From a virus (Duplodnaviria > Caudoviricetes): DNA of 38,619 bases. The notes beneath the pieces are model-generated. The model worked only from the letters and a program-made list of their open reading frames with translations. It had not been told where the DNA came from and searched no databases. The position numbers and the translations under genes are program-made. Numbering within the stretch: position 1 is the stretch's first letter; each line of letters opens with the position of its first letter. The stretch lies in IMG/VR virus record IMGVR_UViG_3300049859_000058, positions 1 through 38,619 of that record; one strand, written 5' to 3'. Below, piece after piece: positions 1 to 38,619 of this stretch.

Positions 1-202
1 CTGGAAACCATTGCAGCGCAAGGGGTTTCGGCGGCGCCCTCCGCTGGGGCAGTCAGCCCTTGCCCCGCAATGCCACTGGCGGGCCCTGCGCAACCGTTTT
101 CGGGTCAGCGAGTAACCCGCAGGATGAAGACGCCCGGTTGCCCCGGTTGCGCAACTGCGGGATTCTGCAGCGGCTATCCTGCAGCCACCCCAGACCCACC
201 CA

Positions 203-862
203 ATGGCGACCAAGCTGACGCCAGCGATGGCCAACCGCATCGAGGTGTGGCCCATCGACAAGCTGGTGCCCTACGTGCGGAACGCCCGCACGCACAGCCC
301 TGAACAGGTCGCCCAACTGGCGGCCAGCATCACGGAGTTCGGCTTCGTGAACCCTGTGCTCGTGGACAGCGAGGCCGGGGTGATTGCAGGGCACGGCCGC
401 CTGGCGGCAGCCCGCGACCTGGGCCTGGCCGAGGTGCCCGTGGTGGTGCTCGATCACCTGACCGAGGCACAGAAGCGGGCCTACGTGATCGCCGACAACA
501 AGCTGGCCCTGAACGCTGGCTGGGACATGAGCCTGCTGCAGGCAGAGCTGGGCGATCTGGGCGACATGGATTTCGACCTAAGCCTGCTGGGCTTCAACGA
601 CGACGAGCTGAAGGACCTGCTCAGCGAGGACGTGGAAGAACTGGACGGGATGCCTGAGCTGAAGGACGGCGAGAAGGAGCCGCTGCAGCAGATCACCTTC
701 ACCCTGCACGATGACCAGGCCGAGCTGGTCAAGGAGGCCATCGAGGTGGCCAAGGCCATGGGCCCCTTCGTGGACACGGGCAACGAAAACAGCAACGGCA
801 ACGCCATCGCCCGGGTGGCTGAGCTGTTCATGAGCTGGAGCAGCGACCATGGCGTCGGCTAA
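203..862 (+). CDS. ParB/Srx N-terminal domain protein (DNA-modification associated)
   Basis: LVPYVRNARTHS...ITEFGFVNPVLVD...IAGHGRLAAA...IADNKLALNAGWD is the phage ParB-N signature. Confidence 0.9.
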   Translation: MATKLTPAMANRIEVWPIDKLVPYVRNARTHSPEQVAQLAASITEFGFVNPVLVDSEAGVIAGHGRLAAARDLGLAEVPVVVLDHLTEAQKRAYVIADNKLALNAGWDMSLLQAELGDLGDMDFDLSLLGFNDDELKDLLSEDVEELDGMPELKDGEKEPLQQITFTLHDDQAELVKEAIEVAKAMGPFVDTGNENSNGNAIARVAELFMSWSSDHGVG

Positions 863-1580
863 GGACTTGCGGGTGGCGCCCATCCGCGCCGCCGATGCGA
901 ACCGCCTGGTGCAGCGCCTGCACTACAGCGGCAAGGTGGTGCCGAACAGCCAGGTGCACCTGGGCGTCTTCCTGGGCGACCGGCTGGAGGGGGCCATGCA
1001 GTTCGGCCCCAGCATCAACAAGAAAGGCACGATCAACATCGTGCAGGACACCAGCTGGAACGGCTTCATCGAGCTGAACCGCATGGCCTTCAGCGAGCGG
1101 CTGCCGCGCAACAGCGAAAGCCGCGCCATTGCGGTGGCCATGCGCCTGCTGCGCAAGACCTACCCGCACCTGGAGTGGGTGGTGAGCTTTGCCGATGGCA
1201 CCCAGTGCGGTGACGGCACCATCTACCGGGCCAGCGGCTTCGTGCTGACCGACATCCGGGTGAGCGATGCGCTGCGGGTGAACCCGGCCACGGGCGAAAC
1301 CATGCACGTGATCCAGGCGCACCACCTGAAACTGAGCAAAGAATTCCGCAGCTGGAAACCGCTGGAGGGCTACCAGCTGCGCTACGTGTACTTCCTCAAC
1401 CCAGCCGCCCGTGAGCGGCTGACGGTGCCGGTGATCCCGTTCGAGCGCATCGCCGAAATGGGCGCCGCCATGTACCGTGGGGAGCGCACGCGTCCGAAGC
1501 AGGCAGCGGCCGGGTCCACCGGCGCGGCGGCGGGGCAGCACCGACCCGGACGCTCCAATTCCAGCCAGGTGCAGGCCTAG
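849..1580 (+). CDS. mom: Mom-family adenine modification enzyme (GNAT fold)
   Basis: HYSGK, LGVF, ELNRM, RNSESRAI and SFADGTQCGDGTIYRASGF match Mu Mom-like motifs; overlaps the end of the ParB gene. Confidence 0.8.
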   Translation: MASAKDLRVAPIRAADANRLVQRLHYSGKVVPNSQVHLGVFLGDRLEGAMQFGPSINKKGTINIVQDTSWNGFIELNRMAFSERLPRNSESRAIAVAMRLLRKTYPHLEWVVSFADGTQCGDGTIYRASGFVLTDIRVSDALRVNPATGETMHVIQAHHLKLSKEFRSWKPLEGYQLRYVYFLNPAARERLTVPVIPFERIAEMGAAMYRGERTRPKQAAAGSTGAAAGQHRPGRSNSSQVQA

Positions 1581-1582
1581 CG

Positions 1583-1969
1583 ATGGCCAGCCTGCACCTC
1601 ACCTGGCCAGGTTTCGAGGCAGCGGTGGACCTGATCGCTGCGCAGTGCCAGCGGCAGGGCCGCACCGGCATCTACGGCCCCCTGGGCCCTGGGCTGATGC
1701 TGGCCATTGCGCTGGCTGACCGCCTGGAACTGCAGCTGCTGGAGCAGCCCACCCCTGGGATGCTGCTGGTGCTGGGCTGCCACACCGGCAACGAGCTGGA
1801 GGCGGTGGCCAAGCTGGAGGACGTGGAGGCCTGGGCATGGGTGTGCACCGCACCAGGCCATGGCTGCAATAGCGTGATGCGAGTGGATGGGCCCACCAGG
1901 GTGCTGTGGCCCTGGCAGGACGCCCTCGGCCCACACCGGCGCCCCTTTGTTGAAGGGTTTGATGATTGA
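1583..1969 (+). CDS. Degenerate type I phosphoribosyltransferase-like protein
   Basis: LTW..F...IA; IYGPLGPGLMLAIALADRLEL (compare IYGIPRGGL.LAV.LSH.L); C-terminal LWPWQ (compare VFPWE); the PRPP-binding VDD motif is replaced by LVLGCHTG. Confidence 0.55.
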   Translation: MASLHLTWPGFEAAVDLIAAQCQRQGRTGIYGPLGPGLMLAIALADRLELQLLEQPTPGMLLVLGCHTGNELEAVAKLEDVEAWAWVCTAPGHGCNSVMRVDGPTRVLWPWQDALGPHRRPFVEGFDD

Positions 1970-2243
1970 GGTATCAGGCATCCGCTACGGCTGCAGCTGG
2001 GCCGATGACGGCAGCGTGCTCGCCATGCCGCTGCGGATCGAGTTCGGCTGCCGCGGCCCGGAGGGCACGGTGGACCAGATGCTGGAGGGCGAAGCGCACA
2101 CCTACATGACGGTGGAGCAGCTGCTGGCGCTGGTGACTGAGATGTACCCGGAGGGCGAAGTGCAGCTGATGCTGCCGTGCCCGGCCCAGGTGTGCAGCGG
2201 CCTGCTGGAGTTGGGCTACCCCGTCTGCCTCGTTGGCGAGTGA
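1962..2243 (+). CDS. Hypothetical protein, possible decayed QueE-like N-terminal fragment
   Basis: ATG at 1962 overlaps the upstream gene end; MIEVSGIRY...GC...MTVEQLLALV...GYPV loosely follows QueE layout but lacks CxxxCxxC and GGEP. Confidence 0.5.
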   Translation: MIEVSGIRYGCSWADDGSVLAMPLRIEFGCRGPEGTVDQMLEGEAHTYMTVEQLLALVTEMYPEGEVQLMLPCPAQVCSGLLELGYPVCLVGE

Positions 2244-2800
2244 TGGCGGTCAGCGTTGCCCAGTACGCCGCACACCGGGGCATCAGCCCGCAGGCGGTGC
2301 GCAAGGCCATCAAGGAGGGGCGCCTGCAGCGGGCGCTCAGCCATGACGGGCGGCAGACGCTGATCGACCAGGCGGCGGCAGACCGTGAGTGGGATGCCAA
2401 CACCCAGGGCAGCAAGCGCCGCACCGCCGAGGTGATCAATGCAGGCAAGGCCGCGGCCCAGGGCAGGCCCGTGCAAAACGGCGCTCAAACGCCGCAGGTC
2501 GAGCTGAATTACACCAAAGCCCGCGCAATTCGGGAGCATTTCGCTGCAAAGCTGGCTGAGCTGGAGTACCGCGAAAAAGCGGGCCAGCTCATGCGCACCG
2601 ACGATGTGAAGCTGGCGACGTTCAAGGTGCACCGCATGTTCCGCGATGCAGTGCAGAACATCCCCATCCGTGTAGTGAACGAACTGGCGGCGCTGGTGGG
2701 CGACGTGCCCCCGGAGCAGCGCCACGAAATGATGCTCGTGATGCAGCGCGAGATCGACAAAGCCCTGGAGCAACTGTCAGGAAACGATGGCCCTCGCTGA
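2243..2800 (+). CDS. Terminase small subunit (Nu1-like)
   Basis: TGATG coupling at 2241-2245; N-terminal HTH SVAQYAAHRGISPQAVRKAIKEGRL; AKLAELEYREKAGQL; directly precedes the large subunit. Confidence 0.8.
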   Translation: MAVSVAQYAAHRGISPQAVRKAIKEGRLQRALSHDGRQTLIDQAAADREWDANTQGSKRRTAEVINAGKAAAQGRPVQNGAQTPQVELNYTKARAIREHFAAKLAELEYREKAGQLMRTDDVKLATFKVHRMFRDAVQNIPIRVVNELAALVGDVPPEQRHEMMLVMQREIDKALEQLSGNDGPR

Positions 2801-4670
2801 CGCCTACGACGTGGTGTGGACCGCTGCCTCCGCAGCGATCAAGCCCGACCCTGTGCTCACGGTGAGCGAGTGGGCGGACAGCAACCGCTTCCTCAGCCAG
2901 CGTGCCAGCGCCGAGCCGGGCAGCTGGCGCACCGACCGCACGCCGTACCTGCGCGAAATCATGGACTGCCTCAGCGCCACCAGCGTGGTGGAGAAGGTGG
3001 TGTTCATGAAGGGCGCCCAGGTGGGCGGCACCGAGGCCGGGAATAACTGGCTGGGCTACGTGATCGACAACTGCCCTGGCCCAATGCTCATGGTGCAGCC
3101 CACTGTGGAGATGGCGAAGCGCAACAGCAAGACGCGCATCGCCCCGCTGATCGAGGAATCGCCCAGCCTGCGCGACAAGGTGCGCGACCCGCGCAGCAGG
3201 GACAGCGGCAACAGCTTGCTCGCCAAGGAGTTCCCTGGCGGTGTGGTGGTGATGGCCGGGGCCAACTCAGCTGCGGGCCTGCGCTCCATGCCGGTGCGCT
3301 TCCTGTTCCTGGACGAGCCCGATGCCTACCCGGGCGACGTGGATGGGGAGGGCGATCCCTGCACGCTGGCCGAGGCCCGCACCAGGACGTTCAGCAGGCG
3401 GAAGATCTTCTACGTGAGCACGCCGACGCTGGCGGGCCGCAGCCGCATCGAGCGCGAGTTCCTGGACAGCGACATGCGATTTTTCGAGGTGCCGTGCCCG
3501 CTGTGCGGCGCTTACCAGCAGCTGGTCTGGGAGAACATGCGCTGGGAGGAGGGGCAGCCCGAGACGGTGCGCTACCAGTGCGCCCACTGCGGCGAGCAGT
3601 TCGAGGAGCACCACAAGAACAAGATCCTGCTCGCCGGGCAGTGGCGGCCACAGAACCCGGAGGGCAAGTGGCGCGGCTACCACATCAGTTCGCTCTACAG
3701 CCCGCTCGGGTGGTTCAGCTGGAAGGAGTGCGTCGAGGCCTACGTGCAGGCCCGCAAGACCGACGAGGCCATGCGGGTGTTCCAGAACACGATCCTGGGC
3801 CTCACCTACGCCGACACCGGCGAGGCGCCGGATTGGGAGCTGCTGTATGGGCGGCGCGAACACTACCCGCTCGGGCAGGTGCCCGAGGGCGCGGTGTTCC
3901 TGACGGCTGGCGTTGACGTGCAGAAGGACCGCGTGGAGCTGGAGGTGGTGGGCTGGGGCCCCAACCTGGAAAGCTGGAGCATCGACTACCAGGTGCTGCA
4001 CGGCGACACGGCGGGTGACGACGTGTGGGAACTGCTCAGCGCCGCGGTGCGCGATGAGTTCCCCAGGGCCGACGGCATGGTGCTGCCGATCCGCATGACG
4101 GCCATCGACACCGGCTACCGCACCCAGGAGGTCTACCGCTGGGTGAAAGGGCAGTCAGCCATGCGGGTGATGGCGATCAAGGGCCGCGAGACGCAGGCCA
4201 CGATCATCAGCCAGCCCAGCACGGTTGAGGTGACGGTGCGCGGCAAGCGCATCAAGTCAGGCATCAAGCTGTGGCCGGTGGGCACCAGCGTGGCGAAGTC
4301 GGAGCTGTACGGCTGGCTCAGGCGCAGGCTGCCCGAGAACCTGGACGATGGGTTGCCGCACGGCTGGTGTCATTTCCCGCAGCACTCGGAGGAGTACTTC
4401 AAGCAGCTCACGGCCGAAAGCCTGGTGAGCCGGGTGGTGCGCGGCTACCAGAAATACCAGTGGGAGAAGACGCGCGACCGCAACGAGGCGCTCGACTGCC
4501 GCATCTACAACCGGGCCGCAGCGATGGCGGTGGGCGCCGACCGCTGGGATGACCGGCGCTGGGCCTATGAGCGCGACGAGGGCGCCCGCGGTGTGTCCCA
4601 GCAGATCAGCAAGGCCAATCAACCTGCGCAACAGCAGCAGGTGAAGCGCCGCAGATCGTCTTTCCTGTGA
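2787..4670 (+). CDS. Terminase large subunit, lambda gpA family
   Basis: TPYLREIMD, MKGAQVGGTE (Walker A), FLFLDE (Walker B), STPT, CPLCG/CAHCG Zn motifs, GVDVQ, RNEALDC. Confidence 0.97.
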   Translation: MALADAYDVVWTAASAAIKPDPVLTVSEWADSNRFLSQRASAEPGSWRTDRTPYLREIMDCLSATSVVEKVVFMKGAQVGGTEAGNNWLGYVIDNCPGPMLMVQPTVEMAKRNSKTRIAPLIEESPSLRDKVRDPRSRDSGNSLLAKEFPGGVVVMAGANSAAGLRSMPVRFLFLDEPDAYPGDVDGEGDPCTLAEARTRTFSRRKIFYVSTPTLAGRSRIEREFLDSDMRFFEVPCPLCGAYQQLVWENMRWEEGQPETVRYQCAHCGEQFEEHHKNKILLAGQWRPQNPEGKWRGYHISSLYSPLGWFSWKECVEAYVQARKTDEAMRVFQNTILGLTYADTGEAPDWELLYGRREHYPLGQVPEGAVFLTAGVDVQKDRVELEVVGWGPNLESWSIDYQVLHGDTAGDDVWELLSAAVRDEFPRADGMVLPIRMTAIDTGYRTQEVYRWVKGQSAMRVMAIKGRETQATIISQPSTVEVTVRGKRIKSGIKLWPVGTSVAKSELYGWLRRRLPENLDDGLPHGWCHFPQHSEEYFKQLTAESLVSRVVRGYQKYQWEKTRDRNEALDCRIYNRAAAMAVGADRWDDRRWAYERDEGARGVSQQISKANQPAQQQQVKRRRSSFL

Positions 4671-4701
4671 GCCTTAGCATGACCCAAGGAGGTGCCCTGG
4701 C

Positions 4702-4902
4702 ATGACCATGTTCAGTGAGGCCGGGCTGGCGGCCATCGAGGAGGCCATCGCTGGCGGCTACCTGCGCGTCAAATACGACGACAAGGAAGTCACCTACCAA
4801 AGCCTGAACGAGCTGCTGCGGGTGCGGGAGATCATCCGCCGCCGCCTGGGCAGTGGAACCCTGCAGCGCAAATACTTCAGCTTCAAGCGGGACACCGAAT
4901 GA
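4702..4902 (+). CDS. Head-tail joining protein (lambda gpW-like)
   Basis: 66 aa between terminase and portal; LAAIEEAIAGG..RVKYDDKEVTYQSLNEL; AAGGAGG RBS upstream. Confidence 0.8.
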   Translation: MTMFSEAGLAAIEEAIAGGYLRVKYDDKEVTYQSLNELLRVREIIRRRLGSGTLQRKYFSFKRDTE

Positions 4903-6368
4903 ATCCCTTCGACAGCCTGATCGCCAGCATCAACCCCGTGGCGGCCCTGCGCCGCCAGCAGGCCCGCCTGCAGCTGGAATGGCTGCGCCGCTACGAAGGG
5001 GCCAGCCGCGGCCGCCGCACCGATGGCTGGCGCACGCCCAGCAGCAGCGCCGACAGCGCCGCTGCACCGGCACTGACCCTGCTGCGGGATCGCAGCCGCG
5101 ACCTGGTGCGGAACAACCCCTACGCCGCCAAGGCGGTGTCGGTGATCGTGGCCAACACCATCGGCACCGGCATCATGGGCCAGGCCCGCACCCGCAGCCG
5201 CCGCCGCGCCGATCAGCTGACGGCGCTCTACCTGAACTGGGCGAGCGATCCGCTGCAGTGCGACTTCCATGGCCGCATGGATTTCGCGGGGCTGCAGGCC
5301 CTGGCCTTCCGCGCCGTGGTGGAATCTGGCGAGGTGCTGATCCGGCGCCGCACGCCCCGGGCCGAGGAGCAGCGCATCCCCCTGCGCCTGCAGGTGATGG
5401 AACCCGACATGCTGGACACCACCAGGGACGTGGCCCTGGAGAACGGTGGGCTGATCAAGGAGGGCATCCAGTACGACGCCCAGGGCCGCCGCGAAGGCTA
5501 CTGGCTGTACGAGGAGCACCCTGGTGAGCAGCACCTGCGGGTGATCAACGTGCGCAGCAGCTTCGTGCCCGCTAGCGAAATCGTGCACGTGTTCCGCCAG
5601 GATCGCCCGCACCAGACCCGTGGGATTCCCTGGGCATCCCCGGTCATACTCCGGCTTCGGGACTTTGATGACTACAGCGACGCGCAGCTGCTGAAACAGA
5701 AAATTTCCGCTTGCTTCGCGGCCTTTGCTGTAGATACTGAGGCCCCAGATGCAGGCCTTGGCACCGAGCTGATCGACAAGCTGGAGCCTGGAGCGATTGA
5801 GATCCTGCCGCCTGGCAAGGACATCCGCTTCGCCAACCCGCCCACCGTGGGCGACTTCGACAAGGTGAGCCGCGAGTACCTGCTGCAGATCGCAGCTGGC
5901 TTCGGCGTTACCTACGAAAGCCTCACCGGCGACCTCAGCACCACCAACTTCGCCAGCGGCCGCATGGGTTGGCTGGAGTTCCAACGGAACATCGAAGCCT
6001 GGCGCTGGCAGGTGATCGTGCCGCAGATGCTGAACCCGATCTGGTCGTGGTTCATGCAGGCGGGCGAGGTGAACGGGGTGCGCACCGACGGGATCGTGGC
6101 GCACTGGACACCGCCCCGGCGCGAGCTGATTGACCCGGCCAAGGAGGTGGACGGCATCAAGAACGCCGTCCGCTGCGGCCTGATGAGCCCGGCCGAGGCC
6201 ATCCGCGAGTTCGGCTACGAGCCCGAGGAAGTGCTGGCCGAAAGCGCCGAGTTCTACCAGCTGGCCGACAGGCTGGGCCTCGTGCTGGACATTGACCCCC
6301 GCAAGATGAGCGGCGCTGGCCAGCCGGTGCAGGCCCCACAGCCCGGCGCCAGCCCCCAATCCGACTAA
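4899..6368 (+). CDS. Portal protein, lambda family
   Basis: YEGAS.GRR..GW, LRDRSRDLVRNNPYA, RPHQTRGIPW, GVTYESLTGDLS..NFASGRMG, IDPAKE. Confidence 0.96.
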   Translation: MNPFDSLIASINPVAALRRQQARLQLEWLRRYEGASRGRRTDGWRTPSSSADSAAAPALTLLRDRSRDLVRNNPYAAKAVSVIVANTIGTGIMGQARTRSRRRADQLTALYLNWASDPLQCDFHGRMDFAGLQALAFRAVVESGEVLIRRRTPRAEEQRIPLRLQVMEPDMLDTTRDVALENGGLIKEGIQYDAQGRREGYWLYEEHPGEQHLRVINVRSSFVPASEIVHVFRQDRPHQTRGIPWASPVILRLRDFDDYSDAQLLKQKISACFAAFAVDTEAPDAGLGTELIDKLEPGAIEILPPGKDIRFANPPTVGDFDKVSREYLLQIAAGFGVTYESLTGDLSTTNFASGRMGWLEFQRNIEAWRWQVIVPQMLNPIWSWFMQAGEVNGVRTDGIVAHWTPPRRELIDPAKEVDGIKNAVRCGLMSPAEAIREFGYEPEEVLAESAEFYQLADRLGLVLDIDPRKMSGAGQPVQAPQPGASPQSD

Positions 6369-6398
6369 CCTTAGAATTGTGAGGCCAATGGAGTCGCC

Positions 6399-8264
6399 AT
6401 GAGCGAACTGCTCCAAACTCGGGCGATGTTCGCACCTGAGACCGTCAACGCCGAGGCGCGGACGGTTGAGGTGGTGTGGACGACCGGCGCCCGTGTGGCA
6501 CGCAACGGCTACGAAGGCCCCTATTACGAGGAGCTTTCGATGGACAAGAAGGCGATCCGCATGGACCGCCTGAACGCCGGTGCCCCGCTGCTCAACAGCC
6601 ACAGCGCAAGCCAGCTCTCCGACGTTGTCGGGGTGGTGGAGCGTGCCTGGCTGGAGGGCAACGAGGGCCGAGCCGTAGTGAGATTTTCCAGCCGTGATGA
6701 CGTGACGCCCATCTTCAACGATGTGCGCGACGGCATCATCCGAAACATCAGTGTCGGCTACCGCGTCTGGAAATACGAGCGCGTGGAGGAGGGCGAAGCC
6801 CCCATCATGCGAGCGGTGGACTGGGAGCCGCATGAGCTTTCCCTGGTCCCGATCCCTGCAGACGCAGGGGCACAGGTGCGCTCTGAGGAGCCGCCTACAG
6901 TTCACAACGAGCCTGAAAAGGACAGCCCAATGGACGAAATCCGCGAACTGGAGGGCGCCGTGACTCCTGAAGCCCCTGTGGCCCAGGAACGCGCCGCTCG
7001 CCCCGAGGACATCCAGGCTGCCATCGCCGCTGAGCGTCGTCGGGTGGCGGAAATCCGCCGCTCCGTTCGCGCCGCTGGGTTGGACGTGGCCCTGGCTGAC
7101 ACCCTGGAGCAAGAAGGGACTTCGGTTGACGAAGCCCGCAAGCTCATCATCGACAAGATGGCTGAGCGCGAAGCTGCTGCACCCACCCGCACCCACGTGC
7201 AGGTGCTGGCCGACGAGGGCCAGAAGCGCAGCGAGTGCATGACCGCCACTCTGGAGGCCCGCGTGGGCCTGCGTCAGTGGGACGATCAAGCCCGCGCCTA
7301 TGGCCACAGCAGCCTGATGGACATGGCCAAGGACGCCCTCGTGCGTTCTGGCGTGAACCTGGTGGGCATGAGCAAGAGCGAGATCGCTGGCCGTGCGATG
7401 CACAGCACCAGCGACTTCCCGCTGCTGCTCAGCAACATCGCTCGCAAGAGCCTTGCTTCTGCCTACGCCGCCGAGGACCAGACCTTCCGCCCCCTGGCAC
7501 GCCAGCGCAACCTGCCCGACTTCAAGCCCGTGTACGAGCTTGAGATCGCTGGCCAGATCACTCCCGAGCCCCTGCTCGAAGGTGGTGAGTACAAGGCCGC
7601 GACCGTGCAGGAGCAGCAGGCTTCCTGGCGCATCTACACCTACGGCAAGAAGATCGCCGTAACCCGCCAGCTCATCATCAACGACGACCTGGACGCCCTC
7701 AGCCGCATCCCCCAGATGATCGGCCGCGGCATGTCCCTGTTCGAGTCGAACGAGGTGTGGAAGCTCATCACCGCCAACGCGAAGATGAGCTACGACGGCA
7801 AGGCTCTGTTCCATGCCGATCACAGCAACAGTGGCACCGGCGCCATCGGCGAAGCTGCAATCAGCAACGCCCGCAAGGCCCTGCGCAACCAGAAGGACAT
7901 CGCTGGCAACCGCATCAACCTGCGGCCCCGCTACCTGGTGCTGCCCACCAGCCTGGAGACTGCGGCCCAGAAATTCCTGAGCCCCATTCAGCCCAGCACC
8001 ACCGGTGACGTGAACATCTTCACCGGCTCCATGTCGCTGATCGTTGAGCCCCGCCTCGATGACGCCAGCGAGCAGGCCTACTACGTGACCGCCAGCCCCG
8101 AGCAGATCGACATGATCGCTTTCGGCTACCTGGACGGCGAAGCTGGCCCGCAGGTTGAGACCGTCAACGAGCGCGATCCTGATGGCACCGTCATCTACGC
8201 TCGCCTCGACTTCGGCTGCACCCTGCTGAACCACCGGGGCTTCTACAAGTCCACCGGCGTCTGA
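6399..8264 (+). CDS. Prohead protease / major capsid fusion protein
   Basis: N-terminal protease (PLLNSH, ISVGY, WEPHELSLVPIPAD), scaffold-like linker, then capsid domain (HSTSDFPLLL, DFKP, EGGEY, TYGK...TRQLIINDDL). Confidence 0.93.
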   Translation: MSELLQTRAMFAPETVNAEARTVEVVWTTGARVARNGYEGPYYEELSMDKKAIRMDRLNAGAPLLNSHSASQLSDVVGVVERAWLEGNEGRAVVRFSSRDDVTPIFNDVRDGIIRNISVGYRVWKYERVEEGEAPIMRAVDWEPHELSLVPIPADAGAQVRSEEPPTVHNEPEKDSPMDEIRELEGAVTPEAPVAQERAARPEDIQAAIAAERRRVAEIRRSVRAAGLDVALADTLEQEGTSVDEARKLIIDKMAEREAAAPTRTHVQVLADEGQKRSECMTATLEARVGLRQWDDQARAYGHSSLMDMAKDALVRSGVNLVGMSKSEIAGRAMHSTSDFPLLLSNIARKSLASAYAAEDQTFRPLARQRNLPDFKPVYELEIAGQITPEPLLEGGEYKAATVQEQQASWRIYTYGKKIAVTRQLIINDDLDALSRIPQMIGRGMSLFESNEVWKLITANAKMSYDGKALFHADHSNSGTGAIGEAAISNARKALRNQKDIAGNRINLRPRYLVLPTSLETAAQKFLSPIQPSTTGDVNIFTGSMSLIVEPRLDDASEQAYYVTASPEQIDMIAFGYLDGEAGPQVETVNERDPDGTVIYARLDFGCTLLNHRGFYKSTGV

Positions 8265-8275
8265 GGATCTGACCC

Positions 8276-8596
8276 ATGAAGAACTTCGTGCAGAACGGTA
8301 AGCAGCTCGATGTGATCGCATCGGCTGCCTACAAGAGCGGCGAGCTTGTCATCGAGGGCAACCTCGTTGGCGTGGCCGTGGCCGACATCGCCTCTGGCGA
8401 GACTGGCGCCATTGCCACCGAAGGCGTCTACGCCCTCGAAAAGGAGGCTGCTGCCGCCCTCATCCAGGGCGACAAGGCCTACTACGACGCGGCGACTAAG
8501 AAGCTCGACGCCACCAACACCAACCCCGCCGTGGGCTACGTGGTGGCAGTGAGCGGCAACACCGTTCACCTCAAGATCAGCGGCCACAAGCTCTGA
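8276..8596 (+). CDS. DUF2190-family capsid cement/decoration protein
   Basis: MKNFVQNG...SGELV..G.LVGVA...EGVYAL.K; follows the capsid gene. Confidence 0.85.
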   Translation: MKNFVQNGKQLDVIASAAYKSGELVIEGNLVGVAVADIASGETGAIATEGVYALEKEAAAALIQGDKAYYDAATKKLDATNTNPAVGYVVAVSGNTVHLKISGHKL

Positions 8597-8600
8597 TCCC

Positions 8601-8912
8601 ATGCTGAACGACCTGGCTAACAGGGCGCTCCGTGCTGGCATCAAGGTGATGGGGGAACCCATCACCTACAGCCGGGGCGAACAGCAGTGGCCCATCAAGG
8701 CCATGTTCCAGGACGCCTACATCGGGGCCGATCCGGAGACGGGTGGCCCCGTTTCGACTGTTCAGCCGGTGGCGGGCATCGACGCCCGCGACCTGCCCAT
8801 CAAGCCCAAGGGCGGCGACACCGTTGTCGCCCGTGGCAAGACTTTCCGCGTGCGCGATGCGCAGCCTGACGGCCACACTGGAGTGACCCTGTTCCTGCAG
8901 AAGGTGAGCTGA
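8601..8912 (+). CDS. Head-tail joining protein (gpFII-like)
   Basis: GEPITY...P.GGD.V...G.TFRV.D.QPDG.G...L.L pattern and gene position. Confidence 0.75.
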   Translation: MLNDLANRALRAGIKVMGEPITYSRGEQQWPIKAMFQDAYIGADPETGGPVSTVQPVAGIDARDLPIKPKGGDTVVARGKTFRVRDAQPDGHTGVTLFLQKVS

Positions 8913-9487
8913 TGCCTGGCATCCACCCGCGCCAGCAGCTGCGCCACGCCATCCGCGACCACTTGGCGGCCGAGCTGCCGGATGGCGAGCACTGGACACC
9001 GGCCGAGGGCCGGGTGTTCGCGCAGCGCACCATCGAGCTGGAGCCCGACGAGCTGCCCCTGATCCTGGTGACCGCCAGGGAGGAGGACGTGGAACCGCTC
9101 AGCGTCAGCGAGTGGGATGCTGCCGACCGGCGCACCCTGCTGGTGCACGTCGAATGCCTGGCGCTGGCGCTGGATGACGTGGACGACCGCCTCGATGCGC
9201 TGTGCCTGGGCGTGGAGCAGGCCATGGGCGGCCTGGTGGTGCAGGGCCTGGAGACTGCGCACTTCCGCCTGCGCCGCACCGAAACCGACGTGGACCGCGA
9301 GGGCGAGGTGCCCATTGGCGCGGCCCGCATGACCTTCGAAGCCCGCTACCTCAGCTATCGTCTGGGCGTGGATTTCGGCCTTTGGGACCGCGACTACCCC
9401 ACGAATTGCCCAGCACCGGGCGTCACATCCATCACGTTGAGAACGCCTGACGGCAACTCACTACACTCAGAGGATCTGGTGATCTGA
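8912..9487 (+). CDS. Putative tail terminator/completion protein
   Basis: HPRQQLRHAI...RVF..R......ELP.ILV....E...DDRLDALC..VE; neck-module position. Confidence 0.6.
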   Translation: MPGIHPRQQLRHAIRDHLAAELPDGEHWTPAEGRVFAQRTIELEPDELPLILVTAREEDVEPLSVSEWDAADRRTLLVHVECLALALDDVDDRLDALCLGVEQAMGGLVVQGLETAHFRLRRTETDVDREGEVPIGAARMTFEARYLSYRLGVDFGLWDRDYPTNCPAPGVTSITLRTPDGNSLHSEDLVI

Positions 9488-9488
9488 C

Positions 9489-9914
9489 ATGGCAACCCGT
9501 CGCACCACCCGTAGCAAGCCCGCTGAAGCTCCCGTCACTGACGCGCCCGCACCCGAGGCGCCAGTGGAGGAGACCAAGCCCAAGGCCGCTGAAATCAAGC
9601 TGGCCAAGGTGCCCGCCGCAGCAAAGCCTGCCCTCAAGCCGCAAGACCTGGCCCGCTTCCTGGGCCTGAAAGAGCACGACACCGAGCAGATGCAGGCGCT
9701 GCTCGTAGCCGCCATGACCGAGGCCCAGTCCTTCATGGGCGCCGAGGTGCCTGCTGATAAGCAGGGCCACGTCTACCAGCAGGGCATCCTGCACCTGGCC
9801 GCCAAGTTCTACGCCGCGGGCACGTCCAAGATCGAAAAGGCTGGCGACCTGCCTATGGTTTGCCGCTACTTCTTCGAGCTGGTGCGCCGTGAGCTTTCAG
9901 GTTCCGCGCAGTAA
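9489..9914 (+). CDS. Putative head-tail connector (HK97 gp6-like) with Pro/Ala/Lys-rich N-terminus
   Basis: L..FLGL...D...QALLVAA...A.SFMG...QGILHLAAKFY...LP helical pattern. Confidence 0.5.
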   Translation: MATRRTTRSKPAEAPVTDAPAPEAPVEETKPKAAEIKLAKVPAAAKPALKPQDLARFLGLKEHDTEQMQALLVAAMTEAQSFMGAEVPADKQGHVYQQGILHLAAKFYAAGTSKIEKAGDLPMVCRYFFELVRRELSGSAQ

Positions 9915-11451
9915 TCGCCGCACCAGCGGCGTCGGCGCATTCGAGAACACCGAGGGCAGCCGCAACACCCAGAACCTGCTGCGCACCGGCAAGATCCAGG
10001 ACGTAGACCTGGAGAAGCGGCTGGTGCGCGTGTGCATCGGCGAGGGTGACAGCTGCATCGAGACGGCCTGGCTGCCGGTGCTGGAGGTGGCTGCCTCCGC
10101 CACCCGCGGCGGCATGTCCGACTGGGTGCCGCCCAGGAAGGACGACGTGGTGCAGGTGCTGGCGCCTGGCGGTGAACTGCCGCTGGGCATGGTGATCCCC
10201 AGCCAGTTCATGCACGCCGACGACGCGCCCTTCAAGGACCGCGCCGAAGGCTACGAGTTCGGCGCCCTGGGCGACCCGCGCGACAGCGTGTTCCGCAAGC
10301 TGTTCGGCGACGGCACCCTGCTGGAGTACGACACCGAGCAGAAGCAGGTGCGGGTGGAGACACCCGGCAGCATCAAGGCGCACGCCGGTGGCCAGGTGAT
10401 CCTGAAGTCGCCCTTCATCAAGCTGGACGCAGACGCGGTGCACGTCACCGGGAAGCTGCTGCTCAGCGACAAGGTGATCGGCATGAACAAGCAGCTCAGC
10501 GGCAACGCTGCGCTCGACTTCCTGGGCGATCCCATCCACCTGAACAATCAGGGCGGCGTGTTCGGCATCGCTGGCAGCCTGATCTCTGGCTTCGGCCTCA
10601 CCGACATGGCTGGGGCCATTGGCGGCTTCGGCAACTTCGACGGCCTGTTCGGCAACCTGGTCAACGGCATCGGCGCACCCATGGGGCTGCAGAGCTTCCT
10701 GGGCGGCGACGGCCTGCTGGGCGCGATCCCGGCCGACATCCTGGGCGCTGGCTTCAACGCCCTGGGCGTGCCCAACGTGCTGGGCCCGCTCAGCAACGCC
10801 ATGGGCTTCGTGCAGGATCTGCAGACTGGCAACTGGCAGGGCATGGCTGAATTCGCCATGGACATCGGCCAGCAGTTCGGCCTCGAGGTGCCGCAGTTCC
10901 TGGAGACTGGGCTGGGCGTGATTGGCCAGCTCGGCGCTGATCCGTTTGAAACCATCAGCGGCTGGGTGCAGGACGGCGACATCAACGTGAACCAGCTGGT
11001 ACAGGTGGCGCAGTCCACCGGCCTGCTGCCCAGCGGTGTGAGCCAGCTGGCCAGCACCGTTGGCAGCGTGCTGCAGACAGCCCAGCAAGGCGGCAGCTTC
11101 CAGGTGGGCGGCCTGCCCATCGGCGGCGGCCAGCTGACACCCAGCAACCTGATGCAGGGCCTGCGCTCCACCATGGCCGCGGTGGCTGACACCGAGCTGG
11201 CCAACATCATCAACGACCGGGGTCTGGTGCAGACGTGGGAGATGCTGTTCCACGGCAACGTGCAGCCGGGCAGCATGATCGCCGACTTCGTTGAGTCAGG
11301 GCAGATCAACCTGGAAAGCCTGCTCAACATCGGCACCCCGCTGCAGCGTGGCGCCAGCAACACCCATCAGGCAGATACCCGCACGGCGCAGCAGAAGCAG
11401 CAGGCGCCAGCGCAGGGCGAGTGCCAGATCCGCTTCAACCAACCAACCTAG
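9889..11451 (+). CDS. Baseplate spike (gpV-like) with long C-terminal extension
   Basis: NLLRTGKI..VD...RVRV...TAWLP...W.PP...V.VLAPGGE..G (OB-fold), FGDGTLLEYD, then about 300 Gly-rich residues; GTG start. Confidence 0.88.
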   Translation: MSFQVPRSNRRTSGVGAFENTEGSRNTQNLLRTGKIQDVDLEKRLVRVCIGEGDSCIETAWLPVLEVAASATRGGMSDWVPPRKDDVVQVLAPGGELPLGMVIPSQFMHADDAPFKDRAEGYEFGALGDPRDSVFRKLFGDGTLLEYDTEQKQVRVETPGSIKAHAGGQVILKSPFIKLDADAVHVTGKLLLSDKVIGMNKQLSGNAALDFLGDPIHLNNQGGVFGIAGSLISGFGLTDMAGAIGGFGNFDGLFGNLVNGIGAPMGLQSFLGGDGLLGAIPADILGAGFNALGVPNVLGPLSNAMGFVQDLQTGNWQGMAEFAMDIGQQFGLEVPQFLETGLGVIGQLGADPFETISGWVQDGDINVNQLVQVAQSTGLLPSGVSQLASTVGSVLQTAQQGGSFQVGGLPIGGGQLTPSNLMQGLRSTMAAVADTELANIINDRGLVQTWEMLFHGNVQPGSMIADFVESGQINLESLLNIGTPLQRGASNTHQADTRTAQQKQQAPAQGECQIRFNQPT

Positions 11452-11476
11452 AATCAGCTGACACGGGGGCCCAGTC

Positions 11477-11824
11477 ATGGAGGGCATGAGCAGGGGCACC
11501 GGTAAGGCGCTGGCAGACATTGAGCACCTGCGCCAATCCGTGGCCGACATCCTGACTACGCCCAAGGGCACCAGGGTGATGCGCCGGGAGTACGGCAGCG
11601 ATCTGCCGCGCCTGGTGGACCGCCCCGTGAACCAGTCCCTGCTGGCCTCCATTCGGGCTGAAACCGTTGACGCCCTGGCCCGGTGGGAACCGCGCCTACG
11701 ATGCGAACGGGTGCAGCTGAACCAGGTCGGCCAGGGCTTTGTCTCAATGGATCTGACCTTCACCTACCTGCCTGATGGGCGGGAGGTGTCGCTGCTGGAT
11801 CTGCGCATCGGGGGCCTCCTGTGA
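11477..11824 (+). CDS. Baseplate wedge protein, P2 gpW / T4 gp25 family
   Basis: GMSRGTG...HLRQSVADILTTPKGTRVMRREYGS..LVDRP...WEPRL. Confidence 0.93.
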   Translation: MEGMSRGTGKALADIEHLRQSVADILTTPKGTRVMRREYGSDLPRLVDRPVNQSLLASIRAETVDALARWEPRLRCERVQLNQVGQGFVSMDLTFTYLPDGREVSLLDLRIGGLL

Positions 11825-12795
11825 CATTCAGCATCGCCAACCTGCCGGAACCTGCGCTCATCGAGGAGCTGAACTACGAGGCAATCTTCCGCGAGCTGGT
11901 GGAGGACTTCGTTGAGCGGCACCCTGATTACACTGCGCTGCTCGAAAGCGACCCGGCTATCAAGCTGCTGCAGGTGTTCGCCTACCGCGAGCTGCTGCTG
12001 CGCCAGCGCGTGAACGACGCCTTCAAGGCCACCCTCCTGGCCTTCGCGCAGGCAGGTGACCTCGATCAGCTGGCGGCCTTCTACGGCGTGAACCGCCAAG
12101 CCGCCGAGCCCGATGGCGACCTGCGGGCCCGCACCATTGAGCGCATCAAGGGCAGCAGCACCGCAGGCGGCGCTGCCTGGTATCGCTACCAAACCCTCAC
12201 CGCTGACGAGCGTGTGGTGGATGCCCTGGTGACCAGCCCCGACGCTGGCCAGGTGCGCATCGCCGTGCTCAGCGACGAGGGCCCCACCATCAAGGCCGCC
12301 ACCGGCACGGCCCTGGACACCCTGGGCGCCACCTACGGCCTCACCCGCAACGTGTTGGCCAACGAGGGCGACACGGCCTTCCGGGCCCGCATCCTGCAGG
12401 AGGCCCTGGGCGGCCGTGGTGATGGCGCCGCCAGCAGCCAGCTGCTGGGCGCCGTCAACATGCGCATCCAGGCCGACGACGTGCGGGTGATCACGGACAC
12501 CGTGCAGGTGATCAGCGCCAACATCGTTCAGGTGAACGTGGTGGCCAACCTCTACCTCTACCCCGACCAACCGGCCGCCATCCTGAACGGCCTTGAGCAA
12601 AGCATCCGCACGGCCTTTGCCGCCGAGGGCGGCCTTGGCTGGGACCTCACGCCCAGCTGGCTGATCAGCCGCCTGCACGTGCAGGGCGTGCAGCGTGTGG
12701 AGCTGGCCTCGCCCGCGGGTGTGATCGCCGCTGACAGCACCACTGCGGTGGCCCTGGGCAGCATCACGATCAACCTGGCGGGCTACGACCGATGA
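11821..12795 (+). CDS. Baseplate J-like protein
   Basis: LPEPALIEELNYE, LESDP..KLL...AYRELLLRQRVND, STAG...Y, VRVITD.V.V.SA. Confidence 0.92.
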   Translation: MTFSIANLPEPALIEELNYEAIFRELVEDFVERHPDYTALLESDPAIKLLQVFAYRELLLRQRVNDAFKATLLAFAQAGDLDQLAAFYGVNRQAAEPDGDLRARTIERIKGSSTAGGAAWYRYQTLTADERVVDALVTSPDAGQVRIAVLSDEGPTIKAATGTALDTLGATYGLTRNVLANEGDTAFRARILQEALGGRGDGAASSQLLGAVNMRIQADDVRVITDTVQVISANIVQVNVVANLYLYPDQPAAILNGLEQSIRTAFAAEGGLGWDLTPSWLISRLHVQGVQRVELASPAGVIAADSTTAVALGSITINLAGYDR

Positions 12796-14300
12796 CCGTT
12801 GCCGACCTGCTGCCAAGCAATGCCAGCCAGCTAGAGCGCGATCTGTCGCGCACCGGCAATGTGCTGCCGAAGCTGGGCCCGGGCGCCGAGCGCGTGCGCA
12901 ATGCCAAGCACACCAACATCCCCGACGATGTGGTGCCGTGGCTGATCTACGAATACGGCCTGGGCGAGATCACGCCCTACGTGCCCGACCTGCGCCAGGC
13001 GCTGGCCGAGGGCATCCAGTGGCAGCGGGTGCGCGGCACCCGGCAGGCCATCAACATCGGCCTCGGCTGGATTGGCTTCGACGCCCTGGTGGAGGAGTCC
13101 GAGGCGGGCACCCTGCGCTGGGCCGATTTCCAGATGGGCCTGGACCAGGCGCCCAACGGCCTGGAGTTCACCAACAACGTCATCCAGATCAGCCGCCTGT
13201 CGGCGCCGATCCGCTCGCGGCTGTTCCGTATCTACGGCGGCTACGACCACCGGCGCTTCAGGCTGGATGACCACCAGCTGAGTGGCGGCAGCTGGCTGTG
13301 CGATGACACTGGCGTCTACCTGCGCGAGGACTGGCCGCAGCTGTCCTTCGGTCGCGAGCACGACACCGCGGGCGACCTGTACGCCGGGCGTGCTGGCGCC
13401 CAGGGCATCGAGCACAACTACACCGACGGCGGTCAATACGAAGACCGCATGATCCTCAGCTGCAGCCAGCTCGATGAGCTGGAGTGGCGCACGTGGCACC
13501 TGGATGTGTCCACGGTGGTGGTGAGCCGCGGGCACCTCAGCGTGGCGGGCCCCTGGTGGCAGCGCCCCAGCAGCTGGGAGAACATCACCTGGGATCAGGG
13601 GCTCGACTGGGCAGGCCTGGTCAACCGCATTGCACCGCCGCTGCGCTACGCCAAGGCGGGCCTCTATCTCAGCGATGGCGCGGTGCTGGGCGACACGAAC
13701 GCCTGCTTCGCTGCCCGCTACGAGCAGGAGGTGGGCTTCGGCGCCATGCTGCTCAGCGAGGCCGATGCCGCCACTGGCGAGGCGATCCTCAGTGAGCACG
13801 TCGGCCGCCTGGAATACCAGGAGTGGAACGAGCGCCTGGAGCAGCAGCACGCTGCCGTGGCCCAGCCACCGGCTGATGTGATTGGCGCCCTTGCGGTGCG
13901 CCGCGAGCACCAGCGCCTGCTGGCCTACGACGACGTGTTCCGCCTCGATCAGCACGGCCTGAGCGAATGGCTGCCGCTGGTCACCCAGCAAGCCATCACC
14001 CGGGACCACACCCTGACCGGCTACGGCCAGAACGTCACTGCAGTTACCTGGGAATCCGTTCGCTGGACTGATGCGAATAAGTGGTTGACTTTGCCGTTGC
14101 TTGGCCGTCAACTGAGCAGGTTCCACACAACTGAAACGGTCGAGGATCGGCAGAGCATTGCCGAGGCCTCCCGCACAGCCGACCACGTGATCGAAGCTGA
14201 CCAGACGCTGTTCGGCGATTGGCTGAGCCGCGCCGACTGGTCCGGCTACTGGAACGAGTCGGTTCCACTGATCGCAAGCTCGCACCAGAGCACGACCTAA
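12792..14300 (+). CDS. Baseplate/tail protein I (P2 gpI-like), extended
   Basis: LLPSNASQLERDL...PWL.YEYG...RVRGTRQAI..GL.WIG; follows gpJ. Confidence 0.8.
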   Translation: MTVADLLPSNASQLERDLSRTGNVLPKLGPGAERVRNAKHTNIPDDVVPWLIYEYGLGEITPYVPDLRQALAEGIQWQRVRGTRQAINIGLGWIGFDALVEESEAGTLRWADFQMGLDQAPNGLEFTNNVIQISRLSAPIRSRLFRIYGGYDHRRFRLDDHQLSGGSWLCDDTGVYLREDWPQLSFGREHDTAGDLYAGRAGAQGIEHNYTDGGQYEDRMILSCSQLDELEWRTWHLDVSTVVVSRGHLSVAGPWWQRPSSWENITWDQGLDWAGLVNRIAPPLRYAKAGLYLSDGAVLGDTNACFAARYEQEVGFGAMLLSEADAATGEAILSEHVGRLEYQEWNERLEQQHAAVAQPPADVIGALAVRREHQRLLAYDDVFRLDQHGLSEWLPLVTQQAITRDHTLTGYGQNVTAVTWESVRWTDANKWLTLPLLGRQLSRFHTTETVEDRQSIAEASRTADHVIEADQTLFGDWLSRADWSGYWNESVPLIASSHQSTT

Positions 14301-14342
14301 ACTGACCCCTAGAATGACCACGACACAGGAGGCCATGGCCTA

Positions 14343-14828
14343 ATGGCAACCCTCGTAACGACCGGGCGAGCTGGCCTGGCCGCTTCTGTGGCGGCCCGCG
14401 ACATCTACCTGGGCGTGGGCGCCGGTAGCTCGACCTGGGACAGCACCGCCACCCCACCCGAAGACATCACCAGCAGCGCACTGATGGCGCCCGTGGGCTA
14501 CCGCAAGGCCGCCCAGGTGTCGTTCGTGCTGCCCAATGCAGCAGGCTCCATCAGTCTGCCGACCGGCCGCTACGAGGTGAGCGCCACTCAGACGAACTAT
14601 CTGTACCTGCGCTTCACCCTCGATTTCGAGGATGTGAGCACGGCTACGATCCGCGAGACCGGCATCTTCCTCGACACGGTGCCTGAAGCAGGGCTGCCAG
14701 CTGGCCAGATGTTCTTCCTGCCTGGGCAGGTGGACGACCCCGGCACCCTCTACCTGCTGGAGCACGTGGCAGCGATCATCCGCACCCCTGCTACCCGCGA
14801 AACCTTCGAGTTCGTCCTGACCTTCTGA
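14343..14828 (+). CDS. Tail/baseplate structural protein (fibre-attachment like)
   Basis: LVTTGRAGLA...YLGVGAG...IRETGIF pattern resembling tail-collar N-termini; position. Confidence 0.6.
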   Translation: MATLVTTGRAGLAASVAARDIYLGVGAGSSTWDSTATPPEDITSSALMAPVGYRKAAQVSFVLPNAAGSISLPTGRYEVSATQTNYLYLRFTLDFEDVSTATIRETGIFLDTVPEAGLPAGQMFFLPGQVDDPGTLYLLEHVAAIIRTPATRETFEFVLTF

Positions 14829-14835
14829 GGCCGCC

Positions 14836-17800
14836 ATGACACTGCAGGGCTACTACAACCGCTTCGACGCCTCTAAGCGTTACGACGAGCTTCTGTTCCG
14901 GGCCAGCAAGGGCCTGCAATCCGCTGAGCTGAACGAGGTTCAGTCGATCCTCAGCGACCGCGTGCGCAAGATCGCCGACGTGCTGTTCAAGGACGGCGCG
15001 GTGGTGCGCGGCGGCAGCGCCAACATCAACGCCCAGACGGGCGCCACCCAGATGGAGGCGGGCGCCGTCTACGTGCTGGGCGGTGTGCGCGAGGTGGCTG
15101 CTGCCACCTTCACCATCCCCACCACCGGCAGCCTGCAGATCGGCGTCCGGGTGGTCACCGCCGAAGTAACTGAGCTGGAAGACGCGCAGCTGCGCGATCC
15201 GGCCGTCGGCACCCGCAACTACCAAGAGCCTGGCGCTGGCCGCACCCGCCGCCTGGTGACCTGGGCATGGTCTGGCGATGGCCAGCCTGGCGAGTTCTTC
15301 AGCGTCTACGCCGTGCTGAACGGCGTGCTGGTGACGCAGGACCTGCCGCCCCAGCTGGACGGTGTGAAGCAGCTGATCGCCCGCTACGACCGCGATGCGA
15401 ACGGCAGCTACATCGTCAGCGGCCTCAACCTGATTGCGCTGGGCAAGGACGCCACCAGCTCGAATTACGTCTACAGCGCCCAGGAAGGCGTCGCCAACGT
15501 CCAGGGCTTCAAGATCGACAAGCCTCAGTCCACCCCGCTGAGCTTCCCCATTGATCCTGACCTGCAGACAATCAACAACGAGCCGCGCGTCAGCACCACC
15601 GCTGGCACGCAAACCATCACCACCAGCCGCAAGCCGCTGAGCGTCGTGCAGGACGTGGTGATCACGGCCCAGAAGACCGTCACCCTGACCCACGGCGCCT
15701 TCACCGGCGCACGTGACGCGCTGCCTGACACCGCGGTGCTGAGCATCGTTTCGGTCAGCCAAGGCGCCACCACCTACGCCCAGGGCAATGACTACGTGCT
15801 GACGGCCGACCAGGTGGACTGGACGCCCAGCGGCGCTGAGCCTGCACCGGGCAGCACCTACTCGGTGACCTACCAGTACCTCACCAGCGTCACCCCCTCC
15901 AACATCAACACCGACGCAGGCACCTTCCAGATCACTGGCGCCGTCGTGGGCAGCCTTGTGCTGACCGACTACCAGTGGAAGCTGCCCCGCTTCGACGTGA
16001 TCGCCCTCGATCAGCAGGGCTACTTCCACCGCGTGAAGGGCGTCAGCTCTGCCTTCAATCCGGTGGTGCCCCTGGTGGCCAGCAACCAACTGCAGGTCGC
16101 CTCGATCCGCCACGACTGGCTGAGCACCAGCACCCCGGTGGTGGACAACGACGGCACCCGCGTGGTGCCCATGGCCGAGCAGCGCAAGCTGAAGGATTCG
16201 GTGGTGGAGCTTTACAGCCTCATCGCCGATGAGCGCCTGCAGCGGGACATCAGCAGCCGCGAGCCGTCTGCGAAGTACGGCGTGTTCACCGACCCGCTGC
16301 TGGACAACGATCTGCGCGATGCAGGCGTGGCCCAGGACGCGGTGATCGTTGGGCAGGAGCTGCAGCTGGGCATCAACGCCACCCCGGTGTTCGCCAGCCA
16401 GAACAACAGCACCACGAAGCTGCTGCCCTTTAGCGAGGAGGTGCTGGTGGCGCAGGAGCTGCGCACCGGCCAGATGGCGATCAACCCCTACGCCAACTTC
16501 GACCCCATCCCCGCACGGGTGCGCCTCAGCCCGAACATCGACCTGTGGACGGTGTTCGACGATCAGACCACTGCCACCACCCAGCGCATCACCCAGGGCA
16601 GCGGCAACGCCAGCAGCACCTCCGTCAGCACTGTCACCCAGCTGCTGCAGGACACCTCGGTGTCGCTGGAGTTCCTGCGCGAGCGCAGCGTGGGCTACAC
16701 CGTCGAGGGCTTTGACGCAAACGAGGCCCTGCAGATCCTGCGCTTCGACGGCCGCAACATCACCCCGGCTGGCGTGACCGCCAACCTGAGTGGCACCCTG
16801 ACCGGTTCCTTCAACGTGCCCGCTGGCGTGCCTGCTGGCACCAAGCTGGTGGAGTTCATCGGCAATAACGGCAGCTACGGCGCGGCTGAGTACACCGGCC
16901 AGGGAACGCTGCGCATCCGCCGCTGGAACCAGATCACCACGGTGCTCACCCAGTTCTGGTGGCAGAACCGCGATCCACTGGCGCAGTCCTTCACCCTTGA
17001 CCGCGGCCGCCACATCACTGGCCTGGATCTCAAGTTCGCCGCCAAGGGCAGCAACAACAACCCCGTGGTCGTTCAGATCCGCGAGGGCGACAACGGCTTC
17101 CCCACCCAGACGGTGCTGGCCGACGCCATCATCCGCGGCGATCAGATCGTCACGACCAACACCTACGTCCGCGCCGACTTCGGCACCCCGGTCTACCTGG
17201 AGGGCGGCACCGAGTACTTCATCGTCCTGCTGACTGACGACGCCACCCATGCGGTGCGCGTGGCCGAGCTGGGCAAGTTCGATTCGGTGGCCAACCGCTT
17301 CGTGACGGCACAGCCCTACACCGTGGGCGTGCTGCTGAGCAGCTCCAACGCCAGCACCTGGACGGCGCACCAGGAGAAGGACATGACCTTCCGCCTGGTG
17401 GGCGCCAGCTTCACGGCGACCGAGCAGACGTTCAACCTGGGCAGCCTGACGGTCAGCAGCATGACCGATCTGCAGGTGCTGGCCCCGGTGGACCTGCCCA
17501 CCGATGGCACCTCCGTGCAGTTCCGCTACACCCGCAGCACCGGCGAGGTGTTCACGCTGGCCCCGGGCCAGGCGCTGCAGTTCGAAACCAGCATCAGCGA
17601 CACCCTGCAGATCCAGGCCGTGCTCCGCGGCAGCAGCATCGCCAGCCCGGTGCTGTTCCCTGGCGTGCAGACGGTGGCTGGCACGCTGGACCAGGCAGCC
17701 ATCTACCAGGGCCGCCAGTTCCAGGTGGGCAACGGTGGCAGCACCATGCGCGTCGTCTTTGACGCCCTGGTGCCCGGCACCGCAGCCGTCGTGCCCCAGT

Positions 17801-17985
17801 ACGACAAGAACGGTTTCCAGAACATGACTCTCGCAAAGGCCACGCCGCTGGGCGATGGCTACGTGGAGTACGTCTACCAGGACACCGGCATCGTGGGCCT
17901 CACCGCCACCAAGGTGAAGCTCAACCTCACCGGCACCCCGGCCCACCGGCCGAAGGTCCGCAACATCCGCGCCGTGATGGTCTGA
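14836..17985 (+). CDS. Large virion structural protein (DUF4815-like)
   Basis: YYNRFDASKRY..LLFR...LQSAELNEVQS; EPGAGR; GVFTDP..D; INPY; DPLAQSF. Confidence 0.82.
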   Translation: MTLQGYYNRFDASKRYDELLFRASKGLQSAELNEVQSILSDRVRKIADVLFKDGAVVRGGSANINAQTGATQMEAGAVYVLGGVREVAAATFTIPTTGSLQIGVRVVTAEVTELEDAQLRDPAVGTRNYQEPGAGRTRRLVTWAWSGDGQPGEFFSVYAVLNGVLVTQDLPPQLDGVKQLIARYDRDANGSYIVSGLNLIALGKDATSSNYVYSAQEGVANVQGFKIDKPQSTPLSFPIDPDLQTINNEPRVSTTAGTQTITTSRKPLSVVQDVVITAQKTVTLTHGAFTGARDALPDTAVLSIVSVSQGATTYAQGNDYVLTADQVDWTPSGAEPAPGSTYSVTYQYLTSVTPSNINTDAGTFQITGAVVGSLVLTDYQWKLPRFDVIALDQQGYFHRVKGVSSAFNPVVPLVASNQLQVASIRHDWLSTSTPVVDNDGTRVVPMAEQRKLKDSVVELYSLIADERLQRDISSREPSAKYGVFTDPLLDNDLRDAGVAQDAVIVGQELQLGINATPVFASQNNSTTKLLPFSEEVLVAQELRTGQMAINPYANFDPIPARVRLSPNIDLWTVFDDQTTATTQRITQGSGNASSTSVSTVTQLLQDTSVSLEFLRERSVGYTVEGFDANEALQILRFDGRNITPAGVTANLSGTLTGSFNVPAGVPAGTKLVEFIGNNGSYGAAEYTGQGTLRIRRWNQITTVLTQFWWQNRDPLAQSFTLDRGRHITGLDLKFAAKGSNNNPVVVQIREGDNGFPTQTVLADAIIRGDQIVTTNTYVRADFGTPVYLEGGTEYFIVLLTDDATHAVRVAELGKFDSVANRFVTAQPYTVGVLLSSSNASTWTAHQEKDMTFRLVGASFTATEQTFNLGSLTVSSMTDLQVLAPVDLPTDGTSVQFRYTRSTGEVFTLAPGQALQFETSISDTLQIQAVLRGSSIASPVLFPGVQTVAGTLDQAAIYQGRQFQVGNGGSTMRVVFDALVPGTAAVVPQYDKNGFQNMTLAKATPLGDGYVEYVYQDTGIVGLTATKVKLNLTGTPAHRPKVRNIRAVMV

Positions 17986-17989
17986 AGCC

Positions 17990-18421
17990 ATGGCAACTGA
18001 CAGCCGCACCACAAACAGGAACTACGCCCTCCCGTACCCCTCCAACCTCCTCGCGGAGGACGTGGTGCGGCTGCGGGAGGCGCTGAACCAGATCGACGTG
18101 GACATGGCCGCTCGCCCCGAGGCGACGGCCGTCACCGCGCAGATCACCCAGGCCATCAACACCATGGTGGATGGCGCCCCTGGCGCCCTGGACACCCTGA
18201 ACGAACTGGCCGCCGCCCTGGGCGACGACGCCAACTTCGCCACCACGGTGACCAACGCCCTGGCAGCCCGCCTGCAACTGAGCGGCGGCACCATGACGGG
18301 GCCGATTACGCTGGCAGGTGATCCCACGGCGGCGCTCCACGCTGCTCCGAAGCAGTATGTGGACACGCAAATCACCGCCAACAAAGGGGCCAGCATCGGC
18401 CTCGCCATCGCCCTTGGATGA
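17990..18421 (+). CDS. Short tail fibre protein
   Basis: VDGAPGALDTLNELAAALGDDANFATTVTNALA, LSGGTMTG, HAAPKQYVD fibre motifs; C-terminal GLAIALG. Confidence 0.8.
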   Translation: MATDSRTTNRNYALPYPSNLLAEDVVRLREALNQIDVDMAARPEATAVTAQITQAINTMVDGAPGALDTLNELAAALGDDANFATTVTNALAARLQLSGGTMTGPITLAGDPTAALHAAPKQYVDTQITANKGASIGLAIALG

Positions 18422-18432
18422 GGCTCTAACCC

Positions 18433-18771
18433 ATGGCTGAAACCTTCAACCGGAACAGCGTCAAGCTGACCACCACCAGCATCACCGATGCCTACCAGGC
18501 GCCGAACGCTGCCGCGACTGATCGCGCCATCGTGCTGAGCTGCATGGTTGCGAACGTCGATGGCACCAGCTCGGCTGATGTGACGGTGGCAATCACCGAT
18601 TCCAGCAACACCGAGATCGCCAAGCTGGCCAACACCATCAACGTGCCCGCTGATGCGTCGCTGGAGATCGTGGCAAACAAGGTGGTGCTGAAGCGCGGTG
18701 AAAAGCTGCGCGTAACAGCATCAGCCGCCAACCGCCTCGATGTAACCGTGAGCGCTCTGGAGATTGCCTGA
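18433..18771 (+). CDS. Virion structural protein (fibre-associated beta-sandwich)
   Basis: MAETF...Y.AP...IV...VANVDG...VPADASL...KVVL..G..L....S.LEI pattern that I recall following AIALG-ending fibres. Confidence 0.65.
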   Translation: MAETFNRNSVKLTTTSITDAYQAPNAAATDRAIVLSCMVANVDGTSSADVTVAITDSSNTEIAKLANTINVPADASLEIVANKVVLKRGEKLRVTASAANRLDVTVSALEIA

Positions 18772-20045
18772 TGGGTCGCCTCCACCGGGAAAATGGCGGG
18801 CTACTGGGAGCAGCTCTTTCCCGTGTAGCAACGGCGGTGAATAGCGCCAACACTTACGCCCCTTTCACGGATACGACTACCATCAAGGGCGGTACATTCG
18901 CCGTCACCGGAAGCCCCCCGGTAGTGAATGGCGGATTGCAATTCACGGGCTCTAACTACGTCACGACGACATTCCCGAGCTTCAGTGCTCAGGGGACATG
19001 GACGCTGGATTTTTTCTATCGCACAACCACAACAACTGTTGGCGGCCAGGGCTACATCAGCCAAGGCACCTTCGGCACTTCTTCGGGCCCAGTCGAGCTG
19101 GCTTTCTTTACGCTGTCTGGTGATGCTGGCGTTTACAGCAACACTGGCTGGAGCCATCAGCGTTCGGGCGTCAACGTCGCCAACGGTGCGTGGCGGCACC
19201 TAATGCTGTCCTCTAGCAATGGCGTTGGCACGTTCTACGTGGATGGGATTGCGCGGATCAGCAGCCTGGCAATGCCAGCATTGACATTTGATCGCTTCTA
19301 TTGGGGTCAATACATGCTCGCCGTTGGCAGCTATCCTGCCATGGGTGAAATCAAAGACGCACGCCTTACTCTTGGCCAAGCGTTAACAACAGTTCCCGAC
19401 TACTCAAAGACACAGCCGCCGTCAGGCATTCATCAGATCGGTACAGCCAGCGAACTGTTATTTGTCCCAAGCGAAGCGAGGAGCGCGTGGGAGTATTTGC
19501 AGGCCAACCCTGGCGCGGCAAGTGGCGTCTATCAGCTCGTTATCAATGGCGCATTGCGCTCGGTTTACTGCGACATGACGACGGACGGCGGCGGCTGGAT
19601 GCGTGTGGTCAACATGACCGCAGTCAACAGCAGCCCAACGCTAGCTGGTACAACCGGCGCAGCTGGAGATCCATCCAGTGCGCAGGGCAAGTGGAGCGAT
19701 GCCGACATCAACTGGGCCATCAGCAATGCACCGCGCCCGAGTTGGCAGGCACGCCCCGTGCTCCGCATGAACTCTGGCAGCCTGGTTGATTTCTTCGATG
19801 GCTCGCAACGAGCTTTCAGTGCCAGTGCTGGCGGTGCGATTGACCGTGGGTGGGGCACCTACGCTGAGGTCACAAGCGCTCCAAACGCTCCGCCATACAG
19901 CGGCTCAAACCTGACCGCTAACTACAACCATGGAATGCTCGCCAGTCACAGCAACTGGGGGGACAGCATAATTGGCCCCATGAGCCCAACTCGTGACGCT
20001 TTCTATAACGGGCTCGACGCACCTGGCACCATCTGGATCCGTTGA
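18771..20045 (+). CDS. Putative receptor-binding protein with LamG/ConA-like and fibrinogen-like domains
   Basis: WTLDFFYR...WRHLML......FYVDG...GEIKDARLT (LamG-like); SGVY..VYCDMTTDGGGW (fibrinogen-like). Confidence 0.72.
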   Translation: MGRLHRENGGLLGAALSRVATAVNSANTYAPFTDTTTIKGGTFAVTGSPPVVNGGLQFTGSNYVTTTFPSFSAQGTWTLDFFYRTTTTTVGGQGYISQGTFGTSSGPVELAFFTLSGDAGVYSNTGWSHQRSGVNVANGAWRHLMLSSSNGVGTFYVDGIARISSLAMPALTFDRFYWGQYMLAVGSYPAMGEIKDARLTLGQALTTVPDYSKTQPPSGIHQIGTASELLFVPSEARSAWEYLQANPGAASGVYQLVINGALRSVYCDMTTDGGGWMRVVNMTAVNSSPTLAGTTGAAGDPSSAQGKWSDADINWAISNAPRPSWQARPVLRMNSGSLVDFFDGSQRAFSASAGGAIDRGWGTYAEVTSAPNAPPYSGSNLTANYNHGMLASHSNWGDSIIGPMSPTRDAFYNGLDAPGTIWIR

Positions 20046-20048
20046 ACC

Positions 20049-20990
20049 ATGAGCTACATCGGCGCAAAACCATCGGGCCGTAGCGGCATCTGGCTTCCTG
20101 AAGCGGTGCGGCGCCGTCGCGCTGCTGGAAGATGGGGCGGCATCGCGGCAACAGGCGGCGTTGCCACAGACGTGGCGATCAACGGCATCACCTACCGCGT
20201 TCACACGTTCCTTTCGTCAGGCACGTTTAGCGTCGATTCCGATGGCGCTGTTGATGTGCTTGTCGTTGCTGGCGGCGGCGGCGGCGGCCGTTCATACGCT
20301 GGCGGTGGCGGTGGCGGCGGCGTGGTCTATCGCGCTGGGCACTCCGTTGCGGCTGGCGCAATCAATGTCACCGTTGGCGCTGGCGGTGTGACAAACACCA
20401 CCAACGCCAACGCCACCAATGGCGGCAATTCTGAATTCGGCTCACTGATTGCCCTGGGCGGTGGCGGTGGCGGCATCTACTGGAACAATTCAGTGGGCGC
20501 TGGTAGCGCAGGCGGCTCTGGCGGCGGTGGCGCTATTGGATTCTCATCTGGTGGCTCTGGCGGGCCCGGCGGCGCTGCAACGCAGCCAACTTCGGCCTCA
20601 GGCGGCTACGGCAACGCAGGCGGCACTGGCTACCACCTCAACCCGTCCTATCCCGCAGGCGGCGGCGGCGGCGCTGGCGGCCCTGGCGAGAACGGCGTCA
20701 ACGGTGTGCGCGGTGGCAATGGCGGCATCGGCATTGCCTTCGACATCAGCGGCACCACCACCTACTACGGCGGCGGCGGTGGCGGCGGTTCATACCAAGT
20801 CGGCGGAGGCACGGGCGGCGCCGGTGGTGGCGGTAACGGCGGCGCTCAAAACGTTGCAGGCTCCAACGCCACCGCAAACACAGGCGGTGGCGGTGGCGGT
20901 GGCGGCGGCGATGCAACCGGCACTGGCGCCAACATGCCTGGCGGCGCTGGCGGCTCCGGCATCGTGATTGTTCGCTACATCTTGAGCTAA
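20049..20990 (+). CDS. Glycine-rich virion protein
   Basis: YRVHTFLSSGTF, VDVLVVAGGGGGG, YGGGGGGG, ANTGGGGGG, GGSGIVIVRY. Confidence 0.85.
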   Translation: MSYIGAKPSGRSGIWLPEAVRRRRAAGRWGGIAATGGVATDVAINGITYRVHTFLSSGTFSVDSDGAVDVLVVAGGGGGGRSYAGGGGGGGVVYRAGHSVAAGAINVTVGAGGVTNTTNANATNGGNSEFGSLIALGGGGGGIYWNNSVGAGSAGGSGGGGAIGFSSGGSGGPGGAATQPTSASGGYGNAGGTGYHLNPSYPAGGGGGAGGPGENGVNGVRGGNGGIGIAFDISGTTTYYGGGGGGGSYQVGGGTGGAGGGGNGGAQNVAGSNATANTGGGGGGGGGDATGTGANMPGGAGGSGIVIVRYILS

Positions 20991-21127
20991 TGGCCGTCCG
21001 TAGCAAGACCGGCACCGCTCGCATTGAGCATCAGCCCGGCCCACCGAAAACAACTCGTCAAGGCTTCGGCCAACGTTCACGCCCACGCCGCAGAGGCCGC
21101 AAGCCCCTGCGGGGCCAGGGCCGCTGA
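20990..21127 (+). CDS. Small basic protein (45 aa, ends RGQGR)
   Basis: Own translation MAVRSKTGTARIEHQPGPPKTTRQGFGQRSRPRRRGRKPLRGQGR; TAATG coupling; fills the gap before the sheath gene; below the ORF-track length cutoff. Confidence 0.7.
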   Translation: MAVRSKTGTARIEHQPGPPKTTRQGFGQRSRPRRRGRKPLRGQGR

Positions 21128-21164
21128 GCACCCCTAGAATCATCCCGAGGAGGACCACTCAACC

Positions 21165-22376
21165 ATGACCACCACCTTCCTGCACGGTGTCGAGGTCCTG
21201 GAGCTGGACACTGGCATTCGGCCGATTCGCACTGTGCGGTCGGCGGTCATCGGCCTGGTGGGCACAGCCCCGGACGCAGATCCCACCGTCTTCCCGTACA
21301 ACGAGCCTGTCCTGATTGCAGGCAGTCGCGCCAAGGCTGGCCAGCTGGGCAGCGAGGGCACCCTGCCTGCTGCCATGGACGGCATTTTCGACCAGGTGGG
21401 CGCCACCGTGGTCGTGGTGCGCGTGGAGGAGGAAGCCACCGAGCTGGCCACCATGGCCAACGTGGCTGGCAACTCCACGGCCTACTCGGGCGTCTACGCC
21501 CTGCTGAAGGCTGAAAGCGAGCTGGGCGTCACCCCCAAGGTGCTCATCGCCCCTGGCTTCACCCACCAGCGCATCGAGGACAGCGCCAACCCTGGCAGCT
21601 ACCTGGTGAACCCGGCAGTGGCTGAGCTGCTGGGCATTGCCCAGGACAGCGTGGGCCTGGGCGAGCGCCTCCGCGCCGTGGTGATCGCCGACGGCCCCAA
21701 CACCACTGATGCTGCTGCGCAGGATTACGCCGCCGACCATGGCAGCGACCGCCTGTACGTGGTGGACCCGTGGGTGCGCGTGCTGTCTGGCACCAACTTC
21801 GTGGACCAGCCCGCCAGCGCCCGCGTGGCTGGCATCATCGCCCGCGTCGATGCTGAGGTGGGCTTCTGGGAATCGCCCTCGAACAAGCTCATGCAGGGCA
21901 TCAGCGGCATCAGCCGCCCCGTGCCCTTCGCCCTGGGCGACGCCAACAGCGCCGCCAACCTGCTGAACGAGGCCAAGGTGGCCACGATCATCCGCGAGCA
22001 GGGCTACCGCCTGTGGGGCAACCGCAGCACCAGCGCCGACAGCAAGTGGGCGTTCCTGAGCGTGCGCCGCACTGCGGACATGATCAACGAGTCGATCCTG
22101 CGCAGCCACCTGTGGGCTGTGGACCGGTGCATCACCCGCACCTACCTGCAGGACGTGTCCGAAAGCGTGAACGAGTACATGCGCTCGCTCAAGGCTCGTG
22201 GCGCGATCCTCGGCGGTGAGTGCTGGGTCGATCCCGAGGCCAACAACCCTGGCAACATCGCCAACGGCCAGGTGACTTTCGACTTCGACTTCACCCCTTG
22301 CTACCCGGCCGAGCGGGTGACCTTCCGGTCGGTGCTGACCAACGGCTACCTGACCGAGCTGCTCACTTCCAACTGA
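21165..22376 (+). CDS. Tail sheath protein (P2 FI-like)
   Basis: FLHGVEV, SAVIGLVGTAPDAD, PKVLIAPGF, GFWESPSN, GYRLWGNRS, FDFTP.YPAE. Confidence 0.96.
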   Translation: MTTTFLHGVEVLELDTGIRPIRTVRSAVIGLVGTAPDADPTVFPYNEPVLIAGSRAKAGQLGSEGTLPAAMDGIFDQVGATVVVVRVEEEATELATMANVAGNSTAYSGVYALLKAESELGVTPKVLIAPGFTHQRIEDSANPGSYLVNPAVAELLGIAQDSVGLGERLRAVVIADGPNTTDAAAQDYAADHGSDRLYVVDPWVRVLSGTNFVDQPASARVAGIIARVDAEVGFWESPSNKLMQGISGISRPVPFALGDANSAANLLNEAKVATIIREQGYRLWGNRSTSADSKWAFLSVRRTADMINESILRSHLWAVDRCITRTYLQDVSESVNEYMRSLKARGAILGGECWVDPEANNPGNIANGQVTFDFDFTPCYPAERVTFRSVLTNGYLTELLTSN

Positions 22377-22386
22377 GGCCTGACCG

Positions 22387-22893
22387 ATGGCACTTCCTAA
22401 GATCCTTCGCAACTTCAGCCTCTACGTGGACGGCATCGGCTACGCCGGGCGCGTCACCGAGGCCACCCCTCCCACCCTGTCGGTGCAGACCGAGGAGTTC
22501 CGTGCCGGTGGCATGGACGCCCCGGCTGAGATCGACATGGGCCTGGAGGCCATGGAGCTGGCGTTCACCCTGGCCGAGTACGACCCGGCTGTGCTGCGCA
22601 AGTTCGGCCTCCTGGATCAGTCCGCTGTCCAGGTAGCCCTGCGCGGCGCCATGGTGGACAACGGCACCGACGCCACGCCCATCGTCATCAACGGCACTGG
22701 CCACTTCAAGGAGTTCGACCCCGGCAACTTCACCGCTGGTGAGGCCACCGAGGCATCGTTCACTATGGGCCTGCGCTACTACCGTCTCACCATCGACGGC
22801 AACGTGCTGCACGAGGTGGATGTGGTGAACATGACCCGTATCATCAACGGTGTGGATCAGCTCGCCTCGATCCGCACCGCCATCGGGATCTGA
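22387..22893 (+). CDS. Tail tube protein (P2 FII-like)
   Basis: LPKILRNFSLYVDG.GYAG...EEFRAGGMD...DMGLE...YYRL.IDG...INGVDQL...R.AIG. Confidence 0.95.
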   Translation: MALPKILRNFSLYVDGIGYAGRVTEATPPTLSVQTEEFRAGGMDAPAEIDMGLEAMELAFTLAEYDPAVLRKFGLLDQSAVQVALRGAMVDNGTDATPIVINGTGHFKEFDPGNFTAGEATEASFTMGLRYYRLTIDGNVLHEVDVVNMTRIINGVDQLASIRTAIGI

Positions 22894-22900
22894 CACCTAG

Positions 22901-23170
22901 ATGAAGAACCGACCCACTACCCCTATTGACCTCGAATACCCCGTCACTGTTGACGGGGTTGAGGTCTCAACCCTCGCTATGCGTCGGCCCACTGTGGCCG
23001 ACCAGCTGGCTTTCGAGGAAGGCAAAGGCAGCGAGGCACGGCGCACCATTGCGCTGATGGCCAACCTTTGCGACGTGCCTCCCAACTCAATTCAGCAGCT
23101 GGATGCCTCCGACTTCCAGAAGCTGGCTGAGGTGCTCAAGGGTTTCAACGAGCCCCAGCAGGAGAGCTGA
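22901..23170 (+). CDS. Tail assembly chaperone (gpE-like)
   Basis: I.LEYPVTVDG.....L.MRRPTVAD...L.ANLC.......LD..DF..L; lies between tube and tape measure. Confidence 0.88.
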   Translation: MKNRPTTPIDLEYPVTVDGVEVSTLAMRRPTVADQLAFEEGKGSEARRTIALMANLCDVPPNSIQQLDASDFQKLAEVLKGFNEPQQES

Positions 23171-23313
23171 GGCGCGTCTGCGTGATCGTCGCCAAGCTGA
23201 CCGGCTGGGGCCTGGCAGACCTGCTCGCCTGCACCGTCGAAGAACTGCTGGAATGGCATAAGGCGGCCGCCAAGGTCGAACAGGAGATCGCCTCCAAAAT
23301 CCGCAAGAGGTAA
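23140..23313 (+). CDS. gpE'-like extension reached by -1 programmed frameshift at G GGT TTC (23140-23146)
   Basis: The -1 frame reads GFQRAPAGELRRVCVIVAKLTGWGLADLLACTVEELLEWHKAAAKVEQEIASKIRKR* and ends 3 nt before the tape measure ATG; W....L......EL..W pattern of gpE'. Confidence 0.78.
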   Translation, partial: GFQRAPAGELRRVCVIVAKLTGWGLADLLACTVEELLEWHKAAAKVEQEIASKIRKR

Positions 23314-23316
23314 GCC

Positions 23317-25764
23317 ATGGCAGGCGCGGCCAGCAAGATCACAGTCGAGATCGGCGGCCGGATAGCGGCCAGCCTTACGAAGTCGCTGCGGGATGCTCAG
23401 CGCCAGGTCAGCACCCTGGGCCAGAACATCAACCGCAGCATGGCTGCGGCCTCGCGTGGCTTCAAGGGCGCGTTCAAGGATGATGCTTTCCAGCTGGCGG
23501 CAACCGCTGCCGCTGGCATCGGCCTGGCGCTGAACAACAGCGTCAAGGCAGCCAGCACCTTCCAGGGTGTACTGACGGACATCGGCAAGACCAGCGGCGC
23601 CACGAACAGCGAGCTGAAAGAGCTGGGCGCCCAGCTGCGCGGCCTGTCGATCCGCAACCGCACCAACCTGGCGCCCAACGTGCTGGCCGAGGGCGTGCAG
23701 GATCTGGTGGCCCAGGGCCTGGACCTGAAGGATGCTGTGGCGTCCATCGAGGCGCTGGGCAGGGTGGCCACTGCCACCGGCTCGCAGCTGACCGACGTTA
23801 CGAAGACGGGCTTCCAGCTGCAGAACGCCCTCAAGATCAAGCCCACCGAGCTGAAGGCCACCTTCGACGCGCTGGCCTACGCCGGTAAGCAGGGCGCCTT
23901 CGAGCTGAAGGACATGGCCCAGTTCATGCCGACCATTGCGGCGGCAGCTGGCAGCCTTGGCATCGAGGGCCGCAAAGGCGCCGTCAGCCTGGCCGCCATG
24001 ATGCAGATGGTGCGCAAAGACGCGCCGGATGCGGGCCAGGCAGCAACGCGCCTCACGGACGCGATGCTGAAAATGACCGCGCCGCAGACGGTCAAGAACT
24101 TCGAGAAGTTCGGCGTCGATATCGAGCGCGTGCTCAAGGATGCGCAGAAGAACGGCATCAACCCCATGGAGGCTGCGCTCGACACCTTGTTCAAGGTGAC
24201 GGGCGGCGACAGCTTCAAGCTGGGCGAAATCTTCGGCGACAAGGAGGCCAAGCTGGCCCTCATGTCGCTCATGAAGTACCGCCAGGAGTACACCAAGCTC
24301 CGGGACGAAGCGGGCGGCAGCGCAGCAGCTGGCACGGTTGACCAGGACTACCTGCGCAGCATCGACACCTTCCAGGGGCGCCTGACCACGTTCCAGAACT
24401 CGATGCAGAACCTGGGCATCGTGGTGGGCAATGCCCTGATGCCTCCACTGGCGGCGCTGGCTGACATGCTGACCCCCATCTTTGAAACCATCGGCCGCAT
24501 GGCCGACCAGTTCCCAACCCTCACCGGCGTGGTGGTGGGCCTGGCCGCGGCCTTTGTCGGCCTGGTAGCTGTGGCCCCCTTCATCGCCTCGCTGATGAGC
24601 GTGGCCAGCGGCCTGGGCATCACCCTGGGCGGCATCGCTGCGGTGGCCACCGGCCCCATCGGCCTGACCATCGCCGCCATCATCGGCATCGGCACCGCCC
24701 TAGTGATCGCCTACGACAAGGTGGGGTGGTTCCGGGCTGCGGTGAATGCCGCCTGGGCCTCGATCAAGCAAGCCTTTGCGGGCCTGGTGACTTACCTGGG
24801 CGGCGCCTGGAAGTTCTTCACTGGCCTGTTCACGGGTGATGTGGGCCGCATGAAAGAGGGCTTCAACCAAGCCCTCAGCGGCATCGGCATGATGTTCAGC
24901 GCCTGGACCAGCTGGCTGGGCACCGTGTGGAACGGCGTCACCAGCACCATCCAGGCCGCCTTCCAGGGCGCCGTGGCTGGCGTGCGGGCGATCTGGCAGG
25001 GCCTGGTGACCTTCTTCCAGGGCCTGGTGACGCAGATCGGCGCCGTGTTCCAGGGCGTGGGCGCCACCATCATGGCGGTGATGTTCCCGATCCCCACGCT
25101 CATTCTGGGCGTGTTCGGCCAGCTGCCCCCGGGCGTGCAGGGCGTGTTCAATCAGGTGGTCGCCGTCATCCGTGCGGTGCCTGGCCAGCTGGCGGACGTG
25201 GGCGGGGCGATCATCCAGACGATCATCAACGGCATCAAGGCCAAGGCGGCCGAGATGTACGCCGTGGTGAAGGAGACCTTCGCCAAGGTGCGCAACCTGA
25301 TGCCGTTCTCGGACGCCAAGGAGGGGCCGTTCTCAGCCCTGACCAAGAGCGGCAAAGCGATCATTGGCACCCTGGCCACCGGCGTGGCCCTGGCATCGCC
25401 GCGCCTGAGCGAGGCCATGGATGCTGCTGCAGCTGGCGCCATGCGGGCCCTGGGCGGCGCTGACGGCGCGATGCCTGGCCTGGCCCTGGCCGGTGCCGGT
25501 GGGCCTGGCCTGACGGCTGCGGGCGTGCCGGTGCGGTCGCAGCCCATGGTGCCCAACTACGGCGGCAGCCTGGACGTGCCAGCGCCGCGGCCTGCGGGCG
25601 CCTACGGCGGCGCCAGCATGGGGATGACCATGAGCCCTACCGTCAACGTGAACGTCACCAACGCCAACGCCACGGCCGACGACATTGCCGACAAGGTGAT
25701 GCGGGTGTTCAACGACATGCTCGGCGAGGCCGAGGCCAGCGTTCGCGCCTTCCTGAATGACTGA
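23317..25764 (+). CDS. Tape measure protein (TP901 family core)
   Basis: AGKQGAFELKDMAQ, IFGD.EA, Ala/Gly-rich helical and hydrophobic segments, W/F-spaced repeats, PFSDAKEGPFS. Confidence 0.93.
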   Translation: MAGAASKITVEIGGRIAASLTKSLRDAQRQVSTLGQNINRSMAAASRGFKGAFKDDAFQLAATAAAGIGLALNNSVKAASTFQGVLTDIGKTSGATNSELKELGAQLRGLSIRNRTNLAPNVLAEGVQDLVAQGLDLKDAVASIEALGRVATATGSQLTDVTKTGFQLQNALKIKPTELKATFDALAYAGKQGAFELKDMAQFMPTIAAAAGSLGIEGRKGAVSLAAMMQMVRKDAPDAGQAATRLTDAMLKMTAPQTVKNFEKFGVDIERVLKDAQKNGINPMEAALDTLFKVTGGDSFKLGEIFGDKEAKLALMSLMKYRQEYTKLRDEAGGSAAAGTVDQDYLRSIDTFQGRLTTFQNSMQNLGIVVGNALMPPLAALADMLTPIFETIGRMADQFPTLTGVVVGLAAAFVGLVAVAPFIASLMSVASGLGITLGGIAAVATGPIGLTIAAIIGIGTALVIAYDKVGWFRAAVNAAWASIKQAFAGLVTYLGGAWKFFTGLFTGDVGRMKEGFNQALSGIGMMFSAWTSWLGTVWNGVTSTIQAAFQGAVAGVRAIWQGLVTFFQGLVTQIGAVFQGVGATIMAVMFPIPTLILGVFGQLPPGVQGVFNQVVAVIRAVPGQLADVGGAIIQTIINGIKAKAAEMYAVVKETFAKVRNLMPFSDAKEGPFSALTKSGKAIIGTLATGVALASPRLSEAMDAAAAGAMRALGGADGAMPGLALAGAGGPGLTAAGVPVRSQPMVPNYGGSLDVPAPRPAGAYGGASMGMTMSPTVNVNVTNANATADDIADKVMRVFNDMLGEAEASVRAFLND

Positions 25765-25766
25765 CC

Positions 25767-26231
25767 ATGGCAGCTGAAATCCTTATGACCCTGGGCGGCT
25801 TCCAGTTCGCCATCAACACCGCGGCCCACGACAGCCTGCAGCGCGAAACCGCCTACCGGTGGGAGCAGCAGGACCGCCTGGGCCGTGAGCCCGCCATGCA
25901 GTTCATCGGCGCAGGCAACGAGAAGATCAGCCTCCAGGGCCGCATCTACCCGCACTTCCGCGGCGGCCTGGGCCAGCTCAACACCATGCGCCAGATGGCG
26001 GGCGAGGGCGAGCCGCTGCAGCTGATCGACGGCCTGGGCAACGTGCTGGGCCAATACTGCATCACCCGCATCGTGGAGGGGCAGCAGGCCTACGTGGGCC
26101 CAGGTATCCCCCGGCGCATGGACTTCGCCATCGAACTGGAACGCTACGGTGCAGATCAGCTGGCCGGTAACGGCGGCGATGGCAGCGGCGGCGGCGGCTG
26201 GTTCGGCTCTTTCTTCGGACTGTTCACCTGA
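25767..26231 (+). CDS. P2 gpU-like tail protein
   Basis: LMTLGGFQF..TAA...LQR...YRW....R.GR.PA.QFIG.G.E.I.L.G.IYP. Confidence 0.9.
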   Translation: MAAEILMTLGGFQFAINTAAHDSLQRETAYRWEQQDRLGREPAMQFIGAGNEKISLQGRIYPHFRGGLGQLNTMRQMAGEGEPLQLIDGLGNVLGQYCITRIVEGQQAYVGPGIPRRMDFAIELERYGADQLAGNGGDGSGGGGWFGSFFGLFT

Positions 26232-26446
26232 TGGCCCAGACCTACCTGACCCAGCAAGACGACGAGCTGGACGAAATCTGTCACCGCTACTACGGCTACA
26301 GCCGCGGCGCGGTGGAGGCCGTGCTGGCGCTGGAGGCGAACCGCGAACTGGCGCAGCTGCTGCCGGTGCTGCCCGAGGGCGTGCGGGTGGTGCTGCCAGA
26401 CATTGCGCCGCCTACACCGGCGCCCAGGCTGCGGCTGTGGAGCTGA
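26231..26446 (+). CDS. P2 gpX-like tail protein
   Basis: Y.T.Q.D.LD.IC.RYYG....VEAVL..N..LA......LPEG..V.LPD....LW. Confidence 0.9.
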   Translation: MAQTYLTQQDDELDEICHRYYGYSRGAVEAVLALEANRELAQLLPVLPEGVRVVLPDIAPPTPAPRLRLWS

Positions 26447-26449
26447 TCC

Positions 26450-27475
26450 ATGAAGCCAGCCTTCCGCGTCATCAGCAGCGGCAACGACATCACTCAGCAG
26501 ATCGCTGACCGGCTGCTCAGCATCCGGGTGCAGGACGAGGCCGGGCAGAAGTCGGACACGGTGGAGCTGACCCTGGACGACCGGGGCCAGAACCTGCCGC
26601 TGCCCGAGGAGCAGACCGAGCTGAAGGTCTACCTGGGCTACAGCCACGATGGGAACACGCCCCAGGAAATGGGCACCTACGTGGTGGATGAGGTGGAGTT
26701 CAGCCACCCACCGGCCACGGTGCGCGTGCGGGCCAAGGCCATGGAGGCCAGCCCCACCTTCAAGCAACCGAAGACCAGGGCCTGGCACGACAAGACCATC
26801 GGCCAGATCGTGCAGCAGATCGCTGGCGAGCACGGCCTGACGGCCCAGGTGCACGGCAACTACCGCAGCCGCAAGATCGACCACATCGACCAGACCGAGG
26901 AAAGCGATGCGCACTTCCTGACGCGCCTGGCCAAGCTGCACGGCGCCACCAGCAAGCCCGCCGAGGGGATGCTGGTGTTCATCCCGCAGGGCGCCGGGGT
27001 GTCGGTGCAGGGCAAGAACCTGCCTGCCGCCAACGTCAACGTCCAGGAGGTGAGCAACTACCGGGCCACGGTGAAGGAGCGGGGCCGCTACCGCACGGTG
27101 AAGGCGAAGTACATGGACAAGGAGACCGGCACCGAAAAGACGGTGGAGGCGCCGGTGCCTGGCGCTGGGCTGTCGCTGTTCGGCGACCGCTCCACCGTCT
27201 ACCAGGACCGCAAGCTGTACCCGAGCAAGGAGGAGGCCGAGCAGGCCGCCAAGGCCATGGGCGTGCAGCTCACCTCCGGCACAGTGACAATCGACTTGAC
27301 CTGCGCGGGGCGGCCTGACATTTTCGCTGAACGCCCCATTGCTCTGACCGGCTTCCGCAACCCGCTGAACGCCACCTGGGTGATCCAATCGGTCACCCAC
27401 GAGTACTCAGGCAAGGGCTACACCACGAAAATCACATGCGGCACAGGCGGCAGCGCAGCCACGGGCAGCGCATGA
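26450..27475 (+). CDS. P2 gpD-like baseplate hub (late control D family)
   Basis: P.F.V...G.DIT..I.DRLLS....DE.G..SD...L.LDD; HIDQTEESDAHFLTRLA. Confidence 0.92.
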   Translation: MKPAFRVISSGNDITQQIADRLLSIRVQDEAGQKSDTVELTLDDRGQNLPLPEEQTELKVYLGYSHDGNTPQEMGTYVVDEVEFSHPPATVRVRAKAMEASPTFKQPKTRAWHDKTIGQIVQQIAGEHGLTAQVHGNYRSRKIDHIDQTEESDAHFLTRLAKLHGATSKPAEGMLVFIPQGAGVSVQGKNLPAANVNVQEVSNYRATVKERGRYRTVKAKYMDKETGTEKTVEAPVPGAGLSLFGDRSTVYQDRKLYPSKEEAEQAAKAMGVQLTSGTVTIDLTCAGRPDIFAERPIALTGFRNPLNATWVIQSVTHEYSGKGYTTKITCGTGGSAATGSA

Positions 27476-27513
27476 GCACCTTCCGTAGACTTGCTCGGTA
27501 AGGGGCCCCCGCC

Positions 27514-27792
27514 ATGCCAGAACAGCAGGAAGTCTCACACCTGGAGATCTACAAACTCCTGATCGAGGTGAAGACCACGCTGGACATGGCGTTGAAACAG
27601 CGGGCCGAGGACAAGGACCGCGACGACACCGAGAAGGCAGATATTTTCAAGCGGCTGGGCGTGCTGGAGAACCGCATGGCCCAGGTAGTCATCCTGGCGG
27701 TGGCCGCCAGCATCGTGATCCCGTTCATCGTGACAGCTGCTGCACCGCGCCTACACTTCGGCCAGGCCGCCGCGGTCAGCCAGGAGCGATGA
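27514..27792 (+). CDS. Coiled-coil plus single TM protein (holin/hemolysin-like)
   Basis: IFKRLGVLENRM followed by hydrophobic VVILAVAASIVIPFIV; first gene of the lysis cluster. Confidence 0.55.
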   Translation: MPEQQEVSHLEIYKLLIEVKTTLDMALKQRAEDKDRDDTEKADIFKRLGVLENRMAQVVILAVAASIVIPFIVTAAAPRLHFGQAAAVSQER

Positions 27793-28496
27793 GCCAGATC
27801 AAGCTCGAGGAGTTTTTCAGGTTCTACCGGGGGCTGCCCCACCAGCAGGCAGCCGTGCAGCAGCTCCAGGAGGCGATGCCAGCCTCGCTGCTGAAACCCG
27901 ATGCAAGCTGGATCGAGACGTACCGGGCGGCAGGAAAGCAGCCCGCCAAGGCGCCGCCCAGCAACCCGCTGCGGGTGCCCTACTACATGCAGCGCGACAG
28001 CGCCACGAAGCACGCCCTGCGCATGTGCTTCAGCAGCAGCTGCGCCATGCTGCTGGAGGCCCTACGCCCTGGCACCCTGGCAGGCCCCAATGGCGACGAC
28101 GCCTACCTGGGCCGGGTGCTGCGCTACGGCGACACCACCGACAGCGGCGCCCAGCTCAAGGCCCTGGCCAGCTACGGCGTGGAGGCCCGCTTCGTGCAGA
28201 ACGCCACCTGGCGCACGGTGGTGCAGCAGATCGACAAGGGCATCCCCGTGCCCCTGGGCTTCCTGCACCACGGCCACGTCAGCCAGCCCGGTGGTGGCGG
28301 CCACTGGCTGTGCGCCATCGGCTACGACGGCGACGAGGCGCTGATTGTGCACGACCCGTTCGGCGACTGCGACCTGGTGAACGGCCGATACGTGAACAAC
28401 TGGGGGGCGCGGCTGCGCTACTCCCGCAAGAACTTCGGCCCCCGCTGGATGGTGGAGGGCGAAGGGACGGGCTGGGCGATCATCGCTAGCCTTTGA
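27789..28496 (+). CDS. C39-like cysteine peptidase (candidate endolysin)
   Basis: L.VPYY.Q.D...CFSSSCAM, GGGHW...IGY, IVHDPFG give a papain-like C/H/D triad. Confidence 0.82.
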   Translation: MSQIKLEEFFRFYRGLPHQQAAVQQLQEAMPASLLKPDASWIETYRAAGKQPAKAPPSNPLRVPYYMQRDSATKHALRMCFSSSCAMLLEALRPGTLAGPNGDDAYLGRVLRYGDTTDSGAQLKALASYGVEARFVQNATWRTVVQQIDKGIPVPLGFLHHGHVSQPGGGGHWLCAIGYDGDEALIVHDPFGDCDLVNGRYVNNWGARLRYSRKNFGPRWMVEGEGTGWAIIASL

Positions 28497-28507
28497 GGAG
28501 CACTGCT

Positions 28508-28696
28508 ATGGAATTCATGGAAGCTACCCATCTGGAATACATCGGCCTGGCCCTATTCGTGGCCAGCGAAATCGTCGGCATGAGCAAGCTCAAGTCGAAC
28601 AGCGTCCTGCAGCTCATGCTGATGGCGGCCCGCCAGGCCTTCCCCTACAGCCGCAAGACCAGCAACAACCCGCTCGACAAGATCCTGGGGAAGTAG
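28508..28696 (+). CDS. Small membrane protein (holin-like)
   Basis: IGLALFVASEIVGMSKLKSNSVLQL; GAGGAG RBS before ATG 28508. Confidence 0.6.
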   Translation: MEFMEATHLEYIGLALFVASEIVGMSKLKSNSVLQLMLMAARQAFPYSRKTSNNPLDKILGK

Positions 28697-28699
28697 CCC

Positions 28700-29140
28700 A
28701 TGGACCGGGCAGCAATGATCAGGCAGCTTCGCCTCCACGAGGGGGAGCGCCTGAAGCCGTACCGGTGCACCGCCGGAAAGCTCACCATCGGCGTCGGCCG
28801 AAACCTGGACGACCGCGGGATCAGCGCCGCTGAATCCGCCTACCTGCTGGGCAACGACATTGACCATCACTGGCGCGAGCTGGTGAAGGCGCTGCCGTGG
28901 GTGGAGCAGCTGGACGAGGTGCGCCAGCGCGTGCTGCTGGATATGGCCTTCAACCTGGGCATCGGCGGCCTGCTGGGCTTCAAGAACACCCTCGCCACCA
29001 TCAAGGGCGGCAACTACCGCAAGGCTGGCGAAATGATGCTCGACAGCAAGTGGGCCGGGCAGGTGGGGCAGCGTGCTGACCGCCTGGCGGTGATGATGGC
29101 CACCGGCAAGGACCCCACCTTCAGCGTGGTGCGGCCGTGA
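28700..29140 (+). CDS. Lysozyme (T4-like, GH24) endolysin
   Basis: L..HEG.RLKPY.C..G..TIGVGRN...MAFNLG..GL..FK......MLDS.WA.QV..RA. Confidence 0.92.
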   Translation: MDRAAMIRQLRLHEGERLKPYRCTAGKLTIGVGRNLDDRGISAAESAYLLGNDIDHHWRELVKALPWVEQLDEVRQRVLLDMAFNLGIGGLLGFKNTLATIKGGNYRKAGEMMLDSKWAGQVGQRADRLAVMMATGKDPTFSVVRP

Positions 29141-29361
29141 ACTACCGGCAGGGCCGCTTCGACGTGATCGTCGGCGGCGTGCTGCGCAGCTACCAGCGGT
29201 GGGATGATCTGCCCGACGTGTTCGACCAGCTCGTGCGCTTCGAGCCGGACATCCCGCCGCCACCCCACACCCCCGAGCAACATGCCGGGATCGAGGCCTG
29301 GGATGCCAGGCTGCAGGAGCTGCTAAGGACGCACCATGCCAGCCGCAACCCGCGTGGGTGA
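29137..29361 (+). CDS. Hypothetical protein coupled to the PAAR gene
   Basis: WDDLPDVFDQLVRFEPDIPPPPHTPEQH...W..RLQEL; GTGA overlap with the lysozyme stop. Confidence 0.65.
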   Translation: MNYRQGRFDVIVGGVLRSYQRWDDLPDVFDQLVRFEPDIPPPPHTPEQHAGIEAWDARLQELLRTHHASRNPRG

Positions 29362-29623
29362 CCCGGACGTGCCGCACTGCTCGCCCATGGTGCGGGCCCG
29401 CGGCAGCCACGACGTGTTCATCAACGGCAGGCCCTGGTCGCGCCAGGGCGATCCCAACACCCCGCACCTGCTGCCGGGCAACCCGTGCCCCACCCACAGC
29501 GCACCCATCGCCATTGGCAGCCGCACCGTGCGCGTCAACGGCAAGGGCGGCGGCAGGGTGGGCGACGCCATCATCGGCTGCACCAGCGTGGCGGTGGGCA
29601 GCCACGACGTGTTCGCGGGCTAG
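29336..29623 (+). CDS. PAAR-domain spike tip protein (T4 gp5.4-like)
   Basis: PAATRVGD...HC; GS.DVFING...RQGD...H...C..H; GS.TV.VNG...RVGD...C....GS.DVFAG. Confidence 0.9.
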   Translation: MPAATRVGDPDVPHCSPMVRARGSHDVFINGRPWSRQGDPNTPHLLPGNPCPTHSAPIAIGSRTVRVNGKGGGRVGDAIIGCTSVAVGSHDVFAG

Positions 29624-30792
29624 ACGCCCAGCGACGTGCCGATGCCATCCACCACACGCTTTGCCACCTGGTCCATGAGGTGGGCGTAGCGGGCCGTCGT
29701 CTGCGGGCTCTGGTGCCCCAGCAGCTGGCCCACCACGGCCAGCTCGTAGCCGTCGCTCAGCACCTCGCTGGCGAAGTGGTGGCGCAGGTCGTGCACCCGC
29801 AGGTGACCCAGGCCTGACAGCTCCAGCAGGGCCAGCCACATCTTCCGGTAGCTGGTCATCGGCTTGTCCGGGTCTTCGCCCGGGATCAGCCAGGGCGTGG
29901 GAGCGTTCTGATGGCGCTGCAGCTCGCGCAGGATCTCCACGGCCCGGGGCCCCAGCTGCACCAGCAGCGGCTCGTTCGTTTCGTCGCCCGTCTTGTGCTC
30001 CTCGGGCGGCACCACCATCAGGCCCCGCTCCCAGTTCACCCACTCCCACCGGGCCTCCATGACGTTGCGCAGGCGGGCGCCGGTGAGCAGCAGCAGGCGC
30101 ACCATCTGGCCGAAGCGCCAGCGGATGGTGCCCGCGCCGTACCGGGCCTCCCACAGCGCCAGCCCGGCCCGCAGTTTTTCCAGCTCCTCGACGCTTAGGT
30201 AGCGGATGCGCTTCCGCTCGCCGTGCGCTTTCACGCCCTTGCACGGGTTCGTGTTCCGCGGCCGCACGCCCCACTGCTCAGCCAGGTCCATGGCCTTGCT
30301 CAGCACTTCCAGGGCGCGGTTGGCGGTGATCTTCTTCGGGTGCTCGCGGTGCCAGCGGCGCACGGCCTCATGGGTGAGCAGCACTACCTTCGTGCGCTCG
30401 CCCAGGCCCGGCAGGATGTGGTTCTTCCAGTAGCCCCGGTCGTTGGCGGCGCTGCGCTTCCCGCTGGCGTGCTCCTCCATGTAGCGGTCGCGCAGCTCAG
30501 CCAGGGTGGCGGCCTTGCGCAGGGCCCGGGCCTCAGCGGTGGGGTCCTTGCCCTCGCGCACCTGGGCCAGGGCCTCGCGGGCCAGGCGGCGAGCATCATC
30601 AGGCGTCAGCTCCACCGGCGTGCCCAGCTTCATTTCGCGCTGCACCCCGTCGATGGTGCGGTGGCGCAGGTAGTAGGTCTTCGCCCCGGTGGGCGTGACC
30701 AGCAGGGTGAGGCCTGGCACCAGGCTGTCGTTCAGGCGGTAGCGTTTGGCCTGCGGCTGCGCCTGCTCAACACCGGTTTTCGTCAGCTTCAT
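29620..30792 (-). CDS. int: Tyrosine integrase with N-terminal arm-binding domain (P4-like)
   Basis: MKLTK...D...PGL.L.VTPTG.KTY (arm domain); LLTGAR, HDLRH, LLGH, TARY catalytic motifs. Confidence 0.95.
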   Translation of the reverse strand: MKLTKTGVEQAQPQAKRYRLNDSLVPGLTLLVTPTGAKTYYLRHRTIDGVQREMKLGTPVELTPDDARRLAREALAQVREGKDPTAEARALRKAATLAELRDRYMEEHASGKRSAANDRGYWKNHILPGLGERTKVVLLTHEAVRRWHREHPKKITANRALEVLSKAMDLAEQWGVRPRNTNPCKGVKAHGERKRIRYLSVEELEKLRAGLALWEARYGAGTIRWRFGQMVRLLLLTGARLRNVMEARWEWVNWERGLMVVPPEEHKTGDETNEPLLVQLGPRAVEILRELQRHQNAPTPWLIPGEDPDKPMTSYRKMWLALLELSGLGHLRVHDLRHHFASEVLSDGYELAVVGQLLGHQSPQTTARYAHLMDQVAKRVVDGIGTSLGV

Positions 30793-30937
30793 TCCCTGCC
30801 TCCAGTCCCACACCGTTCCCACACCATTCCCACAAAATGGCGGGATTGGTGGTGATGTAGCAGGAAGCTGGGCCGGTAGCAATCACGCAATATCAAAGGC
30901 TTAAGGATGCCGGAGTATCTGCAAGGATGCCGGGTGC

Positions 30938-30987
30938 TCAGGCTCATAACCTGAAGGTCGTAGGTTCAAATCCTACTCCCGCAACCA
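30938..30987 (+). other. attP core: 3' portion of an initiator tRNA-Met(CAT)
   Basis: Anticodon arm TCAGG-CTCATAA-CCTGA, T arm GTAGG-TTCAAAT-CCTAC, acceptor 3' strand TCCCGCA-ACCA; no 5' strand or D arm upstream; next to the integrase. Confidence 0.9.
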
Positions 30988-30995
30988 AGCAAAAC

Positions 30996-31026
30996 GCCGC
31001 TGGCCCAATGGGTTAGCGGCTTTTTT
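30996..31026 (+). terminator. Rho-independent terminator downstream of the tRNA fragment
   Basis: GCCGCTGGCCC-AAT-GGGTTAGCGGC stem (two G-U pairs) followed by TTTTTT. Confidence 0.85.
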
Positions 31027-31081
31027 GTTGCCCAGGCCCAGGGCCTCCAGCAGCCCCAGTCCCACACCATTCCCACAGCAG

Positions 31082-31393
31082 TCAGGCATCCCGCCGGTAG
31101 GCCGAGTGGTTCTCGGCGTGGGTGCGCCGCCGGTGGCAGTTGCAGCACCGCACGTCACACTTCGCCACCTCCTTGGCCAGCCTGGCCGGGCCGCACCCGT
31201 CGCTGGCCATGCGGCTCACGTTGGCCAGCTTCGTGGCCGGGTCGCGGTGATCAAACTCCAGCACCCGCACGTCGGCCTCGCCGCAGTCCACGCATGGGTG
31301 GCTGCGCAGGTACTCCTTCAGCCACAGCCGTGCTCGCACCTTGGAGCGCCGCTTGTATTCCGCCAGCTGGCGCCGCCGCTGTTCTCGGTCCAT
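31082..31393 (-). CDS. HNH endonuclease-like protein
   Basis: CVDCG...LEFDH.DP..K...EVAKC.V.C.NCHR.R. Confidence 0.85.
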   Translation of the reverse strand: MDREQRRRQLAEYKRRSKVRARLWLKEYLRSHPCVDCGEADVRVLEFDHRDPATKLANVSRMASDGCGPARLAKEVAKCDVRCCNCHRRRTHAENHSAYRRDA

Positions 31394-31494
31394 TGCCACC
31401 GGCAGCGCAGGCACCCCTCGCCATGCTAAGGGCGCTCAACCTGCCAACCGGCGTCGCGCACACTACCCTGAGCCCATCCCATCGCTCTGGGCTC

Positions 31495-31779
31495 ATGGCG
31501 TGGCTGAACTTCGGGCTGCCCCTGGAGGAGGAGTGGGAAGTGGAGAAGCAGGCCCGGGCCATCCGCGACTGCGACGACATCGACAAGCTGCGCGACGTTG
31601 CCGAGCAGGCGTTCAGGGCCTGGGTGCAGCAGACCGACATCGTGGGGCAACTTATCCAGCAGCTGGCCGATGCCGAGGCGCTGCTGGCGCAGGCTGGCAT
31701 CGGTGAGCCGGTGGATGAGGAGTACCTGGAGTGGGCCCGCAGCCTCTACCCCGACGCCTGGCGCTCGGGGCAAAGCTGA
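31495..31779 (+). CDS. Hypothetical phage protein
   Basis: MAWLNFGLPLEEEWEVEKQARAI...; protein-like composition and phage-typical codon use. Confidence 0.7.
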   Translation: MAWLNFGLPLEEEWEVEKQARAIRDCDDIDKLRDVAEQAFRAWVQQTDIVGQLIQQLADAEALLAQAGIGEPVDEEYLEWARSLYPDAWRSGQS

Positions 31780-31940
31780 TCGGCGTACAGGTGCGCCATC
31801 CACAGGTCTTCGCAGTAGCGGCACACAGCGCCACCGGGCGAGCAGACGCGGTAGTACAACTCGCCCCGGTCGTTCTGCAGGGCCTCGATGCAGCGGCCGT
31901 CATCGAAGCTGCTGCTGCTGAGGATGGTGGGCTGGCTCAC
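31746..31940 (-). CDS. Hypothetical phage protein
   Basis: GTGA coupling; ...IEAL....GELYYRVC...G.VCRY.EDLW.A. Confidence 0.65.
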   Translation of the reverse strand: MSQPTILSSSSFDDGRCIEALQNDRGELYYRVCSPGGAVCRYCEDLWMAHLYADQLCPERQASG

Positions 31941-32140
31941 TGCTGCGGTTCCATGGCCTCTGCCATTCTGCGGGCCTCGGCCAGGGCGTCGCTGCGGGTG
32001 AGCAGCGGCAGGCCCCAGTGCACCACCCGGCCGTCGTGCACCCATGGTGAGAACCAGGTGTCCACACCAGCTGCACGCGGGTGCACCCCGTAGCAGGGGT
32101 GCCGCTGGCCCTGGTAGCAGGGCGCCTCCGCGAGGATCAC
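31937..32140 (-). CDS. Hypothetical phage protein
   Basis: GTGA-coupled on both sides within the minus-strand operon. Confidence 0.6.
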   Translation of the reverse strand: MILAEAPCYQGQRHPCYGVHPRAAGVDTWFSPWVHDGRVVHWGLPLLTRSDALAEARRMAEAMEPQQ

Positions 32141-32439
32141 CGCTCCAGCCCGTTGAGGCGGTCGGCCACCAGCTGGGCGTAGCCCGCGATGTCGTGCCAG
32201 CTGTCGGCGTAGTCGGGGTCGCCGTTCAGGATGCGGCCGATCTTGTGGCAGATCATGTCCAGGGCTTCCTGCTGGTCCGGGGCCAGGTGGTTGCCGCAGC
32301 TGCCATCCGGCCTGGTCCTGCGGATGGGCGTGTGATCGGAAATCACCTGCTTTAGTTCCTGGGTGATGCGGGCGTGGCCGGTGAAGGCCCCGTACCGCTG
32401 GCCCCGCTCCTGCAGGGTGGCTGAAATGTCGGTGGTCAT
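32137..32439 (-). CDS. DUF6378-like protein
   Basis: L.ERG..YG.F...A...Q.LK...EALDMI.HKIGRILNGDP.Y.DSW.DIAGYA.L. Confidence 0.75.
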   Translation of the reverse strand: MTTDISATLQERGQRYGAFTGHARITQELKQVISDHTPIRRTRPDGSCGNHLAPDQQEALDMICHKIGRILNGDPDYADSWHDIAGYAQLVADRLNGLER

Positions 32440-32951
32440 CCCTTGCTCCCCATCACAGTGCGGTCGCCGTTGTAGCGGCCGGTCAGCGCATAGCTCCGCT
32501 GCGGCCTGCTGCTCATCACCAGGAACTTCATCTGGCCGATGGGCATCCGGTGCCAGATCGGCACCGCGTGCAGGCGGCGCACGTTCTTCAGCTCCATGGT
32601 CAGCACTGAGCCGTGCCAGCCCGGGTCACACCACCCGGCCAGCAGGTGCTGGATGCCCTCGCGGGCCCGGCTGCTCTTGAGCACGAACTGAGCCGCCACG
32701 TGGTCAGGCAGGTTGAACACCTCCTTGGTCTCGGCCAGCACGAAGTGCCCGGGCTTCAGCAGGTACGGCTCCCAGGGCGTGGTGCGGCTGATGTCCACGG
32801 TGCGCAGCTGGCGGCTCCAACGCTGCTCCACCTGCAGCCGGGCGCCCAGGCGCACGTCCAGGCTGGCGGGGTTGATGGCCCCCGGGTGGTAGTTCTCCAC
32901 CATCTGCTGGCCTTCGATCAAGGCCCGGATTTCCCAGTCGGCCAGGATCAC
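32436..32951 (-). CDS. dcd: dCTP deaminase
   Basis: MILADWEI, INPASLDVRLG, FVLAET.E, LKSSRAREG, AGWCDPGWHG..LTMEL.N, IGQM.F. Confidence 0.92.
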   Translation of the reverse strand: MILADWEIRALIEGQQMVENYHPGAINPASLDVRLGARLQVEQRWSRQLRTVDISRTTPWEPYLLKPGHFVLAETKEVFNLPDHVAAQFVLKSSRAREGIQHLLAGWCDPGWHGSVLTMELKNVRRLHAVPIWHRMPIGQMKFLVMSSRPQRSYALTGRYNGDRTVMGSKG

Positions 32952-33115
32952 TGCTCGGCCTCCTGCTGTGCATCTGTAGGGGCGACGAGCTTGCCGCCCT
33001 GCACGGTGAAGCCCGCGAGCACCCTGTAGACATCCTCAGAGCTGAACCTGCTGTAGCGGGGCTTGCCCGGGGGCGTTTGCAGGCTTGCCCGGGCAGCGTC
33101 AATCAGGCGGATCAC
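32948..33115 (-). CDS. Hypothetical protein (55 aa)
   Basis: Own translation MIRLIDAARASLQ...YRVLAGFTVQGGKL...; GTGA coupling at both ends. Confidence 0.55.
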   Translation of the reverse strand: MIRLIDAARASLQTPPGKPRYSRFSSEDVYRVLAGFTVQGGKLVAPTDAQQEAEQ

Positions 33116-33288
33116 TGGGCCACCTCCACCGAGCAGGGAGCGGCATCGGGGCGGGCGTATTCGGCGGCGAGGCCGGTGTAGAGGCTGTGCATGGGATGGT
33201 CGTGATTGTGCCGCCCGTCTAGGGCGTACCAGGCATCGAGCTGTTCCTGGCGGGCCAGCTGCTCGACGGGGTTGCAGTCGGGGTTCAT
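33112..33288 (-). CDS. Hypothetical protein (58 aa)
   Basis: Own translation MNPDCNPVEQLARQEQLDAWYALDGRHNHDHPMHSLYTGLAAEY...; fills the gap below thyX. Confidence 0.65.
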   Translation of the reverse strand: MNPDCNPVEQLARQEQLDAWYALDGRHNHDHPMHSLYTGLAAEYARPDAAPCSVEVAQ

Positions 33289-33301
33289 CAGGGTGCGGGG
33301 G

Positions 33302-34033
33302 TCAGGGTGCTAGGCGGGCCTTGGCCCACCGGTTGCGGCGATACCAGTCGGCCACCTGCGGGGCCCATGCCAGGAACTCGGGCCACAGCAGGTCGCACAG
33401 CTGGCGGATTTCCAGCTGGGCGTCCTCCTTGGCCCGCAGGTCCAGGAAGTGCATCAAGGCCCGCAGGCTGAAGCTGGCCACGAAATGCTGCCGGAAGTCG
33501 AAGGGCACCATGCCGCGGGCGTGCTCCTCGGACAGGCCGAAGCGTTCCACGGCCGTGGCGTAGTTCGCCACCAGCCTGGTGGCCACCTCCAGGTACTGCT
33601 GCCGCATCGCCTCGCTGTAGAGGTATCGCTTGCCTTGGCGGTCGGTGTAGGCGCCAGGCGGGCGCAGGTAGATCACGTCCTCCACGTCCAGCTCGCCAGC
33701 GGCCGCGGCCTGCAGGCGCTTGCCGGTGTACCGGCCGGACTGCACGTCGAAGCTCACGCCCACCCGATGGGTGCGGGCCTGCTGCATGACGCTGTGCGGG
33801 AACCAGCCGCAGTTCACCACCAGCTGGGCGTGCTCCAGCGGGCCGTAGTGGCCCCGGTGCCCGGCCAGCAGGTGCTTCACCAGCAGCTCACCAGCCCGCT
33901 CCTCGCTGGGCCAGGTGGTGGGATCGACGCCCACGAAATCCTCGCTGTAGTCCTGGTGCATGGCCGCCCAGCAGGTGCGCTGGGGGTAAGGGGTGGCGGC
34001 AAGGGTCACCACCCGGAAGCGGGCGTCAGGCAT
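33302..34033 (-). CDS. thyX: FAD-dependent thymidylate synthase
   Basis: GHYGPLEH, QARTHR..SFDVQSGRY, EHARG, SLRALMHFLDLR...AQLEIR. Confidence 0.95.
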   Translation of the reverse strand: MPDARFRVVTLAATPYPQRTCWAAMHQDYSEDFVGVDPTTWPSEERAGELLVKHLLAGHRGHYGPLEHAQLVVNCGWFPHSVMQQARTHRVGVSFDVQSGRYTGKRLQAAAAGELDVEDVIYLRPPGAYTDRQGKRYLYSEAMRQQYLEVATRLVANYATAVERFGLSEEHARGMVPFDFRQHFVASFSLRALMHFLDLRAKEDAQLEIRQLCDLLWPEFLAWAPQVADWYRRNRWAKARLAP

Positions 34034-34241
34034 CAGGCGGGATAGGGCGTCGGGACAGGTGGATCTGGGGCAGGCGCCACTCGGCGCCCAGGCAATCGGC
34101 CACCAGGTAGTGGGGCAGCAGGCCGTGCTGCGGGTCGTATTCCAGCACCCGCACGGGGGCGGCCTGGGGCCAGCCGCGCACGTAGGCCAGGTCGCCCGGC
34201 TTGAAGCGCCAGGGGTGGGCGTTCAGGAGGCGGATGTTCAT
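34026..34241 (-). CDS. Hypothetical protein (SH3-like)
   Basis: ATGA coupling; WRFKPGDLAYVRGW...PHYLVAD..G..W..PQIHLS. Confidence 0.65.
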   Translation of the reverse strand: MNIRLLNAHPWRFKPGDLAYVRGWPQAAPVRVLEYDPQHGLLPHYLVADCLGAEWRLPQIHLSRRPIPPDA

Positions 34242-34438
34242 GGCAGGGCTCGCACTTCGGTGGACAGGCCCCAGCACAGCTTCAGCAGCTGCTGGCGGTC
34301 GATGGCCTCGTCAAGGCTGGGCGTCGCCCAGGCAGCCTGGGGCCCATCGCACAGCAGCATCGGGTTCGGCACCAGCTGGGTGGGGTCGTGGCGCTTGTCC
34401 ACGCTCACCCACTCGCGGCCACGGATCAGGCCGTACAT
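34238..34438 (-). CDS. Hypothetical protein
   Basis: TGATG coupling; MYGLIRGREWV...A.DRQ.LL...WG. Confidence 0.65.
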   Translation of the reverse strand: MYGLIRGREWVSVDKRHDPTQLVPNPMLLCDGPQAAWATPSLDEAIDRQQLLKLCWGLSTEVRALP

Positions 34439-34602
34439 CACTTGCCTGCCTCCAGCCCCGCGGCCTGCAGCTGGGCGCAGGCGGCCTGGACGCCCGCCTG
34501 GCAATCCCGCCGGGTCATGTCGTCCAGAGTGGTGGTGAGGCAGTAGAAGAACCCGGCAGCCAGAGCCAGACACAGGGTGGTCGCAGTGGCGGTCGCACGC
34601 AT
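34438..34602 (-). CDS. Small membrane protein (54 aa)
   Basis: Own translation MRATATATTLCLALAAGFFYCLTTTLDDMTRRDCQAGVQAACAQL...; preceded by ACACCTACCCC leader. Confidence 0.7.
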   Translation of the reverse strand: MRATATATTLCLALAAGFFYCLTTTLDDMTRRDCQAGVQAACAQLQAAGLEAGK

Positions 34603-34660
34603 GGTAGGTGTGGGGTAGGTGTTCGTGAAGTGGGCCCCGCAGCGGGGGCCCGGTGCAGGG

Positions 34661-34972
34661 TCAGCGGCGCAGCTCCTGCAGCTGGGCCAGTCGGTCCAGG
34701 GCGTCCTGGCTCACGGCGCCCAGGCGCTCCAAGCATTCCAGCCGCACCGTCTTGTCGGCGGTGAGGCTGCCGATCAGGCCGATCAGCAGGCCCGGCTCCA
34801 GCTCGGCGGCCTTGAGGGCCAGCTTGCCCCAGGCCTCGCAGGGGATCTGGTGAACCTGCTCGCCGCGCTGCACCACAATGTCGAAGCGGGCGCGGGTGGC
34901 GCCGCTGGGGAACTCGATCAGTTCCACCAGGCTGTTCCGGCCCACGAGGGTGAGGCTGTTGATGGTTGCCAT
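34661..34972 (-). CDS. ssb: Single-stranded DNA-binding protein (OB fold, no acidic tail)
   Basis: INSLTLVGR...F.SG...ARF.I.V.R....I.CEAWGKLA...AE...G.LIG..GSL. Confidence 0.75.
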   Translation of the reverse strand: MATINSLTLVGRNSLVELIEFPSGATRARFDIVVQRGEQVHQIPCEAWGKLALKAAELEPGLLIGLIGSLTADKTVRLECLERLGAVSQDALDRLAQLQELRR

Positions 34973-34982
34973 GGCTGGCTCC

Positions 34983-35065
34983 GGGGTAGTGGGCGTCGCC
35001 GCCCTTGCCCCCGAAGAATGGCCCAGGGCCGGGGCCACGGAAGGGGGCTGTTGCAATCGTTCACA
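34983..35065 (-). promoter_or_regulatory. Repeated promoter/leader cassette, copy A
   Basis: TGTGAACGATTGCAACA...CATTCT...GGGCG-GCGA-CGCCC-ACTACCCC, then 10 nt to the ssb ATG. Confidence 0.85.
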
Positions 35066-35106
35066 ATGGGCAGGGCGCCTAGCATTCGCGCAGCAGGACA
35101 CGGCCG

Positions 35107-35421
35107 ATGCAGGCGCGGATCGAAGGCACCGAGCTGGTGCCCGCTCGTGTTGCCCGCCACCGGTTTCGCCACGGCATTTTCGAGGCTTGGGCGCATCGCT
35201 GCGCCTATTGCGGCGAGGTGGCGGCCAGCCTGGACCACGTGCTGCCGAAGGCCCGGGGCGGCATGACGGTGCCCAGGAACCTGGTGCCCGCGTGCCTCAG
35301 CTGCAATCGGCGCAAGGGGCACCGCGAGGTGTTCAGCTGGTGGCGTGAGCAGCCCTACTGGGAGGAGGCCGCGCAGGAGCGGCTGATCGAGTGGCTGCGC
35401 GGTCACCTGTCCGGGGCGTAG
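35107..35421 (+). CDS. HNH endonuclease
   Basis: CAYCG....SLDHVLPK.RGG.....NLVPAC.SCN..KG. Confidence 0.9.
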   Translation: MQARIEGTELVPARVARHRFRHGIFEAWAHRCAYCGEVAASLDHVLPKARGGMTVPRNLVPACLSCNRRKGHREVFSWWREQPYWEEAAQERLIEWLRGHLSGA

Positions 35422-35885
35422 ATGGCGCAGTCGGCGGCGAAGGCAGGCCCCTCCTCTAACGGGTCGGGGTAGCCCATGGTGCACCGCTCGTTCCAGTGCT
35501 GGCAGGCGTAGCAGCTGGGGCCCTCGCCAGGCTTCGGCTTCGGCGCAGGCTTCTGCCACCTGGCGATCTCGGGGTGGACGTTGGCGCGGATGATGCCCAG
35601 GCGCACCTGGCGCACGGTTTCGGGGCTGCGGCCCATGGCCAGGGCCAGGGTGCGGTGCCCCTGCTGGCTCAGCAGGATCTGCTTCACCTCGGCGGCGGTG
35701 AGCGGCGGGCGCTGCGTCATGGGCTTGCCTTTTGGCGCACCACCACGGCGGCCGGGCGGTTCGCCGTCGTAGCTGGTCCACCGGAAGCCGCAGGCCTTGC
35801 AAGCATGGCGGCGGCGTCTACCGGTGCTGTTCTTCCTGGATTCGAGGACCTCGGTGTCGGTGCTGTGGCAGTTCTGGCAATCCAT
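35403..35885 (-). CDS. Zn-ribbon (NrdR-N-like) / HTH DNA-binding protein
   Basis: CQNC...T.VLESR....RRRR..C..CGFRWTSY; HTH-like LA.AMGRS.ETVRQVR.G; C-terminal CYAC.HW..RC. Confidence 0.7.
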   Translation of the reverse strand: MDCQNCHSTDTEVLESRKNSTGRRRRHACKACGFRWTSYDGEPPGRRGGAPKGKPMTQRPPLTAAEVKQILLSQQGHRTLALAMGRSPETVRQVRLGIIRANVHPEIARWQKPAPKPKPGEGPSCYACQHWNERCTMGYPDPLEEGPAFAADCAIYAPDR

Positions 35886-35899
35886 GGGGTGAAAGAGGG

Positions 35900-35999
35900 G
35901 CCGGGCCTCCGATGCCTCCGGCTGCGGTGGACGCGCTACCCCTAACGCAATCCACAGGAGGCGCTCGCCCTTACGGGTGGAGCCGACCCGGCTGTCGGC
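35900..35999 (-). ncRNA. Candidate structured RNA (three-way junction)
   Basis: On the minus strand: P1 GCCGGGUC/GGCCCGGC; P2 GCUC..CCC-GUAA-GGG.GAGC (GNRA loop); P3 GCCUCC/GGAGGC enclosing GUGGA/UCCAC and UGCGUUA-GGGG-UAGCGCG; G-U pairs favour this strand. Confidence 0.6.
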
Positions 36000-36002
36000 A
36001 GG

Positions 36003-36233
36003 TTAGGTCAGGGGTGTGATGCGTGAGTCAGGCCAGCGGTTCTGGGCGTAGCAGACGGCCAGGCGTTCTGACTCGGCGTGCAGCGTAACGATCAGCGCCG
36101 CACCACGGCGGGGCTGCACCCGCAGGCGGTAGGGGCGGGCCGCGGCGGCATCGCTGGGGCGGCTGATGCCGGGGCCGTGCAGGGCGCCGTCTGGATCATC
36201 GGCCCAGGTGTGGGCCACGAGGCGGTCAGTCAT
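36003..36233 (-). CDS. Hypothetical phage protein
   Basis: ATGA coupling; G.GISRP...Y.L.V......AES...A..YA.NRWP. Confidence 0.7.
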   Translation of the reverse strand: MTDRLVAHTWADDPDGALHGPGISRPSDAAAARPYRLRVQPRRGAALIVTLHAESERLAVCYAQNRWPDSRITPLT

Positions 36234-36571
36234 GGGTGGGTGATGCGCACGGTGGCGATGCCGTCCAGGGGCACGCCCAGGCGGTGGGCAGCACCGGCGC
36301 TGAGGTCCAGGCTGCTGCAGTCGCAGCGGTCGGTGACGCGCACGGTGAGGGTGCGGCCCTGGTGGCTGACGCGCACCGGGGTGCCGCATGGCAGCCAGGG
36401 GTGGGCGGCGCTCACGCCCCAGTGCTGGTAGGTGGTGCCGCACGCCGTGGTGCGGCCGTGATACCAGCCGTCGTAAACAGTGGCGGTGACCGGTCGGCCG
36501 TGGCCGGTGCCGTGGTGGGCCAGGGCCGGGCCCTGCAGCAGCAGGGCGGCGGCGAGTGCGTGGCGGATCAT
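36230..36571 (-). CDS. RlpA-like double-psi beta-barrel protein with signal peptide
   Basis: ATVY...YHGRTTACG..Y.....SAAHP.LP.GT.VRV......V.VTDR.....LDLS..AA..LG. Confidence 0.85.
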   Translation of the reverse strand: MIRHALAAALLLQGPALAHHGTGHGRPVTATVYDGWYHGRTTACGTTYQHWGVSAAHPWLPCGTPVRVSHQGRTLTVRVTDRCDCSSLDLSAGAAHRLGVPLDGIATVRITHP

Positions 36572-36756
36572 GCGGCGGTCCAGCGGCGCACGGTGGTGCG
36601 GCTCACGCCGAGGCGGTCGGCGATGGCCCGCTGGGTCATGCCTGCGCGGCGCCAGCGGCGGGCCTTGGCCTTGCGGTCCTCGGTGGCCCAGAGGATCACG
36701 CCCAGCACGATCAGCAGGGGCACCATCAGGGCCCAGAGGATCAGGGAGGTGGTCAT
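36568..36756 (-). CDS. Membrane-anchored HTH protein
   Basis: TM segment LILWALMVPLLIVLGVILW plus HTH GMTQRAIADRLGVSRTTVRRW. Confidence 0.78.
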   Translation of the reverse strand: MTTSLILWALMVPLLIVLGVILWATEDRKAKARRWRRAGMTQRAIADRLGVSRTTVRRWTAA

Positions 36757-36766
36757 GGTTTCAGGT

Positions 36767-36852
36767 GGGGTAGGTGGTGGGCGTCGCCGCCCGTGGTGAG
36801 AGTCTGCGGGAGGGCCCTGGCCGGAGCGTGGGCCCTGTTGCAATCGTTCACA
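36767..36852 (-). promoter_or_regulatory. Repeated promoter/leader cassette, copy B
   Basis: TGTGAACGATTGCAACA...CAGACT-N8-GGGCG-GCGA-CGCCC-ACCACCTACCCC, then 10 nt to ATG. Confidence 0.85.
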
Positions 36853-36853
36853 C

Positions 36854-37117
36854 TCAGGCGAACTGCATGTCCATGCTGCTGTCGCGCTGGTCAGCGCCCA
36901 CCAGCCAGCCGTGGAAATTGGCCAGCTCGTAGCGGGTGCCTTCGCGGATGGTGGCGCGGGCAGCCTTGTAGGCGTGGGGCAGCGTGGCGTGCTCGAACCA
37001 GACGCACTTCGCCGTGCGCTTGATGCAGGTCACAGGGAAGTGGCCGTGGGCGCAGGCCAGGCTGCCGTAGTAGGTCTCGCCAACCTGGAAGCGGGCGATC
37101 TCGGTGGTGGTGGTCAT
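36854..37117 (-). CDS. Hypothetical phage protein
   Basis: MTTTTEIARFQVGETYYGSLAC...IKRTAKCVW; starts directly after cassette C. Confidence 0.75.
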   Translation of the reverse strand: MTTTTEIARFQVGETYYGSLACAHGHFPVTCIKRTAKCVWFEHATLPHAYKAARATIREGTRYELANFHGWLVGADQRDSSMDMQFA

Positions 37118-37125
37118 GCCTTGGT

Positions 37126-37214
37126 GGGGTAGGTGTGCAGGGCGTCGCCGCCCATGTCCGAAGGATGCTCTCGGGGCCTGCCTGCAGGCGAGGCCCCTGT
37201 AACACTCGTTCACA
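37126..37214 (-). promoter_or_regulatory. Repeated promoter/leader cassette, copy C
   Basis: TGTGAACGAGTGTTACA...CATCCT-N8-GGGCG-GCGA-CGCCC-TGCACACCTACCCC, then 8 nt to ATG. Confidence 0.85.
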
Positions 37215-37509
37215 CGCCCACAGGCGCGGCCACCAGCTCCAGGCGCTCCAGGGTTTTGTAGATCGGGGCGCGGTCGGCATCGAAGCCCACCAGCACCTGG
37301 CAGCCAGGGGTGTCGCCCTTGCGGAACTGGGCCATCTGCTTCTCGGCCAGGTCGGGGCGGCCGCACCAGCCGGTGCAGTGCCAGCCGGTGCTGCTGCCGT
37401 CGGTGTAGGTGAGCTTGCGGGCCACCACGTGGGTGTAGGTGCGGGCGGTGCGGCGGGTCACCACTTCGCCGCTGGGCAGGGTGGCGGTGAGCTTGCGGGT
37501 GCTGGCCAT
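37210..37509 (-). CDS. Hypothetical phage protein
   Basis: MASTRKLTATLPSGEVVTRRTARTYTHVV...WCGRPDLA; starts directly after cassette D. Confidence 0.75.
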   Translation of the reverse strand: MASTRKLTATLPSGEVVTRRTARTYTHVVARKLTYTDGSSTGWHCTGWCGRPDLAEKQMAQFRKGDTPGCQVLVGFDADRAPIYKTLERLELVAAPVGV

Positions 37510-37518
37510 TGTTCGGTC

Positions 37519-37604
37519 GGGGTAGGTGTGGGGGTCGCCCCCCGTGACATGAAGATGGCAGAGCGGCCCGCCGGTGAGCGAGCCGCTCGTAACACCATTT
37601 CACA
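37519..37604 (-). promoter_or_regulatory. Repeated promoter/leader cassette, copy D
   Basis: TGTGAAATGGTGTTACG...CATCTT-N8-GGGGG-GCGA-CCCCC-ACACCTACCCC, then 9 nt to ATG. Confidence 0.82.
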
Positions 37605-37609
37605 GACCA

Positions 37610-37924
37610 TCAGGGGTGCGGCCAGGTCTCCGGCGTCATCAGGCGGTAGGGCACTGGCTGGCCGTTCCAGGGGCGCCACTTCCTATCCCACCTGGCGCGG
37701 CCCCACTGGGCGAATTCGCTGGTGTCGTCCTGCAGCACCTTGGTCTTCCATAAGTCGAACTCCTCGGGCGTGCCTGGCTCCTCCACCACCACGTTCTCGC
37801 TGTTGCGGTAGGTCTTGGTCGTCATGCACCGCAGCCAGATGAATGCCGCGGTGCGCTTTTCGATCCGGTAGAAGCCGCCGGGCGAAACGGCGTAGCCCCC
37901 CACCACGAAACGGGTGTCGATCAT
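37610..37924 (-). CDS. Hypothetical phage protein
   Basis: MIDTRFVVGGY...FYRIEKRTAAFIWL; GAGG RBS before ATG 37924. Confidence 0.7.
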   Translation of the reverse strand: MIDTRFVVGGYAVSPGGFYRIEKRTAAFIWLRCMTTKTYRNSENVVVEEPGTPEEFDLWKTKVLQDDTSEFAQWGRARWDRKWRPWNGQPVPYRLMTPETWPHP

Positions 37925-37934
37925 GGCCGCCACC

Positions 37935-38519
37935 TCAGGCCGCCAGCTGGTGGGCCAGCTGCTCCTGGTACTCCAGCCCCTTGCGCACGTTGAAGCTGAT
38001 CTTCATCAGCACCTGCGTCCAGCTCAGGCGCTTGGCGTCCAGGTAGCCGCGCACCACCTCGCTGCGCTCCACCAGGGCCAGGGTGTTCAGCTGGCTGTAG
38101 ATGCGCGTCGCGCTCACGCCCAGCTGCTCCACAGCTGCCTGGCGGCCGTAGTTCTCCACCACCTGGCGCAGCAGCTGCGCACGCTCCACGCCGTTGGGCA
38201 TGGTGCGGAAGGCCACCACCAGCTCGGTGGGCACCGGCTGGCCAGCCATGGGGGCAACGGCCCGGGGCTTGCGGGGCGCCTTGGCCTTGCGCTCCTTGGC
38301 AGGGGCAGCCTCGGCGGCAGGGGCCTGGGTGGCGGCGGCCTTGGCGGCCTTGGCCTCCTCCAGGCGCTCCTGCAGGAACTCGGTGGCAGCGGCCACGGTG
38401 GTGGCCTTGCCCACAACCTCCTCGCCGCGGGTGAACACGTAACGGCCGCCGGGGGTCTTGGTCACGGTGAGGCCCAGGGCTTCCGCAACCTGGGCCAGCT
38501 TGGCGAACTGCTCGGACAT
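37935..38519 (-). CDS. Protein with C-terminal Spo0J/KorB-like HTH
   Basis: AAAGGAG RBS; Ala/Lys/Pro linker, then NGVERAQLLRQVVENYGRQAAVEQLGVSATRIYSQLNTLAL...V..YL....LS. Confidence 0.6.
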   Translation of the reverse strand: MSEQFAKLAQVAEALGLTVTKTPGGRYVFTRGEEVVGKATTVAAATEFLQERLEEAKAAKAAATQAPAAEAAPAKERKAKAPRKPRAVAPMAGQPVPTELVVAFRTMPNGVERAQLLRQVVENYGRQAAVEQLGVSATRIYSQLNTLALVERSEVVRGYLDAKRLSWTQVLMKISFNVRKGLEYQEQLAHQLAA

Positions 38520-38533
38520 GGTCTTGCTCCTTT

Positions 38534-38615
38534 GGGGTAACGGGGCATCGCTGCCCACCCCCGAATCGAAACCCTCGACCAGCCGTCAGAGCAATCCTCT
38601 TTACAGTCGTTCACG
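38534..38615 (-). promoter_or_regulatory. Repeated promoter/leader cassette, copy E
   Basis: CGTGAACGACTGTAAAG...TTCGAT-N8-GGGCA-GCGA-TGCCC-CGTTACCCC-AAAGGAG..ATG. Confidence 0.78.
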
Positions 38616-38619
38616 GAAC

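Follow-up and report, generated by a model that had tools for sequence, protein, structure and literature searches.

A structured RNA of about 95 nucleotides, encoded on the minus strand between two genes of a 38,619-nt phage record (the window, by which the whole stretch of DNA analysed is meant), is real, conserved and apparently uncatalogued, and carries a two-site target code that is supported by covariation. Two of its unpaired stretches, the apex of a long hairpin (key 1) and a strand of the three-way junction (key 2), would pair in trans with leader mRNAs of its own phage and block the initiation of translation, a reading that we favour with reasonable confidence. That the RNA base-pairs with the leaders at all is very probable; that the outcome is translational repression is probable, its sign being read only from the position of the target box. 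The coordinates of the features are collected in Table 1.

Table 1. Features of the RNA, its target leaders and their surroundings in the window
Feature	Position	Strand	Remarks
Three-way-junction RNA, about 95 nt	35899..35993	-	fold and homolog covariation
P1 closing stem	35992-35985/35907-35900	-	
P2	35983-35963	-	
P2 GNRA tetraloop GUAA	35971..35974	-	
P3 long hairpin	35962-35914	-	tip UUA-GGGG-UAG
Key 1, P3 apex GGGGUAG	35936..35942	-	complementary to leader boxes
Junction strand J3/1	35913-35908	-	
Key 2, junction strand AUCG	35910..35913	-	UC(G) complements (C)GA of leader GCGA tetraloops
Predicted -10 element TAACCT of the RNA's own promoter	36000..36005	-	overlaps stop codon of upstream gene
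Gene, 160 aa	35403..35885	-	NrdR-like zinc ribbon; starts 14 nt after P1
Leader E	38520..38556	-	5' hairpin 38556-38543, GCGA loop 38551-38548, box TTACCCC 38540-38534
Gene of leader E	38519-37935	-	194 aa, no family
Leader D	37510..37543	-	hairpin 37543-37530, box CTACCCC 37525-37519
Gene of leader D	37509-37210	-	99 aa, no Pfam family
Leader C	37118..37153	-	hairpin 37153-37140, box CTACCCC 37132-37126
Gene of leader C	37117-36854	-	87 aa, no family
Leader B	36757..36792	-	hairpin 36792-36779, box CTACCCC 36773-36767
Gene of leader B	36756-36568	-	62 aa, helix-turn-helix
Leader A	34973..35004	-	hairpin 35004-34991, box CTACCCC 34989-34983
Gene of leader A	34972-34661	-	103 aa, weak SSB match (E 7e-5), below Pfam cut-off
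Box-only site CTACCCC	34612..34618	-	precedes 54-aa gene 34602-34438
HLR1-like direct repeat, leader E	38600..38615	.	predicted activator site
HLR1-like direct repeat, leader D	37589..37604	.	
HLR1-like direct repeat, leader C	37199..37214	.	
HLR1-like direct repeat, leader B	36837..36852	.	
HLR1-like direct repeat, leader A	35050..35065	.	
Integrase	29620-30792		
tRNA fragment, 3' part, CAT anticodon	30928-30984		adjoins integrase

The phage is temperate, and its 38.6-kb viral record combines lambda-like head genes and contractile-tail genes with an integrase; the tRNA fragment beside the integrase is the probable attP. Near-identical CCCACACCATTCCCACA repeats at 30802-30829 and 31056-31083 flank this fragment and may be integrase arm sites. 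The right arm consists of short minus-strand genes, mostly without a family, and no repressor or replication region was recognised anywhere in the 38.6-kb record. A picocyanobacterium is the likely host, as we infer from a member of the RNA family in a contig of a Synechococcaceae MAG (L320), a weak DNA match to cyanophage S-2L and the HLR1-like repeats described below. The DNA of the window has a GC content of 67%. Other genes seen in it include a ParB-like/methyltransferase-related gene and a Mom-like DNA modification gene ahead of the terminase (203-1580), a dCTP deaminase, a thymidylate synthase and an RlpA-like (DPBB_1) gene in the early arm (32436-34033 and 36230-36571), and HNH genes at 31082-31393 and 35107-35421, the second of them on the opposite strand.

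The gap that holds the RNA (35886-36002) is bounded by the ATG at 35885 and a stop at 36003. A preliminary description of the window had folded its minus strand into a closing stem, a GUAA hairpin and a long hairpin with the tip UUA-GGGG-UAG, and that fold was reproduced here. Its energy in the single sequence is no better than that of shuffled sequences (z = +0.41, with 132 of 200 shuffles as good), and it is covariation in homologs, not single-sequence energy, for which the fold is taken as real. In a set of 42 sequences 95.5% of the cells pair, against 32-44% when slid, and double changes occur in 10 of 21 named pairs, two of these 21 having later been rejected. An unfitted alignment of 43 members, mostly other ones, yielded the consensus junction with double changes in 16 of 25 pairs; P2 stacks directly on P3, and J3/1 is a six-nucleotide unpaired strand, A-Y-Y-G-R-A. 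GNRA loops and changes that preserve G-U pairs fix the strand of the RNA. The two rejected pairs belong to the first structure, which had joined the junction YY to the GG atop P1; they were given up because the second G has its partner in P2 (a G-C pair that becomes U-A in 2 of 43), leaving the junction strand open. The covariance model used for scoring was built with these two pairs still in place, and it gives the window RNA 82.4 bits, the window sequence having belonged to the training set.

The family comprises 135 distinct phage sites, the window included. A first pattern scan of IMG/VR gave 81 loci, 77 of which pair both P2 stems, and a second pattern gave 66 new loci, 59 of which score with the covariance model; together with the window these are 137 entries, two of them repeat fetches (L264/L409 and L276/L422), with 74 distinct P3 arms. 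Removed before counting were four loci with P2 unpaired (L247, L263, L282, L291) and seven without a model match (L374, L385, L393, L401, L425, L426, L435), and weak model matches (L054, L033, L027, L429:8331) were left out of the family. In a genome collection one of 75 pattern loci, L320, passes the stem test, and 150 other genomes sampled from its family gave no further copy among the candidates scored, only 27 per genome. Cultured phages gave no match to the RNA by blastn, and nothing in S-2L scored above 18.2 bits. Rfam held no relevant match for the window at E<=5, nor for nine homolog loci at E<=2, and no published description of the RNA was found in literature that was searched mostly without subscription papers. 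Viral contigs have been screened for structured RNAs before (Fremin 2023, PMC10690425); none of the motifs searched is present in those tables of that study that were compared. The RNA could be an unnamed entry in its motif catalogue or in that of Weinberg 2017 (PMC5737381).

Among 90 distinct upstream sequences, 54 have a TAnnnT that starts 15-18 nt before the conserved GGTCG core, with five matches elsewhere in the 30 nt; from this position the RNA is predicted to start at P1, near 35993 in the window. The 3' context of the RNA varies among the family, and a hairpin followed by a U-run comes after it in 13 of 74 (by a strict script). In the window no terminator-like site lies between the RNA and the zinc-ribbon gene; the two are likely co-transcribed in this phage, and the RNA may there form the 5' portion of an mRNA, or else undergo processing. 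No locus came from a direct search for relatives of the zinc-ribbon gene. With an ATG so close after P1 and no terminator, the RNA might be taken mainly for a cis leader of the gene that follows, here the zinc ribbon, with the binding of leaders reporting on the RNA or titrating it, and 28 of the 74 RNAs do have an ORF of at least 60 codons starting within 32 nt. The other 46 have no such ORF, however, a hairpin and U-run follow the RNA in the short metagenome relatives L449, L451 and L452, which share the window's GGGGUA apex, and the ACCCC just before the adjacent ATG is missing from L449 and L452. We regard a mainly local or reversed role as very improbable and think it more likely that the RNA acts on leaders elsewhere in its phage.

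Those leaders are built alike. Each of the five in the window runs from an upstream direct repeat through a spacer of about 45 nt to a 5-bp hairpin with a GCGA loop, a box and an ATG. The boxes complementary to GGGGUAG that the preliminary description had pointed to are present on the same strand as the RNA (five CTACCCC and one TTACCCC), all six ending 8-14 nt before an ATG, and its estimate of about six addressed units corresponds to the five hairpin leaders and one box-only leader; for the latter neither a GMGA hairpin nor an upstream repeat was found. Two further minus-strand copies of TACCCC, at 33983 and 35466, lie inside coding sequence; the window holds 16 in all against 8.28 expected, a number reached by none of 100 shuffles. 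The boxes of leaders A-D are predicted to be largely single-stranded.

In the family at large, hairpins with a 4-nt loop were collected regardless of loop or box sequence, which gave 158 on the RNA strand; 84 have G-M-GA, G-M-GG or G-M-AG loops, three classes that were chosen after the pattern had been seen, and the 74 with other loops were set aside. In 47 of these 84 leaders the distance from the start of a TAnnnT to the tetraloop is 19-21 nt, a spacing by which the hairpin would be the 5' end of the target mRNA and the long hairpin upstream in each cassette would be promoter DNA. The 84 target genes mostly have no family; Pfam identifies five KilA-N genes, one Lar restriction-alleviation gene, HTH, a weak SSB, DUF2958 and LPD29. 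The KilA-N domain, whose antirepressor role is putative, is found in none of the targets in the window, and Atlas searches with two target proteins led to no named family. Some 100 nt downstream of the RNA, L241 and L424 have a box in front of probable KilA-N-like genes, at 25 nt from the ATG, the usual distance being about 11.

Whether loop and box covary across phages was a check put forward in the preliminary description itself, and covariation was found in several tallies. With leaders defined without using the box, the type of box follows the apex: GGGGUA goes with CUACCCC-type boxes, GGGGUG with CACCCC and GCGGUG with CCACCGC. In same-strand 5' regions TACCCC occurs in 10 of 32 for three GGGGUA phages (six of the ten from the window) and in 3 of 213 for twelve GGGGUG phages. 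A tally of cognate 7-mers at 74 loci, with 930 regions, gives 55 in same-strand 5' regions against 26.3±5.4 permuted (p = 1e-4; this and the other apex-box p-values overstate independence, the phages being related), and opposite-strand regions have a weak cognate excess (16 vs 9.1, p = 0.022). For the 84 hairpin leaders their own apex beats permuted ones within each junction class (p = 1e-5, 1e-5 and 1.8e-4).

The clearest form of the comparison is an orthologous gene for a protein of 60-63 aa, chosen by protein similarity and present at 14 loci with 13 different apexes, where the box ends about 11 nt before the ATG. Here the match to the own apex averages 6.15 nt against 3.41 permuted, with a maximum of 5.15 in 200,000 permutations, and no other apex does better than the own one in any of the 13, the own being the sole best in 9 of them. 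In the pairs L378/L386 and L384/L390 the proteins are nearly identical over their first 45 residues and the apex-box pairs differ. An extension of the apex pairing to GACGC, proposed earlier, holds as far as the letters exist in the window, but GCGUC follows the apex in only 1 of 20 GGGGU-type RNAs, that of the window.

Key 2 covaries as well. The junction strands AUCG, ACCG and ACUG, set against the tetraloop classes GMGA, GAGG and GCAG, give 43/1/1, 1/29/1 and 1/0/7, so that 79 of 84 leaders lie on the diagonal, and loop positions 3-4 pair as GA:UC, GG:CC and AG:CU, all of them Watson-Crick. Counted by phage, there are 47 matches and 4 ties among 51; all 14 of the orthologous set agree, and the two states require three changes on the orthologous protein tree, two of them forced by strong branches. 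In three RNAs examined later (L432:8804, L487 and L488) key 2 fits 7 of 7 nearby leaders, the boxes fitting well near L432:8804 and L487 and partly near L488. The match of GGCAUCG to CGAUGCC of hairpin E in the preliminary description exists in the letters, but GGCAUCG is found in only 10 of 74 RNAs; that match is a special case of a general second site of 2-4 bp, formed by the junction strand on the leader tetraloop. Kissing by two pairs has a precedent in retroviral GACG loops. It is possible that key 2 is a tertiary contact in which the tetraloop docks, not plain pairing.

A short seed in DNA of 67% GC invites the objection that the RNA has some other function and that the fit between C-rich initiation regions and a G-rich loop is due to chance or co-inheritance. 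CACCCC does indeed often precede genes in phages whose apexes are different (25 of 452), so that the box may be a general initiation feature as well, and a position-blind search with 8-10-nt apex complements over 42 loci found no excess of own over other matches, the apex-complement signal appearing only in 5' regions. Against coincidence stand the 13 different apexes, many of them not G-rich, which each fit their own box at a fixed register, and the three states of the junction-tetraloop code; linkage, moreover, accounts for co-inheritance and not for complementarity. Coincidence is thus extremely improbable, and two-site pairing is retained as the basis for what follows.

The pairing partners also tend to occur together, strict leaders being found in 10 of 17 related-phage stretches with the RNA and in 5 of 143 without it, as counted on stretches chosen by neighbouring proteins and not on whole genomes. 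Two of the five records with leaders and no RNA in the stretch carry the RNA elsewhere and three do not; in G008 and G197, both complete records, such leaders are present but nothing matches the RNA. Conversely, 23 of 74 RNAs have no hairpin leader within 10 kb. A reverse search for TACCCC leaders gave nine loci, among them one phage whose RNA was already known; the remaining eight, with four earlier ones, gave no convincing RNA, 15-bit matches occurring in 2 of these 12 records, only one of which is complete. Apex matches reach only 4-5 nt for the six leaders of L260 and only 3-6 nt in five GGGGUC phages, and L487 has a CUACCCC leader alongside a GGGGUG apex. The five leaders that carry a non-cognate tetraloop lie in records G014, G015, G016, G017 and G023; a second RNA copy serving them was considered, and none is shown in these five records, the first four having been searched whole.

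As we picture the mechanism, the RNA would be transcribed from its own -10 element, starting at P1, and the target mRNA would start 2-3 nt before its G-C hairpin with a G-M-R-R tetraloop, the hairpin being followed by an open C-rich stretch that would serve as the loading place of the ribosome. The P3 apex would pair with 6-8 nt of the box ending about 8-14 nt before the AUG, J3/1 would make two or three Watson-Crick pairs with the tetraloop, and the 95-nt structured RNA clamped on the leader would occupy the 30S loading site; one RNA would in this way address the five hairpin leaders and the box-only leader of the window. The likely role is the silencing of KilA-N genes and early accessory genes, either in the lysogen or once early infection is past, by codes specific to each phage.

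The same two-site pairing could instead activate, the RNA docking on leaders poor in Shine-Dalgarno sequences and aiding ribosome loading, or stabilising the mRNA. An SD-like tetramer is present in only 9 of the 84 leaders, the RNA has a conserved G-R-A-G-G segment adjoining key 2, and IsrK is a phage sRNA that promotes translation (PMC12197685). The last GG of that segment, however, forms part of the P1 helix in all 43 sequences, members of the ACCG class have GAAGG as their motif, and the box itself would be covered; since the boxes of leaders A-D are predicted to be open already, there would be nothing to unmask. Activation is accordingly rated unlikely. Control of termination, which the preliminary description had named beside translation, is unlikely too: a search of the leaders found nothing resembling a terminator, and Rho is absent from cyanobacteria (bioRxiv 10.1101/2025.11.10.687660). 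A broader variant would have the pairing act through mRNA decay or a premature end of the transcript, for instance through a 5' hairpin opened and exposed to nucleases; key 2 does land on a hairpin at the predicted extreme 5' end, and the same source describes unexplained termination routes in cyanobacteria. Since pairing extends only 0-1 bp into the target stem in 74 of 79 cognate leaders, too little for opening, and the points against termination apply here as well, this variant is decidedly unlikely, and repression at initiation remains our preferred account.

Of some interest for the control of the target genes themselves are the direct repeats upstream of the leaders. They are found in 42 of the 84 family leaders, 35 of the 45 in the AUCG class and only 7 of the 39 others, and in 34 of the 42 the centre of the repeat lies 55-60 nt before the tetraloop, or at about -50 from the start inferred by way of TAnnnT. 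The HLR1 consensus, in the published material consulted, is a pair of (G/T)TTACA(T/A)(T/A)-like octamers with a 10-nt period (bioRxiv 10.1101/443713), and its activating position is -51 (PMC6525291). The leader repeats share the period and the activating position with RpaB/HLR1 promoters; their consensus differs in that C stands in place of the T of HLR1, always in the downstream half-site of the consensus and often in its partner. These likenesses suggest that an RpaB-like light/redox regulator of the host may drive the phage accessory genes, another OmpR-type or phage regulator being a possible alternative binder.

The closest known system is the c4 antisense RNA of P1/P7 (Rfam RF01695) with its c4-a1b1 targets (Weinberg 2010, PMC2864571), and by analogy the present RNA would work like c4, which represses antirepressor synthesis and underlies P1/P7 heteroimmunity (PMC12197685, PMC8198154). 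The two have in common a junction of three stems, P2 being capped by a tetraloop, and a pair of short antisense regions (the P3 loop and the strand that follows P3), both of which covary with their targets here; loops vary between phages in both, and the antirepressor control of c4 may have a counterpart in the five of 84 family leaders whose genes carry KilA-N. Membership of the c4 family, which had been suggested as a search, did not hold up, with no RF01695 match (window at E<=5, nine homolog loci at E<=2) and a different scaffold: in c4, P1 is long and begins with AUGG and P3 is short and of CCGG type, whereas here P1 is the short stem and P3 the long one. In three c4/target row pairs compared by eye, the loop of the 3' hairpin pairs with the strand after P3 over about 7 nt, and in two of the three that of the 5' hairpin fits the P3 loop; in our RNA the order of the sites is reversed, key 2 (2-3 bp) falling on the 5' tetraloop and key 1 on the open box, so that one hairpin and an open box take the place of the two-hairpin a1b1. 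With the Rfam 15 model of the c4-2 motif (Weinberg 2017), too, the RNA has no match. The targets of c4 lie about 110 nt away in the same operon, while those of the present RNA are as many as six scattered leaders, for each of which a separate promoter is predicted. Finally, c4 sits in the c4-icd-ant operon, and the KilA-N genes here are 5 of 84 targets.

Short pairing between loop and target is also known in phage immunity from P4 CI RNA and N15 CA RNA, which bring about Rho-dependent termination within their own transcript. The short pairing is shared with the present RNA; the difference is that those RNAs act in their own transcript, whereas the targets here are separate units, and the probable cyanobacterial hosts would lack Rho.

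If the proposed pairing is true, covariation would by itself reveal the targets of a phage RNA that acts in trans, together with its pairing register and its specificity code, something seldom possible with small RNAs. It is unusual for a specificity key to consist of two Watson-Crick pairs that read a tetraloop, and the regulation of lysogeny in cyanophages is poorly charted; the cyanophage RNAs named in the part of a review used here are only of cis type (PMC12197685). The 43 natural apex variants with identified leaders, together with three junction states, make up a candidate library of orthogonal riboregulators for cyanobacteria and leave the mechanism open to simple swaps. A wider and more tentative reading, doubtful on present grounds though worth stating, is that of a programmable two-key address, in which a three-state 2-bp tetraloop code and a freely variable 6-8-nt seed would govern a dispersed regulon and rapid recoding between near-identical phages would provide RNA-based self/non-self immunity among temperate cyanophages; the role in immunity is inferred from the KilA-N targets and the fast recoding.

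Several minor observations were made among the family and its surroundings. The conserved elements at L054:8454-8545 and L033:9695-9786, weak model matches of 27 and 24 bits, lie on the opposite strand of an RlpA-like gene. L374, L385, L401 and L435 share another conserved, structured-looking element with the same TGAAAC...ACCGGAGGC ending and no model score, which may be a more distant branch of the RNA. The apex of L264/L409 (CCCCAGAGA) is the reverse complement of the apex region of L125:15913-15999 (UCUCUGGGG). Record G025 has three RNA copies of two code types (L432:484-568, L432:8804-8891 and L380:9994-10079), and L417:2991-3202 has two tandem copies 123 nt apart with different apexes and the junction strands AUCG and ACUG, of which the ACUG copy alone has a leader that was found. 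In L410, L417, L427 and L432 the RNA is followed by a long hairpin, an almost perfect palindrome, with three repeats in L417.
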